DNA from: Escherichia phage a20
Length of the DNA: 64,000 nucleotides
Sequence record: OQ067374.1
Direction: 5' to 3' (one strand)
Shown: positions 1 to 64,000 of the stretch, in pieces
Numbering within the stretch: position 1 is the first letter of the stretch
How the letters are laid out: every line of letters starts with the position of its first letter
Notes under the pieces: generated by a model
Database searches by the model: none
What the model saw: the letters and a program-made list of their open reading frames with translations, nothing else
Told to the model about the DNA's origin: nothing
Made by a program: the position numbers and the translations under genes

Positions 1-946
1 TCAGTAGCTTTAGCACGCCATGATTTCTCTTCACGAATCATTTCACCTGTTTCTTCGTCAAGGAATTCGCGAGCATACCAACCGGCTTTAGGCTTAACTA
101 CAAAACCAATTTCAGTTGCCATTTCTAACAAGCCACTGAATGGGTCAATACCGCCATCAAAATTAACCGTGATCGGGAAAGTAGATTTCTCTTTAACTGT
201 GCGAGATTTTTCTGCTTTCAACGTGAAGTCATAACCGGTCAATTCTGTACCTTCTTTAACCTGACGTTTAGAGATAAAAAATACCGTGTTGGCAGAATAA
301 AGAATACCTGTACCACCGCCCATAATCTCTTTAGGATACAATCCGCCAATTTCCATTGCTGTATGGTTAATTGCAACACACGGAATATCTTTAATAGTCA
401 GATACGGGGTCACAATGCGGAACAGAGATTTAAGTGCCTTAGCACGAGACATATCACCTACAACTTTCTCGTTCAATGCATCTTCGGTTTCTTTCTTAGA
501 TGCAGTATTACCAATCGAGTCAATAAAGATAATAACTTTATCACCGCGTTCAATAGCGTCAAGCTGATTAGTCATATCGACTTTAAGTTGTTCGACAGAT
601 TGAATCGGAGTATGAACTACACGGTCTAAATCAACACCCATTGAACGAAAATAAGATTCTGAAGCACCGAATTCTGAGTCATAAAACAAACAGATTGCAT
701 CTTTATATTTCTTCATATACGCTGCAACCATAGTCAGCCCAAACAACGTTTTAAAGTGTTTAGAAGGAGCAGCAAAAATAGTTAAGCCTGATTGCAACCC
801 TGCATTCAGTGCACCACCTAATGCAATATTCAACATCGGAATACGAGTAGGGACTTCATCACGATTATTAAACAGCTTAGACTTAGTCAAGTCTGCAGTC
901 ATTTTAGAAGTAGAAGCTTTAATCAGACGAGATTTTAAATCAGACA
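1..946 (-). CDS. uvsX: UvsX RecA-like recombinase, 5' part only (3' end lies beyond window start)
   Basis: Minus-strand reading from ATG at plus 944-946 gives MSDLKSRLIKASTSK...; codons at the window edge read REFLDEETGEMIREEKSWRAK. Matches T4 UvsX as I recall it. Absent from the ORF track because it is truncated. Confidence 0.85.
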
Positions 947-1045
947 TTGTATTTTTCCATAGGCATCATTATATTTTACTCATGTTTAAAAGATAAGATG
1001 ATTATATACTAAGGGTTATACAGCATTTAAAACTTTAAATGGCTC

Positions 1046-1594
1046 TTAACGAGCCCATTTGATGATTTCTGTAATCAAAACATTACGTTCGCTTGCATTA
1101 AATCCTATAACTTTGTTAGCACCATCATGATTAAGTAATTGATACGTTTGGATTTTGTTATGAATTGCAAACTCTTCAAAATGTGAAATGACTGTATTAA
1201 AACCGAATGAAGACAAAGTAATAAGGTCGTCTTCAAAACTTTCAGTCATTTCGTTACGTGTTAAAATAATTGTGAACACATCATGGTTTTGGCAAAGACG
1301 AACATAATCCTGTTCATAAACGTCAAGAACCGAGTCCGCATCTTGTCGAATACGTCCATAAACCCAGTTACTAATATATCCACGGTCTAACAGATAAATC
1401 TTAGTAGGGTCTAAATAATTCAACATCGTTTCGAAACAGCCAACTTCATTTCGAGACTTAACATCGAAACGTCCATCAACTGTTCGTTTAGGGAAATCAA
1501 TCTTTACATATCTTTCACTAATTTCCATTATGTCATTAATGAAAGTTGTTTTACCAGCATTATCCGGGCCATCTACTAAAATAATTTTAGCCAT
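1046..1594 (-). CDS. P-loop kinase (NMP-kinase-like fold)
   Basis: 182 aa; Walker A GPDNAGKTT near N-terminus and LLDRGY resembling the thymidylate-kinase DRY motif. Lies where T4 has beta-gt. Confidence 0.5.
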   Translation of the reverse strand: MAKIILVDGPDNAGKTTFINDIMEISERYVKIDFPKRTVDGRFDVKSRNEVGCFETMLNYLDPTKIYLLDRGYISNWVYGRIRQDADSVLDVYEQDYVRLCQNHDVFTIILTRNEMTESFEDDLITLSSFGFNTVISHFEEFAIHNKIQTYQLLNHDGANKVIGFNASERNVLITEIIKWAR

Positions 1595-1595
1595 T

Positions 1596-2495
1596 TTATT
1601 CCTCGATTACGACATCTTCATATTTAGGTATATTATACGGTGAAGAAATTAAAGCATTAAAGTAGATGAACTCACCAAGACCTGGATGAAATACTTCTTC
1701 AGGATTTTCGAAATATTGAATCTTCGGACGTCCTTTAAGAATTTGATAGTATTCAGTTTTAGTTGGTTTAAAAATTCGAATCAACGCTTCTTCAGGATAC
1801 TTATTTCTGTCGAAGCTATTATTTGGATCGGTTATATAAAGCGGTTGGCCTAATTGAATTGCACATTCAACCACTTGTTCAAAACGATAGCATGGGTCAC
1901 TAATTCGAAATGGATGAAAAATACCATCTAGATGAATAGGAGCCAAATCACCTACAAGACGCTGCATGATGGAAGGACGTATAACTTTCTGCGTTACGAT
2001 AATCTTATTACCATCTGCACCTGCGTTAACCAGCACTTCTTTTTGACGTTCATTCAACACAGTAGTTTGAAGTGAACGATTAACCGACAACATATCGGTT
2101 TTTAAGAATTCGTCAATATAAAAACGTGGTTTATTAGGGTCTGCAGTGATATTGAAATTGAATTCTACATCAAAAGCGCCGTCATATCCGGTGATATCTG
2201 TGATTAGAAAATCACAATCATAATAAGCAATTAATGAATCAACCACAAATTCATTTTCAGTCCAGAAATATTTACGAGTGTTATACGCGTTATCTTTATA
2301 CCATAATGGAACAAACTTAAATTCTGGGAAAAGACGTTCACATTCTTTAATATCAGATGCATTACGTGGATATGTAATCACATCACCTGGATTAGCACGG
2401 TGCAAATGAAGTTGGAAGTTGCCATCCTTAAGGATAGCATACTGCCCAGTTTCATAAGACCGCATACTCAAAATAGGTACGCGGAAAATAGCCAT
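1596..2495 (-). CDS. hypothetical protein at the beta-glucosyltransferase locus
   Basis: 299 aa, tightly packed between the P-loop kinase and the hydroxymethylase; no resemblance to T4 beta-gt or alpha-gt as I recall them; contains a DCD (DxD-like) tripeptide. Confidence 0.55.
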   Translation of the reverse strand: MAIFRVPILSMRSYETGQYAILKDGNFQLHLHRANPGDVITYPRNASDIKECERLFPEFKFVPLWYKDNAYNTRKYFWTENEFVVDSLIAYYDCDFLITDITGYDGAFDVEFNFNITADPNKPRFYIDEFLKTDMLSVNRSLQTTVLNERQKEVLVNAGADGNKIIVTQKVIRPSIMQRLVGDLAPIHLDGIFHPFRISDPCYRFEQVVECAIQLGQPLYITDPNNSFDRNKYPEEALIRIFKPTKTEYYQILKGRPKIQYFENPEEVFHPGLGEFIYFNALISSPYNIPKYEDVVIEE

Positions 2496-3211
2496 TAGTC
2501 AAGGAATCCTTTAACATAATCAAAATCACGTTCAAACACATGGGCACTTACCATGGTATGAGTATAATCACCAACTTCTACACCACATTCGTTAGCGATA
2601 TAATGAAGTAATTTTCCTTGGAGATAAAAATCCAACTGCATAACAACAGCACAGTTCTGAGAACGCATATGACAGTGGGTATAAAGCTTACCATCACGAA
2701 TATAATAAGTCACTGAGTCAGTACATGGATATTCAAGAGTTTCGTCCGAATCAAGCAAAGCCTGATCAGAACTTTCTAGAATTTGGAACACAACTCTTCG
2801 AGAGTTAGGCTTCTCTTTAAGTTCTTTTAGAAGAGCTGGTAATTGGGCCGCAATGCGAGGACCATAGAAAGTGTTGAAGTTCGCCGGCAAAACATCTGAT
2901 TTTGGTTTAGAAATAAATTTAGCGACATTAGGATATGCCTTAAACGCTTCTTCTGCGTTGGTACCACCAGAAATCATAAACTTCCAGAAGTCTTCGGCAT
3001 ATTCATAAGAGATGCGGTTAATACGTGGGTCAGTCATTTTGAATGATGATGGAGTGTCAACAACTACTGTCATAGACCCAATTTCATTACAACGTCCAAT
3101 ACGAGAATCAGTTACGAATTCCGGGTTTTCTAAAATTTCACGATTGACTGCTTTAAATGCGGTTTGAAAATCTGCGGCTTTGATATATTTCATTGTGTTA
3201 TGTTTTCCCAT
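2495..3211 (-). CDS. 42: deoxypyrimidylate hydroxymethylase (thymidylate synthase superfamily, gp42-like, divergent)
   Basis: 238 aa; SRRVVFQ ... YPCTDSVTYYIRDGKLYTHCHMRSQN resembles the catalytic-Cys region of T4 dCMP hydroxymethylase; syntenic with gene 42; GAGGT precedes the ATG. Confidence 0.65.
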   Translation of the reverse strand: MGKHNTMKYIKAADFQTAFKAVNREILENPEFVTDSRIGRCNEIGSMTVVVDTPSSFKMTDPRINRISYEYAEDFWKFMISGGTNAEEAFKAYPNVAKFISKPKSDVLPANFNTFYGPRIAAQLPALLKELKEKPNSRRVVFQILESSDQALLDSDETLEYPCTDSVTYYIRDGKLYTHCHMRSQNCAVVMQLDFYLQGKLLHYIANECGVEVGDYTHTMVSAHVFERDFDYVKGFLD

Positions 3212-3253
3212 GTTTACCTCAATACAATTTATTATATACTCAATTCATAAAGC

Positions 3254-3493
3254 TTATTTGAATTTCTTAGCGATGTTGATATAACGTAAAGCTTCAGCAT
3301 CGATACTTCCAAGAACACTATGAAGAAATGCATCAGCGTAGTATTCCAATTGAACAGGTTCTTTAATCACTTTAGCCGCTTTGGTTCCAAACAGGCCCAT
3401 AAGGGCCTTTTTAAGAATTTGTTCATTAGTGTTCAGTTTCATAGTCAAAATCTCTTCATTAAGTTGGTGGTTAAAAGTTTTTCTAGAAATCAT
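3254..3493 (-). CDS. hypothetical small protein
   Basis: 79 aa ORF in operon context; no motif recognised. Confidence 0.4.
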   Translation of the reverse strand: MISRKTFNHQLNEEILTMKLNTNEQILKKALMGLFGTKAAKVIKEPVQLEYYADAFLHSVLGSIDAEALRYINIAKKFK

Positions 3494-4650
3494 TCTGGGT
3501 ACCTCAAAGCGTCATCAGAGTTAGTTATATCAATAATAGATATAGAATTTTCTGATAACCCATTTTTAGATAACTGACGTTTATAATATCTTTCACAATA
3601 TGTACACGTCGTCCCGCAGATTTCATTAGCACAATCGAAATCTGGATGTCTGAACCACCTTTTTTCTAAAAAGCCATCTAACAAAGAGGTTTCAATATTT
3701 ACTGTATGTGAAAACTCAGTTTCGTTTTCAAGAGTGAAAATAGTCTCTAAAGGCTTCCACAGTTCTAACAAATTACCTTCAAACTTTTCAGAAGCGTATG
3801 CTTCAAGAACTTTCAAAATGTAGTCTGTGCTACCTGTACGTCCTGAAACTTTGAATTGAGTGATACCAATATCATTATAAAGTTTCAAATCTTGAGGACG
3901 AACAAAACGAGTTCTCAACCAGTTAAATGGGTCTGTATCACGAGCTTTAATGCAGTGTTGCATTGGATATCCGTTTAAGGATTTAGCATCATCAGCTGTA
4001 ACATCAGTACTATGGAAAATATAGCAAGAGTCACGATAGCTACAATGTGTTGTATACCCTTTACCAGCATTAGAACAGAACTCATTTACAAGAACTTCAA
4101 ATATTATATTGTTCTTATTGCAAAACTCTGCTGCACGCTTCAGGAAAGAAACTGAACGGTTCTTATGAATTCCACAGCAGACCTTTTTGATATTATATTG
4201 GTCATGCAAGTATTTGATTTGAGTTACAGCATCGACATGTAGAATTGTTGAAACTTCAATCTCAATGTCTTTATTGACTTCACGAACAATTTCCATAACA
4301 ACAGGGTTAGCGATAGTAATACGCCATACGCCTATTGACCAAAGATACTGAACATAATCCTGAATAGCTTTCTTCTTCCACTCAACTAGTTCTCTTTTTG
4401 AACCAGGATTTATCGTGTTGAGTGTATAGTTAAAGCAAATACCTAATTCGTTACAACGTTTAACGTAATCTTCTAACATCTTTTTGTCAACGTCAGGAAG
4501 CCTAAAATCAGGTCTGGCTGCTACAAAAGCCATTTCTCTTGTAGAGCCGTATACTTCGTTTATCAAGCTATTAGGATAAGTTTTATTGAGCTCTACGATT
4601 TTATCAAGAAGAGCTAAATCAAAATTCGTTCCAATTTTAAAAGTATTCAT
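3490..4650 (-). CDS. hypothetical protein with C-terminal CX4CX3CX2C cysteine cluster
   Basis: 386 aa; C-terminal CANEICGTTCTYC plus further scattered Cys; no family confidently assigned. Confidence 0.6.
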   Translation of the reverse strand: MNTFKIGTNFDLALLDKIVELNKTYPNSLINEVYGSTREMAFVAARPDFRLPDVDKKMLEDYVKRCNELGICFNYTLNTINPGSKRELVEWKKKAIQDYVQYLWSIGVWRITIANPVVMEIVREVNKDIEIEVSTILHVDAVTQIKYLHDQYNIKKVCCGIHKNRSVSFLKRAAEFCNKNNIIFEVLVNEFCSNAGKGYTTHCSYRDSCYIFHSTDVTADDAKSLNGYPMQHCIKARDTDPFNWLRTRFVRPQDLKLYNDIGITQFKVSGRTGSTDYILKVLEAYASEKFEGNLLELWKPLETIFTLENETEFSHTVNIETSLLDGFLEKRWFRHPDFDCANEICGTTCTYCERYYKRQLSKNGLSENSISIIDITNSDDALRYPE

Positions 4651-4707
4651 TTTTTTTGCATCTCACGTTAATTGATGCGATGGTTTTTGCAGGTCTTACT
4701 TAAATTA

Positions 4708-5097
4708 TTATAGATTCGGTTTATATGATTTAAATGTTTCGAATTCGCCTTTATTCATAAGAGCTTTGAATTCGTCAGGACGCATAGCTTTGTCGTCGAT
4801 AATCCAATCATATACTGGTTTATGTGTTAGCAAATTATGGTACTTCAAACCAATGTTTTCCAAGTTCTGAATCAGACTTGGGAGAATGTCAATTGCTATA
4901 CGTCCAGGACCTACTGACTTCATACCGCGAGCAGTGTAAAGCGTTATGGTATGCCCTGCATCATACAGAGCATTAATAGCAGTCACCATTTCGACGTCTG
5001 GTTTGAAGTTCACGTAATCACGATTGTTATTCCACTCTGTTATACAATCATCGACGTCCACGCAAAGATGTAATGGTTTCATAGCAATATCCTTCAA
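4708..5097 (-). CDS. HAD-superfamily phosphatase-like protein
   Basis: 129 aa; LCVDVDDCIT resembles HAD motif I (DxDx); start may be the second Met at 5082. Its 5' end overlaps the 3' end of the homing endonuclease gene. Confidence 0.5.
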   Translation of the reverse strand: MKDIAMKPLHLCVDVDDCITEWNNNRDYVNFKPDVEMVTAINALYDAGHTITLYTARGMKSVGPGRIAIDILPSLIQNLENIGLKYHNLLTHKPVYDWIIDDKAMRPDEFKALMNKGEFETFKSYKPNL

Positions 5098-5809
5098 TAG
5101 AATTTTTAATATTATCAGCTATACGCTTTCTAGGAATACCCGTTTTCTTTTCAGCTATCCTAAGAGATTCATAGTAATTTTCGTTTATTTTAACAAATTT
5201 TTGAGACTTGTGAGCATTTTTGCTTTCGTCCTGATATCGATAATTAAGATATTTAGGCGATTTTACTCTCTTTTGAATCGTGGCAGAAGATATACCCAAA
5301 TCTTTAGCCGCTTCCCGACAGGATTCATAATATTTGCCATCTACATTAATCTTTAGACCATGTAATGCAGGTTTACCATACCTCCTGTGCTTTTCTTTAC
5401 CCCTAGCTATAGATTCAGCTGACAAAGTTTTACCCCATCTTGGGTTTTTATCACCAACTAAACGTCCTTTATTTGCCTTAGAAATTTTATCCTTGGACCT
5501 TTGGGATAACCCGTCAGAACCGCCTTCGCCACCAGTTTTAAGATTGTAATAATTTGGGTCTTTAACTATGTCTAATGTTATTAGAGCCTTTTCAGCTATT
5601 TTTAATTCTTCTCTCGAGCTATGGTAGGAAATGATTTCTTTAAGAAAATTTTCCTTCCCGTATTTCCTTTCAGCCTTTTTATATAATTTACCAGAACCTT
5701 TATATAAATCTAAAGGCTCGGCTTCTTCAGCCGAGTGCATTCCTAAATAAACTTTACCGTTTATAAGATTAGTAGTTTTGTAGAGATAATGTATCAAATT
5801 CGTTCCCAT
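5048..5809 (-). CDS. GIY-YIG homing endonuclease (seg-like)
   Basis: 253 aa; N-terminal IHYLYKTTNLINGKVYLGMHS is a GIY-YIG module; basic C-terminal DNA-binding region. Confidence 0.8.
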   Translation of the reverse strand: MGTNLIHYLYKTTNLINGKVYLGMHSAEEAEPLDLYKGSGKLYKKAERKYGKENFLKEIISYHSSREELKIAEKALITLDIVKDPNYYNLKTGGEGGSDGLSQRSKDKISKANKGRLVGDKNPRWGKTLSAESIARGKEKHRRYGKPALHGLKINVDGKYYESCREAAKDLGISSATIQKRVKSPKYLNYRYQDESKNAHKSQKFVKINENYYESLRIAEKKTGIPRKRIADNIKNSIEGYCYETITSLRGRR

Positions 5810-7479
5810 TGATGAGTGATATCGCCACCGATTGGACGATAGGAAACACCAGTTTCTTTATCAGTTAGTACCCATTTACCAGGATTTTTTGTAATCAGAG
5901 TAGCCGTTACAGGTTCTGCTACGTCATAACTAATAGAGCCGTCTTGAAGTACACGGCCCATATTACGTAATTGCTTAGTCAGAAGTTCCATACCTTTATA
6001 ATATGCGGCTACCGCTTTAAGTGGATTATTCTTGAAATAACCACCTAATGCAATCCAGATAATTGCCACTGCCAAATGATGATACTCGTTAAACGAACTC
6101 ATCTTTCCATATTTGTAAACTAATGGATTGATGTTAATAGTCACATTACAAGTTGTTTCATCAATAGTAAACTGTCCCCAGGTCGGATTAGCATTGAATT
6201 CATCATAACCTGAAACAGCATAAAGCACTTTAGCTTCATCATACAATTTTGGCCCGTAAATCTTGGTTTCGCCAAAATATCCACGAGGGTCGATAAACTT
6301 AACTTCGCCGTTATCAGTAATCATAGTATTACTGAAGTTCGGGTCACCATGAATAACAGAGTACTGTCCCTGAGAACGGTTATGATAACGAATAAGATGT
6401 TCTAAAGCTTGTTTCAGCATTGGCTTCAGACGTCCAATCTTAGTGTAGTTCACATGTGTGATTTTACCAAATGAATCAATCAATGGTTGAATGCTTTCAC
6501 AACGATCAATAACTTTCGTATAGAATTCTTTAGTGAAATCACGACGAACAGTTTCAGGACTTACAAAATAAGTGTCTGTGCTGAATTTCAGTGCATCTAA
6601 AATTGTATCAACAATTTGTGGACGAGCAAGACTTGATTTGGATTTAATATATTCAAATGCCGGCTTACCTTTAATGCGTTCCATTTCAAAGTTATTTTCA
6701 TTAACAGAAACTAACTGAGGGACTGAATCTGATTTCACTTTCAAATACCACGAAATCTCATCTTTCTGAAGAGCTCGGCCCTGTTCGGTTAATGCGAATT
6801 TAGTTACAGTTTCTTCACCGATTTCAACTGCATTAAAACTACGATTAAGTTCACGAACTTCATGAGCTTTTTCAAGTTTAGGCATATCACCTAAATCAAT
6901 TAGATTCATAAGCTCTGATTTATTGAATGCGCCGCTGTAAAGGAATTCTACGAAATCACGTCCTTTGCAGTATTCATGAATTTCTTCATCAGTAGAACCC
7001 ATATAGAATTCCCAGTCTTTGAACTGATAAATTCCTACAACATTACCACCTGTTGAACCTACGTTAGTGATATTTTCACCGTCGAAATTATATCGACATT
7101 CGTCGCCCTTAACATAGATTGCGTTAACATTCCAAGACCATGAACCAAAATCGGGAATAATATCACACCAGTTAACAATTACATTATGGCCGTCTAAATC
7201 TTTGTGTAATTTAGCAAGAGCATAAGCAGATCCATACGCTTCATCAACTGTACGAATAGTCACATTGAACCCTTCTTGCTCACAATAAGCTCGAACAGTT
7301 TCAGCAAATTTTGAATGAACTACTACAATAATTTCATCTGCGCCTAGGTCAGAATAAATTGTATACAAATTGCTCAGAATAGTGTCTTGTTTATAGTTAA
7401 CAAGCACCTTAGGAATATGGTGAGTAATTGGATATAAACGAGTTGCCAGTCCAGCACCAAGAATAACAGCTTTTTTCAT
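5794..7479 (-). CDS. bifunctional sugar-1-phosphate nucleotidyltransferase / APH-like sugar kinase
   Basis: 561 aa; N-terminus MKKAVILGAGLATRLYPITHHIPKVLV is the classic G-x-G-T-R-x-x-P nucleotidyltransferase signature; C-terminal VIHGDPNFSNTMI ... FIDPRG is the HGD-x4-N catalytic loop of APH/choline-kinase-type kinases. Confidence 0.75.
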   Translation of the reverse strand: MKKAVILGAGLATRLYPITHHIPKVLVNYKQDTILSNLYTIYSDLGADEIIVVVHSKFAETVRAYCEQEGFNVTIRTVDEAYGSAYALAKLHKDLDGHNVIVNWCDIIPDFGSWSWNVNAIYVKGDECRYNFDGENITNVGSTGGNVVGIYQFKDWEFYMGSTDEEIHEYCKGRDFVEFLYSGAFNKSELMNLIDLGDMPKLEKAHEVRELNRSFNAVEIGEETVTKFALTEQGRALQKDEISWYLKVKSDSVPQLVSVNENNFEMERIKGKPAFEYIKSKSSLARPQIVDTILDALKFSTDTYFVSPETVRRDFTKEFYTKVIDRCESIQPLIDSFGKITHVNYTKIGRLKPMLKQALEHLIRYHNRSQGQYSVIHGDPNFSNTMITDNGEVKFIDPRGYFGETKIYGPKLYDEAKVLYAVSGYDEFNANPTWGQFTIDETTCNVTININPLVYKYGKMSSFNEYHHLAVAIIWIALGGYFKNNPLKAVAAYYKGMELLTKQLRNMGRVLQDGSISYDVAEPVTATLITKNPGKWVLTDKETGVSYRPIGGDITHQWERI

Positions 7480-7663
7480 GTTGTGGTCCTCATTGGTAAG
7501 TAGGAGTATTGTACACTATTCTAGTTAAAGCATTCATACTTTGCTTGTAGTCCAATCATAATCCATCCAATTACAAGTGTTGGAATCATTACCGGAGCCG
7601 TTAAGCTCCAGTAGATAGTCATGACAAGCATCAATAGTAAAAGTCCTATTGCTATTGCTTTCA

Positions 7664-8296
7664 TTATTCGCCTCGTAACATGGCACCTAGTGCACCACCA
7701 GGGTGGAACTTAAGGAAATCATTAGAGGTAAATCCACGTTCAGACGAAAGGTTGATAGCAAACGTATCGATAAGCGCTAACAACAATGTAGTGGACATAG
7801 TCGGAGCCAGAGAATTCTCATCAACCTCTACTGCGATGCCTGTACAGAAAGAGTAATCAAAAAGGGCTTCATTTTCTTGTGGAATGTCTGGGTTACAATG
7901 CAACAGAATCTGTTTGACGTTCGGACGAATCATTTTAAGATGCTTAGCCACGCCTATCATTTCTTCAGTTTTACCAGAACGACTAATATGAATCAACACA
8001 TCATTAGGCGCAATGAATCCTGCATCACCGTGAGAATAATGCCCAGTGTTCAAGTACATACTCGGGATACCTAGTGAAGCAAAAGTCTCGGAAGCTTTAG
8101 TTGCGATATTAGCATTCTTACCAACACCTGTAATAATTACTCGGCTTTCATAATTACTAAGTCCCGGGCGTCGAAGAGTTTCTAGAATAGCATTATAACG
8201 AGCAGGGTTTTGACTAATTACTTTGGCCATAGCGGCCAAAGAAGAAGCTTGTTTTATGATTGCGTCAATAGCGATAGTAATAGGAGTAGTTTTCAT
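7664..8296 (-). CDS. SIS-domain sugar-phosphate isomerase (KdsD/KpsF-type, arabinose-5-phosphate isomerase-like, no CBS domains)
   Basis: 210 aa; VIITGVGKNANIATKASETFASLGIPS...HGDAGFIAPNDVLIHISRSGKTEE and LAPTMSTT...FHPGGALG align closely with the SIS domain of E. coli KdsD as I recall it. Confidence 0.75.
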   Translation of the reverse strand: MKTTPITIAIDAIIKQASSLAAMAKVISQNPARYNAILETLRRPGLSNYESRVIITGVGKNANIATKASETFASLGIPSMYLNTGHYSHGDAGFIAPNDVLIHISRSGKTEEMIGVAKHLKMIRPNVKQILLHCNPDIPQENEALFDYSFCTGIAVEVDENSLAPTMSTTLLLALIDTFAINLSSERGFTSNDFLKFHPGGALGAMLRGE

Positions 8297-8336
8297 ATTT
8301 CTCTCATTTAATTAGTTTACCGTCCATGGCATTATA

Positions 8337-11048
8337 TCAAAAATCGAACATATCGAACAGAGATGCTTTCTTCTCGTAATCGAGTTTCGCTGCTGATGTG
8401 AATCCTTCAAGTGGTTTAATAAATGTCTTCTCAAGGAGAACAGTGTAGTCCATCCAATGAAGTACGTCGTCTTTAATTAAATCTGTGATTTCAGTGCCAG
8501 AAGGCCATGCGATACATTTATCACCGAATGGGTTTCCTTCACGTAAAGGCAGAACATATACTTTTTCACCTTCTACAACTTGCGGTGCATCGATATTACC
8601 TTTGATAGCCCGGTTATATGTCAGAATTCCACGAATATGGAACGGACATTTGGGACCAGGGAATCCACCTACGTCATATTTAGCAATGTTATTCGCAGAA
8701 GATACCGACGCGATGCTAATATAATTCAATTGGCGGAATTCTTTTTCAAACTCTTTAAAATATTCTTGTAATGATTCTTCACCTTCTTGAAGCATACGAC
8801 GAATACATTCTTTAAGAGCTTTCTGTACTGCTTTAGGAGTCGAAGATTTCTGTGTTTCGAGACCCATGATTTTAAGCTTAGGTTCAGCGTATCTGGTTCC
8901 TTCCATATCCCACACGTTTAATGCATAACGTTTCTTACCAGTCCAGAATCCACCAATACCTTTAGAACCGAGCGGAGGACCAGCGATAGCTTCTCGGTCC
9001 ATGAACATCAAATGTTGCTTATTATTCATGTATTCGCACATTTCACGGAAACCTCTATCAATAGCAGGTTCCATACGTTCACGAGCGAACTTATCTAAGA
9101 AGTCTACCCAATGGTTGGTATCACGGAATTTAGATTCACCAACCTTATCGATAATTTTATCAGCAGATACGTAAATAGAGTCTGTATCACCATATAGAAC
9201 GAAAGCTTCACCTTCTGTACCACAAACTTCATTCAGATATTCATTAACTTTACGTTCAATCCACTGTAAAGCCATTTGACCAAATGTTGTGATTGCAGTA
9301 GCATTACGCAAATCATAATAACGGAACCAAACGTTGCCAAGTGCACCATAAAGTGAGTTGATAAGCAATTTACGGTTAATCTGTGCAGTCATACCTGCAA
9401 CTTCAGTACGTTGAGCTCTAAACAACATTTCATTAAGAGATTTAGCAGACAACTTTTTAATCTTTTCTTTAATCTCATCACTGAAGTCGAAACGATAATC
9501 AACATCTAATGGTTCGTCAACAGAAAGATTAGGATTATGCAATGCCTCTTTAATTATTTCACCATTACGTTGAGCTGCAAGCATGTAACCTTTATGTTCT
9601 TTACGTTGATTAAAGACCTTAGTGATTTCAGTTGGAACTACACCATCACGGTCTTTATAATACATCATGCCGTTAGGAGAGCAACTGTACACATCTGAAG
9701 GACGTTCAGCGATTGCGTTAATATAATCATGCAGTGGAGCTACTTTAAACGTTCCTGCTATTGTTTCCGGGCTAATATTCACTTGGCGAATAATACTTGG
9801 ATACAGAGATGTAAGGTCGAAACTCATTACATATTTGTATCGATTTGGAATAGGTTCCTTAACAAAAGCGCCAGGATAAGGTTGAACCGGGTGAGAACGA
9901 CCTTGTGGAATCACCTTGTTCTGCTCTTTAAGGCTATTAAAAATAATAGCATCCCATGTTTTAATTGGACTGAACACAGATTGAATCTGAATTTTAGCAT
10001 AATAACCCATGTCCAAGCTCAAGTTAATGAACTGGCGTTTAGCATCAATTTGCAATACACGATATACGTCGATGATGTTATAGCTTATATATCGTTGATG
10101 ATTACTTTCGCGAAGTTTAGAAATAGGACCGTCATATTTCAGTTTACCAACGTTCAATTCAAATTCTGAAATGTAATCCAGAGAATACGACGGTTGATTG
10201 GTAAAAGAGAATTTTTTGTAAAGGTCAATGTAATCAAGAACAGAGATACCGAACAATGTAATGATTTCACGAGAACCATACATGTTTTCGATAACTTTAA
10301 CACGAGTTTTACGATGCGGTGATAAACGTTTCGCAGTAGATTCGCCAAAAATATTCTTGATTCGGTTATACACATATGGAATATCAAATGACTCAACGTT
10401 CCATCCAGTCAAAATGACAGGAGTTTTCTGTTGCCAGAAGTTGAGATATTCCATCAACAATTCTTTTTCGTTATCGAACGGCATATAAATGATTTTATCG
10501 ATAATTTCAGATGGAACTTCATCACCGCCTTGTTCTTGAAGCTTAGCAGCGATTTCAATAGACCATTCTTCTACATTACCATACGGAGAATTCAATAGAT
10601 CAAATACGTAGAACCTGTCGTCAATTGAGTCATAATGGGTGATAGCATCAATCGGATGTTTTGCTTGTGACGGCTCAGGGAACCCATCCGGAGATGTTAC
10701 TTCGATGTCGAAGTTAGCCACACGAATTTTTGTATGGTCGTATTTGATTTCATAGTTATAAGTGTCAGACAAATACGCCAATTTGAAATCGTCCATGCCA
10801 AGTGCTTCAAGTCCGATATCTTCCATGCGTTTAATCCATTGGGAGGCATCACGCATATTAGCGAACAACTTACGAGTACACGGTTTACCGTAGATATCGA
10901 AATATTTCGTAGCCTGACTTTCTGGACAATGAGCAAACAGTGATGGTTTATATTCTACTTCACGAGTACGTTCACGGCCATTAGAATCGATGTAACGTTC
11001 AAAAATTGAATCACCAATCTGTTCAACCGTTAAGTAAAATTCTTTCAT
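8337..11048 (-). CDS. 43: DNA polymerase (family B)
   Basis: 903 aa; exonuclease FDIE and polymerase YGDTDS motifs; reads as RB69 gp43 from memory. Confidence 0.97.
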   Translation of the reverse strand: MKEFYLTVEQIGDSIFERYIDSNGRERTREVEYKPSLFAHCPESQATKYFDIYGKPCTRKLFANMRDASQWIKRMEDIGLEALGMDDFKLAYLSDTYNYEIKYDHTKIRVANFDIEVTSPDGFPEPSQAKHPIDAITHYDSIDDRFYVFDLLNSPYGNVEEWSIEIAAKLQEQGGDEVPSEIIDKIIYMPFDNEKELLMEYLNFWQQKTPVILTGWNVESFDIPYVYNRIKNIFGESTAKRLSPHRKTRVKVIENMYGSREIITLFGISVLDYIDLYKKFSFTNQPSYSLDYISEFELNVGKLKYDGPISKLRESNHQRYISYNIIDVYRVLQIDAKRQFINLSLDMGYYAKIQIQSVFSPIKTWDAIIFNSLKEQNKVIPQGRSHPVQPYPGAFVKEPIPNRYKYVMSFDLTSLYPSIIRQVNISPETIAGTFKVAPLHDYINAIAERPSDVYSCSPNGMMYYKDRDGVVPTEITKVFNQRKEHKGYMLAAQRNGEIIKEALHNPNLSVDEPLDVDYRFDFSDEIKEKIKKLSAKSLNEMLFRAQRTEVAGMTAQINRKLLINSLYGALGNVWFRYYDLRNATAITTFGQMALQWIERKVNEYLNEVCGTEGEAFVLYGDTDSIYVSADKIIDKVGESKFRDTNHWVDFLDKFARERMEPAIDRGFREMCEYMNNKQHLMFMDREAIAGPPLGSKGIGGFWTGKKRYALNVWDMEGTRYAEPKLKIMGLETQKSSTPKAVQKALKECIRRMLQEGEESLQEYFKEFEKEFRQLNYISIASVSSANNIAKYDVGGFPGPKCPFHIRGILTYNRAIKGNIDAPQVVEGEKVYVLPLREGNPFGDKCIAWPSGTEITDLIKDDVLHWMDYTVLLEKTFIKPLEGFTSAAKLDYEKKASLFDMFDF

Positions 11049-11129
11049 TTAATTTCCTTTAGACGAGTTATTGTCTTTTGTTTGTTGATGAACTTATTAT
11101 ACTCCAAATGGGACCGAAGTCCCATTGCT

Positions 11130-11498
11130 TTAATTACCAATTGTATATTTTGCTTTCAAAGTCCAGTCATCTTTCTGTTTAAAAGAGATAACACGAAAGT
11201 TATTAGTCAGGCCAAACAGATCTTCACGAGCAGAGTCTTCAATAACAATCAAGCCCCAGTCTTCAAGCAACTGGGCAATCGAATCACGTCGCTGATAGTC
11301 TTCACCGTCAATATCAACCTGACGTCCATCCATACGCAACATTTCTTTAAAGTGGACGATGTAATATTTACCTTGCTTTTGGAGTATATGACAGGACTGA
11401 TAAAGGACTTTATCCTTGTTATTAGCGATGCCCATACGGGTCAAAGTCTCTTTGACTTTCAGAAAATCTTCAGGGTTCTTCAATTTAATTTCGATCAT
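11130..11498 (-). CDS. regA: RegA translational repressor
   Basis: ORF track gives 11130..11507; T4 RegA begins MIEI..., so start set at the in-frame Met at 11498; strong match to T4 RegA. Confidence 0.9.
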   Translation of the reverse strand: MIEIKLKNPEDFLKVKETLTRMGIANNKDKVLYQSCHILQKQGKYYIVHFKEMLRMDGRQVDIDGEDYQRRDSIAQLLEDWGLIVIEDSAREDLFGLTNNFRVISFKQKDDWTLKAKYTIGN

Positions 11499-11500
11499 TT

Positions 11501-12064
11501 TTACCATTCCAATGCTAATTTTTTAAATTGTTTTTGTTCTTTCACATTTTTTGTAACTTCTTTGAGAAACTCATCAGTGACCATGGCCTTCAGTTCTTTA
11601 AGGACTATTGGCAACTTGTTATTTTTTTCAAGGAGCCGCTTATACTCGGTAGCATCATTCATGTTGATTGTGTAATGTTTCATCAACAGTTTGATAACTA
11701 GTAACTCTGAAGTGTCTTCAACTAGTTTAGCCCATTTAGAGAATCGACGACCACGCGGAATTGCCGCCATCATATAGTTGAAGTGTGCTTCATCACTTAA
11801 TTCAGAACCGACTAAGTTCATCATGTAAACAGCTGGCATACATTCCGGGAACTGGGATAATGAGTTCTCAACCATAAATTTTGAGTAGTCGACCTGAGCA
11901 ATTGACATAGATTTCTTTTCATTAATAGCATTAATGATTTTAAAGAATTCATTCTCAGGTTTTTCTTTAAACATATCAGCACATTTTTGAATCGCATCAG
12001 CGTCATTAGACTTCCATGCAATTTGGTGCTCGTTAAGCCGGACGTCATCATCGAATAAGTTCAT
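11501..12064 (-). CDS. 62: clamp loader small subunit
   Basis: 187 aa; synteny 45-44-62-regA-43 and similarity to T4 gp62. Confidence 0.9.
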
Positions 12065-12065
12065 A

Positions 12066-13028
12066 TTATTTCCAAGTCAGTTCACAAGTCAATTGAAGAA
12101 GCATATACATAACATGTAATTCAATATTACTAGCTAGTCCATGAAACTTATTATTTTCGCCTGCAATTTCGTAAAGCGAAATAATACTTTTACCAGGTGC
12201 AACTTGGTCATAACATTCTGAAACTAATTTATCGATGAACCATGAATAATCTGCAGCATATTTTGGAGCTAATGCACGAAGTTGTTTGATATCTTTGTTC
12301 TTCATTGCTTCGATAACATCAGAGACTGTGCCACGGTCATTAGTTACGATAGACAGAATACCTGCATCGAGAACACCTTTAGACGAGTACTGGTCTAATT
12401 GTCCAATTGTACGACGAAAGTCCGGGAAGTTCTTTTTAACCAGAGCTGCAACAACTTTCATATCAGCGATTTCGATATTTTCGTTCTTACAGATTTCAAC
12501 CATACGATGAATCATTTTCTTCATCATCGAGATTTTATCTTCTTCGGTTGGACGTCCGAATTCGATAACTCGACAACGACTACGTAATGGTTCAATAATT
12601 CCATCGATGTTGTTAGCAGTAATAATAATAGAACAGTTACTAGAGAATTCTTCCATGAATGTACGAAGGTGCCGTTGTGATTCAGCAAGGCCACTACGGT
12701 CAAATTCATCGATAACGATAACTTTCGGCTTGCCTTCCATTGAGACTGAACGAGCGAATGCAGTTAACGGACCACGCACAAAATCAATCTTACAATCAGA
12801 ACCGTTGACGAACATCATTTCAGCGTTGATATCGTTACATAATGCTTTTGCTACGGTTGTTTTACCTGTACCAGGAGAAGGAGAGTGCAAAATAATATGA
12901 GGAAGTTTTCCTTTAGATACTAAAGACTTGAATGTTTCATGGTCATACGCAGGCAGAATACATTCGTCAATGGAAGAAGGACGATATTTCTGTTCTAGAA
13001 TGTGTTCTTTGGAATTGATAGTAATCAT
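12066..13028 (-). CDS. 44: clamp loader large subunit (AAA+)
   Basis: 320 aa; Walker [11 protein letters not shown]; synteny. Confidence 0.92.
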
Positions 13029-13103
13029 GTAATTTTCCTCATTATCATTAAACTGGAGGATTTCTCCTCCATAATCGTACTACATTAAACGTAAAGCTTT
13101 GAC

Positions 13104-13790
13104 TTAGAAGTCGTGAGTAGAATCGGCTTCCATCGCAATAACATAACTTACTTGAGAGCTTTCAAACTTGGCTGCAACTTTATCACCAGCTCCCCACAAC
13201 ATTACTTTATAGTTACCTGGCTGGATTTTCATATTAGCCATATTGATTACGAAGTTAAAGTTGTTAGAACCATCATAATCGGTAAGAGTCAAAGAATACT
13301 TAGGACGAGTTAGTCCAGAATCTTCAACTTTATTATAGCCGTTGATAACAATTTTACCATCTTTATTTGTAATAGCAATTGTATCAATCTGAAGACCACG
13401 TGAAACTCGAAGCAATTGTTGAAGGTCTTCGGCTTTAATTTCAGTAATCACAGAAGCCACTGGGAATTGAATTGGCTTATTAGGAAAAACAATGGTGCTC
13501 TTGTCAGCGGCAGGCCAATAAACTGTGGAACGTGTGTCTGCAATTTTAATATTGCCATCAGTGTGCATTGAAATTTCAGCATCATCAGACACTAGACTCA
13601 AAATGCTTAAGAAGCTATTCAAATCATAAAGTGCTACGTCAAAATCAATTTCATCGGAGATATTTGCTTCCGCATAAGTGGTGCCATTAACTGCACGAGT
13701 CATAATAAATTTACCTTGACTCAGCAGAATGCCGGAGTTAATAGAGGCAAAGTTTTTCAGAATAGCGATAGTATCTTTAGACAGTTTCAT
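13104..13790 (-). CDS. 45: sliding clamp
   Basis: Start set at MKLSKD (T4 gp45 N-terminus); AAGGAAA SD upstream. Confidence 0.92.
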   Translation of the reverse strand: MKLSKDTIAILKNFASINSGILLSQGKFIMTRAVNGTTYAEANISDEIDFDVALYDLNSFLSILSLVSDDAEISMHTDGNIKIADTRSTVYWPAADKSTIVFPNKPIQFPVASVITEIKAEDLQQLLRVSRGLQIDTIAITNKDGKIVINGYNKVEDSGLTRPKYSLTLTDYDGSNNFNFVINMANMKIQPGNYKVMLWGAGDKVAAKFESSQVSYVIAMEADSTHDF

Positions 13791-13832
13791 TTTATTTCCT
13801 TTCAAGACAATTCAAAGTTTATAACAAATTTA

Positions 13833-14249
13833 TTATGCAGCAACCATCTGCTTTTTAATAGCTTCAGGCAGTGATTCAATATATTCTGGAATTTTAGAAG
13901 CAACAATTTCGCCAGCTGCAATTAGTTGTTCGTCGGCATCAACACAATAGAAATCTTCCAGACGCTCAGAACCGTCTTTATCAAGAACGATTTTTCCGCC
14001 AGCTTCAATAGAATCTTTATAGTGCTTACGCATCAGATGAATCCACATATCAGATACATCGTTATCAATAAAACCATAAATCATAAAACGAGTTTCTTGT
14101 GGCAAAGATTGGAGTTTTTTAGCACTTGCGTCATCACAATGCAGGACCCATGCTTTACGAACACGATTATGGTTATGTGGGTTAGCGTCAGTACGGATAG
14201 AAGTAACTTTCAGATCAGCAGCAGTGAAACCTTTAGCAGTAGTAAACAT
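13833..14249 (-). CDS. rpbA: RNA polymerase binding protein RpbA-like
   Basis: 138 aa directly upstream of gene 45, as in T4. Confidence 0.65.
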   Translation of the reverse strand: MFTTAKGFTAADLKVTSIRTDANPHNHNRVRKAWVLHCDDASAKKLQSLPQETRFMIYGFIDNDVSDMWIHLMRKHYKDSIEAGGKIVLDKDGSERLEDFYCVDADEQLIAAGEIVASKIPEYIESLPEAIKKQMVAA

Positions 14250-14261
14250 ATTATTTCTCTC

Positions 14262-14453
14262 TTATTCGTAGAAGTCGGTAACTGTCCATGCGGAATTGCG
14301 ATTAGACATTATTTTATTATACTCATCTTTAAAAGCAGATTTGAGCATTTGTTCAGTAACAATATGTTCTTCACCTGAAAACGTATTGGTCAAAACATAT
14401 CTTTTAATTTCAGGGACAACGAGAAGATGTTGTCCGGTTGAATACTCCGCCAT
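14262..14453 (-). CDS. hypothetical small protein
   Basis: 63 aa ORF between rpbA and the HNH gene. Confidence 0.45.
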   Translation of the reverse strand: MAEYSTGQHLLVVPEIKRYVLTNTFSGEEHIVTEQMLKSAFKDEYNKIMSNRNSAWTVTDFYE

Positions 14454-14530
14454 TATAAATCTCCGTGATTAAAGCAATATAAATAGGTTTATCAATTTAT
14501 CTGTTGCTGTATCAAATAAGGATTTAGTAA

Positions 14531-15247
14531 ATGAATTATAACTCAATATACGAAAAGCTTATCACCAATGCTAAATCAAGAAGTTTAGATGGTTATACAG
14601 AACGTCATCACATTATACCACAATGTTTAGGTGGAAGTGATGATGCTTTAAACTTAGTAGACTTAACACCGGAAGAACATTATTTGGCACATCAACTGTT
14701 GGTAAAAATCCATCCAGATAATGCCTCTTTAATATATGCCGCTCGTATGATGACCATATCATCTCCTAAAGCAGATAGAAGCAAAAACAAATTATTTGGA
14801 TGGCTTCGACGTAAGAATCAAGAAGTTCAAAAGAATAAAGAATTCACTGCTGAAACCCGTAAGAAAATGTCCGAGTCTGCAAAAAATAAACCAAAGATTA
14901 CCTGTCCACATTGTGGTTTAACTGGAACTGAAGGAAACATGCGACGTTGGCATTTTGATAATTGTAAACAAGGTCCAACGCCTAAAATAGTAAAACTTGA
15001 TCAAGAAACAAAAGATAAAATAATTAAAACCATGGCCACGAAAATTTGGAAAGAAGATTCTTGCCCGTTTTGTGGCTTAACTACTAAGTTATCGGCGTTA
15101 AAGCCACATATAAAATTCTGTAAATCAAATCCTAACAGAAAGAAAAAAGAGGACAAGAAAATTAAATGTCCTCATTGCGATAAAATAGGGATCCCTGCTA
15201 ATATGCATCGTTGGCATTTCGATAATTGTAAATATAAGCCTCATTAA
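14531..15247 (+). CDS. HNH homing endonuclease (mob-like) with C-terminal zinc-finger repeats
   Basis: 238 aa; ERHHIIPQCLGGSDD...EEHYLAH HNH core; three C-terminal CPHCG...HFDNC units; transcribed opposite to flanking genes. Confidence 0.8.
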   Translation: MNYNSIYEKLITNAKSRSLDGYTERHHIIPQCLGGSDDALNLVDLTPEEHYLAHQLLVKIHPDNASLIYAARMMTISSPKADRSKNKLFGWLRRKNQEVQKNKEFTAETRKKMSESAKNKPKITCPHCGLTGTEGNMRRWHFDNCKQGPTPKIVKLDQETKDKIIKTMATKIWKEDSCPFCGLTTKLSALKPHIKFCKSNPNRKKKEDKKIKCPHCDKIGIPANMHRWHFDNCKYKPH

Positions 15248-16932
15248 GAGGCTTTCATTACAGTAAATCGTCCAACTTTGCTCATTTGAAGATGTTGTCC
15301 ATAAGCTTGTGGGTCATGGTCTCTGTGACTAATTATAAACACGTTTGCATCGGTTAGAGAGTTAAGAATTGTTGAAATAGCTTTAATACCTTCAGAATCA
15401 GTCGCGGAATCCATGACTTCGTCCATAATTAATGTATTGATTCTAACGCCAGAGACCTTTTCAGCGATATCTCGCCATGTAAACAACAATGCGATATCGA
15501 TACGTGCCTTTTCACCTTGACTAAACGAAGCATAACTGAATTCTTCACGTCCACGTGATTTTATAGATTCATTGAATTCTTCGTCAATAGAAAACACATA
15601 ATCAGCTTCCATGATTTTAAGATAATGGTTAATCTGCTTGTTGAACAGAGGCACATATTTTTTAATGATAGCACCTTTAATACCAGAATCTTTTAACATA
15701 TCTGTGATAATACCGCGATGGTATTTTTCAAGAACGATATCCGATTTTGTTTTAATGATTTTATCAAGTTCTTTTTGAAGCAAAGCTATCTCATCGGCAT
15801 GGTCGATAAATTCCGCCGAGGCTTGTTCTATTGCAGCTTTAACTTTCTTAGCTTTATCAATAGTGGCAATCATTGCTTGTTTCTTGGTACGAATATCAGA
15901 TGCAAGGTCCTGTTTAGTCTTAACATTAGCTCTATATTCGTCCACTAGGACACTCAGATTATCTCTGTGACATGTAAGTTGCTCGAATGAGTGATTACAT
16001 TCGTGAAGCTTATCGGTAATCTTAGAGACAATAGGATCACCCTGGTGCAACTGTGATGCACAAGTAGGACATGTACCGCCATCATGATACATCTTAATAA
16101 CTTTGTTATATGAGTCAATTTTAGATTTAATCAAGAATGCTTCTTGTCCTATCTTGTTGAATGCCTCAGTAGGGTCTTCGTCAAGAACGATATTAAGTAG
16201 ACGCTCGTTAGCTTCTTCGATTTCTGCTTTTAATGAACGAGCTTCTTTGGCTAGGTCGTCATACATATTCTGTAGACGCGCTACATTATCACCAGATAAT
16301 TTCTTTTGGCGTTCGATATTCTCGTTATAAATCTTAATTTGTTGGATAACACCATCTTTCTTGGCATCGAGAACTTGTCCCTGGGAATTAAGTTCTCGAA
16401 CTTGAGACTTATTGATTTTATCCATTTCAGCGAGTGTGCCGACTTCTAAAAGGTCTTCGACAAGTTTTCTACGAGCAGGGGTGCTAAGAGCCATGAAAGG
16501 GGTATACCCTGCCGTCCCAAGCACAACGATTTGTTTAAAAGACGCGTATGACATTCCGATGCTACGTTCAAATTCTTCTTGGAAGTCACGACTGCTGGCA
16601 GATTCATCAAGACGAACACCGTCAACGGAGATTTCGAAAATATTGGGCTTTTGGCCACGTCTAATGAAGTATTTTTTATCATCGAATTCCATCCAAAGCT
16701 CAACTAAGAGCTCTTTCTTGTTCGTGCTATTAATGATTTGTCCTTTCTTAACATCACGAAATGGTTTACCGAAAAGTCCGAAAGTAATGGCTTCTAACAT
16801 CGTAGATTTACCACCGCCATTTTTACCAGTGATTAATGTCTTTTGGACTTTATCTAATTGGATATCAATAGGATTCCCACCTACCGACATGATGTTTTGA
16901 TAACGAACACGATTTAATTTAAATGATTTCAT
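15244..16932 (-). CDS. 46: recombination endonuclease subunit (Rad50/SbcC-like)
   Basis: 562 aa; Walker A GKNGGGKST; coiled-coil middle; synteny with 47. Confidence 0.92.
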   Translation of the reverse strand: MKSFKLNRVRYQNIMSVGGNPIDIQLDKVQKTLITGKNGGGKSTMLEAITFGLFGKPFRDVKKGQIINSTNKKELLVELWMEFDDKKYFIRRGQKPNIFEISVDGVRLDESASSRDFQEEFERSIGMSYASFKQIVVLGTAGYTPFMALSTPARRKLVEDLLEVGTLAEMDKINKSQVRELNSQGQVLDAKKDGVIQQIKIYNENIERQKKLSGDNVARLQNMYDDLAKEARSLKAEIEEANERLLNIVLDEDPTEAFNKIGQEAFLIKSKIDSYNKVIKMYHDGGTCPTCASQLHQGDPIVSKITDKLHECNHSFEQLTCHRDNLSVLVDEYRANVKTKQDLASDIRTKKQAMIATIDKAKKVKAAIEQASAEFIDHADEIALLQKELDKIIKTKSDIVLEKYHRGIITDMLKDSGIKGAIIKKYVPLFNKQINHYLKIMEADYVFSIDEEFNESIKSRGREEFSYASFSQGEKARIDIALLFTWRDIAEKVSGVRINTLIMDEVMDSATDSEGIKAISTILNSLTDANVFIISHRDHDPQAYGQHLQMSKVGRFTVMKAS

Positions 16933-17183
16933 ATGTATTCTCTTCGAATGAAGTCCTCTACATATTTTAACATGTCATCCCTATCAGCAAAATATTCATC
17001 TAGTTCTGCATACATAACAACACCTGGTGCGTACTCACAGGTAACATACATTGTTCCAAAGAAACGAGGAGTTGATTCCTCGTAATTCTCAGTCCATTCA
17101 ACGATACCAATATAACCGTCACCAATACTAAATTCATGACGATGGATTTCATAATCAGTCTTCGTCATTATACGCATCCTCAA
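16929..17183 (-). CDS. hypothetical protein
   Basis: 84 aa ORF between 47 and 46. Confidence 0.5.
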   Translation of the reverse strand: MRMRIMTKTDYEIHRHEFSIGDGYIGIVEWTENYEESTPRFFGTMYVTCEYAPGVVMYAELDEYFADRDDMLKYVEDFIRREYI

Positions 17184-17412
17184 TACACGCTTCAGCCATT
17201 TTAAGAATAGAGCCAGGAGTATCGTTGTCCATTATATTAAAGCTAAATTCAATAGCCCAGTCGGTGCAGACATGAACTGCTTTAACTTCATTGCCTTCAA
17301 CGCGTAATGGCTCAATCCAATACTTGATAGTGTTCTCGAATCCATCATCATCTTTAACGTCCATTTCAACTTCAAGCCTGAGTCCAGCATTGTTAAATTC
17401 ATCTAAAGTCAT
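17155..17412 (-). CDS. hypothetical protein
   Basis: 85 aa acidic ORF between 47 and 46. Confidence 0.5.
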   Translation of the reverse strand: MTLDEFNNAGLRLEVEMDVKDDDGFENTIKYWIEPLRVEGNEVKAVHVCTDWAIEFSFNIMDNDTPGSILKMAEACIEDAYNDED

Positions 17413-18428
17413 TGTGTTGCCTCAATATAAAGTTCGTTGGAATATTTGACCAGCGCTTCTCTGTCTTCGTCTGAGATATCTGGAATCGCGTCAATATATT
17501 CTTTAATGATATCTTGAAGTGATTTAATCTCGATTTCCTGGTCGTCATCAGATTCAACACTGTTATCAACTTTAGAAACCATACGAAGAGAGTGAACTAC
17601 TTTTTCAAGTTCAGATTCAAACTTAGTCAACTCTGAATCAATTTCTGATACTATAACACGTACAGCTAGATTAGTATAATCAGAATAATTGATTTTGCCT
17701 TTAAACGGATAAGTGATTCGTCGATGCCATGTTGTTTCATTAGGAATAAATTCCATACGTTCAACATCAGTGTCAAATACCCAGAATCCGCGCGGGTCGT
17801 TCTCATCACCTGCAGTAAGGGTCCATGGTGTCCCAATATATTTGACGTTAGCAGCTTCAGAGATTGTGTGGAAGTGGCCAGACCAGACTTGTTTATAAGT
17901 CTTTAAGAAATCAGGTTCAAGCCCATGAGACTTCATCCCTTTATAGAAATAAAAGCCATTCAGTTCCCAGTGCCCAACACAATACGCTGCAGAAGAAGTC
18001 TTGATGTGCTCTAAGATTTCACCTGTATTTTCTTCACACATCCATGGAACGATATCAATCAGACATCCGTCAAAATCTACAGTAGTTGGATGCTCGTAAA
18101 TAGTAAAGTTTTCAAATTGAGTTAACAATTCAGAAACAGTGTTAGGTGTTATTGTATTCTTAAACGCCATGTCATGGTTTCCTATCGTGACATGAACGTG
18201 AATGCCTGCTTTAGAAATCATATCAACGATTTCACGATTGAATTCCATTGTACGATGTGTTATTGCTTTACGGACGTCGAACCAATCACCGTACTGAATC
18301 CAAGTTTTAATCCCGTGTTTCTTAGAGTATTCAATTGCTTGACGAATACCATCACGTTGAATATCTTGAACCCATGGGTCGTCTTGTTTGACTCCGATAT
18401 GGAAGTCGCCTAAGTGCAAAATTTTCAT
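17409..18428 (-). CDS. 47: recombination endonuclease subunit (Mre11/SbcD-like)
   Basis: 339 aa; MKILHLGDFHIG metallophosphatase motif. Confidence 0.92.
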   Translation of the reverse strand: MKILHLGDFHIGVKQDDPWVQDIQRDGIRQAIEYSKKHGIKTWIQYGDWFDVRKAITHRTMEFNREIVDMISKAGIHVHVTIGNHDMAFKNTITPNTVSELLTQFENFTIYEHPTTVDFDGCLIDIVPWMCEENTGEILEHIKTSSAAYCVGHWELNGFYFYKGMKSHGLEPDFLKTYKQVWSGHFHTISEAANVKYIGTPWTLTAGDENDPRGFWVFDTDVERMEFIPNETTWHRRITYPFKGKINYSDYTNLAVRVIVSEIDSELTKFESELEKVVHSLRMVSKVDNSVESDDDQEIEIKSLQDIIKEYIDAIPDISDEDREALVKYSNELYIEATQ

Positions 18429-18472
18429 ATTATTTCCTCATTAGTTAATTCATTTTATCATCCGTTTATAAA

Positions 18473-18498
18473 GCAAAAAAGGAACTCCGAAGAGTTCC
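18473..18498 (-). terminator. rho-independent terminator-like hairpin
   Basis: GGAACTC-CGAA-GAGTTCC (plus 18481-18498) followed on the minus strand by a T-run (plus AAAAAA 18475-18480), just upstream of gene 47. Confidence 0.5.
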
Positions 18499-18671
18499 TA
18501 TCCACATAGTACACCGTACAGAGGCTCATTTGAACTTTTAAATCGAATGGGCTTGTACGTAATAGTTCCTTCGGCTTTAGCTTTATCATAAGACTCTTTA
18601 AAACGTCTCGTTCTTTCTGCTTTGCCTTTACGGATTTTATCGAAATTTTCAGAAGTCGGGATGTTCGTCAT
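18498..18671 (-). CDS. hypothetical small protein (not on ORF track)
   Basis: About 57 codons from ATG at 18671 with GAGG upstream; ends at the terminator hairpin. Hand translation, low confidence. Confidence 0.3.
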   Translation of the reverse strand: MTNIPTSENFDKIRKGKAERTRRFKESYDKAKAEGTITYKPIRFKSSNEPLYGVLCG

Positions 18672-18710
18672 GCATAAGCACCTCTCAGAAAATGCCTAAA
18701 TCAATTTCTC

Positions 18711-18932
18711 TCATCGTTTCCACCATTTCTTAACTTGAAATGAATCGACCCACACGAGTTGTTTTGGGTCTGCCTTTACAATAGGCGGACAAATTTCTGT
18801 AATAGAACCGTCGTGATATTCCTTTTCAGAAATTTTAACACAAAGAGGACCTCCCAATTTAAGGGTGAACCCTGCGTTCAGCTTCAGACGTTTAAACTTT
18901 GTTTGAACTAGCGCCATTAATGATGTCCTCAA
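18711..18932 (-). CDS. hypothetical protein
   Basis: 73 aa ORF in the 55-47 interval, where T4 carries alpha-gt. Confidence 0.4.
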   Translation of the reverse strand: MRTSLMALVQTKFKRLKLNAGFTLKLGGPLCVKISEKEYHDGSITEICPPIVKADPKQLVWVDSFQVKKWWKR

Positions 18933-19215
18933 TAGCCTGACGAGTAGTAACCCACTGGATTTTAATTAACTTGTCATTATATGGTTGTCGTAGAATATCC
19001 CGAGATTTCTTAATAGCATATTCGTAAGCTTCGAAGTTGTTTTGAATTGCTGCTTCTTGAGCATGAGCATAAAGACGGTTTAGTTCAAAACGATTCTTTT
19101 TAAGAATCTTTTCGGATTTTTTACGTGCTTCAGCTTCATTTTTCTTTTGGATTTCTTGTAGCATTTTAGCTACTGCATCTTCTGCTTCTTTATTTTCAAT
19201 AATCTCGGTAGTCAT
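18892..19215 (-). CDS. hypothetical coiled-coil protein
   Basis: 107 aa, charged and helical. Confidence 0.45.
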   Translation of the reverse strand: MTTEIIENKEAEDAVAKMLQEIQKKNEAEARKKSEKILKKNRFELNRLYAHAQEAAIQNNFEAYEYAIKKSRDILRQPYNDKLIKIQWVTTRQAIEDIINGASSNKV

Positions 19216-19216
19216 A

Positions 19217-19432
19217 TTATCTCATTAAATTAAAATAAAAACGTCCATCCTCTTCAATACAGAACTCATACTCAACCGGAGTCCCATTTATCGAAAATGA
19301 CACGTCATGTGGGTTCAAAGGGTCGATGTCAAAATTAATTTTAAATTCACGACCCAACAGTTTTACCAAATAAGGGATTGCTTCGTCAAAAGGTTCTTCT
19401 AAGTAGTTAGAGATGTCAATTGTCATCCTCAT
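19217..19432 (-). CDS. hypothetical protein
   Basis: Track ORF 19217..19510 overlaps gene 55; shortened to the internal Met at 19432. Confidence 0.35.
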
Positions 19433-19973
19433 ATAAAAAATCCAAACTAGGCGAATCGCTAACAACTTCCTTCTTTTCAGCCCCAGGAGCTTTATAAGCG
19501 GATTCTTCATAATGCGTCATTTTATCGTAGATGTCTTGAATAAACGTTTCATCTACCAACGCTACCATATCATCGTCATGACTGTCGTAGACATTATGAA
19601 CGAAGTAACTATATTTCTTTGCAACTTCCTTACGTTCTTTTTTGATACGTTGGACAAAAGCATTAAAACAAGCTCGAGTTATGTATGCATGTGGGTTATT
19701 GTACTTAGTTTCGTCGAAATTATGAAGTCCCTTAATAGAGGCTTCAATCCCATCTGCAATCATCTCCTGCTTCCAAGACTGGGTATATCCTGAAAAGTTG
19801 AAACGTTTGGACAGGCCTTCGGCGATAAGCATAATTGCTAAACCGATGGTATCATTCTGACGAATAATTTTGTTTGGGTCTTTATTATTTAAGAGCTCCT
19901 TTTTCCACTCGATTATAGCGGCGAGAAGCTCTTTATTATTCACATAGTTATTTTTAGGTTTTTGTTCAGTCAT
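19416..19973 (-). CDS. 55: late-transcription sigma factor
   Basis: 185 aa; near-identical over long stretches to T4 gp55 as I recall it. Confidence 0.93.
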
Positions 19974-20045
19974 AAGTACCTCTTAGCTCAATTCATAGGT
20001 CTATTATATCATAATATTTAGAGACCTATCTTAAAGCACGAGATA

Positions 20046-20315
20046 CTATCGGAGCAAACAATAAGCCTGAAACACTTTTTCCATTAAACGTTTGAACTCA
20101 TGGATATCGATATAAAGCTCAGTAAGACCGGCATTATAAAGAAAATCTAAAAAGTTCTCATGTGTTTCGTTATAGTCGCCTTCGTTTAATTGAGATACAT
20201 GAGTTTCCCAAAAACCAACACCTTTAACGAATGGAAAATACGTGACTTTCATGTATTCGTCAACATAAAATTCGCCCAGCTTTTCTTCAGTTATACTGAT
20301 TCGAGTTAATTTCAT
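20046..20315 (-). CDS. hypothetical protein
   Basis: 89 aa ORF. Confidence 0.5.
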   Translation of the reverse strand: MKLTRISITEEKLGEFYVDEYMKVTYFPFVKGVGFWETHVSQLNEGDYNETHENFLDFLYNAGLTELYIDIHEFKRLMEKVFQAYCLLR

Positions 20316-20539
20316 TCTAGTTCCTTTGCTGCTTCAAGAGCAGCATCCAGCGAATCAAATTGGTCAACGAAATCAATATTCAACGCATCGTCAACCGTAG
20401 CATATAACCACCATTGTTTGAATTCATATTCTAGGATAAATCCAGGCCCTTCAATCTGAGGAAGACCTAGGCTATTTGTACCAACTTCGTAACCAGCTAG
20501 ACGCAGGTCATTAATCAAAGTTTCTGTTAATACGCTCAT
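20312..20539 (-). CDS. hypothetical acidic protein
   Basis: 75 aa ORF, overlapping stop/start with neighbours. Confidence 0.5.
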   Translation of the reverse strand: MSVLTETLINDLRLAGYEVGTNSLGLPQIEGPGFILEYEFKQWWLYATVDDALNIDFVDQFDSLDAALEAAKELE

Positions 20540-20868
20540 TTTACCGCCTTAACAATTTTCAGGTCAACGAATTTTTTCTTACGTTGATTTTTCATACGAC
20601 GGATAGTCTTTTCAGAGATTTCATGTTTCTGATAAGCTTTAGATTCAACACCAAATGCAGTAACGTCAAATTCAGAAAGAATATATTGTACTAGAATTTC
20701 ACGAATAGAATTACGTCCAATTTTCTGGTCGTGTTTTTGCATGATTTCATAAAGACGGAATTCCCACGCGTCAAGAACTTGAGGAGTAACAATATTGCCG
20801 GATTCCAGAAGAGCAACAACTTTATCGAAAGCGAAAGAATTAACTACGTTTTTGATTTTAGTAGACAT
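20536..20868 (-). CDS. hypothetical protein
   Basis: Track ORF 20536..20916; start set at the internal ATG at 20868, which has GAGGAAAATAAT upstream. Confidence 0.5.
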   Translation of the reverse strand: MSTKIKNVVNSFAFDKVVALLESGNIVTPQVLDAWEFRLYEIMQKHDQKIGRNSIREILVQYILSEFDVTAFGVESKAYQKHEISEKTIRRMKNQRKKKFVDLKIVKAVK

Positions 20869-20934
20869 ATTATTTTCCTCGGTTATTTTATTATCCAACG
20901 AGAGAATTATACTCATCTCTCAAGAGTTTGTATA

Positions 20935-21174
20935 CTATTTTTTAAGCATGAAAAGTAAGTAATTTGTATCACGTGGAGTAATATCAACACCCATATCAAA
21001 GATGCCTTTATAGATTGGGTATTTGTTTTCGGTTGTATCGAAGCTGAAACTATTTCCATCACAACTAACAGTAATAGCATCTGTTAAAATGTCATACTCA
21101 ATCCTAACAATTGAATCCCCAATTTTAACGTCGAGGTGTTTTTTGAATTTGATAAAATCTAATTCTTGGGCCAT
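20935..21174 (-). CDS. hypothetical protein
   Basis: 79 aa ORF. Confidence 0.45.
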   Translation of the reverse strand: MAQELDFIKFKKHLDVKIGDSIVRIEYDILTDAITVSCDGNSFSFDTTENKYPIYKGIFDMGVDITPRDTNYLLFMLKK

Positions 21175-21237
21175 GATATTTTCCTCATTTTAAGACGATA
21201 GGAAGATAATAACATGACTTCCTATCGTTGTACATTA

Positions 21238-21438
21238 TTAACCGAACTTTTTAGCGCCTTTCCAGCCTTCGTACATAACTGCACAAGTCAGTAGTACAGC
21301 GTGCTGGCATTCTTTGTATTTGTAAATCCAGAACCAGCGTAAGAAGTCTTCATCCTCAACGCCGTTGAGTTTCATATTGGCAAAGAATTCGGCACGTTCT
21401 TCACGAAGTTTTTGAGATAACATAGATTCAGGATTCAT
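21238..21438 (-). CDS. hypothetical protein
   Basis: 66 aa ORF. Confidence 0.45.
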   Translation of the reverse strand: MNPESMLSQKLREERAEFFANMKLNGVEDEDFLRWFWIYKYKECQHAVLLTCAVMYEGWKGAKKFG

Positions 21439-21569
21439 TTTATATTCCAGACCCCATTTTCATCGATGAACTTAATCCAGTCATTTACAGACCATTTAGT
21501 TGTATCACCCTTTGGATTAACATTTAAAGTGTAGAACCCTTGCTTAAAAAGCCAGCGTTTGATATTCAT
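21435..21569 (-). CDS. hypothetical small protein
   Basis: Track ORF 21435..21662 shortened to the internal ATG at 21569 (GAGGAAATT upstream) to avoid overlap. Confidence 0.35.
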   Translation of the reverse strand: MNIKRWLFKQGFYTLNVNPKGDTTKWSVNDWIKFIDENGVWNIK

Positions 21570-21576
21570 AATTTCC

Positions 21577-21870
21577 TCAACTGTAACGATAACATTCGTT
21601 AGCTTTACGTTTGGCTTCAGTATGAGAAGTATTATAATCATAATCTTCTTTACTGTAAACATCTTTTTTCAACTTACGAACTTCTTTGCGGAGTTGTCGA
21701 TTCATTTCATTCTTGACTTCAGAATCAACGCCTTTCATACGTTTCCATTTATCTGAGCGGAAAATGTTTTCAACCATGTCTTTGTGGCTAACACCGTCAG
21801 GAGCTTTACGCTTACCAAAATAGTCGTAATCGCGAACTTTCAAATCTTTACGACGATATGTTTTACCCAT
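21577..21870 (-). CDS. hypothetical basic protein
   Basis: Track ORF 21577..21897; start set at the internal ATG at 21870 with GAGG upstream. Confidence 0.45.
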   Translation of the reverse strand: MGKTYRRKDLKVRDYDYFGKRKAPDGVSHKDMVENIFRSDKWKRMKGVDSEVKNEMNRQLRKEVRKLKKDVYSKEDYDYNTSHTEAKRKANECYRYS

Positions 21871-21877
21871 AAGTACC

Positions 21878-22126
21878 TCAGAGGTTGATTGATACAATGC
21901 GTTTGATAAAATTCACTTCACTTACTGAAAGGTCTTTAAGGCCAATTGCTTCTAAACGCTGAGTAAGCGTCAACATCGGGATATAATCCCATTGAGTTTT
22001 ATTTGCTTGATAAGTACGAACGCCATTAGCAATTTCAACATGCAAATCGGAAATGGTAACGAATACCGGTCGCTCGTCATTAACTTTAAGGGTTAGAACA
22101 ACTTTCTTTGAATCTAAACTAATCAT
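21878..22126 (-). CDS. hypothetical protein
   Basis: 82 aa ORF. Confidence 0.45.
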   Translation of the reverse strand: MISLDSKKVVLTLKVNDERPVFVTISDLHVEIANGVRTYQANKTQWDYIPMLTLTQRLEAIGLKDLSVSEVNFIKRIVSINL

Positions 22127-22425
22127 GGCTTAATTTCCTTCGCAATTGAACAGAAGATACCACGGTCACAAAGCATTTCGCCAATTTCTGGATATTTGAT
22201 TGAACGGTACCAAACATCCAGGCTTGAAACTCTGGTTATCTGTACTGCATTACCGTTGACGGAATAGTACTGGTCAACCTTAATTTCTTTATCTTCAATT
22301 GTCATTTTATTTTCCTCTATAGTAGATGGTTTAATCTTAACACGTCTATTGAGGATGTAAACTGTTTTATGAAAATATTTTCGATTTGAGAGGGGCACAA
22401 GGAGATAGTGAAGTGAAGATTCCAA
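22123..22425 (-). CDS. hypothetical protein
   Basis: 100 aa ORF. Confidence 0.45.
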   Translation of the reverse strand: MESSLHYLLVPLSNRKYFHKTVYILNRRVKIKPSTIEENKMTIEDKEIKVDQYYSVNGNAVQITRVSSLDVWYRSIKYPEIGEMLCDRGIFCSIAKEIKP

Positions 22426-22470
22426 TGGATTATATTAGAAATGAGATAAAGAAGACCAGGCGGCACCTGG

Positions 22471-22779
22471 TCAATCTTCTATGATATCAGAGTCATATCC
22501 TAATGAAATCAAGGACTTTTTAAACTCTGCAATATTCTTTTGTTTCTTATCATTTAAAAATATGACAGGATAACGAATATTAAGTGAAGTGAATCCTGCA
22601 CGTTTAGCAAGAGATACGATTAAAGGACGGTCATATTCAATCTTACCATTATTAGTGAGGACTTTATAAAATGTATAAGGAGCATTGAGCTCCTTTAAAA
22701 GTTTTGTAACAGTATAACATCCTGGACAACGTCCTACTTCTTCAGGGATGCCATAAATTTCAATCTTGTTGTGTTCCAC
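22471..22779 (-). CDS. nrdH: glutaredoxin-like protein
   Basis: 102 aa; CPGC active-site motif; adjacent to nrdG/nrdD. Confidence 0.75.
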   Translation of the reverse strand: MEHNKIEIYGIPEEVGRCPGCYTVTKLLKELNAPYTFYKVLTNNGKIEYDRPLIVSLAKRAGFTSLNIRYPVIFLNDKKQKNIAEFKKSLISLGYDSDIIED

Positions 22780-22781
22780 AA

Positions 22782-22994
22782 TTATTCCTTGCCAAGAACA
22801 GAATTCAGTTTATTAGTAATTTTGTCCAAACGTTCATTGAATTCGCTGGAGGATAAACCCTTTTCCGGAGAAATTAAACTAATCACGAAAAATACAACAG
22901 TAAAAGGAATAAGAAAAATAGCTCCAACTGCCATAAACAAAAAGAATGTTACAGTTGTAAGAAAATCAGCTAAACCTTTACGAAATTTATACAT
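22782..22994 (-). CDS. small membrane protein
   Basis: 70 aa with two hydrophobic helices. Confidence 0.45.
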   Translation of the reverse strand: MYKFRKGLADFLTTVTFFLFMAVGAIFLIPFTVVFFVISLISPEKGLSSSEFNERLDKITNKLNSVLGKE

Positions 22995-23104
22995 ATTTAC
23001 CCTTAATTAACTAAGCATTGATAAGCACTAAACTATATTGGGAATAAAATTCTGGACCAAAATGAAAAATCATATCATTTATAGTATCCATAATATAATT
23101 CAAT

Positions 23105-23575
23105 TTAATCATGTTTCCACACCCCATCGGTATTTGTCCAAAGTCGCTGATTATCTGATCCTCGCCACAGCTTTTTAGTCGGAAGATTTTTCTCATACTT
23201 CCCATCAATAATAACATCAACATATTTAAGCATTTCTAGCTGTTTAATATCTTCAAACTTATATCCTGTCCACAACCAAATGCTTTTATTTGGATAAAGA
23301 TTTTTTACTGTTTGAGCAATGCAATGAATAACATCTCGATTGTCAGGATAGAGAGGGTCTCCTCCAGTTATAGTCAATCCTTCTATATAATCATTATTCA
23401 AACATTCAATTAATTGTTCTAGTGTTTCACCGGTGAATGGAATACCATTTCTAGCATTCCATGTTGATTTATTATAACACCCTTCGCATTTATGCAAACA
23501 ACCTGTAACGAAAAGAACGACCCTGCAACCAGGGCCATTCACAAAATCGCAAGGATAAAATCTATCATAATTCAT
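23105..23575 (-). CDS. nrdG: anaerobic ribonucleotide reductase activating protein (radical SAM)
   Basis: 156 aa; CLHKCEGC CX3CX2C motif; overlaps the nrdD stop. Confidence 0.92.
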   Translation of the reverse strand: MNYDRFYPCDFVNGPGCRVVLFVTGCLHKCEGCYNKSTWNARNGIPFTGETLEQLIECLNNDYIEGLTITGGDPLYPDNRDVIHCIAQTVKNLYPNKSIWLWTGYKFEDIKQLEMLKYVDVIIDGKYEKNLPTKKLWRGSDNQRLWTNTDGVWKHD

Positions 23576-25389
23576 TGGTGTTTAACCCTATGCATGATTT
23601 CTTTATTTTTGCCTAGATTAAATCCGCGTTCGTTCGGATTTCCAAGATAACCGCATGTTCTTCTTATGGTGTTCATCTTTTTAGGATCAGTTTCTCCACA
23701 AACTGAACAAACAAATCCGTTTTCAGTAGGAGTCATTTCATGGGTACTTCCGCATGTAAAACATTTATCTACTGGCATATTAACACCAAAATAATCTAAA
23801 TGTTGTGCAGCATAATCCCATACAGCCTCAAGTCCTTTTAAGTTATTTTTCATATCAGGAAGTTCAACATAAGAAATATGACCGCCGGTCGCTATGAAAT
23901 GATATGGCGCTTCACGAGAAATCTTTTCAAACGGAGTAATATTTTCTTCTACTGAAACATGGAAACTATTAGTGTACCAGCCTTTATCAGTGACATCCTT
24001 TACACTTCCATATTTTTCTGTGTCGAGTTTACAGAAACGATAACACAAGTTTTCGGCAGGAGTAGAATATAAACTAAAAGCAAAACCGGTTCTTTCGGTC
24101 CACTGCTTAAGACGAGCATTCATTTTAGTTAAAATTTCCTGTCCAATATCACGACCGACAAGAATATTCAATTCGTGAATACCAATGTATCCTAGGGACA
24201 CTGAACTTCTACCGTTTTTAAATAACTCAATTATATCGTCATCAGGTTTAAGACGAACCCCGAATGCACCTTCTTGGTAAAGAATAGGAGCAACAGTCGC
24301 TTTAACTCCTTTTAAGGAACTAATTCTACACATCAAGGCTTCAAAACACAGGTCCATTCGTTCGTTAAATAGCTCAACAAATTTCTGTTCATTGAACTGT
24401 GTTCCAATATAAGAATCTAATGCTATACGAGGAAGATTCAGTGTTACAACGCCAAGATTATTACGACCGTCAAGAATTTCATTTCCAGTTGAATCTTTCC
24501 ATACACTCAAGAAACTACGGCAGCCCATTGGAGAAACAGGAACAGATGAACCGGTAATAGCTTTATTATTCTTAACCGAAATAACGTCAGGATACATTCT
24601 TTTGCTTGCACATTCTAACGCAAGTTGTTTAATATCATAGTTTGGATCGTCTTTATAAAGATTAACACCTTCTTCAATGAACATAACAAGCTTAGGGAAA
24701 ATAGGAGTTATCCCATCACGACCAAGACCTTTAATACGATTTTTCAGAATTGCTTTCTGAATCATTCGTTCAGTCCAGTCAGTTCCCGTACCAAATGTAA
24801 TTGTTACAAAAGGCGTTTGTCCGTTTGAACTAAAGAGAGTGTTTACTTCATATTCATAAGCTTGGAATGCGTCATAGACATCTTTTTCTGTTTTGGATTG
24901 AGCATAATTCAACGCATCAGCGATTTGCCATTTTTCTGCATCTTCAATATGTTTTGCATAGGTGCGTTTAACATAAGGAGAAAGTACTTTATCTACATTA
25001 GCAAAAGTCGTTCCGCCGTATTGGTGAGAAGCAACCTGTGCAGTAATTTGTGCCATAATTGCAGTAGCAACGCCAATTGATTTAGGAGTTTCAATCTGCG
25101 CATTACCTAGCTTAAATCCGTTTTCAAGCATTCCTTTTAAATCTACTAAACAACAATTAGTAAATGGAAGAGCAGGGGAATAATCAATATCATGGAAATG
25201 GATAATTCCGCTTTCATGTGCTTTCATAATAAAAGACGGGACCATATTTTTGGCAATGTGTTTAGACACAATACCAGCCATAAGGTCCCGTTGAGTTGGA
25301 AAAACACGAGAATCTTTATTAGCATTCTCGTTTAAAAGGTCTTTATTAGTTTTATGAATCAATCCTTCAATTTCTTTTTCAATTGTCAT
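23572..25389 (-). CDS. nrdD: anaerobic ribonucleoside-triphosphate reductase
   Basis: 605 aa; C-terminal glycyl-radical RRTCGYLG and Zn-ribbon cysteines; uninterrupted (no intron). Confidence 0.97.
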   Translation of the reverse strand: MTIEKEIEGLIHKTNKDLLNENANKDSRVFPTQRDLMAGIVSKHIAKNMVPSFIMKAHESGIIHFHDIDYSPALPFTNCCLVDLKGMLENGFKLGNAQIETPKSIGVATAIMAQITAQVASHQYGGTTFANVDKVLSPYVKRTYAKHIEDAEKWQIADALNYAQSKTEKDVYDAFQAYEYEVNTLFSSNGQTPFVTITFGTGTDWTERMIQKAILKNRIKGLGRDGITPIFPKLVMFIEEGVNLYKDDPNYDIKQLALECASKRMYPDVISVKNNKAITGSSVPVSPMGCRSFLSVWKDSTGNEILDGRNNLGVVTLNLPRIALDSYIGTQFNEQKFVELFNERMDLCFEALMCRISSLKGVKATVAPILYQEGAFGVRLKPDDDIIELFKNGRSSVSLGYIGIHELNILVGRDIGQEILTKMNARLKQWTERTGFAFSLYSTPAENLCYRFCKLDTEKYGSVKDVTDKGWYTNSFHVSVEENITPFEKISREAPYHFIATGGHISYVELPDMKNNLKGLEAVWDYAAQHLDYFGVNMPVDKCFTCGSTHEMTPTENGFVCSVCGETDPKKMNTIRRTCGYLGNPNERGFNLGKNKEIMHRVKHQ

Positions 25390-25859
25390 TTTAAACTCTT
25401 TCTAAGTTGCTTCTTAAATGAAGCTATTAACTGTGTTTTGGTGTCAGATTCATTATATTCAAATCCTCTTTGAAGCATCTCAGCCATCATTTCCTCTTTA
25501 CCTAGTCTTGAGAACTCTTTAGTTTTGTCTGGAACAAAATTAGGATGGATATTATTATAAGAATAATCTTGTTTCAAATAAGCAAGAAGAGCTTCAAGCC
25601 ATTCGAGGTAGTCAACATCACGTCCTTTAAGACCGGAACGGTTGAACTTATGCTTCATTTGACCTTCTGCTGCGTTGCACAGATTACAGAGTAATCCACG
25701 AACTCTACCGGCTTTTGGCCCGTTTAATTCGTGGTCGTGGTCAAGATGGTTACCTTGAACATCAGGGTCTAATTCACGGTGGCAAATAGGACACTTACCA
25801 TTCTGTGCATCATAAAATTTTTGTTTTTCTTCTTTATATTTTGCGCCTGATAATAACAT
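25386..25859 (-). CDS. 49: endonuclease VII (Holliday junction resolvase)
   Basis: 157 aa; strong match to T4 gp49 including the Zn-binding cysteines. Confidence 0.95.
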   Translation of the reverse strand: MLLSGAKYKEEKQKFYDAQNGKCPICHRELDPDVQGNHLDHDHELNGPKAGRVRGLLCNLCNAAEGQMKHKFNRSGLKGRDVDYLEWLEALLAYLKQDYSYNNIHPNFVPDKTKEFSRLGKEEMMAEMLQRGFEYNESDTKTQLIASFKKQLRKSLK

Positions 25860-26197
25860 GATAAACCCTTACCTTAAATAGATAAGGGTATTTATAATTT
25901 AGTAAACGTTATAAAAGTTACGATGAGAACGTTTAGCTTTGCGAAGCTGACGTTTAGTAGGACGAACTGTAAATGGTTGTCCGGAGAAAAAATTCGGATC
26001 GGTTTTAATAAGCAAATACCAATCATGCTTGCCATTTTTTAATAAACGGTACAATAATTTAACTTGCATAATAATCTCTTCCCATTTCCATATTAATTAA
26101 TTCATTTATTGAAGGTTCATCATAACACGTTTCTTCGTCGTTGTAAACTGTTTCGACGTCTGGCTCGACTGTCTCCCATCGAGCCGAATACCACGGT

Positions 26198-26533
26198 TTA
26201 ACCGCGGAGCTTATCGAGCTCTTCATAATCAATCCAGGATTCTAGTCCGGACGGCAAATCAGATTCAACATTCCACAGAAGCTCTTCGATGGCTTGTAGG
26301 CGATTATATTCTTCAACAGTAATAGTAACCATTGTTTCAGGCTTTTTAACCATCATGTCATTCATCAGAATGTACAGGTCTTCACAAACAGCTGGGTCGT
26401 CCCATGTCCATATTTCAGCATCTCGAACCAATGAAGCCGGAATCAAATTTAAAACTTCAAGCTTAGTAGGAGCGTCAGGGCCGAGAAGAGTTGCTACAAA
26501 TTTATATGCTTTGGCGAAATCAATATTGTTCAT
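26198..26533 (-). CDS. hypothetical acidic protein
   Basis: 111 aa ORF between nrdC and gene 49. Confidence 0.5.
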   Translation of the reverse strand: MNNIDFAKAYKFVATLLGPDAPTKLEVLNLIPASLVRDAEIWTWDDPAVCEDLYILMNDMMVKKPETMVTITVEEYNRLQAIEELLWNVESDLPSGLESWIDYEELDKLRG

Positions 26534-26793
26534 TTAAAATATTCTCGCAGTTGGTCAAATCCACCAATGTGACTTCCGTCAGGAGCAAACACTTGAGGCA
26601 TAGTCAATCCGACTTGTGATTCACGACCAAGCTTAACCAGAAGCTCAGCAATTTTCTCATCATCGAACACACCTTTTTCTGGCATAACATTAATGAATTC
26701 GAATGGCTGTTTCTTAACAGTCAGCAATCTTTTCGCATTATCACAGAAAACACAACGGTGAATAGTAGAGTCATACCCGTACACTTTAAACAT
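26530..26793 (-). CDS. nrdC: thioredoxin/glutaredoxin
   Basis: Track ORF 26530..26808; start set at MFKVYGYD (T4 NrdC N-terminus) with AAGGA upstream; CVFC active site. Confidence 0.9.
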   Translation of the reverse strand: MFKVYGYDSTIHRCVFCDNAKRLLTVKKQPFEFINVMPEKGVFDDEKIAELLVKLGRESQVGLTMPQVFAPDGSHIGGFDQLREYFK

Positions 26794-27199
26794 TATTTTT
26801 CCTTTCATCGATTAAATATGCAACACCAAATACAATACATGTAATAAAACCTGTGATACCGATAGAGAACATCAACACTGTACCAAAGAACCAAATCAGG
26901 TTATCTTTAGTAGTTTGTTTGATATCCATCTCACGAATTTCTATAGCTATCGTATCACCTTTATTCAGAAGCGTATAAAACGACGGTGATACACGCCTGT
27001 CAAAAACTCGTCCTTGCTCATCTTTATAGACGGCAATAAATTCTAATTTAGAATATTTTCCTGTAGATTGACCTGAAATTAATTCCACTACCTCCACAGG
27101 AATTACTTTAGTTTCCATGTAAGTATTCTGGCTGTTCCAAATGAATGGAATGATGGCAAAAACTAAAGCTGCAATAAAACAACGAAGGCTATATCTCAT
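26786..27199 (-). CDS. membrane protein
   Basis: 137 aa; N- and C-terminal hydrophobic helices. Confidence 0.5.
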   Translation of the reverse strand: MRYSLRCFIAALVFAIIPFIWNSQNTYMETKVIPVEVVELISGQSTGKYSKLEFIAVYKDEQGRVFDRRVSPSFYTLLNKGDTIAIEIREMDIKQTTKDNLIWFFGTVLMFSIGITGFITCIVFGVAYLIDERKNNV

Positions 27200-27504
27200 T
27201 ATAATGTTCTCTCAAATTTGTGGAAGCATTTACGGCATTTCAATTTCAAGTTATCAGTGGTCCAGTTAACCAGTTGGACTTGGATAGTTCCACATTCTGG
27301 GCATGGATGTTTTGCTGCCGATTTGGCAGCATTTTCACGTCGTTCAACCATTTTCATGATTTCGTTCCATGCCGGAGGAACGAACTCTTCTTCACCGTGG
27401 ATTTTATCTCGCTGAACAAATTCAATCTTTGAACTATCATCAATAAACTTAACCAAGTCATGATTAGTGCTCATATCAATATCCTCTAAAAGACGTAGTT
27501 TCAT
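27199..27504 (-). CDS. hypothetical Zn-ribbon protein
   Basis: 101 aa; CPECG...CRKC pair. Confidence 0.5.
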   Translation of the reverse strand: MKLRLLEDIDMSTNHDLVKFIDDSSKIEFVQRDKIHGEEEFVPPAWNEIMKMVERRENAAKSAAKHPCPECGTIQVQLVNWTTDNLKLKCRKCFHKFERTL

Positions 27505-28454
27505 TATAAAACCTCAATGGCATTTCGTAAACCATCCGCTTTCGCATTCAGAGCTTTTAACGATTTAGTTTGTTCTGCAATCTGGGCTTCGACTTCTTTC
27601 AGACGAGATTTGAGATATTCGCGTTCTTCTCTTAAGTTATCAACTTTTTCTGCTTTAGGCTCTTTAATAGGCTTAGGTTTATACGTATTAGGGTTCTTCA
27701 GTTTAATTTGAATTCGAGAACTGAATAACATTGAACCGTTATCTTCGGTTTCACTGTGTATTTCTACCACGTCCATGATTCTTAACATCATGCGAAGTTT
27801 ATAAGACAGCGAACGAACGGTTTTATTGTGCTTCTTAATTTCTTCAGCTTTCATGGTGCCGAGATTACGTGAGTAGTAATAAGGAACCTGAATATCAATT
27901 GATAATGATGCGGTACCATTACCGGTTGGTTTGAACACTGCAGTAACCCAATCTTTAGCATGAACTGTATTTGTACGATCATCGCCGCCTGTGAATAATT
28001 TACGAGAATGTTTAAAAAGCATATTCACTTGGTTATTGAATTCACAAGCAAATTTATCAGCAAATTTAGTTTCAGGAATGGTAGTTAACCAATCAGCCAA
28101 ATGAGTCTTTTTAACATCATTAACAATAGTGAATTCAACCAAATCGGTTTTAGATGTCACAGATTTAATAAAGCTCGGCTTCATAAAGTTTTTAATGTTA
28201 TCGCGAGCTACAGTAGAAGATAATAAACGAGAACGTTTGAACCATTGAAGCAACGTCCCTAACGAATGAGAATACGCATTTTGAGTATCTTTACAGATAT
28301 GATTTTCTTGGCCTATGTATGTACCAAAATCGCGAAGAATACCACTTACTACATCTCGGTGTGGAACATCAAATCCTAGTGCACCAGAAGCACGTTGGGC
28401 ATGAACGTTAGCGATAAGACCTGCAAAGTATTCAATGTAATGTGAACGTGTCAT
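27504..28454 (-). CDS. hypothetical protein with C-terminal coiled coil
   Basis: 316 aa; promoter cassette directly upstream. Confidence 0.55.
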   Translation of the reverse strand: MTRSHYIEYFAGLIANVHAQRASGALGFDVPHRDVVSGILRDFGTYIGQENHICKDTQNAYSHSLGTLLQWFKRSRLLSSTVARDNIKNFMKPSFIKSVTSKTDLVEFTIVNDVKKTHLADWLTTIPETKFADKFACEFNNQVNMLFKHSRKLFTGGDDRTNTVHAKDWVTAVFKPTGNGTASLSIDIQVPYYYSRNLGTMKAEEIKKHNKTVRSLSYKLRMMLRIMDVVEIHSETEDNGSMLFSSRIQIKLKNPNTYKPKPIKEPKAEKVDNLREEREYLKSRLKEVEAQIAEQTKSLKALNAKADGLRNAIEVL

Positions 28455-28482
28455 AATATTTTCCTCTCGTTAAGATAGATTC

Positions 28483-28512
28483 ATTATACTCCAACCATCC
28501 TTGGTTGTAAAC
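28483..28512 (-). promoter_or_regulatory. early-promoter-like cassette with spacer hairpin (PeSL-like)
   Basis: Minus strand: GTTTAC (plus 28507-28512), 18-bp spacer containing hairpin CAACCA-TCCT-TGGTTG, TATAAT (plus 28483-28488); SD and ATG of the 27504..28454 gene follow. Confidence 0.5.
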
Positions 28513-28516
28513 TATT

Positions 28517-29476
28517 TTATGATTTTAACGCATTCATTGCGTTAAAAAGTTTAGAATACTGCAACTGGAGATTCGTTACAACACTTTGAGCATCACGAAG
28601 CTTAGCTTGTGCTTTGTCAAGTTCAACAGACAGTTGGTCCATAGTGGCCTTGATTTGATTGTAACGGTAATCTTCGGCCGGAAGAAGGTCATTAGAAACA
28701 TTTAGTTTTACTGCAGACAGTTTGCACACATTTGGCAAACCTTTAAACATTGATTTACCCGAAGTAGAATAAGCACTTAGGACTTCGGCCTGTTCAATTG
28801 GGGTCCCAGTAAGCGATGCTTCAAACAATGCATTTTCCTTTTTAAGATTTTGATAATATTCGGAGTCTTTGTGCCACCATGGCGCAGGAACCTTTTTACC
28901 AATAGATACACGAGCCTGGATAGCGATATGGCCCTTATTCTTGATAGGGTCGATAATATTAAGCTCACGAGAATAAATTGCTTTAATCTGGTGGATATTA
29001 TCACCTAAAACTTCCAACGCTTGGTGGAATACACGAGCAACGTTATCATTCTTAGGTTTATACGTAAGAGTGAACTCGTTCTCACTGATAACCATGATTT
29101 CTAACTTATCGTAAGTATATTTCAAATGTTTCATGTTAATTGCTTGAGGACGAATACGAGAAGCAATGGCCATCAGATTGTTAAGGTTATTCCGGAACTG
29201 CTTAGCGAAATATTGTCCTTCACCACCAATACAAAAATTACGAAGTTTCTGTTTGGCTAATAAACGGCTGAACTCACCATTTTTAATGAACTCTTTAACG
29301 GGTGTGTTAGTAACGCATTCAAATTGAGTAAACTTACGAGAAGTAATCCCATAATATGAACAGATTTCCTCAATCTCTTCAGGAGTCTTTACAGGCATAC
29401 GGATAGGATTAGGTCCTGGAGTATATGCGTTCGAGGTAAATTCTTTGATAAGTTCTCTACGTGTAATAAAAGCCAT
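28517..29476 (-). CDS. hypothetical protein with C-terminal coiled coil
   Basis: 319 aa; same promoter cassette upstream. Confidence 0.55.
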   Translation of the reverse strand: MAFITRRELIKEFTSNAYTPGPNPIRMPVKTPEEIEEICSYYGITSRKFTQFECVTNTPVKEFIKNGEFSRLLAKQKLRNFCIGGEGQYFAKQFRNNLNNLMAIASRIRPQAINMKHLKYTYDKLEIMVISENEFTLTYKPKNDNVARVFHQALEVLGDNIHQIKAIYSRELNIIDPIKNKGHIAIQARVSIGKKVPAPWWHKDSEYYQNLKKENALFEASLTGTPIEQAEVLSAYSTSGKSMFKGLPNVCKLSAVKLNVSNDLLPAEDYRYNQIKATMDQLSVELDKAQAKLRDAQSVVTNLQLQYSKLFNAMNALKS

Positions 29477-29502
29477 TTTATATTCCTCATGTTGAAAAAT
29501 TT

Positions 29503-29532
29503 ATTATACTCCAACCATCCTTGGTTGTACAT
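29503..29532 (-). promoter_or_regulatory. early-promoter-like cassette with spacer hairpin (PeSL-like)
   Basis: Near-identical copy of the 28483-28512 element (TATAAT at plus 29503-29508, same CAACCA-TCCT-TGGTTG hairpin, -35 variant ATGTAC). Confidence 0.45.
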
Positions 29533-30527
29533 CATTCCTTAAGAAGTTTTACTACTTGAATAAGATTAGCTCGTTCTGTTTTATTTTTACCGTTTAAGCC
29601 TGCTAATCGTGAGATTTCATCGTCAGTCTGTTGAATAGTTACATTAAGTTCGTTAATCAAAGCTTCAAAGTATTTGATTTGCTCAGCATGTTTTGATTCA
29701 AATTTCTGAACCGGAATAACGTCTTGATTCAGTTCATCAATAAGGTCTTTAAGAGCATCTTCTTGGTTGATATCATATTCAACTTCTTTTATTTCTTCAA
29801 CGAGCTCGTCTTTATATCTAACGTCTTTTAGTCCTGGAGCTGGTCCTAAAATCTCTTCTTTAAGAGTACAAACATATCCAATACGATATCCAGTGCCGTC
29901 TCGCTTGATATCAACTTCGTCGATAAATCCACAATGTTTAAGACCAGAGCCGATTAGGTTAAAATATCCTTGACGTCGTCCTTCAAACGTTACACGAACT
30001 ACTAAGACGGTTTTGCCACTGACCTTTTGAAGCTCACATTTATAAAAGTCTGTTGAACCTGAATAACATGGATGAGTTTTAAAGTTCATCTGACGATCTA
30101 GACCCATTTGTAAGCGTGCTGATACGGCCATAAAACGTGTTTGGTTCTCGTTAAGATGAGCAACAATCCATTTCAAAGGCATTTTACACTGTTCACGACC
30201 GAACAAATCAGTACGTCCTAGATTACGCAGGATGTTGTTAGAGTTAATCATCGACAGAACGTTAAGTTTATTCAGCGCGCTGAAGATTCCATCAGCCATT
30301 GATTTTCCGTAACCTTTACACGCTTTAATAAGCGCTCGCGGCAGATTAGTATAGATTTCAGACGGCATATGAAAATCAAATTTACTAGTCAGTAATTGAT
30401 GAACTTGGATAGCAATTTGCTCATAATTAAGTGCTCTGCGATCATTATGGTCTTTAAACCACACTTTAATCTGTGAAGCACATAAACCGTTAATTTCATG
30501 TTTTACCGCATCAGATGTAATGCTCAT
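29532..30527 (-). CDS. hypothetical protein with C-terminal coiled coil
   Basis: 331 aa. Confidence 0.55.
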   Translation of the reverse strand: MSITSDAVKHEINGLCASQIKVWFKDHNDRRALNYEQIAIQVHQLLTSKFDFHMPSEIYTNLPRALIKACKGYGKSMADGIFSALNKLNVLSMINSNNILRNLGRTDLFGREQCKMPLKWIVAHLNENQTRFMAVSARLQMGLDRQMNFKTHPCYSGSTDFYKCELQKVSGKTVLVVRVTFEGRRQGYFNLIGSGLKHCGFIDEVDIKRDGTGYRIGYVCTLKEEILGPAPGLKDVRYKDELVEEIKEVEYDINQEDALKDLIDELNQDVIPVQKFESKHAEQIKYFEALINELNVTIQQTDDEISRLAGLNGKNKTERANLIQVVKLLKE

Positions 30528-30589
30528 AACTATTTCCTCAGATTGAATTGGAACTCAAAACCATTATAACCCGTCCTTGGGTAAAGCGT

Positions 30590-31117
30590 TTATGCGTGAA
30601 CCGTCTTTAAACGTTCTTCAAATTTCCGAAGAGTACTAATACGTTCTGCTTTCTGTTTTGTATAGTTTGCAATACGTTCTGAAGTGAGAGCGTATCGTTC
30701 GTTTACTGTTTCTTTCATGAAGTCAGGGATTTCACGAGAAGCTTTAATTTCATCAAACTTATCGAGTACTGCCTGGTCTTCAGCGATTAAATTTTCGTAC
30801 ATCTCGATATCTTTCTTGATAAACTCGATATCTTCCTGGGTTACTTTGGATAAACGAGACGCTTTATCCTTTTTGTACTGCTCGTTAGTTTCACGAGACC
30901 AGAATAATGTACGTTTTTTGTTAGTGTTTTTGTAGACTTCCACAATTCCAACTGAATCGATGATAGCAATCCAATTCCAGCGAGATTTGAAAATCTGACC
31001 TCCATCCACGGTAATCTCGTTACCATAAGCAACGTCATTAAAGAACTTGCTTTGTGCTTCAGATTTAAATTTACCGTCGTTATAATTTACCAGGTTGAAA
31101 ATATCTTTAGCGTTCAT
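30590..31117 (-). CDS. hypothetical protein
   Basis: 175 aa; GGAGGTAAAAC precedes the ATG. Confidence 0.55.
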   Translation of the reverse strand: MNAKDIFNLVNYNDGKFKSEAQSKFFNDVAYGNEITVDGGQIFKSRWNWIAIIDSVGIVEVYKNTNKKRTLFWSRETNEQYKKDKASRLSKVTQEDIEFIKKDIEMYENLIAEDQAVLDKFDEIKASREIPDFMKETVNERYALTSERIANYTKQKAERISTLRKFEERLKTVHA

Positions 31118-31144
31118 GTTTTACCTCCAGTAGTTGATAGGTCT

Positions 31145-31173
31145 ATAATAACATAACCATAGACCTTGTAAAC
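31145..31173 (-). promoter_or_regulatory. early-promoter-like element with hairpin
   Basis: Minus strand GTTTAC (plus 31168-31173), 17 bp, TATTAT (plus 31145-31150); inverted repeat AGGTCTAT/ATAGACCT spans the -10. Confidence 0.45.
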
Positions 31174-31175
31174 AA

Positions 31176-31463
31176 CTAAAAGAAACTTTTTTCGGTATTT
31201 TTTCCACTGAACCAAACAGACTTCGGTATTTTTTGTAATTTTTCAGATTTAAGTTTCTCTTCCTGTTCTTTCTTATATGCATCCTTGTCGTACTGGAACA
31301 ACTCTAGGGCATTCTTTTGTAGACGGTCTAAGGTAATTAAGGCTTTAGTTTTTCCTTTCAAGGAAGAGTCCTGGCGAACCTCCTCGCTATATTGCATCGT
31401 AGAACTAACCATACGATGAGCATACAGTTCGACTGCGGCTTTAATTTTTTGCATAAAATCCAT
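31176..31463 (-). CDS. hypothetical protein
   Basis: 95 aa ORF. Confidence 0.45.
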   Translation of the reverse strand: MDFMQKIKAAVELYAHRMVSSTMQYSEEVRQDSSLKGKTKALITLDRLQKNALELFQYDKDAYKKEQEEKLKSEKLQKIPKSVWFSGKNTEKSFF

Positions 31464-31601
31464 AACATATCCTCTTTGATTTGTACACCATTATTTTTAA
31501 ATATTTCTATGCCCTCAGTAAGTTCCTGGTGTCCTTCTTTGAGGTAAGCCATATGATTATTCATCTTTATGGCTTTTGTTACCTCAGAACTTCCTATAAG
31601 C

Positions 31602-32603
31602 TTATTTCAGTAAAGTTACTTCAGAGATTTCCTCCCAACCATCTTTATCAGTTGAAATAAAATCCGCTACATAAAGAGCCGTACGTAATGATACATTGCG
31701 AAGACGAGATACGTTAGCCTTCATCCAGGACAATGCTTTATACGTTTCTGCATCCGTCAGGCCACGTTTCTGCATCATGTCAGTAGATAATATTACATCT
31801 TCAACTCGAACCATAATCTCTTCATTAGAGTGTACTCCAAGGTCCAAATACACTGAACGAGATACTAAAGCTTGAAGGTGCGGAGCAAGTTTCGAACCGC
31901 GTTCTAACTCTTTATCGATATCAACGTTTGTAATGAAAACGATAGTACCTTCAAACTCAAATTCTTTATCAATACCCTTATCATCGAGATAAGATGACGC
32001 AGTGCTCCAACAAACTTTGCGTTTATCTCCGGTATCTAATGCTGCTTTAAGAAGGTTCAAGATGTCCATATCTGAGAATACATCAACGTCGTCGATTAAG
32101 AGAACGCTGTATGCATCACGGTTGAGCCAAAGTTGTTCGTAAAGGCCAATACCAGAGATTTTACCATTAATGCTTTTGTATTTGATGAAACCATTATCAT
32201 TAGCATTATTAAGTGCTTTATCCAGAGAATACGTCTTACCAATACCAGCTGCACCTGAAATAATGAGTGAACGAATTTTGCCATCGATAATGCCGTTCGT
32301 CATCATGTTCATTACTTTAAAGCGTTTGTTGATACGAGTTTTCATATCTTCAGTGCTTTCAACAACTGCAACTGGTGATGTCTCAACTCCTTCCATTACG
32401 ATGTCTGATTTGAAGACCCATACTCCACGTTCAGAACCATCAATCATAACGAAAATTTTACCATCACCTAAGTGGGAACATTCAGGATTAAGCTTTGCCG
32501 GGAACCAGGTCTTTGTGGCAACATAAGAACCAGAGATTTCGTTATTACGATAGATACCTTTTTTGATTTGAACGTTGAACATTTTATTCTCCAATTTACT
32601 CAT
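31602..32603 (-). CDS. AAA-type P-loop ATPase
   Basis: 333 aa; Walker A GAAGIGKT and Walker B LLIDDVD. Confidence 0.6.
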   Translation of the reverse strand: MSKLENKMFNVQIKKGIYRNNEISGSYVATKTWFPAKLNPECSHLGDGKIFVMIDGSERGVWVFKSDIVMEGVETSPVAVVESTEDMKTRINKRFKVMNMMTNGIIDGKIRSLIISGAAGIGKTYSLDKALNNANDNGFIKYKSINGKISGIGLYEQLWLNRDAYSVLLIDDVDVFSDMDILNLLKAALDTGDKRKVCWSTASSYLDDKGIDKEFEFEGTIVFITNVDIDKELERGSKLAPHLQALVSRSVYLDLGVHSNEEIMVRVEDVILSTDMMQKRGLTDAETYKALSWMKANVSRLRNVSLRTALYVADFISTDKDGWEEISEVTLLK

Positions 32604-32620
32604 TTCGTTTCGATAGGTCT

Positions 32621-32649
32621 ATAATAACATATCCTAAAAGCATGTACAC
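32621..32649 (-). promoter_or_regulatory. promoter-like element (possible MotA-type)
   Basis: Minus strand GTGTAC...ATGCTTTTA (MotA-box-like) and TATTAT (plus 32621-32626) upstream of the ATPase gene. Confidence 0.35.
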
Positions 32650-32670
32650 TACTTTTTTAAATATTTTAAC

Positions 32671-32694
32671 CCCCTAAAGGGACCCGAAGGTCCC
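32671..32694 (-). terminator. terminator-like hairpin
   Basis: GGGACC-CGAA-GGTCCC (plus 32679-32694), tetraloop hairpin just downstream of the 32700..32966 gene; weak U-tract. Confidence 0.35.
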
Positions 32695-32699
32695 CACAT

Positions 32700-32966
32700 T
32701 TACTTATCGCACTTAGCAACATAATTAGGCATATCACAGAATACAGAGCGAGTAACTACTCGGCCCTTTGACCATGCTTCAGTTGCTTGTCCGGCCGTGC
32801 TATTAATATAGCTTGATTTAATGTTCTCAATACCCTGAGAATGTGATGCATTTACCGAACCGTTGGAAGGCCCAGAAGACTGGTTACCACCAGCTCCTGC
32901 ACCTGTGGTAGCACCAACAGAGAATGCCATCATTACTGCGAATAAACCAATTACTAATTTTTTCAT
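32700..32966 (-). CDS. small secreted protein (signal peptide)
   Basis: 88 aa; hydrophobic N-terminus MKKLVIGLFAVMMAFSVGA, Gly/Ser-rich middle, C-terminal Cys pair. Confidence 0.55.
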   Translation of the reverse strand: MKKLVIGLFAVMMAFSVGATTGAGAGGNQSSGPSNGSVNASHSQGIENIKSSYINSTAGQATEAWSKGRVVTRSVFCDMPNYVAKCDK

Positions 32967-32997
32967 ATTTACCTCAAGTTAAGGGTTATTTATCTAT

Positions 32998-33984
32998 TTA
33001 TTTATAGTAAGAATTATGATTTTCGAGATAGACTTGCTCAAGGAAATCATCCCAGAAACTCATATCTACTTTTTGTTGCATACCGTTCTTAGCGGCTTGT
33101 TCCGATGCTTGTTCAACTTGGTCAACGATATCTTCTAGGAATTCTTGTACAGTTTTAAACGTATGTTTACCAAGCTTAACATCGAGAATAAATGGAGCAT
33201 CCTGAAGTGGGTAAACTAAGTCGCCGGTTTTGTAAATTTCCAATAGTTGAAGTCCACCACGACATGCATGACTCAATGCTTTCCAGTCAATACCTTCGTT
33301 GGCTTCCGCCTTACGAGCACGTTCACCGTAGTTCTCTTCCAGTTTAACCAGGATGGCATTGAACTCTTTATTGGTTAACGTATCTTGGAATTTACGGTCT
33401 AACAGATTATAGAATGTTTGCTTACCTGTTTTCTCGTTTTCGGTTTCAACCCACGAAGCAAATTCACCTATAGGCAGAACATTCTTCATATGTGATAAAC
33501 GAATTACTGCACCATTATCAAAGTATTGTCCCCATTCATTAGAACGTTTAAGGGCTTGACGAAGAACAGCCAGTCGAGAACCCTTGACACCGTATTTAGA
33601 AGCTTGCTTACGGACATACCCTAAATAAGATTTCATGTTAGTGGTATAGAAACGAGACCTGTTATCTTGAATATACTTCCATACATCAGGCAAATCAGAT
33701 TTAACTACTAGACTTTGTGGAGTGTGAAGCATATCTAATGCGACGGTTTCACCATCTGCAGCTAGTTTAAAGAAATATTTGAGACTATATAACTCATGGT
33801 CTACGTCGTCTTTTGTGTTCTTAGAAGATGTGTTATTCGTGTTCTTGCTCATGTGTTCTTTAACGTTACCGGTCAAGATATCACGAGCATGAGGGACATA
33901 AATTTCTTTAAAATCAACGTCAGATTCAGGGGTAGACGTTCCATAAAGGTGGCTACCAAAGTAAGCCTTAACAATCGTTTTCAT
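32998..33984 (-). CDS. Pol-beta-superfamily nucleotidyltransferase-like protein
   Basis: 328 aa; N-terminal GSHLYGTSTPESDVDF fits the GS-x(9-13)-DxD nucleotidyltransferase signature. Confidence 0.5.
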   Translation of the reverse strand: MKTIVKAYFGSHLYGTSTPESDVDFKEIYVPHARDILTGNVKEHMSKNTNNTSSKNTKDDVDHELYSLKYFFKLAADGETVALDMLHTPQSLVVKSDLPDVWKYIQDNRSRFYTTNMKSYLGYVRKQASKYGVKGSRLAVLRQALKRSNEWGQYFDNGAVIRLSHMKNVLPIGEFASWVETENEKTGKQTFYNLLDRKFQDTLTNKEFNAILVKLEENYGERARKAEANEGIDWKALSHACRGGLQLLEIYKTGDLVYPLQDAPFILDVKLGKHTFKTVQEFLEDIVDQVEQASEQAAKNGMQQKVDMSFWDDFLEQVYLENHNSYYK

Positions 33985-34750
33985 TATTCACTTTCCTTTC
34001 ATAATCTTCAATGAACTGTAATATTAAGCGTTGGTAATTTGATTTAGGATAACCCATTTTACTAATATGGGTTCCGAAAGCCCCACGCTTAGGTCGATTC
34101 AATTTAATCCAAAGTTCGTAAAGCATATCATAATCTTCCCAGTGTTTACCAGTTCGTTGTCTAGCTTTAGACGCTTCAGACTGTCTCTTTTTAGTTTCTG
34201 GATTATCTAGGGCCTTTTTAACAGCTCTTGAATGCCGTTCTTTAACATCATCTCTCTTAAAGGCCTCTTTGATAGCAGTAGATATTTTTGCTTTAACTTC
34301 AGGTCTATTCTGTGCCTCTATTTGAGAATCTGACATTTTAGCCTTTATCTCAGGGAGGCTCATGGTCGCTGAACGCTTATCACGATATTCTTGTGATTCC
34401 CATATATCTTTCATTCTATTAGAGTGAATTTCTGAAAACTTTTCCCTTACGTCTTTATAGCCTCTTGAGGTTAATTTAAGATTTCGTCCTAAAGCATCTT
34501 CGCCTAAATTATAGAACGCCCAGTAAGCGTAAATCAATCCTTCAGAGTTTGGGTGAATTTTTGATAATAACCAATGAGCGATAAAATGTTCCCTGGCAGT
34601 CAATAAAACTTTATTACTCGGGTCATCACTCCCTCCAATACATGAAGGGATTATGTGATGGGATTCAGTATAATAATTCAACTCAGACTTATCACTGCCT
34701 CTAAGTTTTCCTCGTTGAATTATTGCATCATAACATTTGATATAATTCAT
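33968..34750 (-). CDS. HNH homing endonuclease (mob-like), paralog of 14531..15247
   Basis: 260 aa; N-terminal ...YTESHHIIPSCIGGSDD...REHFIAH parallels the plus-strand HNH gene. Confidence 0.75.
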   Translation of the reverse strand: MNYIKCYDAIIQRGKLRGSDKSELNYYTESHHIIPSCIGGSDDPSNKVLLTAREHFIAHWLLSKIHPNSEGLIYAYWAFYNLGEDALGRNLKLTSRGYKDVREKFSEIHSNRMKDIWESQEYRDKRSATMSLPEIKAKMSDSQIEAQNRPEVKAKISTAIKEAFKRDDVKERHSRAVKKALDNPETKKRQSEASKARQRTGKHWEDYDMLYELWIKLNRPKRGAFGTHISKMGYPKSNYQRLILQFIEDYERKVNNENDC

Positions 34751-35223
34751 TTGCCTGGCTTGTATTCAAGAGTAGGACACACTTTAGCTTTACGAGCTTT
34801 TAAAAATTCAACGATAATCGATTTCTTACGTTCAATAGGCTCAAGTCCATTTTTAATTCGTTCTTGGTTTTGTGCAATGAGCTCAATTTCTTTATAATAT
34901 TTTCTGTCGTTATATTTGTCTAACAACCAAGACGGACCAATTACCAACCCGGTAGCAATAAAAGCCATGACTGCTACCATTAAAATGCCTACACCAATTG
35001 AAGCCAGAACTAATGTCCATAGACTGCTAAAAACAAAGAATTTAGTTAAAATTTCCTGGCCAATGATTGTGACTGCTGCTAAAATCGCAAATCCAATAAT
35101 TGAAGCAGCCAATACCGGGAGAAACGTTTTCCAAAAATAAGCACACAACGTTTTCGGACGATTCCATGTACTATTGAACGCGGCATAAATTTTAAAATGC
35201 CAAGAGTTTTCATTGATAATCAT
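34747..35223 (-). CDS. membrane protein
   Basis: 158 aa with multiple hydrophobic helices. Confidence 0.5.
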   Translation of the reverse strand: MIINENSWHFKIYAAFNSTWNRPKTLCAYFWKTFLPVLAASIIGFAILAAVTIIGQEILTKFFVFSSLWTLVLASIGVGILMVAVMAFIATGLVIGPSWLLDKYNDRKYYKEIELIAQNQERIKNGLEPIERKKSIIVEFLKARKAKVCPTLEYKPGK

Positions 35224-35232
35224 AATAATTCC

Positions 35233-35775
35233 TTATTTCAAAGTTGGGATAATAGAATCGAGATAAGCTTTAAGAGCAACTGCTTCATCTTTGTCTAATG
35301 TAATGATATGTTGACGAAGGTCATCAATTTGGCGAATAACTACGACATCACCGTCTTCATAAGAAGGATTAACTCCCAGGACTGTTGTATAGTCAGGGCG
35401 ATCCTGATTTGTAATAAAAGCATTACGGCATTTAGCCCATTGAAGTTTGGCCTTTTTGGCTGTTTCAGATTCCATGAATTCTTTCACCTTAGTGACAAAT
35501 GTTTTCCAATTATTAATAGAAAAACATTCATCTTCGGTTTCGATATTAACCCCACTATAAAGTCCGTGATAAAAACGAACTTGAAGGTCTTCGTCAATGT
35601 TAATTACAGATGCATGACCTGGTGGATTGAGTTTCAAAATCTTGTCTAGTTCCATAGGAAGAATAGTAACAACATCATCTTCTTGCGTCAGAACGTACGC
35701 ATAACCACGTTTTTCGATACATAAATCACCAAACAACTCAGTCGTTTCAATTACAGTTTTCATATTATTCACCAA
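35233..35775 (-). CDS. hypothetical protein
   Basis: 180 aa ORF. Confidence 0.55.
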   Translation of the reverse strand: MVNNMKTVIETTELFGDLCIEKRGYAYVLTQEDDVVTILPMELDKILKLNPPGHASVINIDEDLQVRFYHGLYSGVNIETEDECFSINNWKTFVTKVKEFMESETAKKAKLQWAKCRNAFITNQDRPDYTTVLGVNPSYEDGDVVVIRQIDDLRQHIITLDKDEAVALKAYLDSIIPTLK

Positions 35776-35999
35776 TTAAAGTTTCAACAAAATTCACCAA
35801 ATCATTCTGACGAGCATCAACCTGATTTCTATAAAAATTAAATAAGATCCATTTCACAGGTCATTTTACCATACTCGCTTCAATAAGATTCATTACACCA
35901 TTTACCATGTTATACGTAAACATCGGATAATTGTATTGTACTACAACATAAGCGATAAGCAAAAGTTTCATTTTGTTCTCCATTTGTTTTGGTAGGACT

Positions 36000-36029
36000 A
36001 CTATAACATAGTCCTACCAAGTTGTAAAC
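36000..36029 (-). promoter_or_regulatory. early-promoter-like cassette with hairpin
   Basis: Minus strand GTTTAC (plus 36024-36029), 18 bp, TATAGT (plus 36000-36005); inverted repeat TAGGACTA/TAGTCCTA flanks the -10. Confidence 0.45.
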
Positions 36030-36235
36030 TACCGATTGTGTTTTAAATGTTGATAAAGTTCTTCAACTTGTTTAGGGTCCAAAACAATTAAGTCATTTTC
36101 TTGACGAAGATAAATCCATCCCTTATCCCCAGGGCCATTTTTACAAAACATCGCCACCATATCATCATCTTCAGCGCTTTCAGGTAAAAGTTCAAGTACA
36201 CCGTCTTCAGATTTTCCAGTATAATCGTAAAGCAT
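36029..36235 (-). CDS. hypothetical acidic protein
   Basis: Track ORF 36029..36286 shortened to the internal ATG at 36235, which has GAGGA upstream. Confidence 0.45.
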   Translation of the reverse strand: MLYDYTGKSEDGVLELLPESAEDDDMVAMFCKNGPGDKGWIYLRQENDLIVLDPKQVEELYQHLKHNR

Positions 36236-36242
36236 AATATCC

Positions 36243-36422
36243 TCACATAATCTCGTTAACATACATTTGCAATTCGGTGTGGGCATCAGCCATCTTTTTC
36301 ATAGCTCTGTTAATGTCGATGTCTCCATCTTCGCAACCATGAGCATTTTCCCAATCAGATACCGCATTAGCGTACTCTTCAATCAAAAACATTAACTTAG
36401 AAATTTTTTCTTTACGTGTCAT
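36243..36422 (-). CDS. hypothetical small protein
   Basis: Track ORF 36243..36509 starts at TTG inside the duplicated segment; the likely start is ATG at 36422 (MTRKEKISK...) with GAGGAG upstream. Confidence 0.5.
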   Translation of the reverse strand: MTRKEKISKLMFLIEEYANAVSDWENAHGCEDGDIDINRAMKKMADAHTELQMYVNEIM

Positions 36423-36449
36423 AACGTTCTCCTCTAGTAAGTAAGGTTT

Positions 36450-36478
36450 ACTATAACACAACCTGAGGAGAAGTAAAC
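36450..36478 (-). promoter_or_regulatory. early-promoter-like cassette (copy 1)
   Basis: Minus strand GTTTAC (plus 36473-36478), 17 bp, TATAGT (plus 36450-36455); inverted repeat TTCTCCTC/GAGGAGAA pairs the SD with a spacer segment. Confidence 0.5.
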
Positions 36479-36576
36479 TGATAGATGCCAAAAAGCCCCT
36501 ACTCTTCAATCAAAAACATTAACTTAGAAATTTTTTCTTTACGTGTCATAACGTTCTCCTCTAGTAAGTAAGGTTT

Positions 36577-36605
36577 ACTATAACACAACCTGAGGAGAAG
36601 TAAAC
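36577..36605 (-). promoter_or_regulatory. early-promoter-like cassette (copy 2, within the tandem duplication)
   Basis: Identical to copy 1, shifted by 127 bp; would drive a truncated 16-codon ORF and read into copy 1. Confidence 0.45.
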
Positions 36606-36613
36606 TGATAGAT

Positions 36614-36644
36614 GCCAAAAAGCCCCAACCTTTCGGAAGGGGCT
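36614..36644 (-). terminator. rho-independent terminator
   Basis: Hairpin AGCCCC-AACCTTTCGGAA-GGGGCT (plus 36621-36644) followed on the minus strand by TTTTTGGCAT; downstream of the 36651..36953 gene. Confidence 0.55.
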
Positions 36645-36650
36645 AGTAAA

Positions 36651-36953
36651 TTAGATAGATGTAGGCTCTAATTTTATTTTCATGAACTCGGCAAATTGTC
36701 TGGCAGTTTTTATGCCTTGTTCGTGACATTCAAATGCATCATCACAGGGGCTATTTTTGTAATGCTTTGCCATATACTTATAGAATTTTTCAGAATTCTC
36801 GACATTTTGAATTTCAAACAAAGTATATACGTTTTTAATCCCTGATTCCATAAAGTTATCAAAATATGGGTCGATATATGCAGTACCAACGATAGGAGTT
36901 GTTGCTGCAAAAAACCCCAGCATCGCCATGACAGCTATCGCTCTTAAGGCCAT
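36651..36953 (-). CDS. small secreted protein (signal peptide)
   Basis: 100 aa; N-terminus MALRAIAVMAMLGFFAATTPIVGTA. Confidence 0.55.
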   Translation of the reverse strand: MALRAIAVMAMLGFFAATTPIVGTAYIDPYFDNFMESGIKNVYTLFEIQNVENSEKFYKYMAKHYKNSPCDDAFECHEQGIKTARQFAEFMKIKLEPTSI

Positions 36954-36965
36954 ATAGGCCTCCTG

Positions 36966-37178
36966 TTAATTTTGGCCAGTATTTATTTTTCGCCTTTGGA
37001 CGGCCTTAACATCTGTGAGGTATTTTTCCAGCTTGCGCTTGCGTGTATAATCAGCTTTAGAACCAGTTTGACGGATATCCTCGTTTAAATGAGAAATAGA
37101 ATGTCCTAATTCTCTTCGGATTTCATCCAATTGGGTTACAGTAAGATTACGAAGTTGTCTTTCGTTTAATTGCTGCAT
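36966..37178 (-). CDS. hypothetical basic protein
   Basis: 70 aa ORF. Confidence 0.45.
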
Positions 37179-37205
37179 ATATACCTCTTGGTTAGATATT
37201 AGTAT

Positions 37206-37787
37206 TTATAACAATCCTGTCAAATCATTCCAATGCTTCCGGCATAATGACACATATCTATCAGTATCACCAATTTCAATTTGACTGCCATCTGTAATTG
37301 GAAGTCCGTCTTCCGTGACTCTAGCTACCATTGTGGCCTTTTTACCACAATGACAGACACCTTTAAGTTCAACAAGCTTATCGGCAATAGCCATTAATGC
37401 TTGAGAACCTTCAAATAGATTACCTTTAAAATCTGTTCGTAGTCCATATGCCATTACCGGCACATTGTATACGTCAACAATACGACTAAGTTGATACACC
37501 TTTTCAGTAGTTAAGAACTGAGCTTCGTCAACAAATACGCAGTGAATATCCTTTTGTGCTGCAGCCCATTTATAGAATTCAAAGATATCCATGTCTTTTG
37601 TAATTATATTGGCATCTTGACGAATACCAATACGGGAGACTATTTCACCCTTTGAATCACGAGTATCAATAGCCGGTTTAAGAACTAATACACCCATGCC
37701 ACGTTCTTTATAGTTATGTGCGGCAGTAAGTAATGAAGCAGACTTACCAGCGTTCATAGCGGCATAGGTAAAAATTAAACTAGCCAT
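37206..37787 (-). CDS. tk: thymidine kinase
   Basis: 193 aa; P-loop AAMNAGKS and C-terminal Zn-binding cysteines. Confidence 0.9.
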   Translation of the reverse strand: MASLIFTYAAMNAGKSASLLTAAHNYKERGMGVLVLKPAIDTRDSKGEIVSRIGIRQDANIITKDMDIFEFYKWAAAQKDIHCVFVDEAQFLTTEKVYQLSRIVDVYNVPVMAYGLRTDFKGNLFEGSQALMAIADKLVELKGVCHCGKKATMVARVTEDGLPITDGSQIEIGDTDRYVSLCRKHWNDLTGLL

Positions 37788-37796
37788 AAGAGTCCT

Positions 37797-37979
37797 TTAT
37801 AGTGAATTCACGTAGTCAATGAGTTCTTGTTCTTTCCTGTCAAATGATTCCATCAATGCGTGATATTCTTCATCTGTTAAAGGAGCATATTCATCGTACG
37901 CATTGGTGGCTGCTTGCTCATCCAATAGGTCATGGATAAGTTCGAACAGTTTAGCTTTCTCTTCTTTAGTTAATTTCAT
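37797..37979 (-). CDS. hypothetical acidic protein
   Basis: 60 aa ORF. Confidence 0.4.
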   Translation of the reverse strand: MKLTKEEKAKLFELIHDLLDEQAATNAYDEYAPLTDEEYHALMESFDRKEQELIDYVNSL

Positions 37980-38203
37980 TTAGGTTCACCTTCTTTAACG
38001 AAATCTGGGTAAGGGTAAAATCCTGAGTAAAACCCTTCACCTTTATGATTGCTACAACCTTTGTTTGAACAGTAACACCAATAATCAAAATCACAGGCCA
38101 TTTCGTCATTGCATAGAGCAAATACTACAGGCCATTCACACTTTTCGCATTTAGCGCCTTTAATAATTTTTGTTTGACTCATAACCATTTGACCTGCATG
38201 CAA
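37976..38203 (-). CDS. hypothetical Cys-rich protein
   Basis: 75 aa with about 10 Cys; start may be an internal Met (about 38182). Confidence 0.45.
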   Translation of the reverse strand: MHAGQMVMSQTKIIKGAKCEKCEWPVVFALCNDEMACDFDYWCYCSNKGCSNHKGEGFYSGFYPYPDFVKEGEPK

Positions 38204-38406
38204 TATTCTTCGACATGCTTTTTACGACCTTTCTTATCAATAAAGGTATATTCCATAAAGCGTCCATGATAACGACGTTCAACATCGTGAGGGGTGTTAA
38301 TAGGACACTTAGTCTGACGAATTTCTTCCCATTCACGAATAATAACTGCTTTATTCTTTGGGTCATACGGGTGAGGATAATGCACATTCATAACAATGGT
38401 TCCCAA
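38179..38406 (-). CDS. hypothetical protein
   Basis: 75 aa; preferred over the overlapping alternative frame 38160..38387 because it abuts neighbours without large overlap; likely starts at the internal Met. Confidence 0.4.
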   Translation of the reverse strand: MGTIVMNVHYPHPYDPKNKAVIIREWEEIRQTKCPINTPHDVERRYHGRFMEYTFIDKKGRKKHVEEYCMQVKWL

Positions 38407-38885
38407 TCAACAATCACAATTTCTAGTTTAGTGGAATATGTATCAAGAATTTCTTCAATGATATCCCAGTTTCCACCACCTATACCTGCTCCAATTCTTG
38501 GCATGTAAATCACAGGCTTTGCTATCTTATTCTTTCCGAATTTATTTAATTCTATTATACAATTCATTAAAGCAGAGTACTCAAAATTAGGTCCGGGCTC
38601 AAACTGTGTATAAAGATTAAAGCAATAAGCTTTATGGGTCTTAAAATATTTTTCATAAACCGAATAGGAACCGAGTTTAGACTCGTCTCCGAATTCGGTT
38701 TGAAGTTTATCGGCTTCTAAAATTTTTGGATAAGCCTTTGCTAATTGGCCTGCTACACCGGCGCCCATTGTATGAAAACAATTACACCCATGAGCAATAT
38801 TATTACCTTTAGAAAACAGGGCGACAATATCGCCCTTGATATAGTTTTTAATCACTTGCTGCAAGTCCTCTATTATAAGAGTCAA
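38388..38885 (-). CDS. macro-domain protein (ADP-ribose binding/processing)
   Basis: 165 aa; NNIAHGCNC...MGAGVAGQLAK and PRIGAGIGGG resemble macro-domain glycine-rich motifs; track start is a non-ATG codon. Confidence 0.55.
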   Translation of the reverse strand: MTLIIEDLQQVIKNYIKGDIVALFSKGNNIAHGCNCFHTMGAGVAGQLAKAYPKILEADKLQTEFGDESKLGSYSVYEKYFKTHKAYCFNLYTQFEPGPNFEYSALMNCIIELNKFGKNKIAKPVIYMPRIGAGIGGGNWDIIEEILDTYSTKLEIVIVDWEPLL

Positions 38886-39195
38886 CTAGACGGTCCACCA
38901 TAGAATTGCATGCTGCCTTATCTTTAGGTTCCGCCACCGAGCATTCTAATATTTGCCATTTTTTATAGTATCTTTTAATTAAGGTAGACGCCTTGAACCT
39001 ACTAGACGCCCCATCTTTTTCTCCGTCTTTATACGCATATAACAATTTTTGTGAAAAATCTACTTTACACTCTTGACTTTTACCACAATAATCAGACGCC
39101 GTTCTGTTTGTATACTCCGTTACATCAGTATATGTAGTATTAGCAAGAGCGTTAAATGAAACCAAGCCAACTATTAAAGCCAACATTTTGGTCAT
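38848..39195 (-). CDS. secreted protein (signal peptide); syntenic with T4 vs
   Basis: 115 aa; N-terminus MTKMLALIVGLVSFNALA; position between regB and tk matches T4 vs, but I cannot confirm sequence similarity. Confidence 0.45.
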   Translation of the reverse strand: MTKMLALIVGLVSFNALANTTYTDVTEYTNRTASDYCGKSQECKVDFSQKLLYAYKDGEKDGASSRFKASTLIKRYYKKWQILECSVAEPKDKAACNSMVDRLVDSYNRGLAASD

Positions 39196-39734
39196 TCTTT
39201 TATTTCCAGTAGTTTATTTGATTTAAGGTAATTAGCCTTTTCTAGGACTTCAGAAGCATATTTACTTCCAGCACTTGTCTTCCATCCCGCATTATATGAG
39301 GATATAGCTTTTCTTATATCCCCGTTATGTATATTTAACCAGTAAGAAAATTCGATATAAGCCCATCTGGTTGAATTAGACCGCTTAGATAGCATTTTCT
39401 TAATTTGGGCATCAGTCATATTATAACCAAGCTGGTTAATTCTTGCCCTCATTGTTGGTAGATAATTTTGGAACATTCCATACGCATGGTGACCTTTCTT
39501 ATCTTTAAGATTAATGCCGGCAGATGATTCTTGCCATAGTATTGCGGCCATTATGTATCCAAGTCCTTTCTTATGCATATTTTCATGCGTTTTAAATTTT
39601 CCGTCCTTAGAAAACTGTTCCCCAAACTGATAAGCATAATTCAAGTTATCGAGTTGGACATTACTAAAAGTATGCTCGGAGCTATGTGCTGATAATGAAA
39701 GAGCAAATAGACCAGCGAGTAGTGCTTTTCTCAT
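39192..39734 (-). CDS. periplasmic lytic-transglycosylase-like protein
   Basis: 180 aa; signal peptide; WQESSAG...YGMFQ resembles the SLT catalytic E-S and GLMQ motifs. Confidence 0.5.
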   Translation of the reverse strand: MRKALLAGLFALSLSAHSSEHTFSNVQLDNLNYAYQFGEQFSKDGKFKTHENMHKKGLGYIMAAILWQESSAGINLKDKKGHHAYGMFQNYLPTMRARINQLGYNMTDAQIKKMLSKRSNSTRWAYIEFSYWLNIHNGDIRKAISSYNAGWKTSAGSKYASEVLEKANYLKSNKLLEIKE

Positions 39735-39742
39735 GTTTACCT

Positions 39743-40201
39743 CTAGATTTTAATCACTGCTTTAGAAGCTTTTCCTGGTAGTCGTTTACTGTTAATAATA
39801 GCCATTCTGCATTGAAGAGTCTTCATTTTGAATGCCGGATTTTCGCGACAAACTGTAAGTCCCAACCAAAGATTTCCATCAGTTATTTCTAAACGGCCTG
39901 GACGGTATTCGACACCTTCGACAAAATCTTCATCAACATCTGGACGTGCCGGCATTGATAAAAATTCTGCAACTTCTTTAACATGATTTTTTACTTTACG
40001 AAATAATTCAAAAACGTAATTCTCATCTATTTCTCTCTGGATGGCACGATCTAAGAGATGTTGAGAATACTTGATATGAAAGCCTGGTAGTCCAAGAGAC
40101 TTTGCAGCATCTTTTATACTGGCATTTATTTTGCGGAACTCCGTTTCAAAGATTCGACGGAGTTTATTACGGCGGATAAAAACGTCTGAATTGATAGTCA
40201 T
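39743..40201 (-). CDS. regB: RegB site-specific endoribonuclease
   Basis: 152 aa; strong match to T4 RegB as I recall it. Confidence 0.9.
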   Translation of the reverse strand: MTINSDVFIRRNKLRRIFETEFRKINASIKDAAKSLGLPGFHIKYSQHLLDRAIQREIDENYVFELFRKVKNHVKEVAEFLSMPARPDVDEDFVEGVEYRPGRLEITDGNLWLGLTVCRENPAFKMKTLQCRMAIINSKRLPGKASKAVIKI

Positions 40202-40207
40202 TTTGAT

Positions 40208-40258
40208 TTCTCCTCTAGTTGACAGGTCTATAGTAACACAACTAGAGGAGAAGTAAAC
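40208..40258 (-). promoter_or_regulatory. promoter cassette with SD-sequestering inverted repeat upstream of regB
   Basis: Minus strand GTTTAC (plus 40253-40258), 17 bp, TACTAT (plus 40230-40235); 14-bp inverted repeat TTCTCCTCTAGTTG (40208-40221) / CAACTAGAGGAGAA (40239-40252) pairs the regB SD with the spacer. Confidence 0.5.
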
Positions 40259-40262
40259 TACT

Positions 40263-40478
40263 TTATTGATAAAATGGAGTTAAAGCCCAAGATTCTTTAG
40301 ATACCATATTGGCGAAATGCCTCATCTCTTCGATTTGGCGACGACGCTGGTCAGCATAGTCTTCTTCGCCTTCTTCCTTACAATCTTCAAGGTCTTCTTC
40401 AAGATACTTTAAGTATTCACTACAAATTTTGTTGACTTTTTCTTGGAAGTCCAATAACCCAGTAATAGTAGAAGCCAT
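40263..40478 (-). CDS. hypothetical acidic protein
   Basis: 71 aa ORF. Confidence 0.45.
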   Translation of the reverse strand: MASTITGLLDFQEKVNKICSEYLKYLEEDLEDCKEEGEEDYADQRRRQIEEMRHFANMVSKESWALTPFYQ

Positions 40479-40723
40479 TAGTATTTTTCCTCAGGCTGAA
40501 ATACTGCGCGGCAAGCCCACATACTAGCTTCCTTTAGACGCTCTTTAGCACAGTTAAGTTGGGACAAAGCCGTCAGAGCTTCAGGAGTATTTGCTGATAA
40601 TGCTTCTTCTGCCAGGGCGTCCAGAATAAGTCCTAAACGAACTTCAGCATCTTTGATAGCATTCACTTTACCGATTTTATCATCGGTATGCGGCTTGTAG
40701 CCTTTGATGTCTTCAATCGACAT
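40478..40723 (-). CDS. hypothetical protein
   Basis: Track ORF 40478..40891 shortened to the internal ATG at 40723 (GAGGAAA upstream); the longer N-terminus overlaps the better-looking 40713..40937 frame. Confidence 0.4.
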   Translation of the reverse strand: MSIEDIKGYKPHTDDKIGKVNAIKDAEVRLGLILDALAEEALSANTPEALTALSQLNCAKERLKEASMWACRAVFQPEEKY

Positions 40724-40937
40724 AAGGAATTTCCTCATCGGTGGCAAGGTCATATTCGACCAATTGGATAGGCTCATTAATACCATATCCACGTACAGTG
40801 ATATCAGTTGTCGGATAGTTTCCAGTAATATCACCCGTTCTAAATGCTTCAATGAATGATTGCTCGCCTGAGCAACTAAACCAGGCGGCAAAACATTTTA
40901 AAACATCTTCAGACCCTTCTATAATCAATTTAGCCAT
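40713..40937 (-). CDS. hypothetical acidic protein
   Basis: 74 aa; start overlaps the stop of the upstream glycyl-radical gene. Confidence 0.45.
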   Translation of the reverse strand: MAKLIIEGSEDVLKCFAAWFSCSGEQSFIEAFRTGDITGNYPTTDITVRGYGINEPIQLVEYDLATDEEIPYVD

Positions 40938-41299
40938 TATAGACTCTCAGTAAAGGTACGAGCGATAACGTCGCGCTGCTGTTCCGGAGTCAGAGAGTTA
41001 AAGCGAACTGCATATCCGGATACACGGATGGTCAGCTGCGGATATTTTTCCGGATGCTTAACTGCATCTTCCAGAGTTTCACGACGCAGAACGTTAACGT
41101 TCAGGTGTTGACCACCTTCAATTTTAACTTTAGGTTGATGTTCAATTTCAATTTCACGAGCATGCAAACCGTAGAAAATTTCCGGGTCTACAATAGCGTC
41201 TTCTTTAAAAGTCTTAGAGACAATAATCCGGGCTTGAGTACTGTCTTCAAAATAAATAGTGCCTTTATGTGCACCTTCAAGAATTTGATATGCTTTCAT
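40937..41299 (-). CDS. autonomous glycyl radical cofactor (GrcA/YfiD-like; T4 Y06I-like)
   Basis: 120 aa; C-terminal [25 protein letters not shown] carries the pyruvate formate-lyase glycyl-radical motif RVSGY. Confidence 0.7.
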
Positions 41300-41305
41300 A
41301 TAACC

Positions 41306-41614
41306 TCAATTAGAAAATAAATTTATCCAAGATTTTTCTTTAATCAAAAATGGGTCGGAATTAAACGCCATTAAACTTTGAGTGATTAATCCCTTAAATG
41401 GCCCATCAATAAATTCCATTTTGAAATGCGGAATACTAGTCATCAACCGTGCATTAGGAGCAGTACAAAGAACCTGCTGCCCTGCGAACGGACCTTTAGT
41501 CAAACGATATCGTTTAGGTTTAAAATGGTAAATCTCATAATTTTCTACAAGAGCCCTTTTATTGCATACTGGGCTGTTATAACAATACTCAAAAACTTCA
41601 ATAGTGGTCATCAT
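41306..41614 (-). CDS. hypothetical protein
   Basis: 102 aa ORF. Confidence 0.45.
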   Translation of the reverse strand: MMTTIEVFEYCYNSPVCNKRALVENYEIYHFKPKRYRLTKGPFAGQQVLCTAPNARLMTSIPHFKMEFIDGPFKGLITQSLMAFNSDPFLIKEKSWINLFSN

Positions 41615-42150
41615 TGCATTCCAATCACAAAAAATTGAGGACGAGCATTACCGCCGATGCAATATTTGCTTTTGCAGCAGTGCTGTACTGTTTTAATGTG
41701 GACATTGTAAATCTTATCCATATCAGGAGCTTTAATAGGCTCGTCAATTATATACAGAATACGAGAAAGCGTTAATCCACGAAATTTAGAACCTTCATTG
41801 CCAATAAAACTACGAACAGAATCAGTAAATAAACGGAATCGAATATCATCGCTAGAATAACGAGAAAATTCTTTTTCAATGTTGCCAGCAGAAATTTTAG
41901 CGTAAGCTGAAGTATTAGAAAGAACAATAACTGTTCCACCATCATACAGCCAATTAACAGCAAAATTAGTTACTGCGGTCGATTTACCTGATTGTCTGCC
42001 GCCGTCTAAACGAAGTGTACAGTACTGCTTGAGTACGTCTTCAAATGGTGGGGCATAACCGTTCTTACAAATTTCTTCTACTCTAGCATCAGAATGGTGT
42101 GTAAAAGCATTCATCAGGGATAGATAAGGACCAGTTAAAAATGTTCTCAT
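41611..42150 (-). CDS. P-loop NTPase
   Basis: 179 aa; Walker A GGRQSGKST and Walker B-like ILYIIDEP. Confidence 0.5.
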   Translation of the reverse strand: MRTFLTGPYLSLMNAFTHHSDARVEEICKNGYAPPFEDVLKQYCTLRLDGGRQSGKSTAVTNFAVNWLYDGGTVIVLSNTSAYAKISAGNIEKEFSRYSSDDIRFRLFTDSVRSFIGNEGSKFRGLTLSRILYIIDEPIKAPDMDKIYNVHIKTVQHCCKSKYCIGGNARPQFFVIGMQ

Positions 42151-42322
42151 TTAGTTTCTCTTTTAGGTTGGGCCATTCCGTGGCACATGTTAGGTCCTTC
42201 GACTCGCTATGTAAACCCATTACCGCATTGCGCTCGACCTTATTACAGGTTGGAAAAGGTACATCACTCAGAGGACTCGACGTTCATGAGGAGAGGTTGC
42301 GTTTCCCTTTATTAGGCAAGAA

Positions 42323-42652
42323 TTATACTCTAGGCTTTTGAGCTTGTTTGGTATTGGATTCCCATGCGGCTTTGGTAATTTTGTTAGCGGCATAACCAAA
42401 GGCATTAGATAGAACACCTTTAGAGTTGAATACATCCAATCCAATAAGTACACCGGCTGTGTTAAATTTAGGAGCAAAGTACGCATTAGTTTTAGAAAGA
42501 GCTTTTTTCAATTCAGGGTCTTGAACCAAGCCATCAAAAACGCCTTTACTATTTACTTTGTATGTTACTTTGGGATTTTTACCTTCTTCGATAGCAGCTT
42601 TCTGTTCCGCAGATAATGTAACTTCAGTGATAAACTCCTGATATGTTTTCAT
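42323..42652 (-). CDS. internal-protein-like head protein with capsid-targeting N-terminus
   Basis: 109 aa; N-terminus MKTYQEFITE matches the T4 internal protein capsid targeting sequence. Confidence 0.6.
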   Translation of the reverse strand: MKTYQEFITEVTLSAEQKAAIEEGKNPKVTYKVNSKGVFDGLVQDPELKKALSKTNAYFAPKFNTAGVLIGLDVFNSKGVLSNAFGYAANKITKAAWESNTKQAQKPRV

Positions 42653-42677
42653 TTTGTTCCTATTGTTTTAATTTATG

Positions 42678-42992
42678 TTATTCTTTAGGGAAGTTTTTAG
42701 AGTATGCATCATAAAGTTTATTACCAATACGACGGAAGACTTTAGCTGCAAAACGGTTTTCAGGGTTTTTAATCATGATTTGCATCATGTAAGTTCCTGC
42801 ATCCGAAAGAGCTTCTTCATAGTACCCATTAATTTCTTTAAGAGTCCTACGTTTACCACCAGGACCGTCAACAGTAATTTTCCATTTACCTGTAGAAGTG
42901 CGGCTCGGTGGCTCAACTTGTTCAATCCAAATATAACCACCTTCAACGCGTTGGTTGGCGGATTCTGCAATAAATTCTTTATACGTTTTCAT
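42678..42992 (-). CDS. internal-protein-like head protein with capsid-targeting N-terminus
   Basis: 104 aa; N-terminus MKTYKEFIAE. Confidence 0.6.
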   Translation of the reverse strand: MKTYKEFIAESANQRVEGGYIWIEQVEPPSRTSTGKWKITVDGPGGKRRTLKEINGYYEEALSDAGTYMMQIMIKNPENRFAAKVFRRIGNKLYDAYSKNFPKE

Positions 42993-43055
42993 TTTTGTTT
43001 CCTTGTTTGTTTTGATAGAGTAATTATACCATATTAATACTTAAGCGTAAACAAT

Positions 43056-43316
43056 TTAAGCTTTACCGCCAGAAATAATTCCGAAGTTGTTAAAATCATA
43101 TCCAATATCGTCAACATCTACTTTAGGACTTGCTACAACATAAGCAATTTCACTACGTTTTGCATAGGTGTTGATTTCTTTACCATCGCCACCTAAGAAA
43201 GAATACCCATTACGTTTTAATGAGCCAAAGTCTTCCGCATCACCAATGAAAGCTTTAACTTTAAATTTAGGACCTTTGGCATCTGCTTCAATGATAAATT
43301 CTTGATACATTTTCAT
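43056..43316 (-). CDS. internal-protein-like head protein with capsid-targeting N-terminus
   Basis: 86 aa; N-terminus MKMYQEFIIE. Confidence 0.55.
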   Translation of the reverse strand: MKMYQEFIIEADAKGPKFKVKAFIGDAEDFGSLKRNGYSFLGGDGKEINTYAKRSEIAYVVASPKVDVDDIGYDFNNFGIISGGKA

Positions 43317-43322
43317 TTTTCC

Positions 43323-43736
43323 TTAGTAAATTGATTTACCATAGTATTTGTACCAAGTCGGACGTTGAGCAATTTTTTCATCTAAGCGTGCTTGACTTAT
43401 CGCAATGGACGCTTCGGACGGGACATAATTATTACGAAATTCGGCAGGGATGTCGGAAATATCCTGGACTGTCGTGTCCTTGATTTTGAAACCACGTTTC
43501 AAACATTCAGCGATTAGCTCGATTTGACGTAAACGTAAAAATTCGAGTTTGTCGTAAAAGAATGTTACGTGACCTGTGCCTAAGATAAATGTTGGAGAGA
43601 TTTTAAAATCCTTTACACGTTTACCGTTTTGAACATGTTTACGGACTGCACCAAATACGCGTGGTAATTCACGATACTCAGCCATAAGATGTTGGTCGGA
43701 CAGTTCAGAAACAAGTGTTAAATTGATACGAGTCAT
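43323..43736 (-). CDS. denV: endonuclease V (pyrimidine dimer DNA glycosylase)
   Basis: Track ORF 43323..43748; start set at MTRINLTL (T4 DenV N-terminus); GGAGGAAATT precedes the ATG. Confidence 0.93.
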
Positions 43737-43738
43737 AA

Positions 43739-43793
43739 TTTCCTCCAAGTAGTTGATGAATGTATAGTATCAAAGTCCTTGGAGGAAGTAAAC
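43739..43793 (-). promoter_or_regulatory. promoter cassette with SD-sequestering inverted repeat upstream of denV
   Basis: Minus strand GTTTAC (plus 43788-43793), 18 bp, TACTAT (plus 43764-43769); 10-bp inverted repeat TTCCTCCAAG / CTTGGAGGAA includes the denV SD. Confidence 0.5.
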
Positions 43794-43794
43794 A

Positions 43795-44076
43795 CTATTT
43801 TTCTGAAGCGCCTGAAATATATTTTTCAAGACGTTGTTTCATTAGCGAGCCGTTCTTAGCGATTTCTTCCGGTTTATCGCACATACGCAACAATGCTTCA
43901 AGCTTAACGATATCGCTGGTGCGCTCAAATTTGCGAGTGTCTATCTTACTAGCAAGTTCAGAAATACGTGCTAATAGACTTTCAGCTTCAACCAAAGCTG
44001 CACCTAGCTTAGTTGCAAATGTGTCAGTAGCTTCATTAAGAATAGATTCTGATAAAAATTCACTATATGTTTTCAT
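43795..44076 (-). CDS. internal-protein-like head protein with capsid-targeting N-terminus
   Basis: Track ORF 43795..44091; start set at [10 protein letters not shown] (44076). Confidence 0.55.
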
Positions 44077-44561
44077 ATATACGCTTTCCAAGTTCCTGTT
44101 TTAAATGTTGAGATTACGCGTTTCGCGCGATTAGGTGTCTGACGATACCATTTAGATTGGGCGAGATTTACTGCCGCCTCGTCCCAACGTTTCTGTTGAA
44201 GCATACGAAGAGAATTAGTAAAACCAGCGACGCCTGCTACACCCATTTGGAAGACCATATTGACCAATGCACATCGACGAACCGCATCTAAAGAATCATA
44301 TACCGGTTTAAGTTTAGCATTACCCAAGATTCCGCGAACGGCTTTATCAACGTCTTCATTAAATAGCTTTTCAGCCTCATCAAGGGTAATTGTACCGTTG
44401 CATTTACGACCGATCATTCTGTCAAGTTCAGCTTTAGCTACGGCTAAAGACGGATTCTTTGTTACTAAATGGCCTATGCCAATCGTCCAAAAGCCTTCAG
44501 TGTCTTTGTATAAAGTCAGTCTAAGACCTTCGTCATTACGAAGCATTTCAAATATATTCAT
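44073..44561 (-). CDS. e: lysozyme (endolysin)
   Basis: Start set at [15 protein letters not shown] (T4 lysozyme N-terminus); catalytic Glu and Asp context conserved. Confidence 0.95.
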
Positions 44562-44562
44562 A

Positions 44563-44588
44563 ATACCTCCCACGTTTATAGGAGGTAT
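44563..44588 (-). promoter_or_regulatory. hairpin sequestering the lysozyme SD, with late-promoter-like loop
   Basis: Inverted repeat ATACCTCC (plus 44563-44570) / GGAGGTAT (44581-44588); the minus-strand loop reads TATAAACGTG, close to the T4 late promoter TATAAATA; same architecture as described for T4 gene e. Confidence 0.5.
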
Positions 44589-44595
44589 TTATTAC

Positions 44596-45054
44596 TTATA
44601 GGAGGGTAGTGAGCACCTTATATAATGATTTGCCCATTACATATTCCCATTGAGAAGGTTTAATTAAAGCGAATGCATCAAATTCAGGAATCTGACGTCC
44701 GTCTGGGAATGTATGATAGGAATTACAAACACTATTTCTGAATTGCTCGTGCTCTACAGGGATGGTATATAAGAACAGATGAATATTCTTATTGTCTGAG
44801 TAATGATGTTCACCTAGGTCTTTCAGGAAGGCAGGGTCATATTGTGTAAACCCAGTTTCTTCTTCGCATTCACGAATAGCGGCTTCAATAGGAGATTCGC
44901 CAGGTTCGACACGGCCTTTAGGAATATCCCACCGATGAGCTAAAGAACCTTTAGGACGAGAACCAGTTACACGCCCCATGAATAATTCTTTATCTTCGGT
45001 AAGGAAAATAATACCGGCTGATAGTTCTTTCACTTTATTTTTCTTACTCATCAT
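44596..45054 (-). CDS. nudE: Nudix hydrolase
   Basis: 152 aa; Nudix box GRVEPGESPIEAAIRECEEETG. Confidence 0.85.
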   Translation of the reverse strand: MMSKKNKVKELSAGIIFLTEDKELFMGRVTGSRPKGSLAHRWDIPKGRVEPGESPIEAAIRECEEETGFTQYDPAFLKDLGEHHYSDNKNIHLFLYTIPVEHEQFRNSVCNSYHTFPDGRQIPEFDAFALIKPSQWEYVMGKSLYKVLTTLL

Positions 45055-45295
45055 CTCGGTCCCATGATTTGGCCATTAATTCGGACATAAATTCTTCAAT
45101 GCGCGTTTCTTTAGATGGACTTTCACTATTAGAGACCGCAAGTTTGTAATCTGCAATAGGACAGAACATATCAAGGTCCATATTAAGATCGTCTTTGATT
45201 TTTTCTTCTGACACATCTTTATCGTATGTGTACAGATAACTATCACATGATTCTGATTTAATGTAAATTGCTATACTCATCTCAAATTCCTGCAT
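45044..45295 (-). CDS. hypothetical acidic protein
   Basis: 83 aa ORF. Confidence 0.45.
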   Translation of the reverse strand: MQEFEMSIAIYIKSESCDSYLYTYDKDVSEEKIKDDLNMDLDMFCPIADYKLAVSNSESPSKETRIEEFMSELMAKSWDRDDE

Positions 45296-45756
45296 TCGGT
45301 AATAAAACGTTCAACTTCATTATTCTTGGCCTTTATCTTGTCTTTACGTTCTTGTAAACTACTTTTAACAAGATTAATAATGATGCCTACAGTACCTCCA
45401 CCAATAATACCACCAATAATACTTACAATAGTAGATGCTAATAAGATAGCGATAATATCTAGTACAGCAAAGGCACTTACTTTAGTACTAAAAAACCATA
45501 CCGACGGTACAAATATAATCCATCCTGTTATCCATTGGCACTTATTGAAAAACTTTTCAAGCTCAGCTTGGGTTGTTCGTATTACTTCATCGATAGGTTG
45601 ATATCCATTAATGTATCTGTTCACGATAATACCTGCTGGCTGGTTGATTTTAAATTCTTGGCAAATATGTTTCACTAAGTAGGATGGACATCCTGTCCAA
45701 TCTACTGAATAGTATGAAATACCTTCGTCGCCATCGTCTATATTATTGTTAATCAT
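45277..45756 (-). CDS. membrane protein
   Basis: 159 aa; hydrophobic helices with a GGIIGGG segment. Confidence 0.5.
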   Translation of the reverse strand: MINNNIDDGDEGISYYSVDWTGCPSYLVKHICQEFKINQPAGIIVNRYINGYQPIDEVIRTTQAELEKFFNKCQWITGWIIFVPSVWFFSTKVSAFAVLDIIAILLASTIVSIIGGIIGGGTVGIIINLVKSSLQERKDKIKAKNNEVERFITECRNLR

Positions 45757-46259
45757 TACCAGCCTTCCATAGGGAATTCCAGATAAACTTGGGCATTGAC
45801 ACGAATTTCATTGGTAATCTTTTTAACTCGGTCTGTATTACGAGATACACGTCCGAACCAACGCCATCCGTTACTAATTGCACGAGAACCAGTGTGCCAT
45901 GTTTGCCAATCAAACTGAAGAAGAGTACGATCTGGAGCTTCCCATTCAGTGTTTAAACAACAAACAGACCATGTAGGAGCAACGAAATCGGTGAATCTAA
46001 TATCATGGTCTGCAACTAGTTTAGCAATAGCTCCGATATCATGAATCATAATACCTGGGGCTAATAAAGATTTTCTGCTATGGCTAGCCGTTTTCTCGGT
46101 GGTCTCATAAGAAGACGACCAGTACCATTTACGTCCAGTTGCAACATATCGTAATGAATCAACTAAAGACGTAGGTGGATTTACCTTATCTCGGAACTCT
46201 TCGAACATTGAGTCAATATCATTATTTTGGTTTCGCATGTTAACTCCTTTATTATCCAA
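45756..46259 (-). CDS. hypothetical protein
   Basis: 167 aa, Trp-rich; no motif recognised. Confidence 0.5.
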   Translation of the reverse strand: MDNKGVNMRNQNNDIDSMFEEFRDKVNPPTSLVDSLRYVATGRKWYWSSSYETTEKTASHSRKSLLAPGIMIHDIGAIAKLVADHDIRFTDFVAPTWSVCCLNTEWEAPDRTLLQFDWQTWHTGSRAISNGWRWFGRVSRNTDRVKKITNEIRVNAQVYLEFPMEGW

Positions 46260-46287
46260 AAGGAGGACCGGAGTCCTCCGTATTATT

Positions 46288-46881
46288 TTATTTCAAAGAG
46301 TTAATATATTCTTGTACATCAGCAGAAGTGGTTTCGACGCCGGCTGGAGTGCCATTGAACGTTTCAACACGAGTCAGAGTGTCTTCGATATCAACCTTAG
46401 TCAGTGCAGCTATTTCAATTACATCATCGGCCGTAGAGATACCAAGGGCATTGGCTGCTCGAGTTTCACGAATGTATTCGAGTTTGATTGCCAGGTTCTG
46501 ACGAGCATCGTCAAGTTCAACCACCTTACGAGCAATTTCAATTCGCATAGCGGCATACCCGTCAGCCTTTGTATTAAGTTGTTCGGCAGTTCGACGATAC
46601 AGAAGACCAAGCTTAGCATGCATGGTAACATCTTGTCCTTCAGCCAGGAGCTTACGAATTTCACGTTCCTTAGAAGCGGCTTGCTTGTTCTTTTCATTAA
46701 CAAGTTCGCGAATACGTTTTTCTTCATTAATAGATTTAACAGAAGCCGTTTTTAGTTCTTTGATTTGGGTAATCAACTTATCTGCAGCTGCGTTATACTG
46801 TTCTTCGACAGTCAGATTTTTAGCCATAGCAGTACCCAGTTTAGTGCGGATGAATTCGACAAGTTTCTTCAGTGTGTTCAT
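46288..46881 (-). CDS. coiled-coil protein (possibly PspA/IM30-like)
   Basis: Track ORF 46288..46896 starts at a non-ATG codon; set to ATG at 46881 (MNTLKKLV) with AAGG upstream; long amphipathic helices. Confidence 0.5.
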
Positions 46882-46922
46882 ATTATTACCTTTCAATTGG
46901 TGGTTTATTATCCAACGAGAGC

Positions 46923-46952
46923 ATTATACTCTGCTCTCAAGAGTTTGTAAAT
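46923..46952 (-). promoter_or_regulatory. promoter-like cassette with -10 in a hairpin loop
   Basis: Minus strand ATTTAC, 18 bp, TATAAT (plus 46923-46928) inside hairpin GAGAGC/GCTCTC; a variant copy at 20906-20935 has stem GAGAGA/TCTCTC (compensatory change). Confidence 0.4.
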
Positions 46953-47179
46953 TATTTTTTAATCAAATTGACATAAAACTTGGCGTCTTCGGGGTGCATG
47001 CCTTCGCAGTATTCTTCAACCATGAACTTCTTAACAGCTTCATAAGGACCACTCAGATTAAGCTCAGTTGTCCAGAACTTGGAATCTTGGACTGAATCGA
47101 TACGAACTTCAGGGTGTCGGTTGCGAATAACTTCTTCGGTGTATTCATAATCAACGACATCAATACTAACTTTAGCCAT
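46952..47179 (-). CDS. hypothetical acidic protein
   Basis: 75 aa; AGAGGAAAACAAA precedes the ATG. Confidence 0.5.
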   Translation of the reverse strand: MAKVSIDVVDYEYTEEVIRNRHPEVRIDSVQDSKFWTTELNLSGPYEAVKKFMVEEYCEGMHPEDAKFYVNLIKK

Positions 47180-47207
47180 TTTGTTTTCCTCTTGATTTGA
47201 TAGGACT

Positions 47208-47237
47208 ACTATAACATAAACTTACTTAGATGTAAAT
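47208..47237 (-). promoter_or_regulatory. early-promoter-like element
   Basis: Minus strand ATTTAC (plus 47232-47237), 18 bp, TATAGT (plus 47208-47213). Confidence 0.4.
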
Positions 47238-47390
47238 TATTTCAACGTCACCTTTAGCTGCTTTATAACCTTCAGCCCAAGATACAACAGAGTTTTTATC
47301 TGAGGATTCAAATTCAGGCATTGGACTTTCACCAATATTCACACAGTATGTTTCTTCATTTTCATCGAACCAAATAATTAAAGTAGTCAT
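47226..47390 (-). CDS. hypothetical small protein (not on ORF track)
   Basis: 54 codons from ATG at 47390 with GGAGTAAACAAA upstream; hand translation MTTLIIWFDENEE... Confidence 0.3.
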   Translation of the reverse strand: MTTLIIWFDENEETYCVNIGESPMPEFESSDKNSVVSWAEGYKAAKGDVEIIYI

Positions 47391-47420
47391 TTTGTTTACT
47401 CCTCTGTAGTTGATAAGTCT

Positions 47421-47450
47421 ATAGTATCACCATCCTTGGTGCTTGTACAT
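47421..47450 (-). promoter_or_regulatory. early-promoter-like cassette with spacer hairpin (PeSL-like)
   Basis: TACTAT (plus 47421-47426) and ATGTAC flank hairpin CACCA-TCCT-TGGTG, a variant of the 28483 and 29503 hairpins. Confidence 0.4.
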
Positions 47451-47458
47451 CATTATTT

Positions 47459-47764
47459 TTAATTTTTCCAACTTAACAACTTGTAGTGTCCTTCATTCAT
47501 ACGTGGTTTATCCCAAGAAATACTAATATATGATTCACTGTCAATAGAAATCGCCGGGTTTTTCTCTACCGTAAGACCTTCACTTTCCAGCCATTCAATA
47601 GTATTTGCGCATAAATCGGAAGAACACCTCATCGGGAACCGGCAAGATTTTTCACCTTTAGCTGCAGTGTTATACATCTTTTCTAAAATACGCTTTTGCA
47701 CGTTTTTAAAAATAGTTTCAGCAGATTCTTCAGATTTTTTATTCAGTTCAGTGTAAAGACTCAT
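47459..47764 (-). CDS. hypothetical protein
   Basis: 101 aa; GAGGAGAATATT precedes the ATG. Confidence 0.5.
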   Translation of the reverse strand: MSLYTELNKKSEESAETIFKNVQKRILEKMYNTAAKGEKSCRFPMRCSSDLCANTIEWLESEGLTVEKNPAISIDSESYISISWDKPRMNEGHYKLLSWKN

Positions 47765-47792
47765 AATATTCTCCTCTGTGGTTGATAAGTCT

Positions 47793-47821
47793 ATAGTATC
47801 ATGTCCTTAGAAGAAGTAAAC
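47793..47821 (-). promoter_or_regulatory. early-promoter-like element
   Basis: Minus strand GTTTAC (plus 47816-47821), 17 bp, TACTAT (plus 47793-47798). Confidence 0.45.
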
Positions 47822-47852
47822 ATCTTTATGAAATATTTTTATGCCCTAGATG

Positions 47853-47881
47853 CCAAAAAGCCCCAACCATAAGGAAGGGGC
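47853..47881 (-). terminator. rho-independent terminator (same hairpin family as 36621-36644)
   Basis: GCCCCAACCATAAGGAAGGGGC preceded on plus by GCCAAAAA, giving a U-run after the hairpin on the minus strand; immediately downstream of the 47888..48352 gene. Confidence 0.55.
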
Positions 47882-47887
47882 ATTCTA

Positions 47888-48352
47888 TTATTTAATTTGT
47901 TTAGCAGACCAGATACGGTCTTTAATAAGTTTTTGGATATCTTCAACATACTCAAGGCTATGAGCGTGAGGATTATCTTTGAAGCTATGTGCTCGTGCCA
48001 GTTTCTGTCCTTCTGTTTTGATTACTAAAAGCTCTTTAAGAATTGCTTCATACTTAGAAATAATTCCTTTGGCGATATTTTTTTCTTGAGCTGCTTTAGG
48101 GTCCGCTTTTGGCGCAGGTGCTTTACCTGTAGCTTTCTGGAACAATTCACCTGATGCAGCTAGGCTTTTAAAAACTCGGCTAACAGTATTAGCATTAGTA
48201 AAACCTTCGGCTTTAAAATCTCTAATAAAACGGAAACGTTCTTCATCAGAGGCGTCTTTGTAAGAATATTTACCTGCTTGAATTGCTGCAATCGCAGCGG
48301 CTTTTACATCTGAACTAGATTGTTCAGTCAAAAATTCAGCGTATGATTTCAT
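47888..48352 (-). CDS. internal-protein-like head protein with capsid-targeting N-terminus
   Basis: 154 aa; N-terminus MKSYAEFLTE. Confidence 0.55.
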   Translation of the reverse strand: MKSYAEFLTEQSSSDVKAAAIAAIQAGKYSYKDASDEERFRFIRDFKAEGFTNANTVSRVFKSLAASGELFQKATGKAPAPKADPKAAQEKNIAKGIISKYEAILKELLVIKTEGQKLARAHSFKDNPHAHSLEYVEDIQKLIKDRIWSAKQIK

Positions 48353-48394
48353 GTTGCTTTTCCTAAGTTAATTAACTTATCTATTTATTATTAT

Positions 48395-48425
48395 GCCAAA
48401 AAGCCCCAACCTTTCGGAAGGGGCT
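48395..48425 (-). terminator. rho-independent terminator (third copy of the hairpin family)
   Basis: AGCCCC-AACCTTTCGGAA-GGGGCT (plus 48402-48425) with GCCAAAAA on its plus-strand 5' side; separates the RNA-gene region from the internal-protein gene. Confidence 0.55.
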
Positions 48426-48477
48426 AAGCCTTGCGGCAACCTTGTCGGGGTTTCCACCTGCTAAGGCAAGTGTTTGT

Positions 48478-48569
48478 ACGAAACGCCGGGATTCGAACCC
48501 GGTTATTAAGCAGTTGACGCTACTCAATATTTTTAAAAGGCCATATCTCGACCATATCCGAACGTTCCG
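48478..48569 (-). ncRNA. tRNA-like element / possible stable RNA or tRNA remnant
   Basis: Minus strand has a canonical T-arm CCGGG-TTCGAAT-CCCGG and a 3' acceptor strand CGTTTCG that can pair with CGGAACG about 85 nt upstream, but the D and anticodon arms do not fold canonically. Confidence 0.3.
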
Positions 48570-48737
48570 TCAAAAACGCTACTCGGCTTACGGCAAAGAT
48601 ATTTCCTCGAATCGATAATTCTGTGCGCCGTTTCTGCTGTGATGTAAGGGGATATTAACAAATCGTAAAGATTTATTAAGACCAGTCCTTACTCAGGGAA
48701 CATCAGTCCGACGACTTACCGGTAGCGACCCGGCTTC

Positions 48738-49082
48738 TTATTTTGGCATATCATCAATTTGCTCTCGACGCCGACGCCATAGATTAATCGCTTCATTAAC
48801 ACATTCGGCGTTTGGTATATGACGGCAATAATATAATGATTCGCGTTTCTGGAATCGATGTTGCAATGGGATTTCGTTTAAAAGGTCTTTACGGTCAAAG
48901 TATTCAAAACTAGTTAACCCGTAACGATTTTTAATGAACTTCCAATGTCCAAATTCATTTTGAACATAAATGTAATCGGCATGCTGATACAGCGAATTAA
49001 TCAATCGATGAGAAATAACTGTATCATATTCGTTAAAATAAAACGTTAAATCATGAACTACCAGATAAATATTGCCTTTCAT
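48738..49082 (-). CDS. hypothetical protein
   Basis: Track ORF 48738..49130 would overlap the tRNA; start set at the internal ATG at 49082 (MKGNIYLVVHD) with GAGGAAAAT upstream. Confidence 0.5.
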   Translation of the reverse strand: MKGNIYLVVHDLTFYFNEYDTVISHRLINSLYQHADYIYVQNEFGHWKFIKNRYGLTSFEYFDRKDLLNEIPLQHRFQKRESLYYCRHIPNAECVNEAINLWRRRREQIDDMPK

Positions 49083-49100
49083 ATTTTCCTCACTTAAAGT

Positions 49101-49177
49101 TGGTCGAGACAGAAGGATTCTAACCTTCAACCTACGGATTAGAAGTCCGTTGCTCCATACAATTGAGCTATGCCTCG
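49101..49177 (-). tRNA. tRNA-Arg (anticodon TCT)
   Basis: Hand fold of 77 nt: acceptor CGAGGCA/TGTCTCG, D-stem GCTC/GAGC, anticodon stem ACGGA/TCCGT with loop CTTCTAA, T-stem GAAGG/CCTTC, discriminator A, encoded CCA; T-loop is TTAGAAT (non-canonical). Confidence 0.65.
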
Positions 49178-49183
49178 AATATA

Positions 49184-49257
49184 TGACCCAGACCAGATTC
49201 GAACTGGTAACCTTTCCCTTATGAGGGGACTGCTGCTAACCATTGAGCTACAGGGCC
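49184..49257 (-). tRNA. tRNA with CAT anticodon (Met, or Ile if lysidine-modified)
   Basis: Hand fold of 74 nt: acceptor GGCCCTG/CTGGGTC (one mismatch), anticodon loop CTCATAA, T-arm ACCAG-TTCGAAT-CTGGT, no encoded CCA; D-arm imperfect. Confidence 0.5.
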
Positions 49258-49336
49258 TAAATAACTTTCTATTATGAAAGGCACTTTAGAGCACCTTTGG
49301 TAATAGAGGGTACGAATTAATAATAACACATAATTC

Positions 49337-49852
49337 TTAAAGCAAATCAATCATTTTAACAGTCGGCAAAACAATTTCTTCTTCAATATAAGCGAATTCA
49401 ACACGTTCAACTACACGCAAGAAATCATAGTCGTAGTATTCAGAAGCATAGCCAAGAATATCAATAAGTCCTTGAGATATCTCATCGCCTTTCACAAAGA
49501 ACAGGTCGAATACACGCGATTCGTCTTCTTCAGATTTATTACCAAGGTCGACTTCAATATCAAAGACCTTTTTAATGAATTCTGGATAAAGCTGGTCTGA
49601 GAACAGCCCTTCAACCAAGTATTCATAGATTAAAAGCGAGCAATCACTGAATGGTGTATTACCACAGTAACGTTCAGCTTTAGTGCTGGAATGACGACTC
49701 TTAAATTTCTTCAAGAGATATTTAAACTGTTGGAGCTCATGCTCTTCCACACCAAATAATGTTTTGGTTTTATAGTTGTCGCCGTCATTTTCCCAAGTAG
49801 TGACATCAATTACGTAACCCTTAGGAATTGTACTGCCTAAACAAATATTCAT
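49337..49852 (-). CDS. hypothetical acidic protein
   Basis: 171 aa ORF. Confidence 0.55.
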   Translation of the reverse strand: MNICLGSTIPKGYVIDVTTWENDGDNYKTKTLFGVEEHELQQFKYLLKKFKSRHSSTKAERYCGNTPFSDCSLLIYEYLVEGLFSDQLYPEFIKKVFDIEVDLGNKSEEDESRVFDLFFVKGDEISQGLIDILGYASEYYDYDFLRVVERVEFAYIEEEIVLPTVKMIDLL

Positions 49853-49856
49853 TTAC

Positions 49857-50147
49857 TCACCGTACCATATTAATGTAATTATATTCAATGCAACGTAATT
49901 TCAAAGGATTCTTGAAAATATCATATTCAAGAGGGCCTTTTTCTGTTTCAATAAAGAAATCAAAGTTAACTGTGTTAAATTTATCATCTTCACAGAGTAA
50001 TTTAACCTGTGAAGATGAACGGTCGATATAAACCTTTTCAACCTCAAAGTTAGTCAGAATACCGTAGTCATCGACTAGTGCTTTAGCTGCACGTTGATCG
50101 CTTTCATATCCATTCTCAATGGACGATACTTTAGCATAAAGAATCAT
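49857..50147 (-). CDS. hypothetical protein
   Basis: 96 aa ORF. Confidence 0.5.
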   Translation of the reverse strand: MILYAKVSSIENGYESDQRAAKALVDDYGILTNFEVEKVYIDRSSSQVKLLCEDDKFNTVNFDFFIETEKGPLEYDIFKNPLKLRCIEYNYINMVR

Positions 50148-50524
50148 GAATGTTCCACCACTTCAAAAGTATGTGCACTGACAATCTGGTACCAGTCAAA
50201 ATTTTCTTCAGCATTTTTGTAGATTTCACGAAGAGCTTCAACAGTTTTTCCTGTAGCAACAAGATCGTCAATACCGCCAAGAGGATAACAGTCGTAACCA
50301 GCAAACAGAAGGAAATTAATAGTTTCTGTAGGTTCTGGATGCAGAATACCGTTATCATCTACCACTTCAAAGAAAGTGTAAGAAGGAGTACAAGTTTTAA
50401 TCCAAGCCCATGCTTGAGCCGCTGAATCAAATGGTCTGCGTATCAAACGACAATCATGGTCTTTAGAAGGATTTGCTTCAAAATCCGCATATACATGATA
50501 TTTCATTTTACCCACCTTTTGCAA
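50144..50524 (-). CDS. hypothetical protein
   Basis: 126 aa ORF. Confidence 0.5.
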   Translation of the reverse strand: MQKVGKMKYHVYADFEANPSKDHDCRLIRRPFDSAAQAWAWIKTCTPSYTFFEVVDDNGILHPEPTETINFLLFAGYDCYPLGGIDDLVATGKTVEALREIYKNAEENFDWYQIVSAHTFEVVEHS

Positions 50525-50714
50525 TTTTATCCATAACGATAGCGATTAAGCCGATTAGAAATGCTACTACCAATGAGATAGAATTTTCTGTTGTTGTCAG
50601 TAGTCCACAAATGAATCCTACAAACATCGAAAAACTAAAAGCCATTGAAGCAATTACTACAGCAACATTACGAATCAGTTCAGCGCGTTTCATTTTATTT
50701 CTCCATTTACTCAT
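50508..50714 (-). CDS. small membrane protein
   Basis: 68 aa; two hydrophobic helices. Confidence 0.5.
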   Translation of the reverse strand: MSKWRNKMKRAELIRNVAVVIASMAFSFSMFVGFICGLLTTTENSISLVVAFLIGLIAIVMDKIAKGG

Positions 50715-50723
50715 TTGTTTTGA

Positions 50724-50760
50724 TAGGACTACTATAACATAGTCCTATCAGCATGTAAAC
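50724..50760 (-). promoter_or_regulatory. early-promoter-like cassette with hairpin
   Basis: Minus strand GTTTAC (plus 50755-50760), 18 bp, TATAGT (plus 50731-50736); inverted repeat TAGGACTA/TAGTCCTA identical to the 36000 element. Confidence 0.45.
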
Positions 50761-50763
50761 TAC

Positions 50764-51051
50764 TTACAGAAGAGTTTTTGCAATAATTTTAAGCTGAGCT
50801 ACAGAAATATGCTTAGCTTTAAACAGTGCAGTCTCTTCAGCCGGAGAGATAACAATAGTAGCGCCATCTTTCTTAGCAGACCATCCATCCCCTAAGTAAA
50901 CAGTACCTTTTACTTCTTCGCCGTCAACCAGGCCGATCATTGGTTTACCCTCACGTCCTTTATTTGCTTTAATAACTTCGGAAGTAAGGGTTGCTTCGGT
51001 TAGAGTAGAAACGTTAGCATCAGGTGATATAAATTCTTTATAGGTTTTCAT
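50764..51051 (-). CDS. internal-protein-like head protein with capsid-targeting N-terminus
   Basis: 95 aa; N-terminus MKTYKEFISPD; AAGGAAATAAA precedes the ATG. Confidence 0.55.
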   Translation of the reverse strand: MKTYKEFISPDANVSTLTEATLTSEVIKANKGREGKPMIGLVDGEEVKGTVYLGDGWSAKKDGATIVISPAEETALFKAKHISVAQLKIIAKTLL

Positions 51052-51085
51052 TTTATTTCCTTGAGGTCGTTTATTTGATAGGATG

Positions 51086-51115
51086 ATAGTAACACGCCAT
51101 CATCCTTATGTAAAC
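51086..51115 (-). promoter_or_regulatory. early-promoter-like cassette with hairpin
   Basis: Minus strand GTTTAC (plus 51110-51115), 18 bp, TACTAT (plus 51086-51091); inverted repeat AGGATGAT/ATCATCCT flanks the -10. Confidence 0.45.
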
Positions 51116-51127
51116 TGTTTTGTGAAA

Positions 51128-51813
<686 letters not shown>

Positions 51814-51817
51814 TTTA

Positions 51818-52552
51818 TTACCTTAAGATTGTTTCAATTTTAGAATAAAGCTCTTCTAAAGAGCCGTCGTTTGTAATAACTAAATCGCCTTCTTCAATAG
51901 GCAACCCAGCTTCTGTAATATGTTTATCTGTGGATTCCGTACCAGAGCGAACCACATGAATAACTGTAGCACCCATCGCTCTAGCGGTTTCCATTTCATG
52001 GACTTGGCGTGTATCGGTTACAACATAGTAATCGAAATCACTTCCAATATAATCCATATAGTTTAATGCAAAAAGTTTAACCCAATACATACGGTCAAAT
52101 AAATTAACGACAACATCCGTACCGAGGGCTTGCATAAGACGGCGGATTGACCATGTGTCGTTGATATTATTTATAGCTTCACGCAGGGCTTCATATGGTT
52201 TAATATCTAGATATGAATACCCACCTTCTAATGATGATAATACTTTAACATTATTAATTGGTAAATATTGACTTTGTAAATAAATTAGCGCTTCTTCCAT
52301 TAATTCAATAACATCCAACTTATTGAGATTTAATGGTGTTTCACGGTCGTATCCAATGCCTTCAAAGTATTCGTATTTCAACTCTGTGAATACATCAGGA
52401 TCTTCAGCATGTTTACGTCCCCAGGCTATTGCTAGAGCGTCTTTAATCGGATATGCCAATTGGTATTTTACGGATTTAAAGTTTGAATTGATGTAATCAG
52501 CAGTAGTGTCTTTACCACTACGTTTGATGCCACTTAAAAAGATTAGCTCCAT
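51818..52552 (-). CDS. 1: deoxynucleoside monophosphate kinase
   Basis: 244 aa; LSGIKRSGKDTTAD P-loop and strong match to T4 gp1. Confidence 0.93.
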   Translation of the reverse strand: MELIFLSGIKRSGKDTTADYINSNFKSVKYQLAYPIKDALAIAWGRKHAEDPDVFTELKYEYFEGIGYDRETPLNLNKLDVIELMEEALIYLQSQYLPINNVKVLSSLEGGYSYLDIKPYEALREAINNINDTWSIRRLMQALGTDVVVNLFDRMYWVKLFALNYMDYIGSDFDYYVVTDTRQVHEMETARAMGATVIHVVRSGTESTDKHITEAGLPIEEGDLVITNDGSLEELYSKIETILR

Positions 52553-52605
52553 AGGTTTTCCTCATATAATTTATGAGTGATTATAACATACGGAGCTAGA
52601 AGCGA

Positions 52606-53196
52606 TTAACGCAAAGAAGGGTGTCTAGAAATGGATTTAGATTCGACCGCTTGTCGTGGTTGTTGAGATACAATGACTTCGCCATCTTTTTCTATCGTCA
52701 TATACGCATAGTGAATAGTTGCTACGCACGTAACGGCAGGGTCAGAGTCTTCAGTGTAACTAAATTCAATTTCACTCAAATCAGAAATCCATGGTTTATA
52801 GAAATTTGCCGTCAAAACGACTTCAGTCTTATTGTTGTTTAAAATGTGCAAAGTAACAAACTCAGGACCATCGGAGTGGGCCGTATTATGTCCGGTTATA
52901 TAGTTATTAGTGCTGAGCATCCATTTATACATGTTCATCCAGGACGTCATGTCTTCATCAACTATAAATCGTACAATAAAAGGGTCATATTCAAATGTGG
53001 TGCCTGCACGCATTGCACGTCCTAACCCCATTGTGCCTGTCACAGTTTCAACAACAGGAATTCTCACACCTGGCAGTGGAGCCGTTTGGGCATTGAGCAC
53101 AAAACCTGAAGTTCGTGTACTATCCGGGATATCCACAACAAAGTTTGTTATATTTGTTTGGTTAAAAATCTGTCTCGTTGGACGAGTCATAAGCAC
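52606..53196 (-). CDS. 3: tail completion / sheath stabilizer protein
   Basis: 196 aa; assigned by synteny between gene 1 and gene 2. Confidence 0.6.
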   Translation of the reverse strand: MLMTRPTRQIFNQTNITNFVVDIPDSTRTSGFVLNAQTAPLPGVRIPVVETVTGTMGLGRAMRAGTTFEYDPFIVRFIVDEDMTSWMNMYKWMLSTNNYITGHNTAHSDGPEFVTLHILNNNKTEVVLTANFYKPWISDLSEIEFSYTEDSDPAVTCVATIHYAYMTIEKDGEVIVSQQPRQAVESKSISRHPSLR

Positions 53197-53292
53197 CTCA
53201 AAAACGCTTTAATAAAAATGCAGTATAATGGTTTTAGGTCTCTTCCATTAATCTGGTTCAACAGAATATCAGAAGAACGGAAGAGAATAGAA

Positions 53293-54114
53293 TTAAGATT
53301 TCCAAACAGTATTCGCAGAGAAACGTTTTCCTTTTGACATAAACTGCTGAGTAGGTAACATGATTATGTTGGCCCAGTCTTTAGGAGCTATTTCTGTTAT
53401 TGTTCCTCTAATGTGGCCTGGCAGGTATGCTTTAATCATTTTGTCCGCACCTTGAAATCCTTTCACCTTGCTCCAGTCTATCTTCAACTTTGTGTTATTA
53501 GTAATAGTAGTTGTGCTAGCATATTGCTTCAGCAATTCTTCAAGAAACTGTTGTCGTGCTTTAGGTGGGATATAGTGCAAGTTTAACCCATACATCAAAT
53601 TATGTTTACCTAATCCTAAATAAATAATCAAAGGATATCTGTCCCAATACGGCAGAGTATCTTTATGTTTAGCATCATACACGTAAGTATAAATTTTGCC
53701 TGGCGTAGGCTTGACTACTTTATGACCTTTTACACTTTTCTTAATTGTTTCAACAAACCACTTAGATGATTTGTTGTTTACTGCTGCGCCTTCATTTCTA
53801 ATCTTTTCTCGTATTGAACTGCGAAACGAGTTTATCATCAGAAGTTGACGTTCTTGCTTATTGAGTTTATTTTTAGGTTTAGATTCAAGCGTTTCAATTT
53901 TCTGTGCAGTCTTAATAGATGATGCATATCTAGACATTGCAGATGTAAACGACGAGTATTTTATTCCTTTTGATTCTGCAAATGCTTTTGCAGTGATTCC
54001 TTTCTCTTTAGCTTTCTTGTATTCTAATCCTATCTCAATCCATTTTCTTTCATTCATAGACTGAGCAATCTTAGGGGCTTGTACGCCTTCAGATATAATT
54101 TGGAATATGCTCAT
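53293..54114 (-). CDS. 2: DNA end protector protein
   Basis: 273 aa; synteny and size match T4 gp2. Confidence 0.75.
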
Positions 54115-54116
54115 AA

Positions 54117-54566
54117 TTACCCCTTGTATCCGAGTTTTCTAAGTCCGTCTTCGGTTAGAACTCGAAATTTTATATTTCTCTTTTCAGCAACAGCTGAGGC
54201 AGCTTTCCATTTATCACAGTTCACAGACCACACGTAGATCTCGTTCATATAACGTTTCTTTGCTGCAGTCGTAAGATTTGCAGGCTTAATAGGTGGTTGA
54301 GTTTCTTTCTTTGGTTTTATTTCTACAAAGAACTCTTGACCTGATGCATCTTTCATCCATATGTCCATATAGTATCGACGTTTCTTACCTTCAGCATTAC
54401 AAAAATATGGAATTACTGCTGTTTCACTACCCCATGCAATAATTTCTGGATTTTTATCCAACCATTCGAAAAAGAATTTTTCCCAGTTTGAACGATACGT
54501 TATTTTGGTATGGTCTCCACGGTATTTTTTTAAATTTTTTGGGACCCATTTACCAGAGTAGGCCAT
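54117..54566 (-). CDS. 4: head completion protein
   Basis: Track ORF 54117..54710; start set at [11 protein letters not shown] (T4 gp4 N-terminus); AAGGAGG precedes the ATG. Confidence 0.9.
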
Positions 54567-54577
54567 GTTGTCCTCCT

Positions 54578-54600
54578 TATAAATAGTATTATTATTTATA
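54578..54600. promoter_or_regulatory. divergent pair of T4-type late promoters (TATAAATA)
   Basis: Plus strand TATAAATA at 54578-54585 (toward gene 53) and minus strand TATAAATA at plus 54593-54600 (toward gene 4), both in the 61-bp divergent intergenic region. Confidence 0.6.
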
Positions 54601-54627
54601 CCAATTTCATATTGGAAGGAGACTATC

Positions 54628-55203
54628 TTGTTATTTACATTCTTCGACCCAATAGGATATAGTGCTAAAACAGTTAATAAGAATGCACCTACTATTCCTA
54701 TGACAGACATATTTCGTAACTATAAAGAGTACTTTAAGCGTGTTGCTGCCAATTATAGATTACGTTCTTATTATATTAAAGGCTCTCCGCGTCCTGAAGA
54801 ACTAGCAAACATAATTTATGGCAACCCTCAATTATACTGGGTCCTTTTGATGTGTAATGATAACTATGATCCGTATTATGGTTGGATTACATCTCAGGAA
54901 GCAGCGTATCAAGCTTCTATTCAGAAATATGCTAATGCAGGCGGAGACCAAATTCTTTATCATATTAACGAGAACCGTGAGAAATTTTACAATTTGGTTT
55001 CATATCCAGACGAGCCTTTAGTGTGGTACGATAAAGGTGATGAAGCTCGTAAGTATCCGCAATATAAAGGACCTTTAGCTGCAGTAGATACTTATGAAGC
55101 GGCAGTATTAGATAATGAAAAACTTCGTAAAATAAAAATTGTTGCAAAAGAAGATATAAACTCGTTTATTACTGATTTGATTCGTGAGATGGAGATTGCA
55201 TAA
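54628..55203 (+). CDS. 53: baseplate wedge protein
   Basis: 191 aa; TTG start with GGAAGGAG SD; strong match to T4 gp53. Confidence 0.9.
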   Translation: MLFTFFDPIGYSAKTVNKNAPTIPMTDIFRNYKEYFKRVAANYRLRSYYIKGSPRPEELANIIYGNPQLYWVLLMCNDNYDPYYGWITSQEAAYQASIQKYANAGGDQILYHINENREKFYNLVSYPDEPLVWYDKGDEARKYPQYKGPLAAVDTYEAAVLDNEKLRKIKIVAKEDINSFITDLIREMEIA

Positions 55204-56936
55204 TGGAAATGATTAGCAGTAGCCTTAATTGGTTCGTGGGTGTTGTCGAGGACAGAATGGACCCATTAAAACAAGGGCGAGTTCGAGTGCGAGTAGTTGG
55301 GCTTCATACCGCACAGAGAGTACAAGGCGATGTGCAGGGTATTCCTACAGAAAAACTTCCATGGATGACTGTTATTCAACCTATTACGTCTGCATCAATG
55401 TCAGGTATTGGTGGTTCTGTTACAGGTCCTGTTGAAGGAACTCGAGTATATGGTCATTTCTTAGACAAATGGAAAACAAACGGTATTGTACTTGGTACAT
55501 ATGGCGGAATCGTACGTGAAAAGCCTAATAGACTTGAAGGTTTTTCAGACCCGACGGGCCAGTATCCACGACGTTTAGGTAATGATACGAACGTATTAAA
55601 CCAAGGTGGTGAAGCTGGTTATTATTCGAACTCTAACGTAATTCAAGATAACAACTTAGATTATGGTATAAACCCAGACGATACAGATTTAGCAAATATT
55701 CCAGAAGATGACGACCCTAATTTTACAATAACAGAAATGTTACGTCGTGACGAAGGTCTTCGTGATAAAGTGTATTGGGACCATCTCGGGTATCCTACAG
55801 TAGGTATTGGACACCTTATCGTAATGGAAAAGACCCGAGATATGTCTCGAATTAATAAATTGTTATCTGATCAAGTAGGGCGTGAAGTAACAGGAAATCC
55901 GGGAACTATTACATTAGAAGAAGCAACAGCGTTATTTGAGAAGGACCTTGCTAAGATGCAGAAAGACATTCGTTCTAATTCTAAAGTAGGTCCTGTTTAT
56001 GCTAAAATGAACAGATCTCGCCAAATGGCATTAGAAAACATGTGCTTCCAAATGGGCGTTGGTGGTGTAGCAAAATTCAATACTATGCTTAAAGCAATGG
56101 CCGAAGGTGATTGGAAAACTGCATACAAATCCGGGCGCGATTCATTATGGTTCCAACAGACTAAAGGACGCGCTTCACGTGTAACAACAATTATTTTAAC
56201 CGGTAACATGGAATCATACGGTGTTCCTGTTAAAACACCGCCTTCACCAGGAGTTGGTGCCGATTTAGTTACTAGAAATACCGATTCAGAAGACCCGGCT
56301 GGTCCTCCTGTTCCATTAGATTCACGCATCCTTTTTAAAGAACCGGAATCAAGTTATCGTGGTGAGTATCCATATGTTCATGCTATGGAAACAGAAAGCG
56401 GTCATATCCAAGAATTTGACGATACTCCAGGTAATGAACGTTATCGTTTAGTTCATCCAACAGGGTCATATGAGGAAGTTTCTCCGTCTGGGCGTCGTAC
56501 TCGTAAAACTGTAGAAGACCTTTTTGACATCACTAATGGTGATGGGAACTTCTTGATTTCTGGCGATAAGCTTGTTAACGTTGGTGCTAATGAAATATAT
56601 TATAACATGGCAGACCGCCTCCATCAAATAGACGGCAATGACACAATCTTTATTCGTGGTAACCAATCTAAAACTGTTGAAGGCGATGGAACTCTTTACG
56701 TTAAGGGTAATATCAAAATAGTTGTTGACGGAAATGCAGATATTCTTGTTAAAGGTGATGCTAAAACTCAGGTCGAAGGGAATCATGATTACACCGTCAA
56801 CGGAAACGTTAAATGGACTGTTAATGGTAATGTTGATATGACTGTTGCCGGGGATTGGGCAGAAACAATGTCTACAATGAGCTCAGTAGCTTCAGGACAA
56901 TACACTGTTGACGGATCTCGTATTGATATTGGGTAA
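55203..56936 (+). CDS. 5: baseplate hub / tail lysozyme / cell-puncturing spike
   Basis: 577 aa; internal lysozyme domain (EGLRDKVYWDHLGYPTVGIGHL) and C-terminal beta-helix repeats. Confidence 0.95.
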   Translation: MEMISSSLNWFVGVVEDRMDPLKQGRVRVRVVGLHTAQRVQGDVQGIPTEKLPWMTVIQPITSASMSGIGGSVTGPVEGTRVYGHFLDKWKTNGIVLGTYGGIVREKPNRLEGFSDPTGQYPRRLGNDTNVLNQGGEAGYYSNSNVIQDNNLDYGINPDDTDLANIPEDDDPNFTITEMLRRDEGLRDKVYWDHLGYPTVGIGHLIVMEKTRDMSRINKLLSDQVGREVTGNPGTITLEEATALFEKDLAKMQKDIRSNSKVGPVYAKMNRSRQMALENMCFQMGVGGVAKFNTMLKAMAEGDWKTAYKSGRDSLWFQQTKGRASRVTTIILTGNMESYGVPVKTPPSPGVGADLVTRNTDSEDPAGPPVPLDSRILFKEPESSYRGEYPYVHAMETESGHIQEFDDTPGNERYRLVHPTGSYEEVSPSGRRTRKTVEDLFDITNGDGNFLISGDKLVNVGANEIYYNMADRLHQIDGNDTIFIRGNQSKTVEGDGTLYVKGNIKIVVDGNADILVKGDAKTQVEGNHDYTVNGNVKWTVNGNVDMTVAGDWAETMSTMSSVASGQYTVDGSRIDIG

Positions 56937-56939
56937 TAT

Positions 56940-57455
56940 ATGGCACAAATACTTCCTTTAAATACCGACTTAGGAGAAGACATGGAAGGGGCGTCTATTG
57001 ACGTCCTTTTTACTCCACAGTTAGAAACAACCGAAACTTTAGTGTCAATAAATATAACAGATTATGAACCGACACAAGGCATTACGGTAGATGGTAATCG
57101 TTTATATGGAACATATGAAAGTGTGTTTAGCTTTTCTTCGGACGCATTGAAATACCGATTAAATGACGATTTTGAAACCGCATCTTCATGGGATGATTTA
57201 CCAAAAGATGAGTCCACACAGTTATATTTGTGGAGAGCTCCTCAGAATCTTCGTAAAGTGTTTAGTTATACGGTTGAAATGATTTATAACTACCAAGAAG
57301 AAAGTTCATCAGGCGGTTCTAGAAGTGACTCTGGTACAGAACCTCCACCGGCTCCAGTACAAAAAACTCTTACTAAGGTTTATACAAAAACTATAGTAGG
57401 AAATTGGAGCAAATGGGCTCATCAATTACGAAACTATGTTTATGTGAGGCCGTGA
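56940..57455 (+). CDS. 5.1: baseplate-associated protein
   Basis: 171 aa between gene 5 and the PAAR protein; synteny. Confidence 0.6.
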
Positions 57456-57457
57456 AA

Positions 57458-57751
57458 ATGTCTGGCTTAAGTTACGACAAGTGCGTTACAACAGGTCATG
57501 AAGCATGGCCTCCTACTGTAATAAATGCTTCCCAATCTAAAGTGTTCACCGGCGGTATTCCTGTTCTTGTAGCAGGAGACCAAATAACACCTCATACAGA
57601 AATTAAAAAACCATACGAGACTCATGGAGGTGTTACTGAACCTCGTACATCTAAAGTATACGTCACCGGTAAAAAGGCCGTTCAAATGGCTGACCCAATT
57701 TCATGCGGGGATACTGTTTCTCAGGCCTCGTCAAAAGTCTTTATCAAATAG
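57458..57751 (+). CDS. 5.4: PAAR-repeat spike tip protein
   Basis: Track ORF 57404..57751; start set at [10 protein letters not shown] (T4 gp5.4 N-terminus). Confidence 0.85.
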
Positions 57752-57759
57752 GAATTAAA

Positions 57760-59733
57760 ATGGCAAACACTCCTGTAAATTATCAATTAACCCGAACAGC
57801 GAATGCTATTCCCGAGATTTTTATCGGGGGCACATTTGCCGAAATCAAACAGAACATTATCGAATGGCTTAATGGGCAGAATGAATTTCTTGATTATGAT
57901 TTTGAAGGTTCACGCTTAAACGTATTGTGCGACCTTTTAGCATATAACACTCTTTACATCCAACAGTTCAGTAATAGTGCAGTGTATGAAAGTTTTATGC
58001 GTACTGCAAACTTGCGTAGTTCTGTTGTACAAGCGGCTCAAGATAACGGATATCTGCCTTCATCTAAATCAGCAGCACAAACAGAAATTATGCTCACATG
58101 TACGGATGCATTAAATAGAAACTATATCACCATTCCACGTGGCACTCGTTTCTTAGCATACGCTAAAGATACTTCTGTTAACCCGTATAACTTTGTTTCT
58201 ACTGAAGATGTCATTGTAGTTAAAGACAAAAATAACCAATATTTTCCACGTCTTCGATTAGCTCAAGGACGTATTGTTCGCACTGAATTAACATTTGATA
58301 AATTAAAACCTATCATTATTCGTGATAAGAATATTGACCGTAATTTGGTTAAGTTGTATGTTGACGGAGCAGAATGGATTAACTGGACTCGTAAGTCGAT
58401 GGTTCACGCTGGTTCTACGTCAACAATCTATTATATGCGTGAAACAGTTGACGGGAACACCGAATTTTATTTTGGTGAAGGCGAAATCTCTATTAACACG
58501 TCAGAAGGTGCGTTAACGTCTAACTATATTGGTGGCCTTAAACCTGTTCAGGGTTCTAAAATCGTAATTGAGTATATTTCTACTAATGGCGCAGATGCTA
58601 ACGGTGCTGTAGGATTTTCTTATGCTGATACATTAGCTAATATCACTGTAATCGGTATTAACGAGAACCCTAGCAATAACCCAGACTTTGTTGGGGCCGA
58701 TGGTGGTGGTGACCCTGAAGATATTGAACGTATCCGCGAATTAGGCACAATTAAACGCGAAACTCAACAACGTTGTGTAACCGCTTCCGACTATGACACA
58801 TTCGTCTCTGAGCGGTTTGGTTCTATTATTCAAGCGGTTCAAACATTCACAGATTCATCTAAACCAGGGTACGCATATATTGCTGCTAAGCCTAAATCTG
58901 GATTGTATTTGACTTCTGTCCAACGCGATGATATCAAAAACTATTTGAATGATTATAACTTAGGGACTATTACACCTGTTGTTATTTCGCCTGATTATTT
59001 GTTTATCAAAATGAATATCAAAGTTACATACGCGTTGAATAAACTCCAAGAATCAGAACAATATCTTGAAGGGCAGATTATTAATAAAATAGACCGATAT
59101 TATATTGAAGATGTAGAAATTTTTAACTCATCGTTTGCAAAATCTAAAATGCTAACTTATGTCGATGATGCAGATATTTCTATTATTGGTTCTTCAGCTA
59201 CCATTCAAATGGTTCGCGAAGTACAAAACTTCTATAAAACGCCTGAGGCCGGTATTAAATACAATAATCAGATTAAAGATAGATCGATGGAATCTAATAT
59301 ATTCTCGTTTGATTCGCACAGACCTAATCCAGAAAATGCAAACGAAACTATTAAATACGGTGTTCGCATAGTATCTTCCGACCGTAATGACCGTGGCATA
59401 GGTCAAGTTATTATTGGTCCATTTGCAGACGGTGATGTTGTTGAAAACGAAAATATACAACCTTATACAGGTAATGATTTTAATAAACTTACTGTTACTG
59501 ACGGACGAAACAAATACTATTCAATTGGTGAAGTGAATTATCCTGCCGATTCGATTTATTGGAACATTGCTAAAATTGACCTCACTTCAGACCGTTTTGA
59601 AGTTCAAACAATTGAACTTTATTCCGACCCTGCAGATGATATTATTTTTACAAAGGATGGTTCTTTAATCGTATTCGAAAATGACTTACGTCCTCAGTAC
59701 TTAACTATAGATTTGGAGCCTATTTCACAATGA
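57760..59733 (+). CDS. 6: baseplate wedge protein
   Basis: Track ORF 57703..59733; start set at MANTPVNYQL (T4 gp6 N-terminus). Confidence 0.93.
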   Translation: MANTPVNYQLTRTANAIPEIFIGGTFAEIKQNIIEWLNGQNEFLDYDFEGSRLNVLCDLLAYNTLYIQQFSNSAVYESFMRTANLRSSVVQAAQDNGYLPSSKSAAQTEIMLTCTDALNRNYITIPRGTRFLAYAKDTSVNPYNFVSTEDVIVVKDKNNQYFPRLRLAQGRIVRTELTFDKLKPIIIRDKNIDRNLVKLYVDGAEWINWTRKSMVHAGSTSTIYYMRETVDGNTEFYFGEGEISINTSEGALTSNYIGGLKPVQGSKIVIEYISTNGADANGAVGFSYADTLANITVIGINENPSNNPDFVGADGGGDPEDIERIRELGTIKRETQQRCVTASDYDTFVSERFGSIIQAVQTFTDSSKPGYAYIAAKPKSGLYLTSVQRDDIKNYLNDYNLGTITPVVISPDYLFIKMNIKVTYALNKLQESEQYLEGQIINKIDRYYIEDVEIFNSSFAKSKMLTYVDDADISIIGSSATIQMVREVQNFYKTPEAGIKYNNQIKDRSMESNIFSFDSHRPNPENANETIKYGVRIVSSDRNDRGIGQVIIGPFADGDVVENENIQPYTGNDFNKLTVTDGRNKYYSIGEVNYPADSIYWNIAKIDLTSDRFEVQTIELYSDPADDIIFTKDGSLIVFENDLRPQYLTIDLEPISQ

Positions 59734-62700
59734 CAGTAAAAGCGCCAGCAGTCACAAGTCTCAGAATATCCAAGTTGTCCGCTAACCAAGTTCAAATACG
59801 CTGGGATGACGTTGGTGCTAATTTCTACTATTTCGTAGAAATCGCTGAGACTAAAACGGCAGACGGGGAGATAATTCCACCTGCCAGCTACAGATGGATA
59901 AATTTAGGATATACTCCTAATAGCAACTGGTTCGAAAGTAGCTTAGACCCATTAACTTCTTATATTATTCGTGTATCAACTGCCGCCGAAGGCTTCGAGA
60001 GATCTGATTGGGTATATACCGAAATATTTGAATCATTTCAGACTAACGCGTATACATTTCAACATATGATTGAAATGCAATTGGCTAACACTTTTATTAG
60101 AGAAAAATTTACAAATAACAACATGGCTTATGTCGATTTTAATAACGACACTATAATGGCAGCTCTAATGAATGAATCGTTCCAATTTAGCCCTGCTTAT
60201 GCAGATATTTCATCTATTAAAAATTTCATTATTGGCGAAAATGAGTATCATGAAATTCAAGGTTCGATTCAACAGGTGTGTCATGATATAAACCGTGTTT
60301 ATTTGATGGAATCCGAAGGAATTCTTTATTTGTTTGAACGGTATCAGCCTGTGGTTAAAGTCTCTAATGATAAGGGACAAACCTGGAAATCGGTTAAATT
60401 GTTTAATGACCGTGTAGGGTACCCTGTATCAAGAACAGTGTATTACCAGACAGATTACACCACGTATGTTCTTGGGTATGATAAATTATTTTACGGCCGT
60501 AAATCAACTGACGTTCGTTGGTCTGCTGATGATGTGAGATTTAGTTCTCAAGATATAACATTTGCTAAAGTTGGTGACCAGTTAAATTTAGGATTTGATG
60601 TAGAAATATTTGGTAACTATGCATCATTACCTGCTAACGTATCACGTATTGCAGAAGCTATCGTTTGCAATGACGATTATGTATACGTTGCTGCTCGAGA
60701 TAAAGTTCGTTTTATTAAAACTAGTAATGCCCCTATTGATTCAGACCCGTTATCTCCGACATATTCCGAACGTTTGTTTGAACAAGAAACATTTAACATC
60801 ACAGGTAACCCTAAGGCAGTTTGCTATAAAATGGATTCTGTCGGTGGTAAAATATTTGCACTGATTATCGGTGAAGTTGTTAATCTTAATGACGACCCGA
60901 GGACTACTCCTATTGTTGATTCTGCTGATAAGGGTGTTTACGTTCTAGACCATGATGCTGGCACATTTAAACGTGTGTTTGGTAATACTGAAGAAGAACG
61001 CCGTCGTATTGAACCTGGGTACACCAGTATGTCTACTGATGGTGTTGAGTTATCTATTTCATCTAGTAATTTTAAATTTTTAGAATCAGATATTGTTAAT
61101 GACCCAAAAACACAAATCAAGTACGGTTTAATCGGTGCTGTTAAATATGAGTATCCTCGCGAATGGTTGGCTGATAAACATTATCATATGATGGCATTTA
61201 TTTCAACTGAAGACTCTCAATGGGAATCGTTCACTCCTCAACCGATGGAATACTATGCCGAGCCATTCTTTAGTTATTCTAGAAAGTCTGGTACTCGATG
61301 TTGGATTAATAACTCAGACAAGGCCGTTGTAATTTATTCTGATTTACTTTACACTAAGGTTATTGAGAATCATCCACTTAGTTCTTCAGACCGTGAAGTT
61401 CATGAATATTGGAAGGACGGTGACTGTACAATAGTGATGCCTAACGTAGATTTCACCGGATTTAAAAAATATGCATCCGGCATGATTTTCTATAAATCAT
61501 CAGGTGAGATTATTTCTTATTATGATTTTAGTTATCGTGTTAGAGATAATGTTTCTATAATTTGGAAGCCTACTAATATATTCTTAACAGCATCGTTACA
61601 AAACCAAGAAAAAGATACCACATGGACTCCTGTAGAAGAGAATGGTATTGCAGACCCAGATTTACGACCATTGCTCACTACAATGATGCCAGAGTCTTAT
61701 CTTTTAGATAATACAAACTTCGAAGCATTCTGCGAGGCTTATATTCAGTATCTTTCTGACGGTTATGGGACCCATTATAACAACCTTTTGAATCTTATTA
61801 AAAATCAATATCCGCGCGAAGAACATGCGTGGGAATATTTATGGTCTGAGATTTATAAACGAAACATTTACTTAAACGCCGAAAAACGCGACTTAGTGTC
61901 TCGTTTCTTTGAATCAAGAAGTTATGACTTCTATTCAACTAAAGGAACTGAAGCATCATATAAATTCTTGTTTAAAGTGCTTTATAACGAAGATGTTGAA
62001 ATTGAAATTGAATCTAGTTCCGGGACCGAATATGATATCATCATTGAATCTGATTCGTTGACAGAAGATTTGGTCGGACAAACCATATACACCGCGACAG
62101 GACGTTGTAATGTGACGTATATCGAGAGAAGTTACTCTAAAGGTAAATTACAATGGACTGTAACAATTCACAACCTCTTAGGACGTTTAATCCAAGGACA
62201 GGAAGTTAAAGCTGAAAGACTCCCTGGTTTTGAAGGTGAAATTGTTCGTGGTATTAAAGGTAAAGAGCTTTCTCAGAACAACATCGATTACATAAATCGT
62301 GGTAGAGCATACTACGTAATGAAGATTAAATCTAAACTTCCATCATCTCGTTGGAAATCAGACGTATTACGTTTTGTTCATCCGGTTGGATTTGGATTTA
62401 TCGCAATTACCCTTCTCACAATGTTTATTAACACCGGATTAACACTTAAACATGTTGAAACCATTATTAATAAATACAAAAACTATAAGTGGGATTCTGG
62501 ATTACCGACTAAATATGCAGACCGAGTGGCTAAATTAGACCCACAAGGAAATGTTGAGTTTGACCCTATTACAGGTAAAGCGATATATGAAATAGGCCCT
62601 ATGGCTGGTCAAGATTATCCATTACCTGAAGATTATAACGCTGAAAACAATAACTCCATATTTCAAGGTCAACTTCCATCGGAACGACGTAAACTGATGA

Positions 62701-62828
62701 GCCCATTATTTGATGCGTCCGGAACAACATTCTCTAGATTTAGAGATTTGGTTGAACAACGGTTAATCGATAATGTAGGAAATCCAAGAGACCCCGTGAA
62801 TCCACCACAGGTTAAATTAGATGAATGA
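59730..62828 (+). CDS. 7: baseplate wedge protein
   Basis: 1032 aa; size and synteny match T4 gp7. Confidence 0.93.
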   Translation: MTVKAPAVTSLRISKLSANQVQIRWDDVGANFYYFVEIAETKTADGEIIPPASYRWINLGYTPNSNWFESSLDPLTSYIIRVSTAAEGFERSDWVYTEIFESFQTNAYTFQHMIEMQLANTFIREKFTNNNMAYVDFNNDTIMAALMNESFQFSPAYADISSIKNFIIGENEYHEIQGSIQQVCHDINRVYLMESEGILYLFERYQPVVKVSNDKGQTWKSVKLFNDRVGYPVSRTVYYQTDYTTYVLGYDKLFYGRKSTDVRWSADDVRFSSQDITFAKVGDQLNLGFDVEIFGNYASLPANVSRIAEAIVCNDDYVYVAARDKVRFIKTSNAPIDSDPLSPTYSERLFEQETFNITGNPKAVCYKMDSVGGKIFALIIGEVVNLNDDPRTTPIVDSADKGVYVLDHDAGTFKRVFGNTEEERRRIEPGYTSMSTDGVELSISSSNFKFLESDIVNDPKTQIKYGLIGAVKYEYPREWLADKHYHMMAFISTEDSQWESFTPQPMEYYAEPFFSYSRKSGTRCWINNSDKAVVIYSDLLYTKVIENHPLSSSDREVHEYWKDGDCTIVMPNVDFTGFKKYASGMIFYKSSGEIISYYDFSYRVRDNVSIIWKPTNIFLTASLQNQEKDTTWTPVEENGIADPDLRPLLTTMMPESYLLDNTNFEAFCEAYIQYLSDGYGTHYNNLLNLIKNQYPREEHAWEYLWSEIYKRNIYLNAEKRDLVSRFFESRSYDFYSTKGTEASYKFLFKVLYNEDVEIEIESSSGTEYDIIIESDSLTEDLVGQTIYTATGRCNVTYIERSYSKGKLQWTVTIHNLLGRLIQGQEVKAERLPGFEGEIVRGIKGKELSQNNIDYINRGRAYYVMKIKSKLPSSRWKSDVLRFVHPVGFGFIAITLLTMFINTGLTLKHVETIINKYKNYKWDSGLPTKYADRVAKLDPQGNVEFDPITGKAIYEIGPMAGQDYPLPEDYNAENNNSIFQGQLPSERRKLMSPLFDASGTTFSRFRDLVEQRLIDNVGNPRDPVNPPQVKLDE

Positions 62829-63825
62829 TTCAAGTGTTATCTATCGTGCAATAGTTACATCAAAATTTAGAACAGAGAAAATGCTGAATTTTTATAATTC
62901 AGTTGGGGATGGAGATGATAAGAACTCCATTTATATTACGTTTGGACGTTCAGAGCCTTGGGCGTCAAATGAAAATGAGGTGGGCTTCGCCCCACCTTAT
63001 CCTACAGATTCTGTTCTTGGTGTTACTGATATGTGGACCCATATGATGGGTACCGTTAAAGTTTTACCTTCAATGTTAGATTCTGTTATTCCTAGACGTG
63101 ATTGGGGAGATGTGCGATATCCAGACCCTTACACGTTTAGAATTAACGATATAGTCGCATGTAATACTGCTCCGTACAACGCGACAGAAGTTGGAGCCGG
63201 TTGGTTAATTTACCGTTGTTTAGATGTCCCTGACGTAGGGCTCTGTTCAATAGAATCTTTAGATAATAAAGATGAATGTCTTAAATTAGGTGGTAAATGG
63301 ACTCCGTCTGTTCGTTCTATGTCTCCTCCTGAAGGCAGAGGCGATGCTAATGGGGTTATCGAAACCGGTGATGGATATATTTGGGAATATCTTTATGAGA
63401 TTCCTGCCGATGTGTCAATTAACCGTTGCACTAACGAATATCTTGTAGTTCCATGGCCCGAAGAAATTAAAGAAGACCCCACCCGTTGGGGATATGAAAA
63501 TAACTTAACTTGGCAACAAGATGACTACGGTTTGATTTACCGTGTTAAAGCTAATACGATGCGGTTTAAAGCATATTTTGATTCTGTTTATTTCCCTGAG
63601 GCAGCTTTGCCTGGTAACAAGGGTTTTAGACAGATATCAATTATCGCAAACCCGTTAGAAGCTAAGAAAAATCCAAATGACCCTAATGTTAAAGCAGAAA
63701 AGGATTATTACGACCCTAGAGACCTGCAACGTCATTCCGGTGAAATGATTTATATGGAAAACCGACCACCTGTTATTATGGCAATGGACCAAACAGAAGA
63801 AATTAACATTTTGTTTATGTTTTAA
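62821..63825 (+). CDS. 8: baseplate wedge protein
   Basis: 334 aa; size and synteny match T4 gp8. Confidence 0.93.
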   Translation: MNDSSVIYRAIVTSKFRTEKMLNFYNSVGDGDDKNSIYITFGRSEPWASNENEVGFAPPYPTDSVLGVTDMWTHMMGTVKVLPSMLDSVIPRRDWGDVRYPDPYTFRINDIVACNTAPYNATEVGAGWLIYRCLDVPDVGLCSIESLDNKDECLKLGGKWTPSVRSMSPPEGRGDANGVIETGDGYIWEYLYEIPADVSINRCTNEYLVVPWPEEIKEDPTRWGYENNLTWQQDDYGLIYRVKANTMRFKAYFDSVYFPEAALPGNKGFRQISIIANPLEAKKNPNDPNVKAEKDYYDPRDLQRHSGEMIYMENRPPVIMAMDQTEEINILFMF

Positions 63826-63827
63826 TT

Positions 63828-63852
63828 AGGGAGCCTTCGGGCTCCCATTTTT
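63828..63852 (+). terminator. rho-independent terminator after gene 8
   Basis: GGGAGCC-TTCG-GGCTCCC followed by ATTTTTG, starting 3 bp after the gene 8 stop. Confidence 0.6.
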
Positions 63853-63857
63853 GTATC

Positions 63858-63865
63858 TATAAATA
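63858..63865 (+). promoter_or_regulatory. T4-type late promoter (TATAAATA) for gene 9
   Basis: Exact TATAAATA about 33 bp upstream of the gene 9 ATG at 63898. Confidence 0.55.
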
Positions 63866-63897
63866 GAATATAATATCGGACAACAAAAGGCAGAATT

Positions 63898-64000
63898 ATG
63901 GCATTTTTTAAGCAAACTCCTAAACAATTAATTGATACCGGCGAAATTGGTAATGCCTCAACAGGTGATATCTTATTCGACGGTGGTAATAAAATAAATG
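63898..64000 (+). CDS. 9: baseplate wedge / tail fiber socket protein, 5' part only
   Basis: MAFFKQTPKQLIDTGEIGNASTGDILFDGGNKIN matches the T4 gp9 N-terminus; runs off the window end. Confidence 0.85.
   Translation, partial: MAFFKQTPKQLIDTGEIGNASTGDILFDGGNKIN

Follow-up and report, generated by a model that had tools for sequence, protein, structure and literature searches.

Arabinosyl-5-hydroxycytosine genes and a U32-family protein in the uvsX-gp43 interval of Escherichia phage a20

What is encoded between uvsX and the DNA polymerase gene of Escherichia phage a20, and which modified base would these genes produce? The block in question occupies positions 1046-8296 of the window, by which we mean the whole stretch of 64,000 nucleotides that was analysed (record OQ067374.1). 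All of its open reading frames (ORFs) are co-directional, on the minus strand, and are flanked by uvsX and DNA polymerase gp43. A sequence-only reading had interpreted the block as a DNA-hypermodification cassette. The ORFs that it listed are real, all lying on the minus strand at, or a few bases from, the positions it gave, but its inventory missed a GIY-YIG homing endonuclease, a 79-aa ORF and a 47-aa ORF. Profile searches, which it had suggested as a check, were run and returned domain matches for TS, U32, HAD, NTP_transferase and SIS, with a weak dTMP-kinase match. The features are as follows.

<1-947, flank: uvsX, placed by synteny with PQ480333 and RB69
1046-1594, minus: predicted P-loop, thymidylate-kinase-like nucleotide kinase, 182 aa, RB69 gp45 ortholog (Walker-A motif GPDNAGKTT)
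1596-2495, minus: predicted GT-B DNA arabinosyltransferase 1, 299 aa, RB69 gp46:47 ortholog (GT-B fold assignment from PMC13326640)
2495-3211, minus: thymidylate-synthase-superfamily 5-hydroxy-dCMP synthase, 238 aa, RB69 gp48 ortholog (Pfam Thymidylat_synt 2.3e-15)
3254-3493, minus: 79-aa ORF, RB69 ORF049c counterpart (4-nt overlap with the U32 stop)
3490-4650, minus: U32-family protein, 386 aa, 13 Cys, RB69 gp50 ortholog (Pfam Peptidase_U32 7.3e-11)
4708-5082 (or to 5097), minus: HAD-type phosphatase, 124 aa, RB69 gp51, AfhF-like (TIGR01689 capsule-biosynthesis phosphatase 1.1e-13)
5048-5809, minus: free-standing GIY-YIG/NUMOD homing endonuclease, 253 aa (Pfam I-TevI_DNA-bd 3.6e-8, NUMOD1, NUMOD3, SegE_GIY-YIG; TIGR01453 4e-17)
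5794-7479, minus: bifunctional enzyme, 561 aa, RB69 gp52:53, AfhE-like (N-terminal sugar-1-P nucleotidyltransferase and C-terminal kinase fold)
7521-7664, minus: 47-aa hydrophobic, membrane-like ORF between the SIS and nucleotidyltransferase/kinase genes (from its translation; CDS in PQ480333)
7664-8296, minus: predicted arabinose-5-phosphate isomerase, 210 aa, one SIS domain, RB69 gp55 ortholog (Pfam SIS 1e-10)
8337-11048, minus: DNA polymerase gp43, 903 aa (ORF; annotated DNA polymerase in PQ480333 and RB69)

Relatives of the locus

The source phage is a Mosigvirus with 98-99% identity to RB69-type phages. The locus is 99.0% identical to that of Escherichia phage NRG-P0074 and shares 98.1% identity with RB69; gene order does not differ. 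No beta-gt, imm or alpha-gt is annotated in the uvsX-gp43 interval of the two nearest records (PQ480333, RB69), in agreement with the earlier statement that beta-gt and imm are missing here; imm is kept in the Dhakavirus version of the cluster. Besides Dhakavirus, the cluster is also present in Winklervirus, Kanagawavirus and Acinetobacter phages.

We are highly confident that the block is the cytosine-hypermodification cluster of Mosigvirus, known as gp45-gp55 in RB69 and as the Afh genes in HY126, and that it makes 5-O-arabinofuranosyl-5-hydroxycytosine DNA. This identification draws on locus identity, family matches, near-identical solved chains, the L143E/D169N signature, published chemistry and recurrence across genera. 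The predicted cassette thus corresponds to a cluster that is already published (2018-2026) and is not new; mono- or di-arabinosyl-5-hydroxy-dC was shown in the virion DNA of RB69 and Mosigvirus NP (PMC13326640, PMC13390438). With the RB69 and HY126 clusters a20 shares the genus, the gene order, the DNA (98% to RB69) and near-identical 9IQC and 9IQW chains. It differs from RB69 in its extra homing endonuclease, in a remodelled HAD N-terminus and in intact 299-aa and 561-aa genes, the counterparts of which are each split in two in the RB69 reference record because of sequencing errors.

Base hydroxylation, the arabinose donor and its transfer

The 238-aa protein matched PDB 9IQC over its full length (E=7.9e-161) and is near-identical to the chains of 9IQC/9IR2/9IQU. 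Aligned with E. coli ThyA, it keeps the catalytic C146 and carries E in place of L143 and N in place of D169, as in the 5hodCMP-synthase signature. For N177D, a further mark of these synthases, the N177 column is a gap, but QLD stands opposite PFN. Its ortholog RB69 gp48 is a flavin/O2-dependent 5-hydroxy-dCMP synthase of demonstrated activity (PMC13326640; PMC13390438), and in aerobic E. coli gp48 on its own is enough to produce 5hoC (PMC13326640). The enzyme had been read as a divergent gp42-like hydroxymethylase, an activity that gives way to flavin/O2-dependent 5-hydroxylation of dCMP. In a20 it would hydroxylate dCMP at C5 with flavin and O2, after which kinases would lift 5-hydroxy-dCMP to the triphosphate and the polymerase would incorporate it. 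The 182-aa protein has weak DTMP_kinase and AAA matches, is annotated as thymidylate kinase in PQ480333 and RB69, and has homologs in the Dhakavirus and Acinetobacter clusters; its counterpart is labelled 'nucleotide kinase' in Table 1 of PMC13326640.

In profile and PDB searches, the 299-aa protein gave no sequence-level glycosyltransferase signal and no family or solved-structure match. It had been listed as unknown, but its ortholog is reported as the first DNA arabinosyltransferase, of GT-B fold, an assignment that is computational (PMC13326640). The a20 protein is predicted to place the first arabinose onto 5-hydroxycytosine in DNA, and the chain would be extended by a second transferase whose gene lies outside 1046-8296.

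The genes for the nucleotidyltransferase/kinase, the HAD phosphatase and the SIS protein are encoded together with the hydroxylase, in an order identical to that of RB69. The SIS protein matched KpsF/GutQ (2e-32), KdsD (7.2e-31) and GutQ (9e-23) over the SIS part of these models only, and, unlike KdsD and GutQ, has no CBS domains. In the 561-aa protein, residues 3-99 matched NTP_transferase (9.4e-10) and residues ~308-409 gave weak kinase-fold matches (fructosamine kinase, APH, EcKL); there were also profile matches to archaeal GlmU, AglF and MurU (MurU models 1.7e-5) and a match to PDB 1JYK (2e-5). The HAD protein carries a DVDD motif and matched PDB 9IQW (E=9.2e-80, a near-identical chain) and 1XPJ (6.9e-11); a FoldSeek match to heptose-1,7-bisphosphate 7-phosphatase is described in PMC13326640. 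Together with the HY126 pathway, as relayed in that paper, these domain matches bear out the earlier proposal of an NDP-arabinose pathway starting from ribulose-5-P. The earlier reading took the sugar-donor genes as not assigned in the reports on RB69-type phages. They were in fact proposed in the 2018 RB69 paper (PMC6024577) and assigned in 2025-2026, and the claim of novelty therefore fails.

As PMC13326640 relays for HY126 AfhE/AfhF, the kinase starts by converting A5P to Ara-1,5-bisphosphate; the HAD enzyme then strips the 5-phosphate, and uridylyl transfer follows. By near-identity, we infer the same three steps for a20. The SIS isomerase is predicted to convert ribulose-5-P to arabinose-5-P, from which the 561-aa enzyme would form arabinofuranose-1,5-bisphosphate with its C-terminal kinase domain. 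The HAD phosphatase would remove the 5-phosphate of this bisphosphate, and the N-terminal nucleotidyltransferase domain of the 561-aa enzyme would yield UDP-arabinofuranose.

The ADP-heptose pathway of the LPS core (GmhA/HldE/GmhB) combines a SIS isomerase with a kinase/nucleotidyltransferase that works via a sugar 1,n-bisphosphate, and its HAD phosphatase acts before nucleotidyl transfer. This logic and these enzyme classes match the sugar branch of a20, which differs in its pentose substrate, its UDP nucleotide and a kinase fold that is APH/choline-kinase-like, not ribokinase-like; given the difference in kinase fold, the pathways are analogous, not orthologous. In MurNAc salvage by MupP/AmgK/MurU, the analogy chosen earlier, the phosphatase comes first and the kinase, AmgK, which has an APH-like fold, acts on the free sugar. 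The a20 nucleotidyltransferase domain does resemble MurU (1.7e-5), but the order reported for HY126, as relayed in PMC13326640, puts the kinase first, on the sugar 5-phosphate. Since free arabinose is no intermediate, the ADP-heptose pathway is the better analogy.

T4 gp42 and the alpha/beta-glucosyltransferases follow a common strategy with the a20 cluster, in which a TS-superfamily enzyme changes dCMP before replication and glycosyltransferases then act on the DNA hydroxyl, and both systems occupy the uvsX-gp43 slot of the genome. In a20, however, hydroxylation with flavin and O2 takes the place of folate-dependent hydroxymethylation, arabinofuranose from a phage-made donor that of host UDP-glucose, and the glycosyltransferases are unrelated. 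A T4-type hmC glucosylation system was rejected for a20 on account of the lack of annotated beta-gt/alpha-gt in this interval of the two nearest records, the D169N signature and the published 5hoC.

We consider very unlikely the route first read from the sequence, in which a divergent gp42 makes hmC and the HAD enzyme releases free arabinose for phosphorylation at C1 and nucleotidylation. The domain content fits this order on paper, the 2018 RB69 paper reported arabinosyl-hmC (PMC6024577), and Table 1 of PMC13326640 still carries the label 'dephosphorylates Araf5p to Ara', unlike its own text. Against this, NMR and MS of RB69-type DNA give arabinose ether-linked straight to 5-hydroxycytosine, the hmC assignment being termed erroneous (PMC13326640; PMC13390438), the 238-aa enzyme bears the D169N hydroxylase signature, and the order for HY126 relayed in the text of PMC13326640 runs from A5P through Ara-1,5-P2 to Ara-1-P. 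The modified base is thus 5-hydroxycytosine instead of hmC. It is more improbable still that the SIS, HAD and nucleotidyltransferase/kinase genes serve the making of host envelope sugars (Kdo, capsule or heptose) as auxiliary metabolic genes and have no part in DNA modification. Database names such as 'capsule biosynthesis phosphatase', 'KpsF/GutQ', 'phosphoheptose isomerase' and 'GlmU' point that way, but on the genome these genes are enclosed by those for the base hydroxylase and the DNA arabinosyltransferase, and they are conserved together in phages with arabinosyl-5hoC DNA.

The U32-family protein

The 386-aa product of the U32 gene had been noted for its cysteines but left uninterpreted. 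It is indeed Cys-rich, and its PF01136 score of 42.2 bits (gathering cutoff 22.4) places it in the U32 family. The AF2 model (pLDDT 92.7) agrees with the TIM-barrel fold of U32 hydroxylases and has the U32 protein 5D88 as its best PDB fold match. Ten cysteines are invariant in 60 homologs (158, 177, 192, 203, 209, 233, 340, 345, 349 and 352). By hhalign, the protein aligned with E. coli RlhA at 76% probability (E=2.2e-5), and C203/C209 fell on the RlhA CX6C, with CX5C spacing here. The canonical 4Fe-4S motif of U32 hydroxylation factors is CX6CX15CX3-4C, from which the Cys spacing of the phage protein deviates. Across the cassette it is the most conserved protein: 151 records carry it with at least 99% identity, and between genera its identity is still 80% or more, compared with 66-85% for the TS homolog.

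Known O2-independent hydroxylation factors of the U32 family are RlhA, TrhP (ho5U34 in tRNA) and UbiU/UbiV (anaerobic ubiquinone). In common with them the phage protein has the U32 domain, conserved cysteines including the RlhA-aligned pair, and a C-terminal Cys cluster; coupling to prephenate supply is seen in the genomic context of phage homologs. It differs from them as a distinct short subfamily (~360-390 aa) with CX5C spacing, found in nucleotide-metabolism and DNA-glycosylation neighbourhoods, and its putative substrate is a deoxynucleotide or DNA, not RNA or quinone. RlhA makes 5-hydroxycytidine (ho5C2501, 23S rRNA) (PMC5727448), which is the base chemistry of the product of the a20 cassette.

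A chorismate mutase homolog occurs in 56 phage records, from T4-like phages that have it close to the U32 homolog; in those T4-like genomes whose gene order was inspected, the genes for U32 and the TS homolog have a CM_2 gene between them. The a20 window has no chorismate mutase gene. At seven distant phage loci, DAHP synthase or a DAHPS::CM fusion lies within ~650 bp of U32; the link with prephenate-supply genes appears in two unrelated phage groups. In uncultivated phages, U32 adjoins genes for DAHP synthase, glycosyltransferase and NDP-arabinose, with no TS-type hydroxylase within 10 kb. U32 was not found in any Acinetobacter-phage or Rhizobium-phage record, although the TS-type hydroxylase homolog is present in 57 and 22 such records, respectively, a phyletic hint at O2 independence of U32.

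We propose for the 386-aa protein the role of a pyrimidine C5 hydroxylase that depends on prephenate and not on O2; putatively an iron-sulfur enzyme, it would most likely provide a second route to the C5 hydroxyl. We found no report of such a U32 role in the literature, where He et al. 2026 (AfhE/AfhF biochemistry) and Mahler et al. 2025 (LC53/Bas46) were covered only via PMC13326640. It is quite conceivable, if somewhat short of probable, that the protein is no pathway hydroxylase but a sugar/heterocycle reductase (its label in PMC13326640), a peptidase or a host-RNA modifier, and that its chorismate mutase and DAHP synthase neighbours serve another purpose. The sufficiency of gp48 for 5hoC in aerobic cells speaks for this, as does the distance to characterised members (NCBIfam UbiU at no better than 8.9e-4; TrhP at 12% hhalign probability); no U32 enzyme has so far been reconstituted in vitro (PMC10990095), and Dhakavirus coliphages and some other enteric phages dispense with the gene. 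A hydroxylase, on the other hand, is favoured by the strong conservation, by the recurring prephenate-supply genes, by the position beside glycosyltransferase and NDP-arabinose genes where a nearby TS-type hydroxylase is absent, and by the family precedent of RlhA.

Homing endonuclease and small ORFs

The megablast match to RB69 fell into two pieces, with 90% covered. By blastn, the homing-endonuclease insertion (~5074-5797), absent from RB69, puts 724 bp in place of 25 bp at the junction of the HAD and nucleotidyltransferase/kinase genes. It alters the first ~7 HAD codons and leaves the DxDD motif untouched.

Profile searches gave no family match for the 79-aa ORF. That it might be a chorismate mutase was ruled out, as Yersinia phage TG1 and Serratia phage 92A1 have a counterpart of this ORF plus a separate CM_2 gene. 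Within Mosigvirus, this ORF is fast-evolving and often truncated. In LC53, the positional counterpart of the 47-aa ORF bears the annotation 'Transmembrane segment(s)'.

The block between uvsX and the DNA polymerase gene

By megablast the region belongs to a Mosigvirus: along its full extent it shares 99.0% identity with Escherichia phage NRG-P0074, and RB69 aligns to 90% of it in two segments, at 98.1% identity. The ORF listing confirms the gene block of the sequence-only reading at 1046-8296 and shows it to be tight, co-directional and on the minus strand; the domains which that reading assigned to its products are backed by Pfam and NCBIfam profile searches. The GC content is uniform across the block, at 34-41%.

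Features of the block and its flanks (window coordinates, strand where noted, product and evidence)
<1-947: uvsX, immediately upstream in annotated relatives
1046-1594, minus: P-loop protein, 182 aa (ORF listing)
1596-2495, minus: predicted glycosyltransferase (GT), 299 aa (ORF listing)
2495-3211, minus: thymidylate synthase (TS) homolog, 238 aa (Thymidylat_synt, 2.3e-15)
3254-3493, minus: 79-aa ORF, RB69 ORF049c (ORF listing)
3490-4650, minus: Cys-rich U32 protein, 386 aa (Peptidase_U32, 7.3e-11, score above the Pfam gathering threshold)
4708-5082, minus: HAD protein, ~124 aa ('capsule biosynthesis phosphatase' TIGR01689, 1.1e-13)
5048-5809, minus: GIY-YIG/NUMOD homing endonuclease, 253 aa (I-TevI DNA-binding domain, 3.6e-8; TIGR01453, 4e-17)
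5794-7479, minus: two-domain nucleotidyltransferase (NT)/kinase, 561 aa (NTP_transferase, 9.4e-10, plus weak kinase-fold matches in the C-terminal half)
7521-7664, minus: hydrophobic ORF, 47 aa, MKAIAIGLLLLMLVMTIYWSLTAPVMIPTLVIGWIMIGLQAKYECFN (ORF listing)
7664-8296, minus: SIS protein, 210 aa (SIS, 1e-10; KpsF/GutQ, 2e-32; KdsD, 7e-31)
8337-11048: DNA polymerase gp43, 903 aa, downstream flank in annotated relatives

The homing endonuclease, which the profile searches (Pfam, NCBIfam) added to the original gene list, accounts for the break in the RB69 match: where the HAD and NT/kinase genes meet, 724 bp (window ~5074-5797) stand in place of 25 bp. Its ORF overlaps both neighbours, and the insertion rewrites the first ~7 HAD codons with the DxDD motif kept. 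The free-standing endonuclease is also found in NRG-P0074, BEU50 and JM17 and is missing from RB69 and most Mosigviruses; phage LC53 has a 'putative endonuclease' close to the equivalent position, flanked by its HAD and U32 genes. The 299-aa and 561-aa genes are intact in the window, whereas the RB69 reference splits both, which has been ascribed to sequencing errors (PMC13326640, PMC6024577).

Between the SIS and NT/kinase genes, the position of the 47-aa hydrophobic ORF is occupied in LC53 by a same-sized ORF with annotated transmembrane segments, and in the Dhakavirus cluster imm lies nearby in its place. Public annotations of the cassette are inconsistent and partly wrong in four of the compared loci (PQ480333; NC_004928, which is RB69; locus L003; and Dhakavirus IME341), with the NT/kinase labelled 'dCMP deaminase' or 'GlmU', the HAD protein 'phosphoheptose isomerase', the GT 'RNA polymerase binding protein' and the U32 protein 'peptidase'.

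The arabinosyl-5-hydroxycytosine pathway

RB69 DNA contains 5-hydroxycytosine carrying one or two arabinoses, the sugar being joined to C5 itself by an ether bond (Lee et al., NAR 2026, PMC13326640), and the Durham-collection paper regards the earlier hydroxymethylcytosine (hmC) assignment as erroneous (PMC13390438). 5-Hydroxy-dCMP is made by the flavin-binding TS homolog gp48 with oxygen from O2, its product is phosphorylated by gp159, and gp46:47 and gp3 are the predicted arabinosyltransferases (PMC13326640). ORF055c (SIS) and ORF53_52c (NT/kinase) were named as candidates for UDP-arabinose synthesis (PMC6024577). In phage HY126, as cited in PMC13326640, AfhE is a bifunctional arabinose-5-P kinase and UDP-arabinose pyrophosphorylase, and AfhF is a Mg-dependent phosphatase converting Ara-1,5-bisphosphate to Ara-1-P (He et al., Nat Chem Biol 2026).

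The TS homolog of the window retains the catalytic Cys, carries the L143E and D169N signature and matches PDB chains 9IQC, 9IR2 and 9IQU (E=7.9e-161), and the HAD protein matches 9IQW (E=9.2e-80). The 299-aa GT family gave a chance-level match only in a profile search against the PDB. Since these sequence checks agree with the published RB69 and HY126 work, the cassette is the already known arabinosyl-5-hydroxycytosine cluster: the finding is real but already explained.

The block and its domain assignments in the sequence-only reading stand, and the literature corrects its mechanism on four points. The base is 5-hydroxycytosine and not hmC (PMC13326640, PMC13390438), in keeping with the D169N signature of the window's TS homolog; the order of steps borrowed from MurNAc salvage gives way to a route through Ara-1,5-bisphosphate, according to the account of AfhE and AfhF in PMC13326640; and the 299-aa 'unknown' is the counterpart of gp46:47, a predicted arabinosyltransferase (PMC13326640). 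Nor were the sugar-donor genes still unassigned, the SIS and NT/kinase genes having been named in PMC6024577 and AfhE and AfhF being described, at second hand, in PMC13326640. MurNAc salvage is a poorer analogue of this enzyme logic than the ADP-heptose pathway (GmhA/HldE/GmhB), which likewise combines a SIS isomerase, a bifunctional kinase/nucleotidyltransferase and a HAD phosphatase acting on a bisphosphate. The known cassette explains the resistance of RB69-type phages to many restriction enzymes and their non-recombination with T4; it is relevant to phage therapy and DNA-glycosylation tools, to which the window adds no new knowledge.

Family and distribution of the U32 protein

The U32 protein is the ortholog of RB69 gp50, labelled only 'sugar or heterocycle reductase' by Lee et al. 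(PMC13326640). Its family includes RlhA, needed for 5-hydroxycytidine 2501 in 23S rRNA, TrhP, which acts in ho5U formation in tRNA, and UbiU/UbiV; all of these are linked to Fe-S clusters and to prephenate, the proposed or demonstrated oxygen donor for O2-independent hydroxylation (PMC5727448, PMC10990095). The RlhA and TrhP/TrhO pyrimidine hydroxylation pathways have no homolog of the TS-like enzyme (Lee et al., PMC13326640).

A sequence search with the U32 protein against the PDB gave no match, and its confident AF2 model (pLDDT 92.7, pTM 0.91) has the U32 protein 5D88 as its top PDB match. Ten Cys are shared by all of 60 homologs that have 48-87% identity with the window protein. In HMM comparisons with the four E. 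coli U32 genes (hhalign), similarity was moderate to RlhA (76% probability, E=2.2e-5, 205 columns) and weak to TrhP, UbiU and UbiV, and the pair C203-x5-C209, of non-canonical spacing, aligned onto the essential CX6C pair of RlhA.

No other cassette protein is as well conserved as U32: its identity is 99% or more in 151 records, against 94 for the TS homolog and 0 for the 79-aa ORF. With tblastn, 221 phage records hold the gene, none below 80% identity, and the hosts among the matches listed are Shewanella and enterics (Escherichia, Klebsiella, Shigella, Serratia, Proteus, Yersinia, Enterobacter, Providencia, Edwardsiella, Pectobacterium). Records with a homolog of the TS-type hydroxylase number 377, of which 57 are Acinetobacter phages and 22 Rhizobium phages; no phages of either genus occur among the listed U32 matches (tblastn), and Acinetobacter phage Maestro carries the full cluster without U32. 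The coliphage Dhakavirus IME341 (NC_055742, 143243-159935) has a reduced cluster of NT/kinase, HAD, kinase, TS homolog and GT, without SIS isomerase or U32 and with imm kept; it presumably uses host KdsD/GutQ for arabinose-5-P. A strict rule that U32 occurs in all phages of facultative anaerobes is ruled out by this phage.

A possible oxygen-independent route to the C5 hydroxyl

The published hydroxylase requires O2, yet the phages infect gut bacteria. We tentatively propose, at somewhat less than even confidence, that the U32 protein is an iron-sulfur, prephenate-dependent, O2-independent cytosine C5 hydroxylase acting on a deoxynucleotide or on DNA, a parallel anaerobic route. Enteric T4-like phages would then possess two hydroxylases, the aerobic, flavin- and O2-dependent TS-like enzyme and the anaerobic U32 protein. 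The TS-like enzyme alone would serve phages of strict aerobes, and many uncultivated phages would depend on U32 as the sole hydroxylase in a glycosyl-hydroxypyrimidine pathway that lacks a TS-like enzyme. Such a pairing would parallel NrdAB/NrdDG, TrhO/TrhP and UbiIHF/UbiUV. Prephenate would be supplied by a phage chorismate mutase (CM) in T4-like phages and by DAHP synthase (DAHPS) or DAHPS::CM fusions in uncultivated ones.

U32 and the TS homolog are separated in LC53 and Entb_45 by a gene for a true chorismate mutase of the AroQ type (CM_2, 1.7e-11 and 2.4e-10). Its homologs occur in 56 phage records (tblastn), at this same position in the inspected loci and, by feature labels, in most of the others. 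CM is lost from Mosigviruses, the window included: the 79-aa ORF at 3254-3493 was considered as a CM and rejected, having no CM_2 match and aligning poorly with genuine phage CMs, and in Yersinia TG1 and Serratia 92A1 the ORF stands next to a separate CM gene. This ORF changes much faster than its neighbours, being mostly 90-95% identical within Mosigvirus, and many genomes have a shortened or frameshifted copy of it (variants of 47-58 aa; tblastn matches split in two). Because its N-terminal 'INHxLNE' motif recurs at the N-terminus of the LC53 CM, the ancestral order may have been U32 - p049 - CM - TS, followed by deletions or fusions that differ between lineages.

Metagenomes hold a large family of proteins with 40-58% identity to gp50, encoded in phage regions for nucleotide metabolism alongside thymidylate kinase, UDG, dCMP deaminase, dUTPase, NT5C and dNK. 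Among 33 distant IMG/VR viral loci with U32, a homolog of the 299-aa GT is nearby in 23, an AfhE-like NT/kinase in 16, a SIS gene in nine and DAHPS in six, four of the latter fused to a CM_2 domain; locus L010 provides a seventh DAHPS neighbour. Several loci share the order GT - SIS - NT/kinase - (unassigned ORF) - DAHPS::CM - HAD - U32. The DAHPS neighbour might have been an arabinose-5-P-using Kdo-8-P synthase, which is ruled out by the profile scores (2.6e-70 for DAHPS models, 2.9e-17 for KDO8PS) and by the four CM_2 fusions. A hidden divergent TS close to U32 was rejected: in an HMM search run without filters, only one of the 33 loci showed a TS-superfamily gene within 10 kb, a canonical ThyA with L143, D169 and N177, though the rest of each genome could still hold a TS. 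The simplest reading of these gene contents is that the U32 subfamily would make the C5 hydroxyl with prephenate, not O2, and that glycosyltransferases, which need this hydroxyl, would then decorate it.

Several points count against the hydroxylase reading: no U32 enzyme has yet been reconstituted in vitro (PMC10990095), the phage protein is distant from characterised members and has non-canonical Cys spacing, and Dhakaviruses infect E. coli without it. The searchable full-text literature, which excluded He 2026 and Mahler 2025, held no report tying U32 or chorismate mutase to phage DNA modification; PMC13326640, in which both of those papers are cited, keeps the reductase label for gp50, and the Thanatos paper does not discuss that phage's own U32 homolog; that the lead is both correct and unreported we rate as possible, a little short of an even chance. 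If true, the proposed U32 hydroxylase would explain hypermodification made without oxygen, add DNA precursors to the substrates of the U32 hydroxylase family, account for the shikimate-pathway genes that phage genomes carry and provide many uncultivated phages with a thymidylate-synthase-independent route to hydroxylated, glycosylated pyrimidines.

Three small (~40-60 kb) viral contigs (L013, L036, L041) carry U32 with a gp46:47-like GT and UDP-galactopyranose mutase, L013 and L041 also having a second, TAGT-like GT; from this gene content, their DNA may carry galactofuranosylated hydroxypyrimidines formed with no TS-type hydroxylase. In L008 and L009 (ENA ERZ28598223 scaffold_150; Logan SRR13347290), a U32 homolog is accompanied by an NT5C deoxyribonucleotidase, an NMN transporter, a deoxynucleoside kinase, a radical-SAM/SPASM protein, a second divergent U32 and a nucleoside deoxyribosyltransferase-like gene, with GH43 and dockerin genes also on the contig; the set may represent an island for deoxynucleoside modification in a cellular genome or a prophage. 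In one further viral contig, an IS605 OrfB/TnpB gene (Cas12f-like TNB domain; L043:8689-9951) is inserted directly upstream of U32.

Follow-up and report, generated by a model that had tools for sequence, protein, structure and literature searches.

A gene near the beginning of the 64,000-nucleotide stretch of Escherichia phage a20 DNA analysed here (OQ067374.1; the window) encodes a small P-loop protein with the predicted fold and the conserved motifs of a thymidylate kinase (TMPK), and its occurrence among phages closely follows that of the 5-hydroxy-dCMP (5hodCMP) synthase encoded in the same cluster. We propose, at evenly balanced confidence, that the protein is a dedicated kinase for modified dCMP, namely 5-hydroxy-dCMP, and a member of a 5-hydroxycytosine cassette.

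The gene itself is already known: it is an ordinary, annotated gene in this window, published as a putative nucleotide kinase. It is listed as "nucleotide kinase" in Table 1 of PMC13326640, and in 2021 it was stated that it "presumably participates" in modification (PMC8056088), in both cases without experiments. No substrate test, enzymology or knockout of the kinase was found in the accessible literature, the coverage of which is incomplete for 2025-2026, and a Tn-seq preprint on phages, Bas46 and LC53 among them, contains no gene-level essentiality data for these two.

Genomic context of the kinase gene

The positions of the kinase gene, its motifs and the neighbouring genes are presented in Table 1. 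The kinase open reading frame has exactly the ends that an earlier note on this DNA had given for a P-loop kinase gene. Its ATG (1592-1594) is separated by a single base from the TAA stop codon (1596-1598) of the glycosyltransferase gene (GT1), and is preceded at a distance of 5 nt by a GAGGA ribosome-binding site. The stop codon of the synthase gene, in turn, overlaps the start of GT1 (TAATG). The synthase, GT1 and kinase genes lie on one strand, their successive stop and start codons overlapping or abutting, and a promoter/terminator scan revealed no terminator between them; promoter-like sites occurred no more often than they did in shuffled sequence, which renders the scan uninformative for promoters. 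Overlap between the GT1 and kinase genes occurs in many other lineages (e.g., 13 nt in locus L051). Two divergent copies of the kinase gene give a dN/dS ratio of about 0.18, dS being close to saturation.

Table 1. Kinase gene, sequence motifs and associated genes in the window
Feature	Position	Strand	Remarks
TMPK-like P-loop kinase gene, 182 aa	1046..1594	(-)	RB69 ORF045c/gp45 (NP_861735.1) orthologue
Codons for acidic motif F120-E-D122-D123-L124-I125	1220..1237	(-)	Family-specific, lid region, after R113
Codons for D70-R71-G-Y-I-S75-N76-W-V78-Y79	1358..1387	(-)	Equivalent of TMPK "DRY..S...Y/F", acceptor-phosphate and deoxyribose motif
Codons for P-loop G9-P-D11-N12-A-G14-K15-T16	1547..1570	(-)	GxDxxGKT, thymidylate-kinase style
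GAGGA ribosome-binding site of kinase	1600..1604	(-)	Within final glycosyltransferase codons; sequence reading
GT1, candidate first DNA/nucleotide arabinosyltransferase	1596..2495	(-)	phrog_3891; RB69 gp46:47, intact here, 299 aa
5-hydroxy-dCMP synthase, thymidylate-synthase homologue	2495..3211	(-)	Pfam Thymidylat_synt, E 2e-15; RB69 gp48 orthologue
U32-family protein, cluster member	3490..4650	(-)	RB69 gp50; Pfam Peptidase_U32, E 7e-11; weak UbiU match
HAD phosphatase, AfhF-like	4708..5097	(-)	RB69 gp51; phrog_1238; PMC13326640
GIY-YIG homing endonuclease, inserted	5048-5809		
Bifunctional sugar-1-kinase/NDP-sugar pyrophosphorylase, AfhE-like	5794..7479	(-)	RB69 gp52:53, intact here, 561 aa
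Arabinose-5-phosphate isomerase	7664..8296	(-)	RB69 gp55; ORF call; annotation of RB69 and NRG-P0074 counterparts
Canonical gene 1 dNMP kinase, outside cluster	51818..52552	(-)	244 aa; RB69 gp159 orthologue; Pfam DNMK PF21448, 324 bits

The earlier note had placed the kinase next to a hydroxymethylase. The kinase does lie in the vicinity of the modification genes, but its immediate neighbour is the glycosyltransferase, and the synthase is found one gene further. The thymidylate-synthase homologue is, moreover, a 5-hydroxy-dCMP synthase rather than a hydroxymethylase: it is 99% identical to RB69 gp48 and carries the diagnostic MRSQN (D169N) signature, and gp48 was shown experimentally to make 5-hydroxy-dCMP in a flavin/O2-dependent manner (PMC13326640). 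The base in RB69-type phages is 5-hydroxycytosine, and the choice of hm-dCMP and hmC-DNA as candidate substrates is wrong for them.

Among the other cluster genes, GT1 appears as RB69 gp46:47 in Table 1 of PMC13326640 and is homologous to P10VF_178. The AfhE-like product shows Pfam NTP_transferase and APH-like matches, its assignment following PMC13326640. The gp49 product (3254-3493) shows no similarity to chorismate mutase. The cluster ends at the isomerase gene, which adjoins the DNA polymerase gene (8337-11048).

Predicted fold and conserved motifs of the kinase

The predicted model of the kinase has the three-dimensional fold of TMPKs, which bears out, and narrows, the previous description of the protein as NMP-kinase-like. 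The fold was taken from the model because searches of the PDB by sequence, with the single protein as well as with a profile, gave only P-loop-level matches (RecA, thioredoxin noise and weak TMPKs); with the profile of the kinase family, TMPKs were recovered at E values of 0.003-0.07 only. No Pfam or NCBIfam family scored above its threshold: PF02223 gave no match at E<=0.1, and the score with TIGR00041 was 16 bits (cutoff 83.25). The segment equivalent to TMPK helices alpha2 and alpha3 (residues 33-47) is shortened and modelled at low confidence (pLDDT 55-62), such that F43/R48 or F54/L58 are no more than tentative candidates for the thymine contacts, i.e., the stacking Phe and O4-binding Arg of TMPK helix alpha3.

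Examination of the motifs reveals a pattern characteristic of TMPKs. The Walker A motif, GPDNAGKT (residues 9-16), together with T17, conforms to the TMPK pattern GxDxxGK[ST]T, including its conserved Asp, and aligns with the P-loops of the vaccinia and yeast TMPKs; G9, D11, N12, G14, K15 and T16 are invariant among 18 homologues, down to 42% identity. The D70-Y79 segment, aligned by HMMER to vaccinia TMPK LIVDRYAFSGVAYAA, shows the pattern DR(Y/F/H)xxS...aromatic and corresponds to LIVDRYAFSGVAY of 2v54, with Gly instead of an aromatic residue in the third position. In this segment D70, R71, S75, N76, V78 and Y79 are invariant in the family alignment (A1). The F34-P35-K36 residues, i.e., FPK(R), are also invariant in the family and align to the corresponding vaccinia and yeast motifs. 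The FEDDLI motif is distinctive of the family: F120, D122, D123, L124 and I125 are invariant in the A1 alignment, and D122 is retained even in remote members. This acidic lid motif may constitute a functional element of the kinase. The protein has a pI of about 5 (4.4-6.0 among 27 copies), as compared with 4.7 for the gene 1 kinase and 8.7 for the DNA kinase M6 gp54.

The canonical gene 1 kinase that had been noted elsewhere in the window is indeed present, with a strong DNMK match, and the cluster kinase is distinct from it, belonging to a different protein family. A gene 1-type identity was rejected for the cluster kinase, which has neither the PF21448 profile match nor the gp1-type fold. 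Two further assignments were discarded: polynucleotide kinase of the T4 Pnk type, for which the similarity to the PNK kinase domain was lacking, and gluconate/shikimate kinase, which was not the best structural match.

Co-occurrence and synteny with the 5hodCMP synthase

Among 50,697 phage records, 343 contain a match to the kinase and 377 a match to the synthase. The counts per genus are equal for the two genes (Escherichia 176/176, Acinetobacter 57/57, Shigella 15/15, and so on), the exceptions being Klebsiella (25/26) and the Rhizobium phages. Within Escherichia, the kinase matches listed belong to Mosigvirus, Dhakavirus and EcS1-type phages; T4-type hmC phages are absent from this list.

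The gene lies close to a D169N-type 5hodCMP synthase gene and in the same orientation, in keeping with the cluster definition of Lee et al. 2026. In IMG/VR, 54 of the 57 untruncated loci with a D169N synthase contain a TMPK-like gene near it, i.e., on the same strand and within ~3.5 kb downstream or up to ~2 kb upstream. The order synthase-GT1-kinase is the commonest arrangement (34 of these 54 loci) and occurs in very different lineages. Dhaka-, Marfa- and Bragaviruses exhibit the order HAD-kinase-(U32)-synthase-GT1, locus L070 has synthase-kinase-GT1, and loci L028 and L030 have synthase-kinase, GT1 not being found in the available contig stretch. This tight co-occurrence and synteny corroborate the link between the kinase and base modification that had been suspected from the window.

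The slot is filled by three sequence-distinct TMPK-like subfamilies, termed the A1 type, the Pootjesviridae type and the "EGLSRTGKST" type; the attached sugar is arabinose in Straboviridae and galactose or glucose in Pootjesviridae. Because three distinct subfamilies occupy the same slot, the need for a kinase would seem to follow the product of the synthase, and not the sugar. In remote members of the kinase family, which are likewise encoded beside a D169N synthase, the kinase is joined to an HhH-GPD DNA-glycosylase-like domain.

Morganella phage MP1 carries an intact copy of the kinase with all of its motifs. A search of 150 of the 163 kb of MP1 detected neither the synthase nor any other cluster gene, and the 2021 survey also reports this phage to be without a synthase homologue (PMC8056088). 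Compared to its genus-mate Rgz1, the MP1 kinase is 59% identical and the flanking UvsX 93% identical, a contrast that obscures when the cluster was lost and what the retention of the kinase means.

Proposed function and alternative explanations

Three types of substrate had been proposed for the kinase: a modified nucleotide, a sugar or a DNA-borne base. The modified nucleotide fits best, in view of the invariant TMPK acceptor motifs (FPK(R), DR, S75 and Y79) and the acidic nature of the protein, with 5-hydroxy-dCMP in place of the hydroxymethylated nucleotide. The product would be a small, soluble, ATP-dependent deoxynucleoside-monophosphate kinase with a thymidylate-kinase fold. The dCTPase and the gp48 synthase would together convert dCTP/dCMP to 5-hydroxy-dCMP, which the kinase would bind in its TMPK acceptor site and phosphorylate by transfer of the ATP gamma-phosphate, yielding 5-hydroxy-dCDP. 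In the acceptor site, FPK(R) and R71 may hold the phosphate and D11 the 3'-OH, with Y79 gating the 2' position; K15/T16 and the lid residue R113 would hold the ATP. The host NDP kinase would then form the triphosphate, to be incorporated by the phage polymerase, and the arabinosyltransferases would perform the last modification steps. We infer that the synthase-GT1-kinase trio may serve as a portable, self-sufficient cassette, the kinase of which would confer independence from the kinases of the recipient phage or host.

This proposal is opposed by the intact kinase of MP1, a phage in which no synthase was found, and by the activity of the gene 1 kinase. RB69 gp159 converts 5hodCMP to 5hodCDP in vitro, and the synthase and gp159 suffice for the appearance of 5hodC in E. 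coli plasmid DNA (PMC13326640). Since gp159 already phosphorylates 5hodCMP, the cluster kinase is not strictly required for that step. The same in vitro result would suit a general phage dTMP/dNMP kinase that travels with the cassette without preference for modified cytosine, and that would be redundant with the gene 1 kinase in RB69-type phages. The thymidylate-kinase fold and motifs, the database annotation "thymidylate kinase" and the intact MP1 copy without a synthase also favour such an enzyme. The protein, however, falls far below the thresholds of the dTMP-kinase families, and the equality of its per-genus counts with those of the synthase, with no T4-type hmC phage among the matches listed, is difficult to reconcile with a housekeeping kinase. 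Moreover, dTMP is already phosphorylated by the gene 1 kinase (T4 gp1) in T4-type phages. We therefore consider a general kinase of this kind to be unlikely.

The presence of a second kinase beside gene 1 would be accounted for if the first sugar were added to the mononucleotide. GT1 would then glycosylate 5-hydroxy-dCMP, the kinase would phosphorylate the bulky 5-O-glycosyl-dCMP, beyond the reach of the gene 1 kinase, and glycosylated dCTP would be polymerised. Lee et al. 2026 explicitly left this route possible, and observed no activity of individual glycosyltransferases, GT1 alone included, on 5hoC-DNA with UDP-Ara. The predominance of the order synthase-GT1-kinase, in which the genes overlap or abut, points in the same direction, as does the acidity of GT1 (pI 5.1 for the copy in the window; median 4.97 in 42 loci) versus the later DNA-acting glycosyltransferases (5.5-7.8). 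Gene order is nevertheless variable, as described above, pI constitutes weak evidence, and glycosylation on DNA is favoured by the T-even paradigm as well as by the later arabinosyltransferases, which are proven to act at the level of DNA. We know of no glycosylated phage DNA that is made by polymerising pre-glycosylated dCTP, and we regard this sequence of events as quite improbable.

A role in the sugar branch, as a pentose or sugar-phosphate kinase or as a UMP/UDP-recycling kinase that sustains the synthesis of UDP-arabinose, is suggested by the location of the kinase gene directly after the HAD phosphatase and AfhE-like genes in Braga-, Marfa- and Dhakaviruses. The sugar-1-kinase step, however, belongs to the AfhE-like gene (PMC13326640), and in Pootjesviridae, the DNA of which bears hexoses, the synthase likewise has a kinase of this fold beside it; both points speak against a pentose kinase, and we deem a function in this branch very improbable.

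Finally, it is least probable of all that the kinase acts on the polymer, alone or with the first transferase, to phosphorylate or prime 5-hydroxycytosine in the manner of the 5-hmdU DNA kinase (5-HMUDK): an hhalign match to M6 gp54 (probability 82%, over 84 N-terminal columns only) and the HhH-GPD fusions of remote members, which recall the pairs and fusions of 5-HMUDK with HhH-fold transferases (PMC8989533), stand against the absence of a PF18748 match at E<=0.1 (65 bits for M6 gp54), an invariant DR motif where gp54 has FEG, an acidic protein (pI 5.0) instead of a basic one, and a final product in which the C5 oxygen is retained as a direct ether link, leaving no evident role for a phosphate as leaving group.

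Significance

In RB69-type phages and in many therapeutic Acinetobacter, Klebsiella and Serratia phages, all of the cytosine is converted to arabinosylated 5-hydroxycytosine, a chemistry that was worked out only in 2025-2026. The kinase is the only conserved gene of the cluster without experiment or discussion in the accessible papers. No sugar gene tracks the 5hodCMP synthase as faithfully, and the pattern extends over at least three phage lineages, with three kinase versions that are unrelated in sequence. The identity of the kinase substrate would complete the nucleotide branch of the pathway and would decide whether the first glycosylation takes place on the nucleotide or on the DNA, a distinction that matters for phage engineering and for making glycosylated DNA enzymatically.

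Comparison with known systems

The kinase shows no difference of substance from RB69 gp45, Acinetobacter phage DLP3 gp78 and the other Straboviridae orthologues. The loci differ in the neighbouring genes only: in the window the GT1 and AfhE-like open reading frames are intact, and a GIY-YIG endonuclease is inserted.

The differences from canonical TMPKs (vaccinia A48R, PDB 2v54; yeast Cdc8, 1tmk) are more extensive. The kinase is only 9-19% identical to the top-ranked TMPK matches and scores under every family threshold. It is shorter by ~20-30 residues, and in the model strands 2 and 3 are separated by just one helix. Its P-loop contains Asn where class I TMPKs have Arg. In addition, it possesses the invariant acidic FEDDLI lid motif, and it hardly ever occurs away from 5hodCMP synthases. 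With the T4 gene 1 dNMP kinase (PDB 1dek) it would share the character of a phage P-loop dNMP kinase, the RB69 orthologue of the former being the one that phosphorylates 5hodCMP experimentally.

Like the kinase, 5-HMUDK (M6 gp54, PF18748) is a small P-loop kinase of the broad TMPK/dNK-like superfamily that serves in phage base hypermodification, and HhH glycosylase-like fusions or pairs occur in both systems. 5-HMUDK, a basic protein with a PF18748 match and without the DR motif, has as its target the hydroxyl of a base in DNA; judging from its sequence, the kinase probably differs in all of these respects.

A parallel outside the family is the Pootjesviridae kinase (RL38J1 gp214/P10VF_179), which comes from another phage family, the members of which attach hexoses and not arabinose. 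The two kinases show no significant similarity beyond the P-loop (BLASTP E 0.022; the family HMM misses the Pootjesviridae protein), indicating either independent recruitment or extreme divergence, and yet they have in common the TMPK-like fold, the slot and the gene order synthase-GT1-kinase.

Genomic setting of the kinase gene

The window belongs to an RB69-type T-even phage of the Mosigvirus group; over the first 8 kb, identity is 99.1% to Escherichia phage NRG-P0074 and 98.0% to RB69. The earlier note had placed an additional P-loop kinase beside a hydroxymethylase in this region. The reading frame is real and is the only one in the flagged interval, but its direct neighbour is GT1, the first arabinosyltransferase candidate, and the presumed hydroxymethylase lies one gene further (see the table below). 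The latter label has to be replaced: the gene is the orthologue of RB69 gp48, a flavin- and O2-dependent 5-hydroxy-dCMP (5hodCMP) synthase (Lee et al., NAR 2026, PMC13326640), and the window copy carries the diagnostic D169N signature, MRSQN.

Coordinates of the kinase gene, its neighbours and related genes in other phage loci
Feature	Position	Strand	Remarks
uvsX	start 947	-	extends past window start
Kinase	1046-1594	-	182 aa
GT1 glycosyltransferase	1596-2495	-	299 aa; RB69 gp46:47
Thymidylate-synthase homologue (5hodCMP synthase)	2495-3211	-	RB69 gp48
ORF	3254-3493	-	79 aa
U32-family protein	3490-4650	-	RB69 gp50
HAD phosphatase	4708-5097	-	RB69 gp51
GIY-YIG homing endonuclease	5048-5809	-	253 aa
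Nucleotidyltransferase-kinase (AfhE-like)	5794-7479	-	561 aa; RB69 gp52:53
Arabinose-5-phosphate isomerase	7664-8296	-	
DNA polymerase	8337-11048	-	
Gene 1 dNMP kinase	51818-52552		RB69 gp159
Kinase of Morganella phage MP1, L025	20500-21030		
Chorismate mutase type II, L023	7023-7400		
Chorismate mutase type II, L024	4892-5278		
Chorismate mutase type II, L022	8600-8986		
Kinase-HhH-GPD fusion, L028	8001-9074		P0059
Kinase-HhH-GPD fusion, L030	1446-2390		P0060
Kinase-HhH-GPD fusion			P0064

The synthase, GT1 and kinase genes are tightly arrayed, with the stop of the synthase and the start of GT1 sharing bases in TAATG; the kinase ATG lies one base from the GT1 stop, and its ribosome-binding site (GAGGA) is situated inside the final GT1 codons. 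No terminator-like sites were found in a scan of this interval.

The kinase gene is genuine. Its product, with the N-terminus MAKIILVDGPDNAGKTTF, is the orthologue of RB69 ORF045c/gp45 (NP_861735.1), with 98.9% identity to RB69 and 100% to NRG-P0074. Among 18 homologues with identities down to 42%, 37 columns are invariant, and two divergent copies give a dN/dS of about 0.18, with dS near saturation. The family is small: a profile searched exhaustively against 1.8 billion cluster representatives retrieved only 316 proteins (E<=1e-3). Annotations of the gene have been published before: a 2021 comparative study described RB69p045 as a thymidylate-kinase homologue that is "presumably" part of the modification (PMC8056088), and the fold-match table of Lee et al. 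2026 lists RB69 gp45, DLP3 gp78 and RL38J1 gp214 as "nucleotide kinase", neither discussed nor assayed there (PMC13326640).

Two other features of the locus were observed. The GIY-YIG gene, which overlaps both the HAD phosphatase and the AfhE-like genes, is present in NRG-P0074 and not in RB69; distant relatives (~31% identity) occur just past the HAD gene in loci of other genera (L005, L006, L008 and L013). In the RB69 reference (L001), GT1 and the AfhE-like gene are split (ORF046c/047c, 7596-8496, and ORF052c/053c, 11093-12779), which in the published view reflects sequencing errors (PMC13326640). The intact window frames, of 299 and 561 aa, agree with that view.

Fold and conserved motifs

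Sequence methods alone say little about the family of the kinase: the Pfam search gave no significant match, the NCBIfam dTMP kinase model scored 16 bits (cutoff 83), PDB sequence searches matched at the P-loop level only, and PHROGs assigned it to phrog_761, "thymidylate kinase" (E 4e-45). In the fold assignment, which the earlier note had put forward as a check, thymidylate kinases (TMPKs) rank at the top, followed by PPK2, NadR and deoxynucleoside kinases. A polynucleotide kinase identity was rejected, as none appears among the top 60 structural matches.

The invariant residues comprise the P-loop G9-x-D11-x-x-G14-K15-T16, F34-P35-K36(-R37) and D70-R71...S75...Y79, which the HMMER alignment pairs with GLDKSGKTT, FPQRST and VDRYAFSGVAY of the vaccinia TMPK; they correspond to those that perform the chemistry in thymidylate kinases. 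In the human and M. tuberculosis enzymes, the P-loop Asp binds the acceptor 3'-OH, the arginine of the DR motif bridges the donor and acceptor phosphates, and the aromatic residue that follows the Ser, placed against the 2' position, disfavours ribonucleotides. Because these motifs are conserved and their roles are known, the acceptor is most likely a deoxynucleoside monophosphate. The kinase differs from canonical TMPKs in its shorter segment between strands 2 and 3 and in a lid that bears an invariant acidic motif (F120-E-D122-D123-L-I), and its P-loop contains an Asn where class I enzymes have an Arg. The canonical gene 1 dNMP kinase, correctly recognised in the earlier note, was confirmed by Pfam (DNMK, 324 bits).

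Association with the 5-hydroxy-dCMP synthase

In RB69 DNA, arabinose is joined directly to the cytosine C5 via oxygen (Lee et al., PMC13326640). A search of 50,697 phage records detected the kinase (tblastn, E<=1e-5) in 343 and a gp48-type synthase (E<=1e-10) in 377. The kinase/synthase counts per genus name are equal (Escherichia 176/176, Acinetobacter 57/57, Shigella 15/15, Enterobacter 9/9, Serratia 9/9, Proteus 7/7 and Yersinia 6/6, for example), except for Klebsiella (25/26) and Rhizobium, with 22 phages matched by the synthase but not by the kinase. The Escherichia matches listed come from Mosigvirus, Dhakavirus and EcS1-type phages, with no T4-type hmC phage among the matches listed.

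The reading frames of 61 IMG/VR loci with a D169N-type synthase were also searched; four end just past the synthase or GT1, leaving 57. In 54 of these, a thymidylate-kinase-like gene lies on the same strand, up to ~3.5 kb downstream or ~2 kb upstream of the synthase; it is absent from L076, L078 and the Tenacibaculum-phage-like L082. The order synthase-GT1-kinase occurs in 34 loci, including four of Pootjesviridae type and contigs with a synthase only 33-59% identical to that of the window. Eleven loci, from Dhaka-, Marfa- and Bragaviruses, show the order HAD-kinase-(U32)-synthase-GT1, one shows synthase-kinase-GT1, and in eight the kinase is located 1.3-3 kb downstream without a recognisable GT1.

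By sequence, the synthase-linked kinases form three distinct groups: the window family; one from Pootjesviridae (P10VF_179, P-loop EGLDRTGKDT), which has only the P-loop in common with the window kinase (BLASTP E 0.022) and is missed by the family HMM; and a third group with the motifs EGLSRTGKST...ILDRSFLSE.VYS...RGPKDR. Large contigs of uncultured phages (L068, L069, L070, L072-L075, L086 and L087) carry members of the third group 0-3 kb downstream of the D169N synthase, and in most of these loci no GT1 homologue could be recognised.

The GT1 proteins of Straboviridae and Pootjesviridae are homologues (E 3e-7), whereas the sugar on the DNA is arabinose in the former and galactose/glucose in the latter. 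Since kinases accompany the synthase though the sugars differ, the requirement for the kinase tracks 5-hydroxycytosine and not the sugar.

The U32 protein and chorismate mutase

The U32 proteins RlhA, TrhP and UbiU/V are hydroxylases that work without O2 and depend on prephenate, which is the product of chorismate mutase. In Gualtarvirus and Bragavirus, a gene for a type II chorismate mutase (PF01817, 46-47 bits against a cutoff of 27) stands between the U32 and synthase genes. The best NCBIfam match of the window U32 "peptidase" is UbiU, a weak one; its RB69 counterpart, gp50, was labelled "sugar or heterocycle reductase" by Lee et al. (PMC13326640). The loci searched from Dhakavirus and Acinetobacter phages lack the U32 gene. 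Because the U32 relatives depend on prephenate and chorismate mutase makes it, the pair suggests that, in addition to the O2/flavin route, 5-hydroxycytosine might be made by an anaerobic back-up route.

Proposed role of the kinase

The best explanation, to which we give about an even chance, is that the kinase is a dNMP kinase dedicated to the synthase product. It would convert 5-hydroxy-dCMP to the diphosphate, which would then pass through the host NDP kinase to the phage polymerase. Together, the synthase, GT1 and kinase genes resemble a portable cassette, which would bring its own kinase and, in T-even backgrounds, would overlap in function with gene 1. The TMPK fold, the link to base modification and a modified nucleotide as the best guess at the substrate thus survive from the earlier interpretation, whereas its pentose and DNA-kinase options are disfavoured.

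The weak points of a dedicated kinase are the activity of the gene 1 kinase and a copy outside the cluster. RB69 gp159 converts 5hodCMP to 5hodCDP in vitro, and gp48 together with gp159 yields 5hodC in E. coli plasmid DNA, compared to only a trace with gp48 alone (PMC13326640). Morganella phage vB_MmoM_MP1 (KX078569 / NC_031020) has an intact kinase with all invariant motifs between its DNA polymerase and uvsX, at a site where its genus-mate Rgz1 has the synthase, GT1, U32, HAD, AfhE-like and isomerase genes. MP1 lacks all six there; a search of the first 150 of its 163 kb found none of them, and the 2021 survey reported no synthase homologue in MP1 (PMC8056088). The MP1 and Rgz1 kinases share only 59% identity, versus 93% for UvsX. 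Beside this copy stands the reading that the gene is a plain Tmk travelling with the cassette, which we regard as unlikely.

It is decidedly unlikely that the first glycosylation occurs on the nucleotide and that the kinase phosphorylates glycosylated dCMP, even though this would explain the second kinase beside gene 1, the prevalent synthase-GT1-kinase order and the failure of GT1 on DNA in vitro, where single glycosyltransferases (GTs) gave no arabinosylation of 5hoC-DNA (PMC13326640). Mild support comes from the strongly acidic GT1 (pI 5.1 in the window; median 4.97, range 4.55-6.12, for homologues in 42 IMG/VR loci), compared to 5.5-7.8 for later GTs shown or predicted to act on DNA; this acidity hints, if weakly, that GT1 may lack non-specific binding to DNA. 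On the other hand, the gene order is variable, and the paradigm favours transfer on DNA. An explanation for the retention of a second kinase by 5-hydroxycytosine phages could settle whether the first sugar goes onto the nucleotide or onto DNA.

A place for the kinase in the sugar or UDP branch is very improbable: the sugar-1-kinase step has been assigned to the AfhE-like gene (PMC13326640), which, together with a kinase requirement that follows 5-hydroxycytosine across differing sugars, argues against phosphorylation of a pentose.

Comparison with DNA kinases

We give hardly any credence to a DNA-level role, for which the sole positive hint comes from remote members of the kinase family: next to a D169N synthase, they carry a fused HhH-GPD glycosylase-like domain, recalling the kinase and HhH-transferase pairs of thymidine hypermodification (PMC8989533).

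The fusions were found in metagenomic phage contigs, directly downstream of the D169N-type synthase. The fused domain is C-terminal and DNA-glycosylase-like, with a conserved EP[LFM]DKEL. In L028 the fusion is followed by FMN reductase, SIS isomerase and AfhE-like genes, with no GT1 in the contig stretch examined.

The likeness to P-loop DNA kinases drawn in the earlier note does not extend to M6 gp54, a proven 5-hmdU DNA kinase (5-HMUDK; PMC8989533). Pfam PF18748 matches gp54 with 65 bits and, in the Pfam search, does not match the kinase; hhalign of the two families gave a probability of 82%, over the N-terminal half only; and the invariant LDRG of the kinase family is replaced by FEG in gp54. 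Moreover, gp54 is basic (pI 8.7), whereas the kinase is acidic (pI 5.0; range 4.4-6.0 in 27 copies). Membership in the 5-HMUDK family is therefore ruled out, and the kinase does not look like a DNA-binding protein; in its acidity it resembles the gene 1 kinase (pI 4.7).

Follow-up and report, generated by a model that had tools for sequence, protein, structure and literature searches.

A small protein with a predicted GT-B fold in the beta-glucosyltransferase slot of an RB69-like phage: a putative first arabinosyltransferase for 5-hydroxycytosine DNA

The stretch of DNA analysed here, referred to as the window, comprises 64,000 nucleotides of Escherichia phage a20 (OQ067374.1) and is RB69-like Mosigvirus DNA with a GC content of 35%. 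At 1596..2495 on the minus strand it contains an ATG-to-TAA open reading frame for a 299 amino acid protein, a putative first, base-proximal arabinosyltransferase. At this GC content, we estimate that a frame of this length would be very unlikely to arise by chance, and the orthology relations confirm a genuine gene. Its orthologue in RB69 is ORF047c+046c (gp46:47), with 99% identity over 299 amino acids; the window copy is intact, whereas in the RB69 reference a 1-nt insertion (an extra T) splits the gene into two frames, but biologically there is no difference from RB69 gp46:47 or from DLP3 gp79, a further orthologue. Thanatos TH1_063 (300 amino acids, 47.5% identity) is another, and the order of ThyA-like, glycosyltransferase and kinase genes is shared with that phage. 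Full-length homologues are present in 348 phage records, whose hosts include Klebsiella, Serratia, Yersinia, Proteus, Edwardsiella and Shewanella; they form 138 clusters at 90% identity, and 231 clusters at 50% identity were found among 1.84 billion proteins. The protein matches PHROG 3891 (E 7.5e-156), and among the records listed the GenBank names of the family are mostly "hypothetical" or wrong. The description of the protein as unassigned is correct for Pfam, NCBIfam, PHROGs and most GenBank records listed, but not for one record naming a "glycosyltransferase" and not for the literature of 2026.

All neighbouring genes considered here are likewise encoded on the minus strand. The first 315 codons of uvsX (3..947, identified by its translation and by the annotation of matching records) run off the start of the window. 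The gene at 1046..1594 encodes a 182 amino acid thymidylate-kinase-like P-loop kinase (RB69 gp45; PHROG 761, thymidylate kinase, E 4e-45) and begins 1 nt past the glycosyltransferase stop codon (TAA-A-ATG). On the other side, the stop codon of a 238 amino acid ThyA homologue (2495..3211; RB69 gp48, the "gene 42" position; Pfam Thymidylat_synt) overlaps the glycosyltransferase start (TAATG), and the three genes are translationally coupled. A scan of 900..5200 for promoters and terminators yielded hits at or below the shuffled expectation.

Further upstream, the cluster contains a 79 amino acid frame (3254..3493; RB69 ORF049c) that matches PHROG 8601 of unknown function and has no Pfam match. 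In Thanatos and Winklervirus phages this slot holds a chorismate mutase, but this identity is not supported for the 79 amino acid protein, which aligns poorly to chorismate mutases. The adjoining 386 amino acid U32-family protein (3490..4650; RB69 gp50; Pfam Peptidase_U32, E 7e-11, and a weak NCBIfam match to UbiU) occurs in 221 phage records, with at least 82% identity in all those listed, and in the distant clusters L011 and L013 with 48-49% identity; it may have a role as an O2-independent hydroxylase. It is followed by a HAD-type phosphatase (4708..5097; RB69 gp51, AfhF-like, identified by PHROG 1238 and the literature), which Lee et al. (PMC13326640) proposed, by analogy with HY126 AfhF, to strip the 5-phosphate from arabinofuranose-1,5-bisphosphate. 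[quoted passage not shown] Between these two genes lies a GIY-YIG homing endonuclease gene (5048..5809, annotated as such in NRG-P0074), which is outside the arabinosylation pathway; RB69 has no such gene and covers only 90% of this region, in two pieces. A 210 amino acid SIS-domain arabinose-5-phosphate isomerase (7664..8296; RB69 gp55; Pfam SIS, PHROG 5670 and literature) precedes the gene 43 DNA polymerase (8337..11048, by its frame and annotation), which bounds the cluster.

The slot itself was the starting point of the sequence-only reading, which placed the gene exactly where T4 encodes beta-glucosyltransferase, between uvsX and gene 42. This holds for one side: as in T4, the gene lies directly downstream of a ThyA-family gene between gene 43 and uvsX. 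On the uvsX side the correspondence is incomplete, because T4 has the order uvsX, segA, beta-gt, 42, whereas in the window a kinase gene takes the place of segA. Both T4 beta-glucosyltransferase and the 299 amino acid protein belong to the GT-B class and relate to cytosine hypermodification. The absence of any likeness to the two T4 glucosyltransferases, also noted in that reading, was borne out. In profile-profile comparisons by hhalign, the probability was 0.3% against T4 beta-gt, 0.15% against the gp3/alpha-gt alignment, and 0.1-0.3% in all comparisons with T4 beta-gt, T4 alpha-gt, RB69 gp3 and the gp3-family alignment, the last of which comprises only five clusters and is too shallow for a broad GT4 profile. 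A tblastn search of the 64-kb window with gp3, T4 beta-gt and T4 alpha-gt gave no significant match, and for beta-gt none below E 6, which leaves the window without a competing transferase of these types. The protein is not regarded as a diverged beta-gt: profile comparisons gave no signal, and the closest structures resemble GT4 enzymes rather than beta-gt.

The fold could be assigned from the AlphaFold2 model (pLDDT 94), in which two Rossmann-like beta/alpha/beta domains with a cleft between them indicate a GT-B fold. A non-transferase fold had been named as the finding that would speak against a sugar transferase; structure prediction and fold comparison point instead to GT-B, and the top structural neighbours include sucrose-phosphate synthase and MshA. 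UDP-GlcNAc 2-epimerases, which have a GT-B fold but are not transferases, are also among the top Foldseek matches; they are neither the best structural match nor accompanied by an Epimerase_2 profile match. Invariant in the family are SMRS (10-13), KDGN (23-26), F193/P195-F196-R197/D200, T222/P224-N225, K246 and HPG (270-272), the latter with E/D275. By secondary-structure topology, R197 follows the strand 192-194 and E/D275 lies near the beginning of the helix 271-278, and R197, K246 and the HPGxxE motif may bind the UDP-sugar. In comparison to T4 alpha-gt and GT4-like retaining GT-B enzymes (MshA, BshA, PimA, sucrose-phosphate synthase), the protein is unusually small, its N-terminal Gly-rich loop is replaced by the invariant SMRS, and both a profile match and the EX7E motif are missing, since only E/D275 is conserved and residue 283 is a variable Ile. 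Neither of these two CAZy GT4 features is present. Pfam gave no match at E <= 1, including Glycos_transf_1 (PF00534), Glyco_trans_4, NTP_transferase and Epimerase_2; none of 120 homologues listed carried a precomputed Pfam domain, and searches of Pfam, NCBIfam and PDB sequences, both with the protein alone and with a profile of 40 homologues, returned only noise. This lack of a sequence match to curated glycosyltransferase families (Pfam, NCBIfam) counts against an arabinosyltransferase that acts on DNA, as does the acidic character of the family (median pI 5.05; net charge of the window protein -10), which differs from the pI of 9.05 of T4 beta-gt.

An acceptor base other than that of T4 is indicated by the ThyA homologue. 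An assay with hmC-containing DNA had been suggested, but the base in these phages is 5-hydroxycytosine (5hoC), and the "gene 42" homologue is a flavin/O2-dependent 5-hydroxy-dCMP (5hodCMP) synthase and not a dCMP hydroxymethylase. It carries the sequence MRSQN with Asn at the position of E. coli ThyA D169, and Asp at the N177 position (QLDF), a signature that Lee et al. (PMC13326640) defined for 5hodCMP synthases and that is also found in the ThyA homologues of Thanatos and of the clusters L003 and L004. The protein is nearly identical to the solved HY126 structures 9iqc, 9ir2 and 9iqu, and the 5hodCMP-synthase function of gp48 has been demonstrated (Lee et al., PMC13326640). In the same study, gp48 together with the gp1-type kinase gp159 sufficed for the presence of 5hodC in DNA, which implies that a 5hodCTP route exists, and canonical cytidine in virion DNA was reported as completely replaced by arabinosylated cytidines.

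The candidate role of the gene was already known from the literature of 2026, and no new entity is described here. RB69 gp46:47 and DLP3 gp79 were hypothesized to be a putative "arabinosyltransferase 1" by Lee et al. (Nucleic Acids Res 2026; PMC13326640), and the Durham-collection paper made the same assignment. Orthology to RB69 gp46:47 and the adjoining ThyA homologue of the 5hodCMP-synthase type place the window protein in this family. The accessible literature contains no demonstration of arabinose transfer by the family, and purified DLP3 gp79 did not arabinosylate 5hoC-DNA with UDP-Araf or UDP-Arap (PMC13326640). The second arabinose was assigned to a gp3-type enzyme, and DLP3 enzymes of this type attach the third sugar to DNA that is already arabinosylated (PMC13326640). 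The gp3-type enzyme (RB69 gp3, ORF003c, HY126 glycosyltransferase 9iqz and 9ir0), which probably corresponds to the protein termed "Aat" by Mahler et al. 2025, is unrelated in sequence to the 299 amino acid protein and encoded about 22 kb away, outside the window.

The two enzyme types differ in their distribution. The gp46:47 family was found in all phage groups reported to contain arabinosyl- or pentosyl-5-hydroxycytosine (RB69, Bas47, LC53, 92A1, Acinetobacter phages and Thanatos), and in many of these phages it is the sole glycosyltransferase of either kind. In contrast, the gp3 type (211 records, five protein clusters) is restricted to Mosigvirus, with one copy, and to Acinetobacter phages, with two places per record. 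Cytosines are mono-arabinosylated in Thanatos, di-arabinosylated in RB69 and tri-arabinosylated in DLP3 (PMC13326640). The gp3-type copy numbers of zero, one and two match these levels, which suggests that the gp46:47 family provides the universal transferase, while the gp3 types are add-ons. The opposite order, in which gp3 transfers the first sugar and the gp46:47 family the second, or a glycosyltransferase acting on a non-nucleic-acid acceptor, could be proposed because the only solved and presumably characterised glycosyltransferase of the system is the gp3 orthologue (9iqz/9ir0), and because Thomas et al. 2018 had put forward ORF003c for the arabinosyltransferase role. We consider such a role improbable: many phages with the gp46:47 family, a 5hodCMP synthase and arabinose genes lack the gp3 type, among them Thanatos, in whose DNA a pentose is nevertheless attached to cytosine through a direct O-linkage. 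The action of the DLP3 gp3-type enzymes on arabinosylated DNA and the tight linkage of the gp46:47 family to hydroxylase and kinase genes also speak against it.

A different activity was published for the Thanatos orthologue. Purified His-tagged TH1_063 converted UTP and xylose-1-phosphate into a product that matched UDP-xylose in mass and MS/MS pattern, and the protein was named "UDP-xylose pyrophosphorylase"; it gave no transfer in vitro, which is uninformative because the acceptors lacked a 5-hydroxyl group. Given the orthology and shared synteny, and the UDP-GlcNAc 2-epimerases among the structural matches, the window protein could in principle make or interconvert the UDP-pentose donor. 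We regard this as highly improbable, since the published role fits neither the GT-B fold nor the other assignments: sugar-1-phosphate nucleotidylyltransferases have an NTP_transferase fold, and Pfam matches to NTP_transferase and Epimerase_2 are absent. Moreover, the cluster already has a nucleotidylyltransferase in the N-terminal domain of gp52:53, whose HY126 homologue AfhE was reported to have sugar-1-phosphate nucleotidylyltransferase activity, and phages without gp3 would be left without any transferase. Reverse glycosyl transfer, with contaminating UDP as the acceptor, might in our view account for the UDP-xylose-like product, as might a contaminant from E. coli.

A constant partner of the glycosyltransferase gene is the kinase gene. 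The gene order 5hodCMP-synthase-type ThyA, glycosyltransferase and kinase recurs in Thanatos and in metagenomic contigs of 122 kb and 356 kb, although glycosyltransferase identity is only 37-47%, and the kinase completes the triad in L003, L004 and L008. It occurs in 343 phage records, compared to 348 for the glycosyltransferase, with matching taxon counts. In diverged lineages both proteins are fused, in the order glycosyltransferase-kinase (P0233, P0235 and P0244, 38-44% identical to each other; P0244 lies in the full homologous cluster L011) and in the opposite order (P0241). A further fusion, P0144, joins a HAD phosphatase and the glycosyltransferase; in BLASTP the window phosphatase and this HAD domain showed no similarity, so that the latter belongs to a different HAD subfamily. 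Together with the family-wide distribution over 348 records and the gp3 copy-number match, the co-occurrence of the kinase and the fusions in both orders are additions to the published work.

These observations raise the question of the level at which the first arabinose is transferred. The enzyme could arabinosylate free 5hodCMP, after which gp45 would phosphorylate arabinosyl-5hodCMP and the pre-glycosylated dCTP analogue would be polymerised, so that only later sugars would be added to DNA. The nearly one-to-one occurrence, translational coupling and fusions of glycosyltransferase and kinase favour this route, although the fusion to the HAD phosphatase joins non-consecutive steps, and fusion thus need not mean consecutive chemistry. 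As gp159 handles 5hodCMP, gp45 is left without a substrate unless this is a glycosylated nucleotide; yet gp159 would then leave some 5hodCMP unglycosylated in DNA, in conflict with the complete cytidine replacement. The acidic character of the family is likewise consistent with this route, as are sucrose-phosphate synthase and MshA, which use phosphorylated small-molecule acceptors, but the same structural neighbours were found for gp3-type enzymes, which act on DNA. Early capping would be advantageous, since 5hoC left free in DNA acts as a mutagenic lesion and is processed by base-excision enzymes of the host. Nonetheless, we know of no phage sugar modification that takes place at the nucleotide level, and T4 beta-gt in the same genomic slot acts on DNA. 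The inactivity of DLP3 gp79 on 5hoC-DNA supports the route, and Lee et al. leave the level of the first arabosylation undecided (PMC13326640). Against it, a 2026 preprint describes glycosylated nucleotides as not readily processed by polymerases. On balance, a nucleotide-level transfer appears possible but rather unlikely. If true, it would be, to our knowledge, the first route to hypermodified DNA in which glycosylation takes place on the nucleotide, and it would account both for the inactivity of gp79 on 5hoC-DNA and for the conservation of a second kinase although the gp1-type kinase accepts 5hodCMP.

We therefore favour, with moderate confidence, a small GT-B enzyme that attaches arabinofuranose to the C5 hydroxyl of 5hoC as the base-proximal sugar, with UDP-Araf as the donor and most likely DNA as the acceptor. 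The neighbouring isomerase, kinase/pyrophosphorylase and phosphatase would make the UDP-arabinofuranose; 5hoC would be incorporated into newly replicated phage DNA and then arabinosylated, as with T4 glucosylation, before the gp3-type enzyme attaches the second arabinose. The conserved gene module and the match of gp3-type copy numbers to the arabinosylation levels speak for this enzyme. DNA as the acceptor is also favoured by the 5hodCTP route, by the later arabinosylations on DNA and by the completeness of cytidine replacement. The inactivity of gp79 and the report on TH1_063 count against this reading, and because gp159 already phosphorylates 5hodCMP, transfer to DNA offers no reason for the co-occurring and fused extra kinase. 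The proposal that the gene is a positional candidate for a DNA sugar transferase using an NDP-pentose thus gains support from the fold, the distribution and the assignment by Lee et al. 2026, with the transfer activity itself being putative.

Arabinosyl-5-hydroxycytosine shields a large group of T4-like phages, among them candidates for therapeutic use against E. coli, Klebsiella and Acinetobacter, from restriction enzymes, CRISPR-Cas and DNA glycosylases. The transfer of the first sugar to the base is the committed step of this modification. As Pfam and NCBIfam hold no model for the family, its correct definition would improve the sequence-based prediction of phage DNA modification.

The 299-aa ORF at 1596..2495 (minus strand, ATG to TAA in the ORF listing), hereafter GT, is flanked upstream by a ThyA homologue of the RB69 gp48 type (2495..3211, minus strand, 238 aa), whose stop codon overlaps the GT start (TAATG). 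Downstream lies a thymidylate-kinase-like gene of the gp45 type (1046..1594, minus strand, 182 aa), which starts one base past the GT stop (TAA-A-ATG). A promoter and terminator scan around the locus yielded no signal beyond chance expectation, a result that fits co-transcription. In T4, the equivalent locus has the order uvsX - segA - beta-gt - 42, and GT therefore takes, with respect to gene 42, the place of beta-gt. The sequence-only reading had placed it between uvsX and gene 42; this is right for the gene 42 side, but the kinase gene intervenes before uvsX (3..947 within the window, minus strand).

Over its first 8.4 kb the window groups with Mosigvirus genomes of the RB69 type, at an identity of 99.0% for Escherichia phage NRG-P0074 and 98.1% for RB69. 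In the RB69 reference (NC_004928 24597-25497, L002:2097-2997 in our RB69 stretch), one extra T at gene nucleotide 545 splits the GT gene into ORF047c and ORF046c. The gene is unbroken in the window and likewise in more than 340 other records. BFVD and UniProt still list the RB69 fragments as two separate proteins, and among the matches listed most GenBank entries call GT 'hypothetical protein', some '(putative) RNA polymerase binding protein' and a single one 'glycosyltransferase'. Naming is also inconsistent for the rest of the cluster: the HAD phosphatase appears as 'phosphoheptose isomerase', the hydroxylase as 'thymidylate synthase' or 'dCMP hydroxymethylase', and the 561-aa kinase/pyrophosphorylase of NRG-P0074 as 'dCMP deaminase'. 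The HAD phosphatase and kinase/pyrophosphorylase genes are separated by an inserted gene for a GIY-YIG homing endonuclease (5048..5809, minus strand, 253 aa), with an overlap at either end. NRG-P0074 also has this gene; among the matches listed, RB69 and most relatives lack it and match only 90% of the region, in two pieces. Between the isomerase and kinase/pyrophosphorylase genes is a hydrophobic 47-aa ORF (7521..7664, minus strand), hypothetical in relatives; in this interval RB69 has the shorter ORF054c, annotated 'similar to T4 42-imm intercistronic region'.

Where T4 gp42 reads MRSND, the window ThyA homologue reads MRSQN, with Asn at the position of E. coli ThyA D169, and its residue at the N177 position is Asp, numbered on what we take to be the E. 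coli ThyA sequence. Judged by these residues, it bears the published hydroxylase signature, which argues that the acceptor base, given as hmC in the sequence-only reading, should read 5hoC. RB69 and DLP3 DNA contains mono- and poly-arabinosylated 5-hydroxycytosine rather than hmC, and the ThyA homologue gp48 is a flavin- and O2-dependent 5hodCMP synthase (Lee et al. 2026, PMC13326640). A Flavodoxin_2 gene (NAD(P)H-dependent FMN reductase-like) occurs in the cluster of both metagenomic contigs that share the module described below (L003:1-523 and L004:6739-7293), in L004 with the hydroxylase-type ThyA gene immediately downstream; none was seen in the corresponding part of the window. Its product could be a flavin-reducing partner of the flavin-dependent 5hodCMP synthase.

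Searches of GT against Pfam and NCBIfam found no family, and its PHROG (3891) is of 'unknown function'. No relative was found in the PDB by sequence or by profile, and profile comparison linked it to none of T4 beta-gt, T4 alpha-gt and RB69 gp3. An AlphaFold2 model built from a 40-sequence alignment reached a pLDDT of 94.1 and a pTM of 0.88, and its top structural neighbours were GT-B enzymes without exception (Foldseek TM 0.60-0.63 against MshA). A non-transferase fold had been named as evidence against a sugar transferase; since all top neighbours are GT-B enzymes, the predicted fold does not speak against that reading.

According to alignment and model, the invariant motifs SMRS (10-13) and KDGN (23-26) follow the first strand of the N-domain, whereas F193, P195-F196-R197 and D200 follow the first strand of the C-domain. 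Further invariant groups are T222 and P224-N225, K246, and HPG (270-272) followed by E/D275, where a C-domain helix begins; by topology, these three groups would lie at the position of the nucleotide-sugar site of GT-B enzymes. In sequence-defined membership tests, GT falls outside GT4, T4 beta-gt and T4 alpha-gt; its predicted mode of action resembles that of a GT4-type GT-B transferase. Far structural relatives occur in other Straboviridae, such as Serratia phage Muldoon (BFVD A0A5P8PH66; 18% identity, TM 0.75). Serratia phage PS2 encodes a protein (H85, 24150-24683) with 24% identity over half the protein, and a viral 410-aa protein (BFVD H9NC58) has a TM of 0.79. These relatives may belong to related base-glycosylation systems with other sugars or bases.

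GT and its proposed function are already in the literature, and it is not a new entity. Thomas et al. 2018 reported arabinose in RB69 DNA and proposed ORF003c (gp3) as the transferase, without discussing ORF047c+046c. UDP-arabinofuranose is predicted to be made by gp55, gp52:53 and gp51, by analogy with HY126 AfhE and AfhF (Lee et al. 2026, PMC13326640), and the Durham-collection paper restates the two-transferase hypothesis. Solved HY126 structures cover the gp3 orthologue (9iqz/9ir0) and the hydroxylase (9iqc, 9ir2, 9iqu), with GT not among them.

The order 5hodCMP-synthase-type ThyA, GT, kinase recurs in three places: Thanatos-1 (TH1_062, TH1_063, TH1_064) and two metagenomic contigs of 122 kb and 356 kb. 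GT identity across these copies is only 37-47%, with the hydroxylase signature and kinase motifs kept. The GT family counts 348 phage records, including phages of Klebsiella, Serratia, Yersinia, Proteus, Edwardsiella, Pectobacterium, Providencia and Shewanella. The gp3 type has only 211 records in just five protein clusters, with one copy in Mosigvirus and two places per record in Acinetobacter phages; no homologue of gp3, beta-gt or alpha-gt was found within the 64-kb window. The number of gp3-type genes (zero, one or two) matches the DNA reported as mono-arabinosylated for Thanatos, di-arabinosylated for RB69 and tri-arabinosylated for DLP3; the GT family is therefore the universal and presumably base-proximal transferase. 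The same phyletic pattern disfavours a reading in which gp3 acts before GT, or in which GT has another acceptor; we regard that reading as unlikely.

On balance, we favour GT as a UDP-Araf:5-hydroxycytosine arabinofuranosyltransferase: it would move arabinofuranose from UDP-Araf to 5-hydroxycytosine in replicated DNA, and gp3 would subsequently add the second sugar. A DNA acceptor is supported by the precedent that T4 sets at this locus and by three reports of Lee et al. 2026 (PMC13326640): gp48 and gp159 suffice to load 5hodC into DNA, the later arabinosylations take place on DNA, and canonical cytidine in virion DNA is reportedly fully replaced by arabinosylated cytidines.

In the Thanatos paper, TH1_063 (L008:4995-5897), the GT orthologue, was assigned as a 'UDP-xylose pyrophosphorylase', and transfer assays were negative with acceptors lacking a 5-hydroxyl. 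That GT is a pyrophosphorylase is very improbable, being at odds with the GT-B fold and the arabinosyltransferase assignment; a bona fide NTP-transferase domain is already present in the neighbouring gene, and the UDP-xylose could stem from reverse glycosyl transfer or contamination.

The kinase bears on a further alternative, in which GT would glycosylate 5hodCMP and gp45 would phosphorylate the product. The gp45-type kinase has 343 phage records against 348 for GT, with nearly identical taxon counts. Among only 231 clusters of the broad GT family (profile search, 1.84 billion representatives), natural fusions pair GT with a thymidylate-kinase-like domain, placed before or after it, or with a HAD phosphatase domain; such fusions seem absent from the published accounts consulted. 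P0233, P0235 and P0244 are GT-kinase fusions that share only 38-44% identity over their full length, so that the fusion is, by this divergence, old. P0241 (L014:8001-9662, L015:503-2164) carries the same kinase domain in reversed order, and L011:5412-7064 is also among the fusion loci. On its T4-like contig, P0244 has a 213-aa ORF on one side and SIS, NTP-transferase and U32 genes on the other. The fused kinase domain has a statistically weak resemblance to gp45 (Pfam Thymidylate_kin E 1e-4, hhalign 3-5%), but the P-loop and the DR..IS..VY motif do align. Because gp159, the gp1-type dNMP kinase of RB69, already converts 5hodCMP to 5hodCDP in vitro, gp45 is left without an assigned role; moreover, purified DLP3 gp79, the GT orthologue, was inactive on 5hoC-DNA (Lee et al. 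2026, PMC13326640). The GT family is also acidic (median pI 5.05), in contrast to T4 beta-gt (pI 9.05). Together with the strict co-occurrence and the fusion both ways, these points favour glycosylation of the nucleotide. However, five clusters (P0144, P0154, P0157, P0171, P0175) with an N-terminal HAD domain (DxDG) show that fusion here needs no consecutive steps, and glycosylation at the nucleotide level is without known precedent. We consider this alternative possible, if rather doubtful.

Conservation within the cluster is highest for the U32 gene gp50 (3490..4650, minus strand), with at least 82% identity across genera among the matches listed and 48-49% in distant clusters where GT falls to 26%. 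Besides the window, the loci covered here are L008:6462-7852, L016:4492-6002, L011:10053-11153, L013:4153-5262 and L014:10179-11276. U32 accompanies GT and the kinase in L011, L013, L014 and L015; a ThyA homologue was not found in the examined stretches of L011 and L013 (tblastn) or L014 and L015 (called genes). Both Thanatos (TH1_066) and Erwinia phage Virsaitis27 (ORF37) have a type II chorismate mutase gene immediately after U32 (Pfam CM_2 E 2e-8 and 1.7e-11, both above the curated cut-off). In the window this slot holds a 79-aa ORF (3254..3493, minus strand) with no detectable chorismate mutase similarity. Lee et al. 2026 (PMC13326640) label gp50 a 'sugar or heterocycle reductase'. The U32 proteins TrhP and UbiU/V have been tied to O2-independent hydroxylation that depends on prephenate, the product of chorismate mutase. 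By this analogy, gp50 may be an anaerobic C5-hydroxylase and counterpart of the O2-dependent gp48, a link not found in the literature searched.

GT represents a sequence-orphan GT-B family that is restricted to phages with the 5hoC pathway and takes the place of beta-gt at the same locus.
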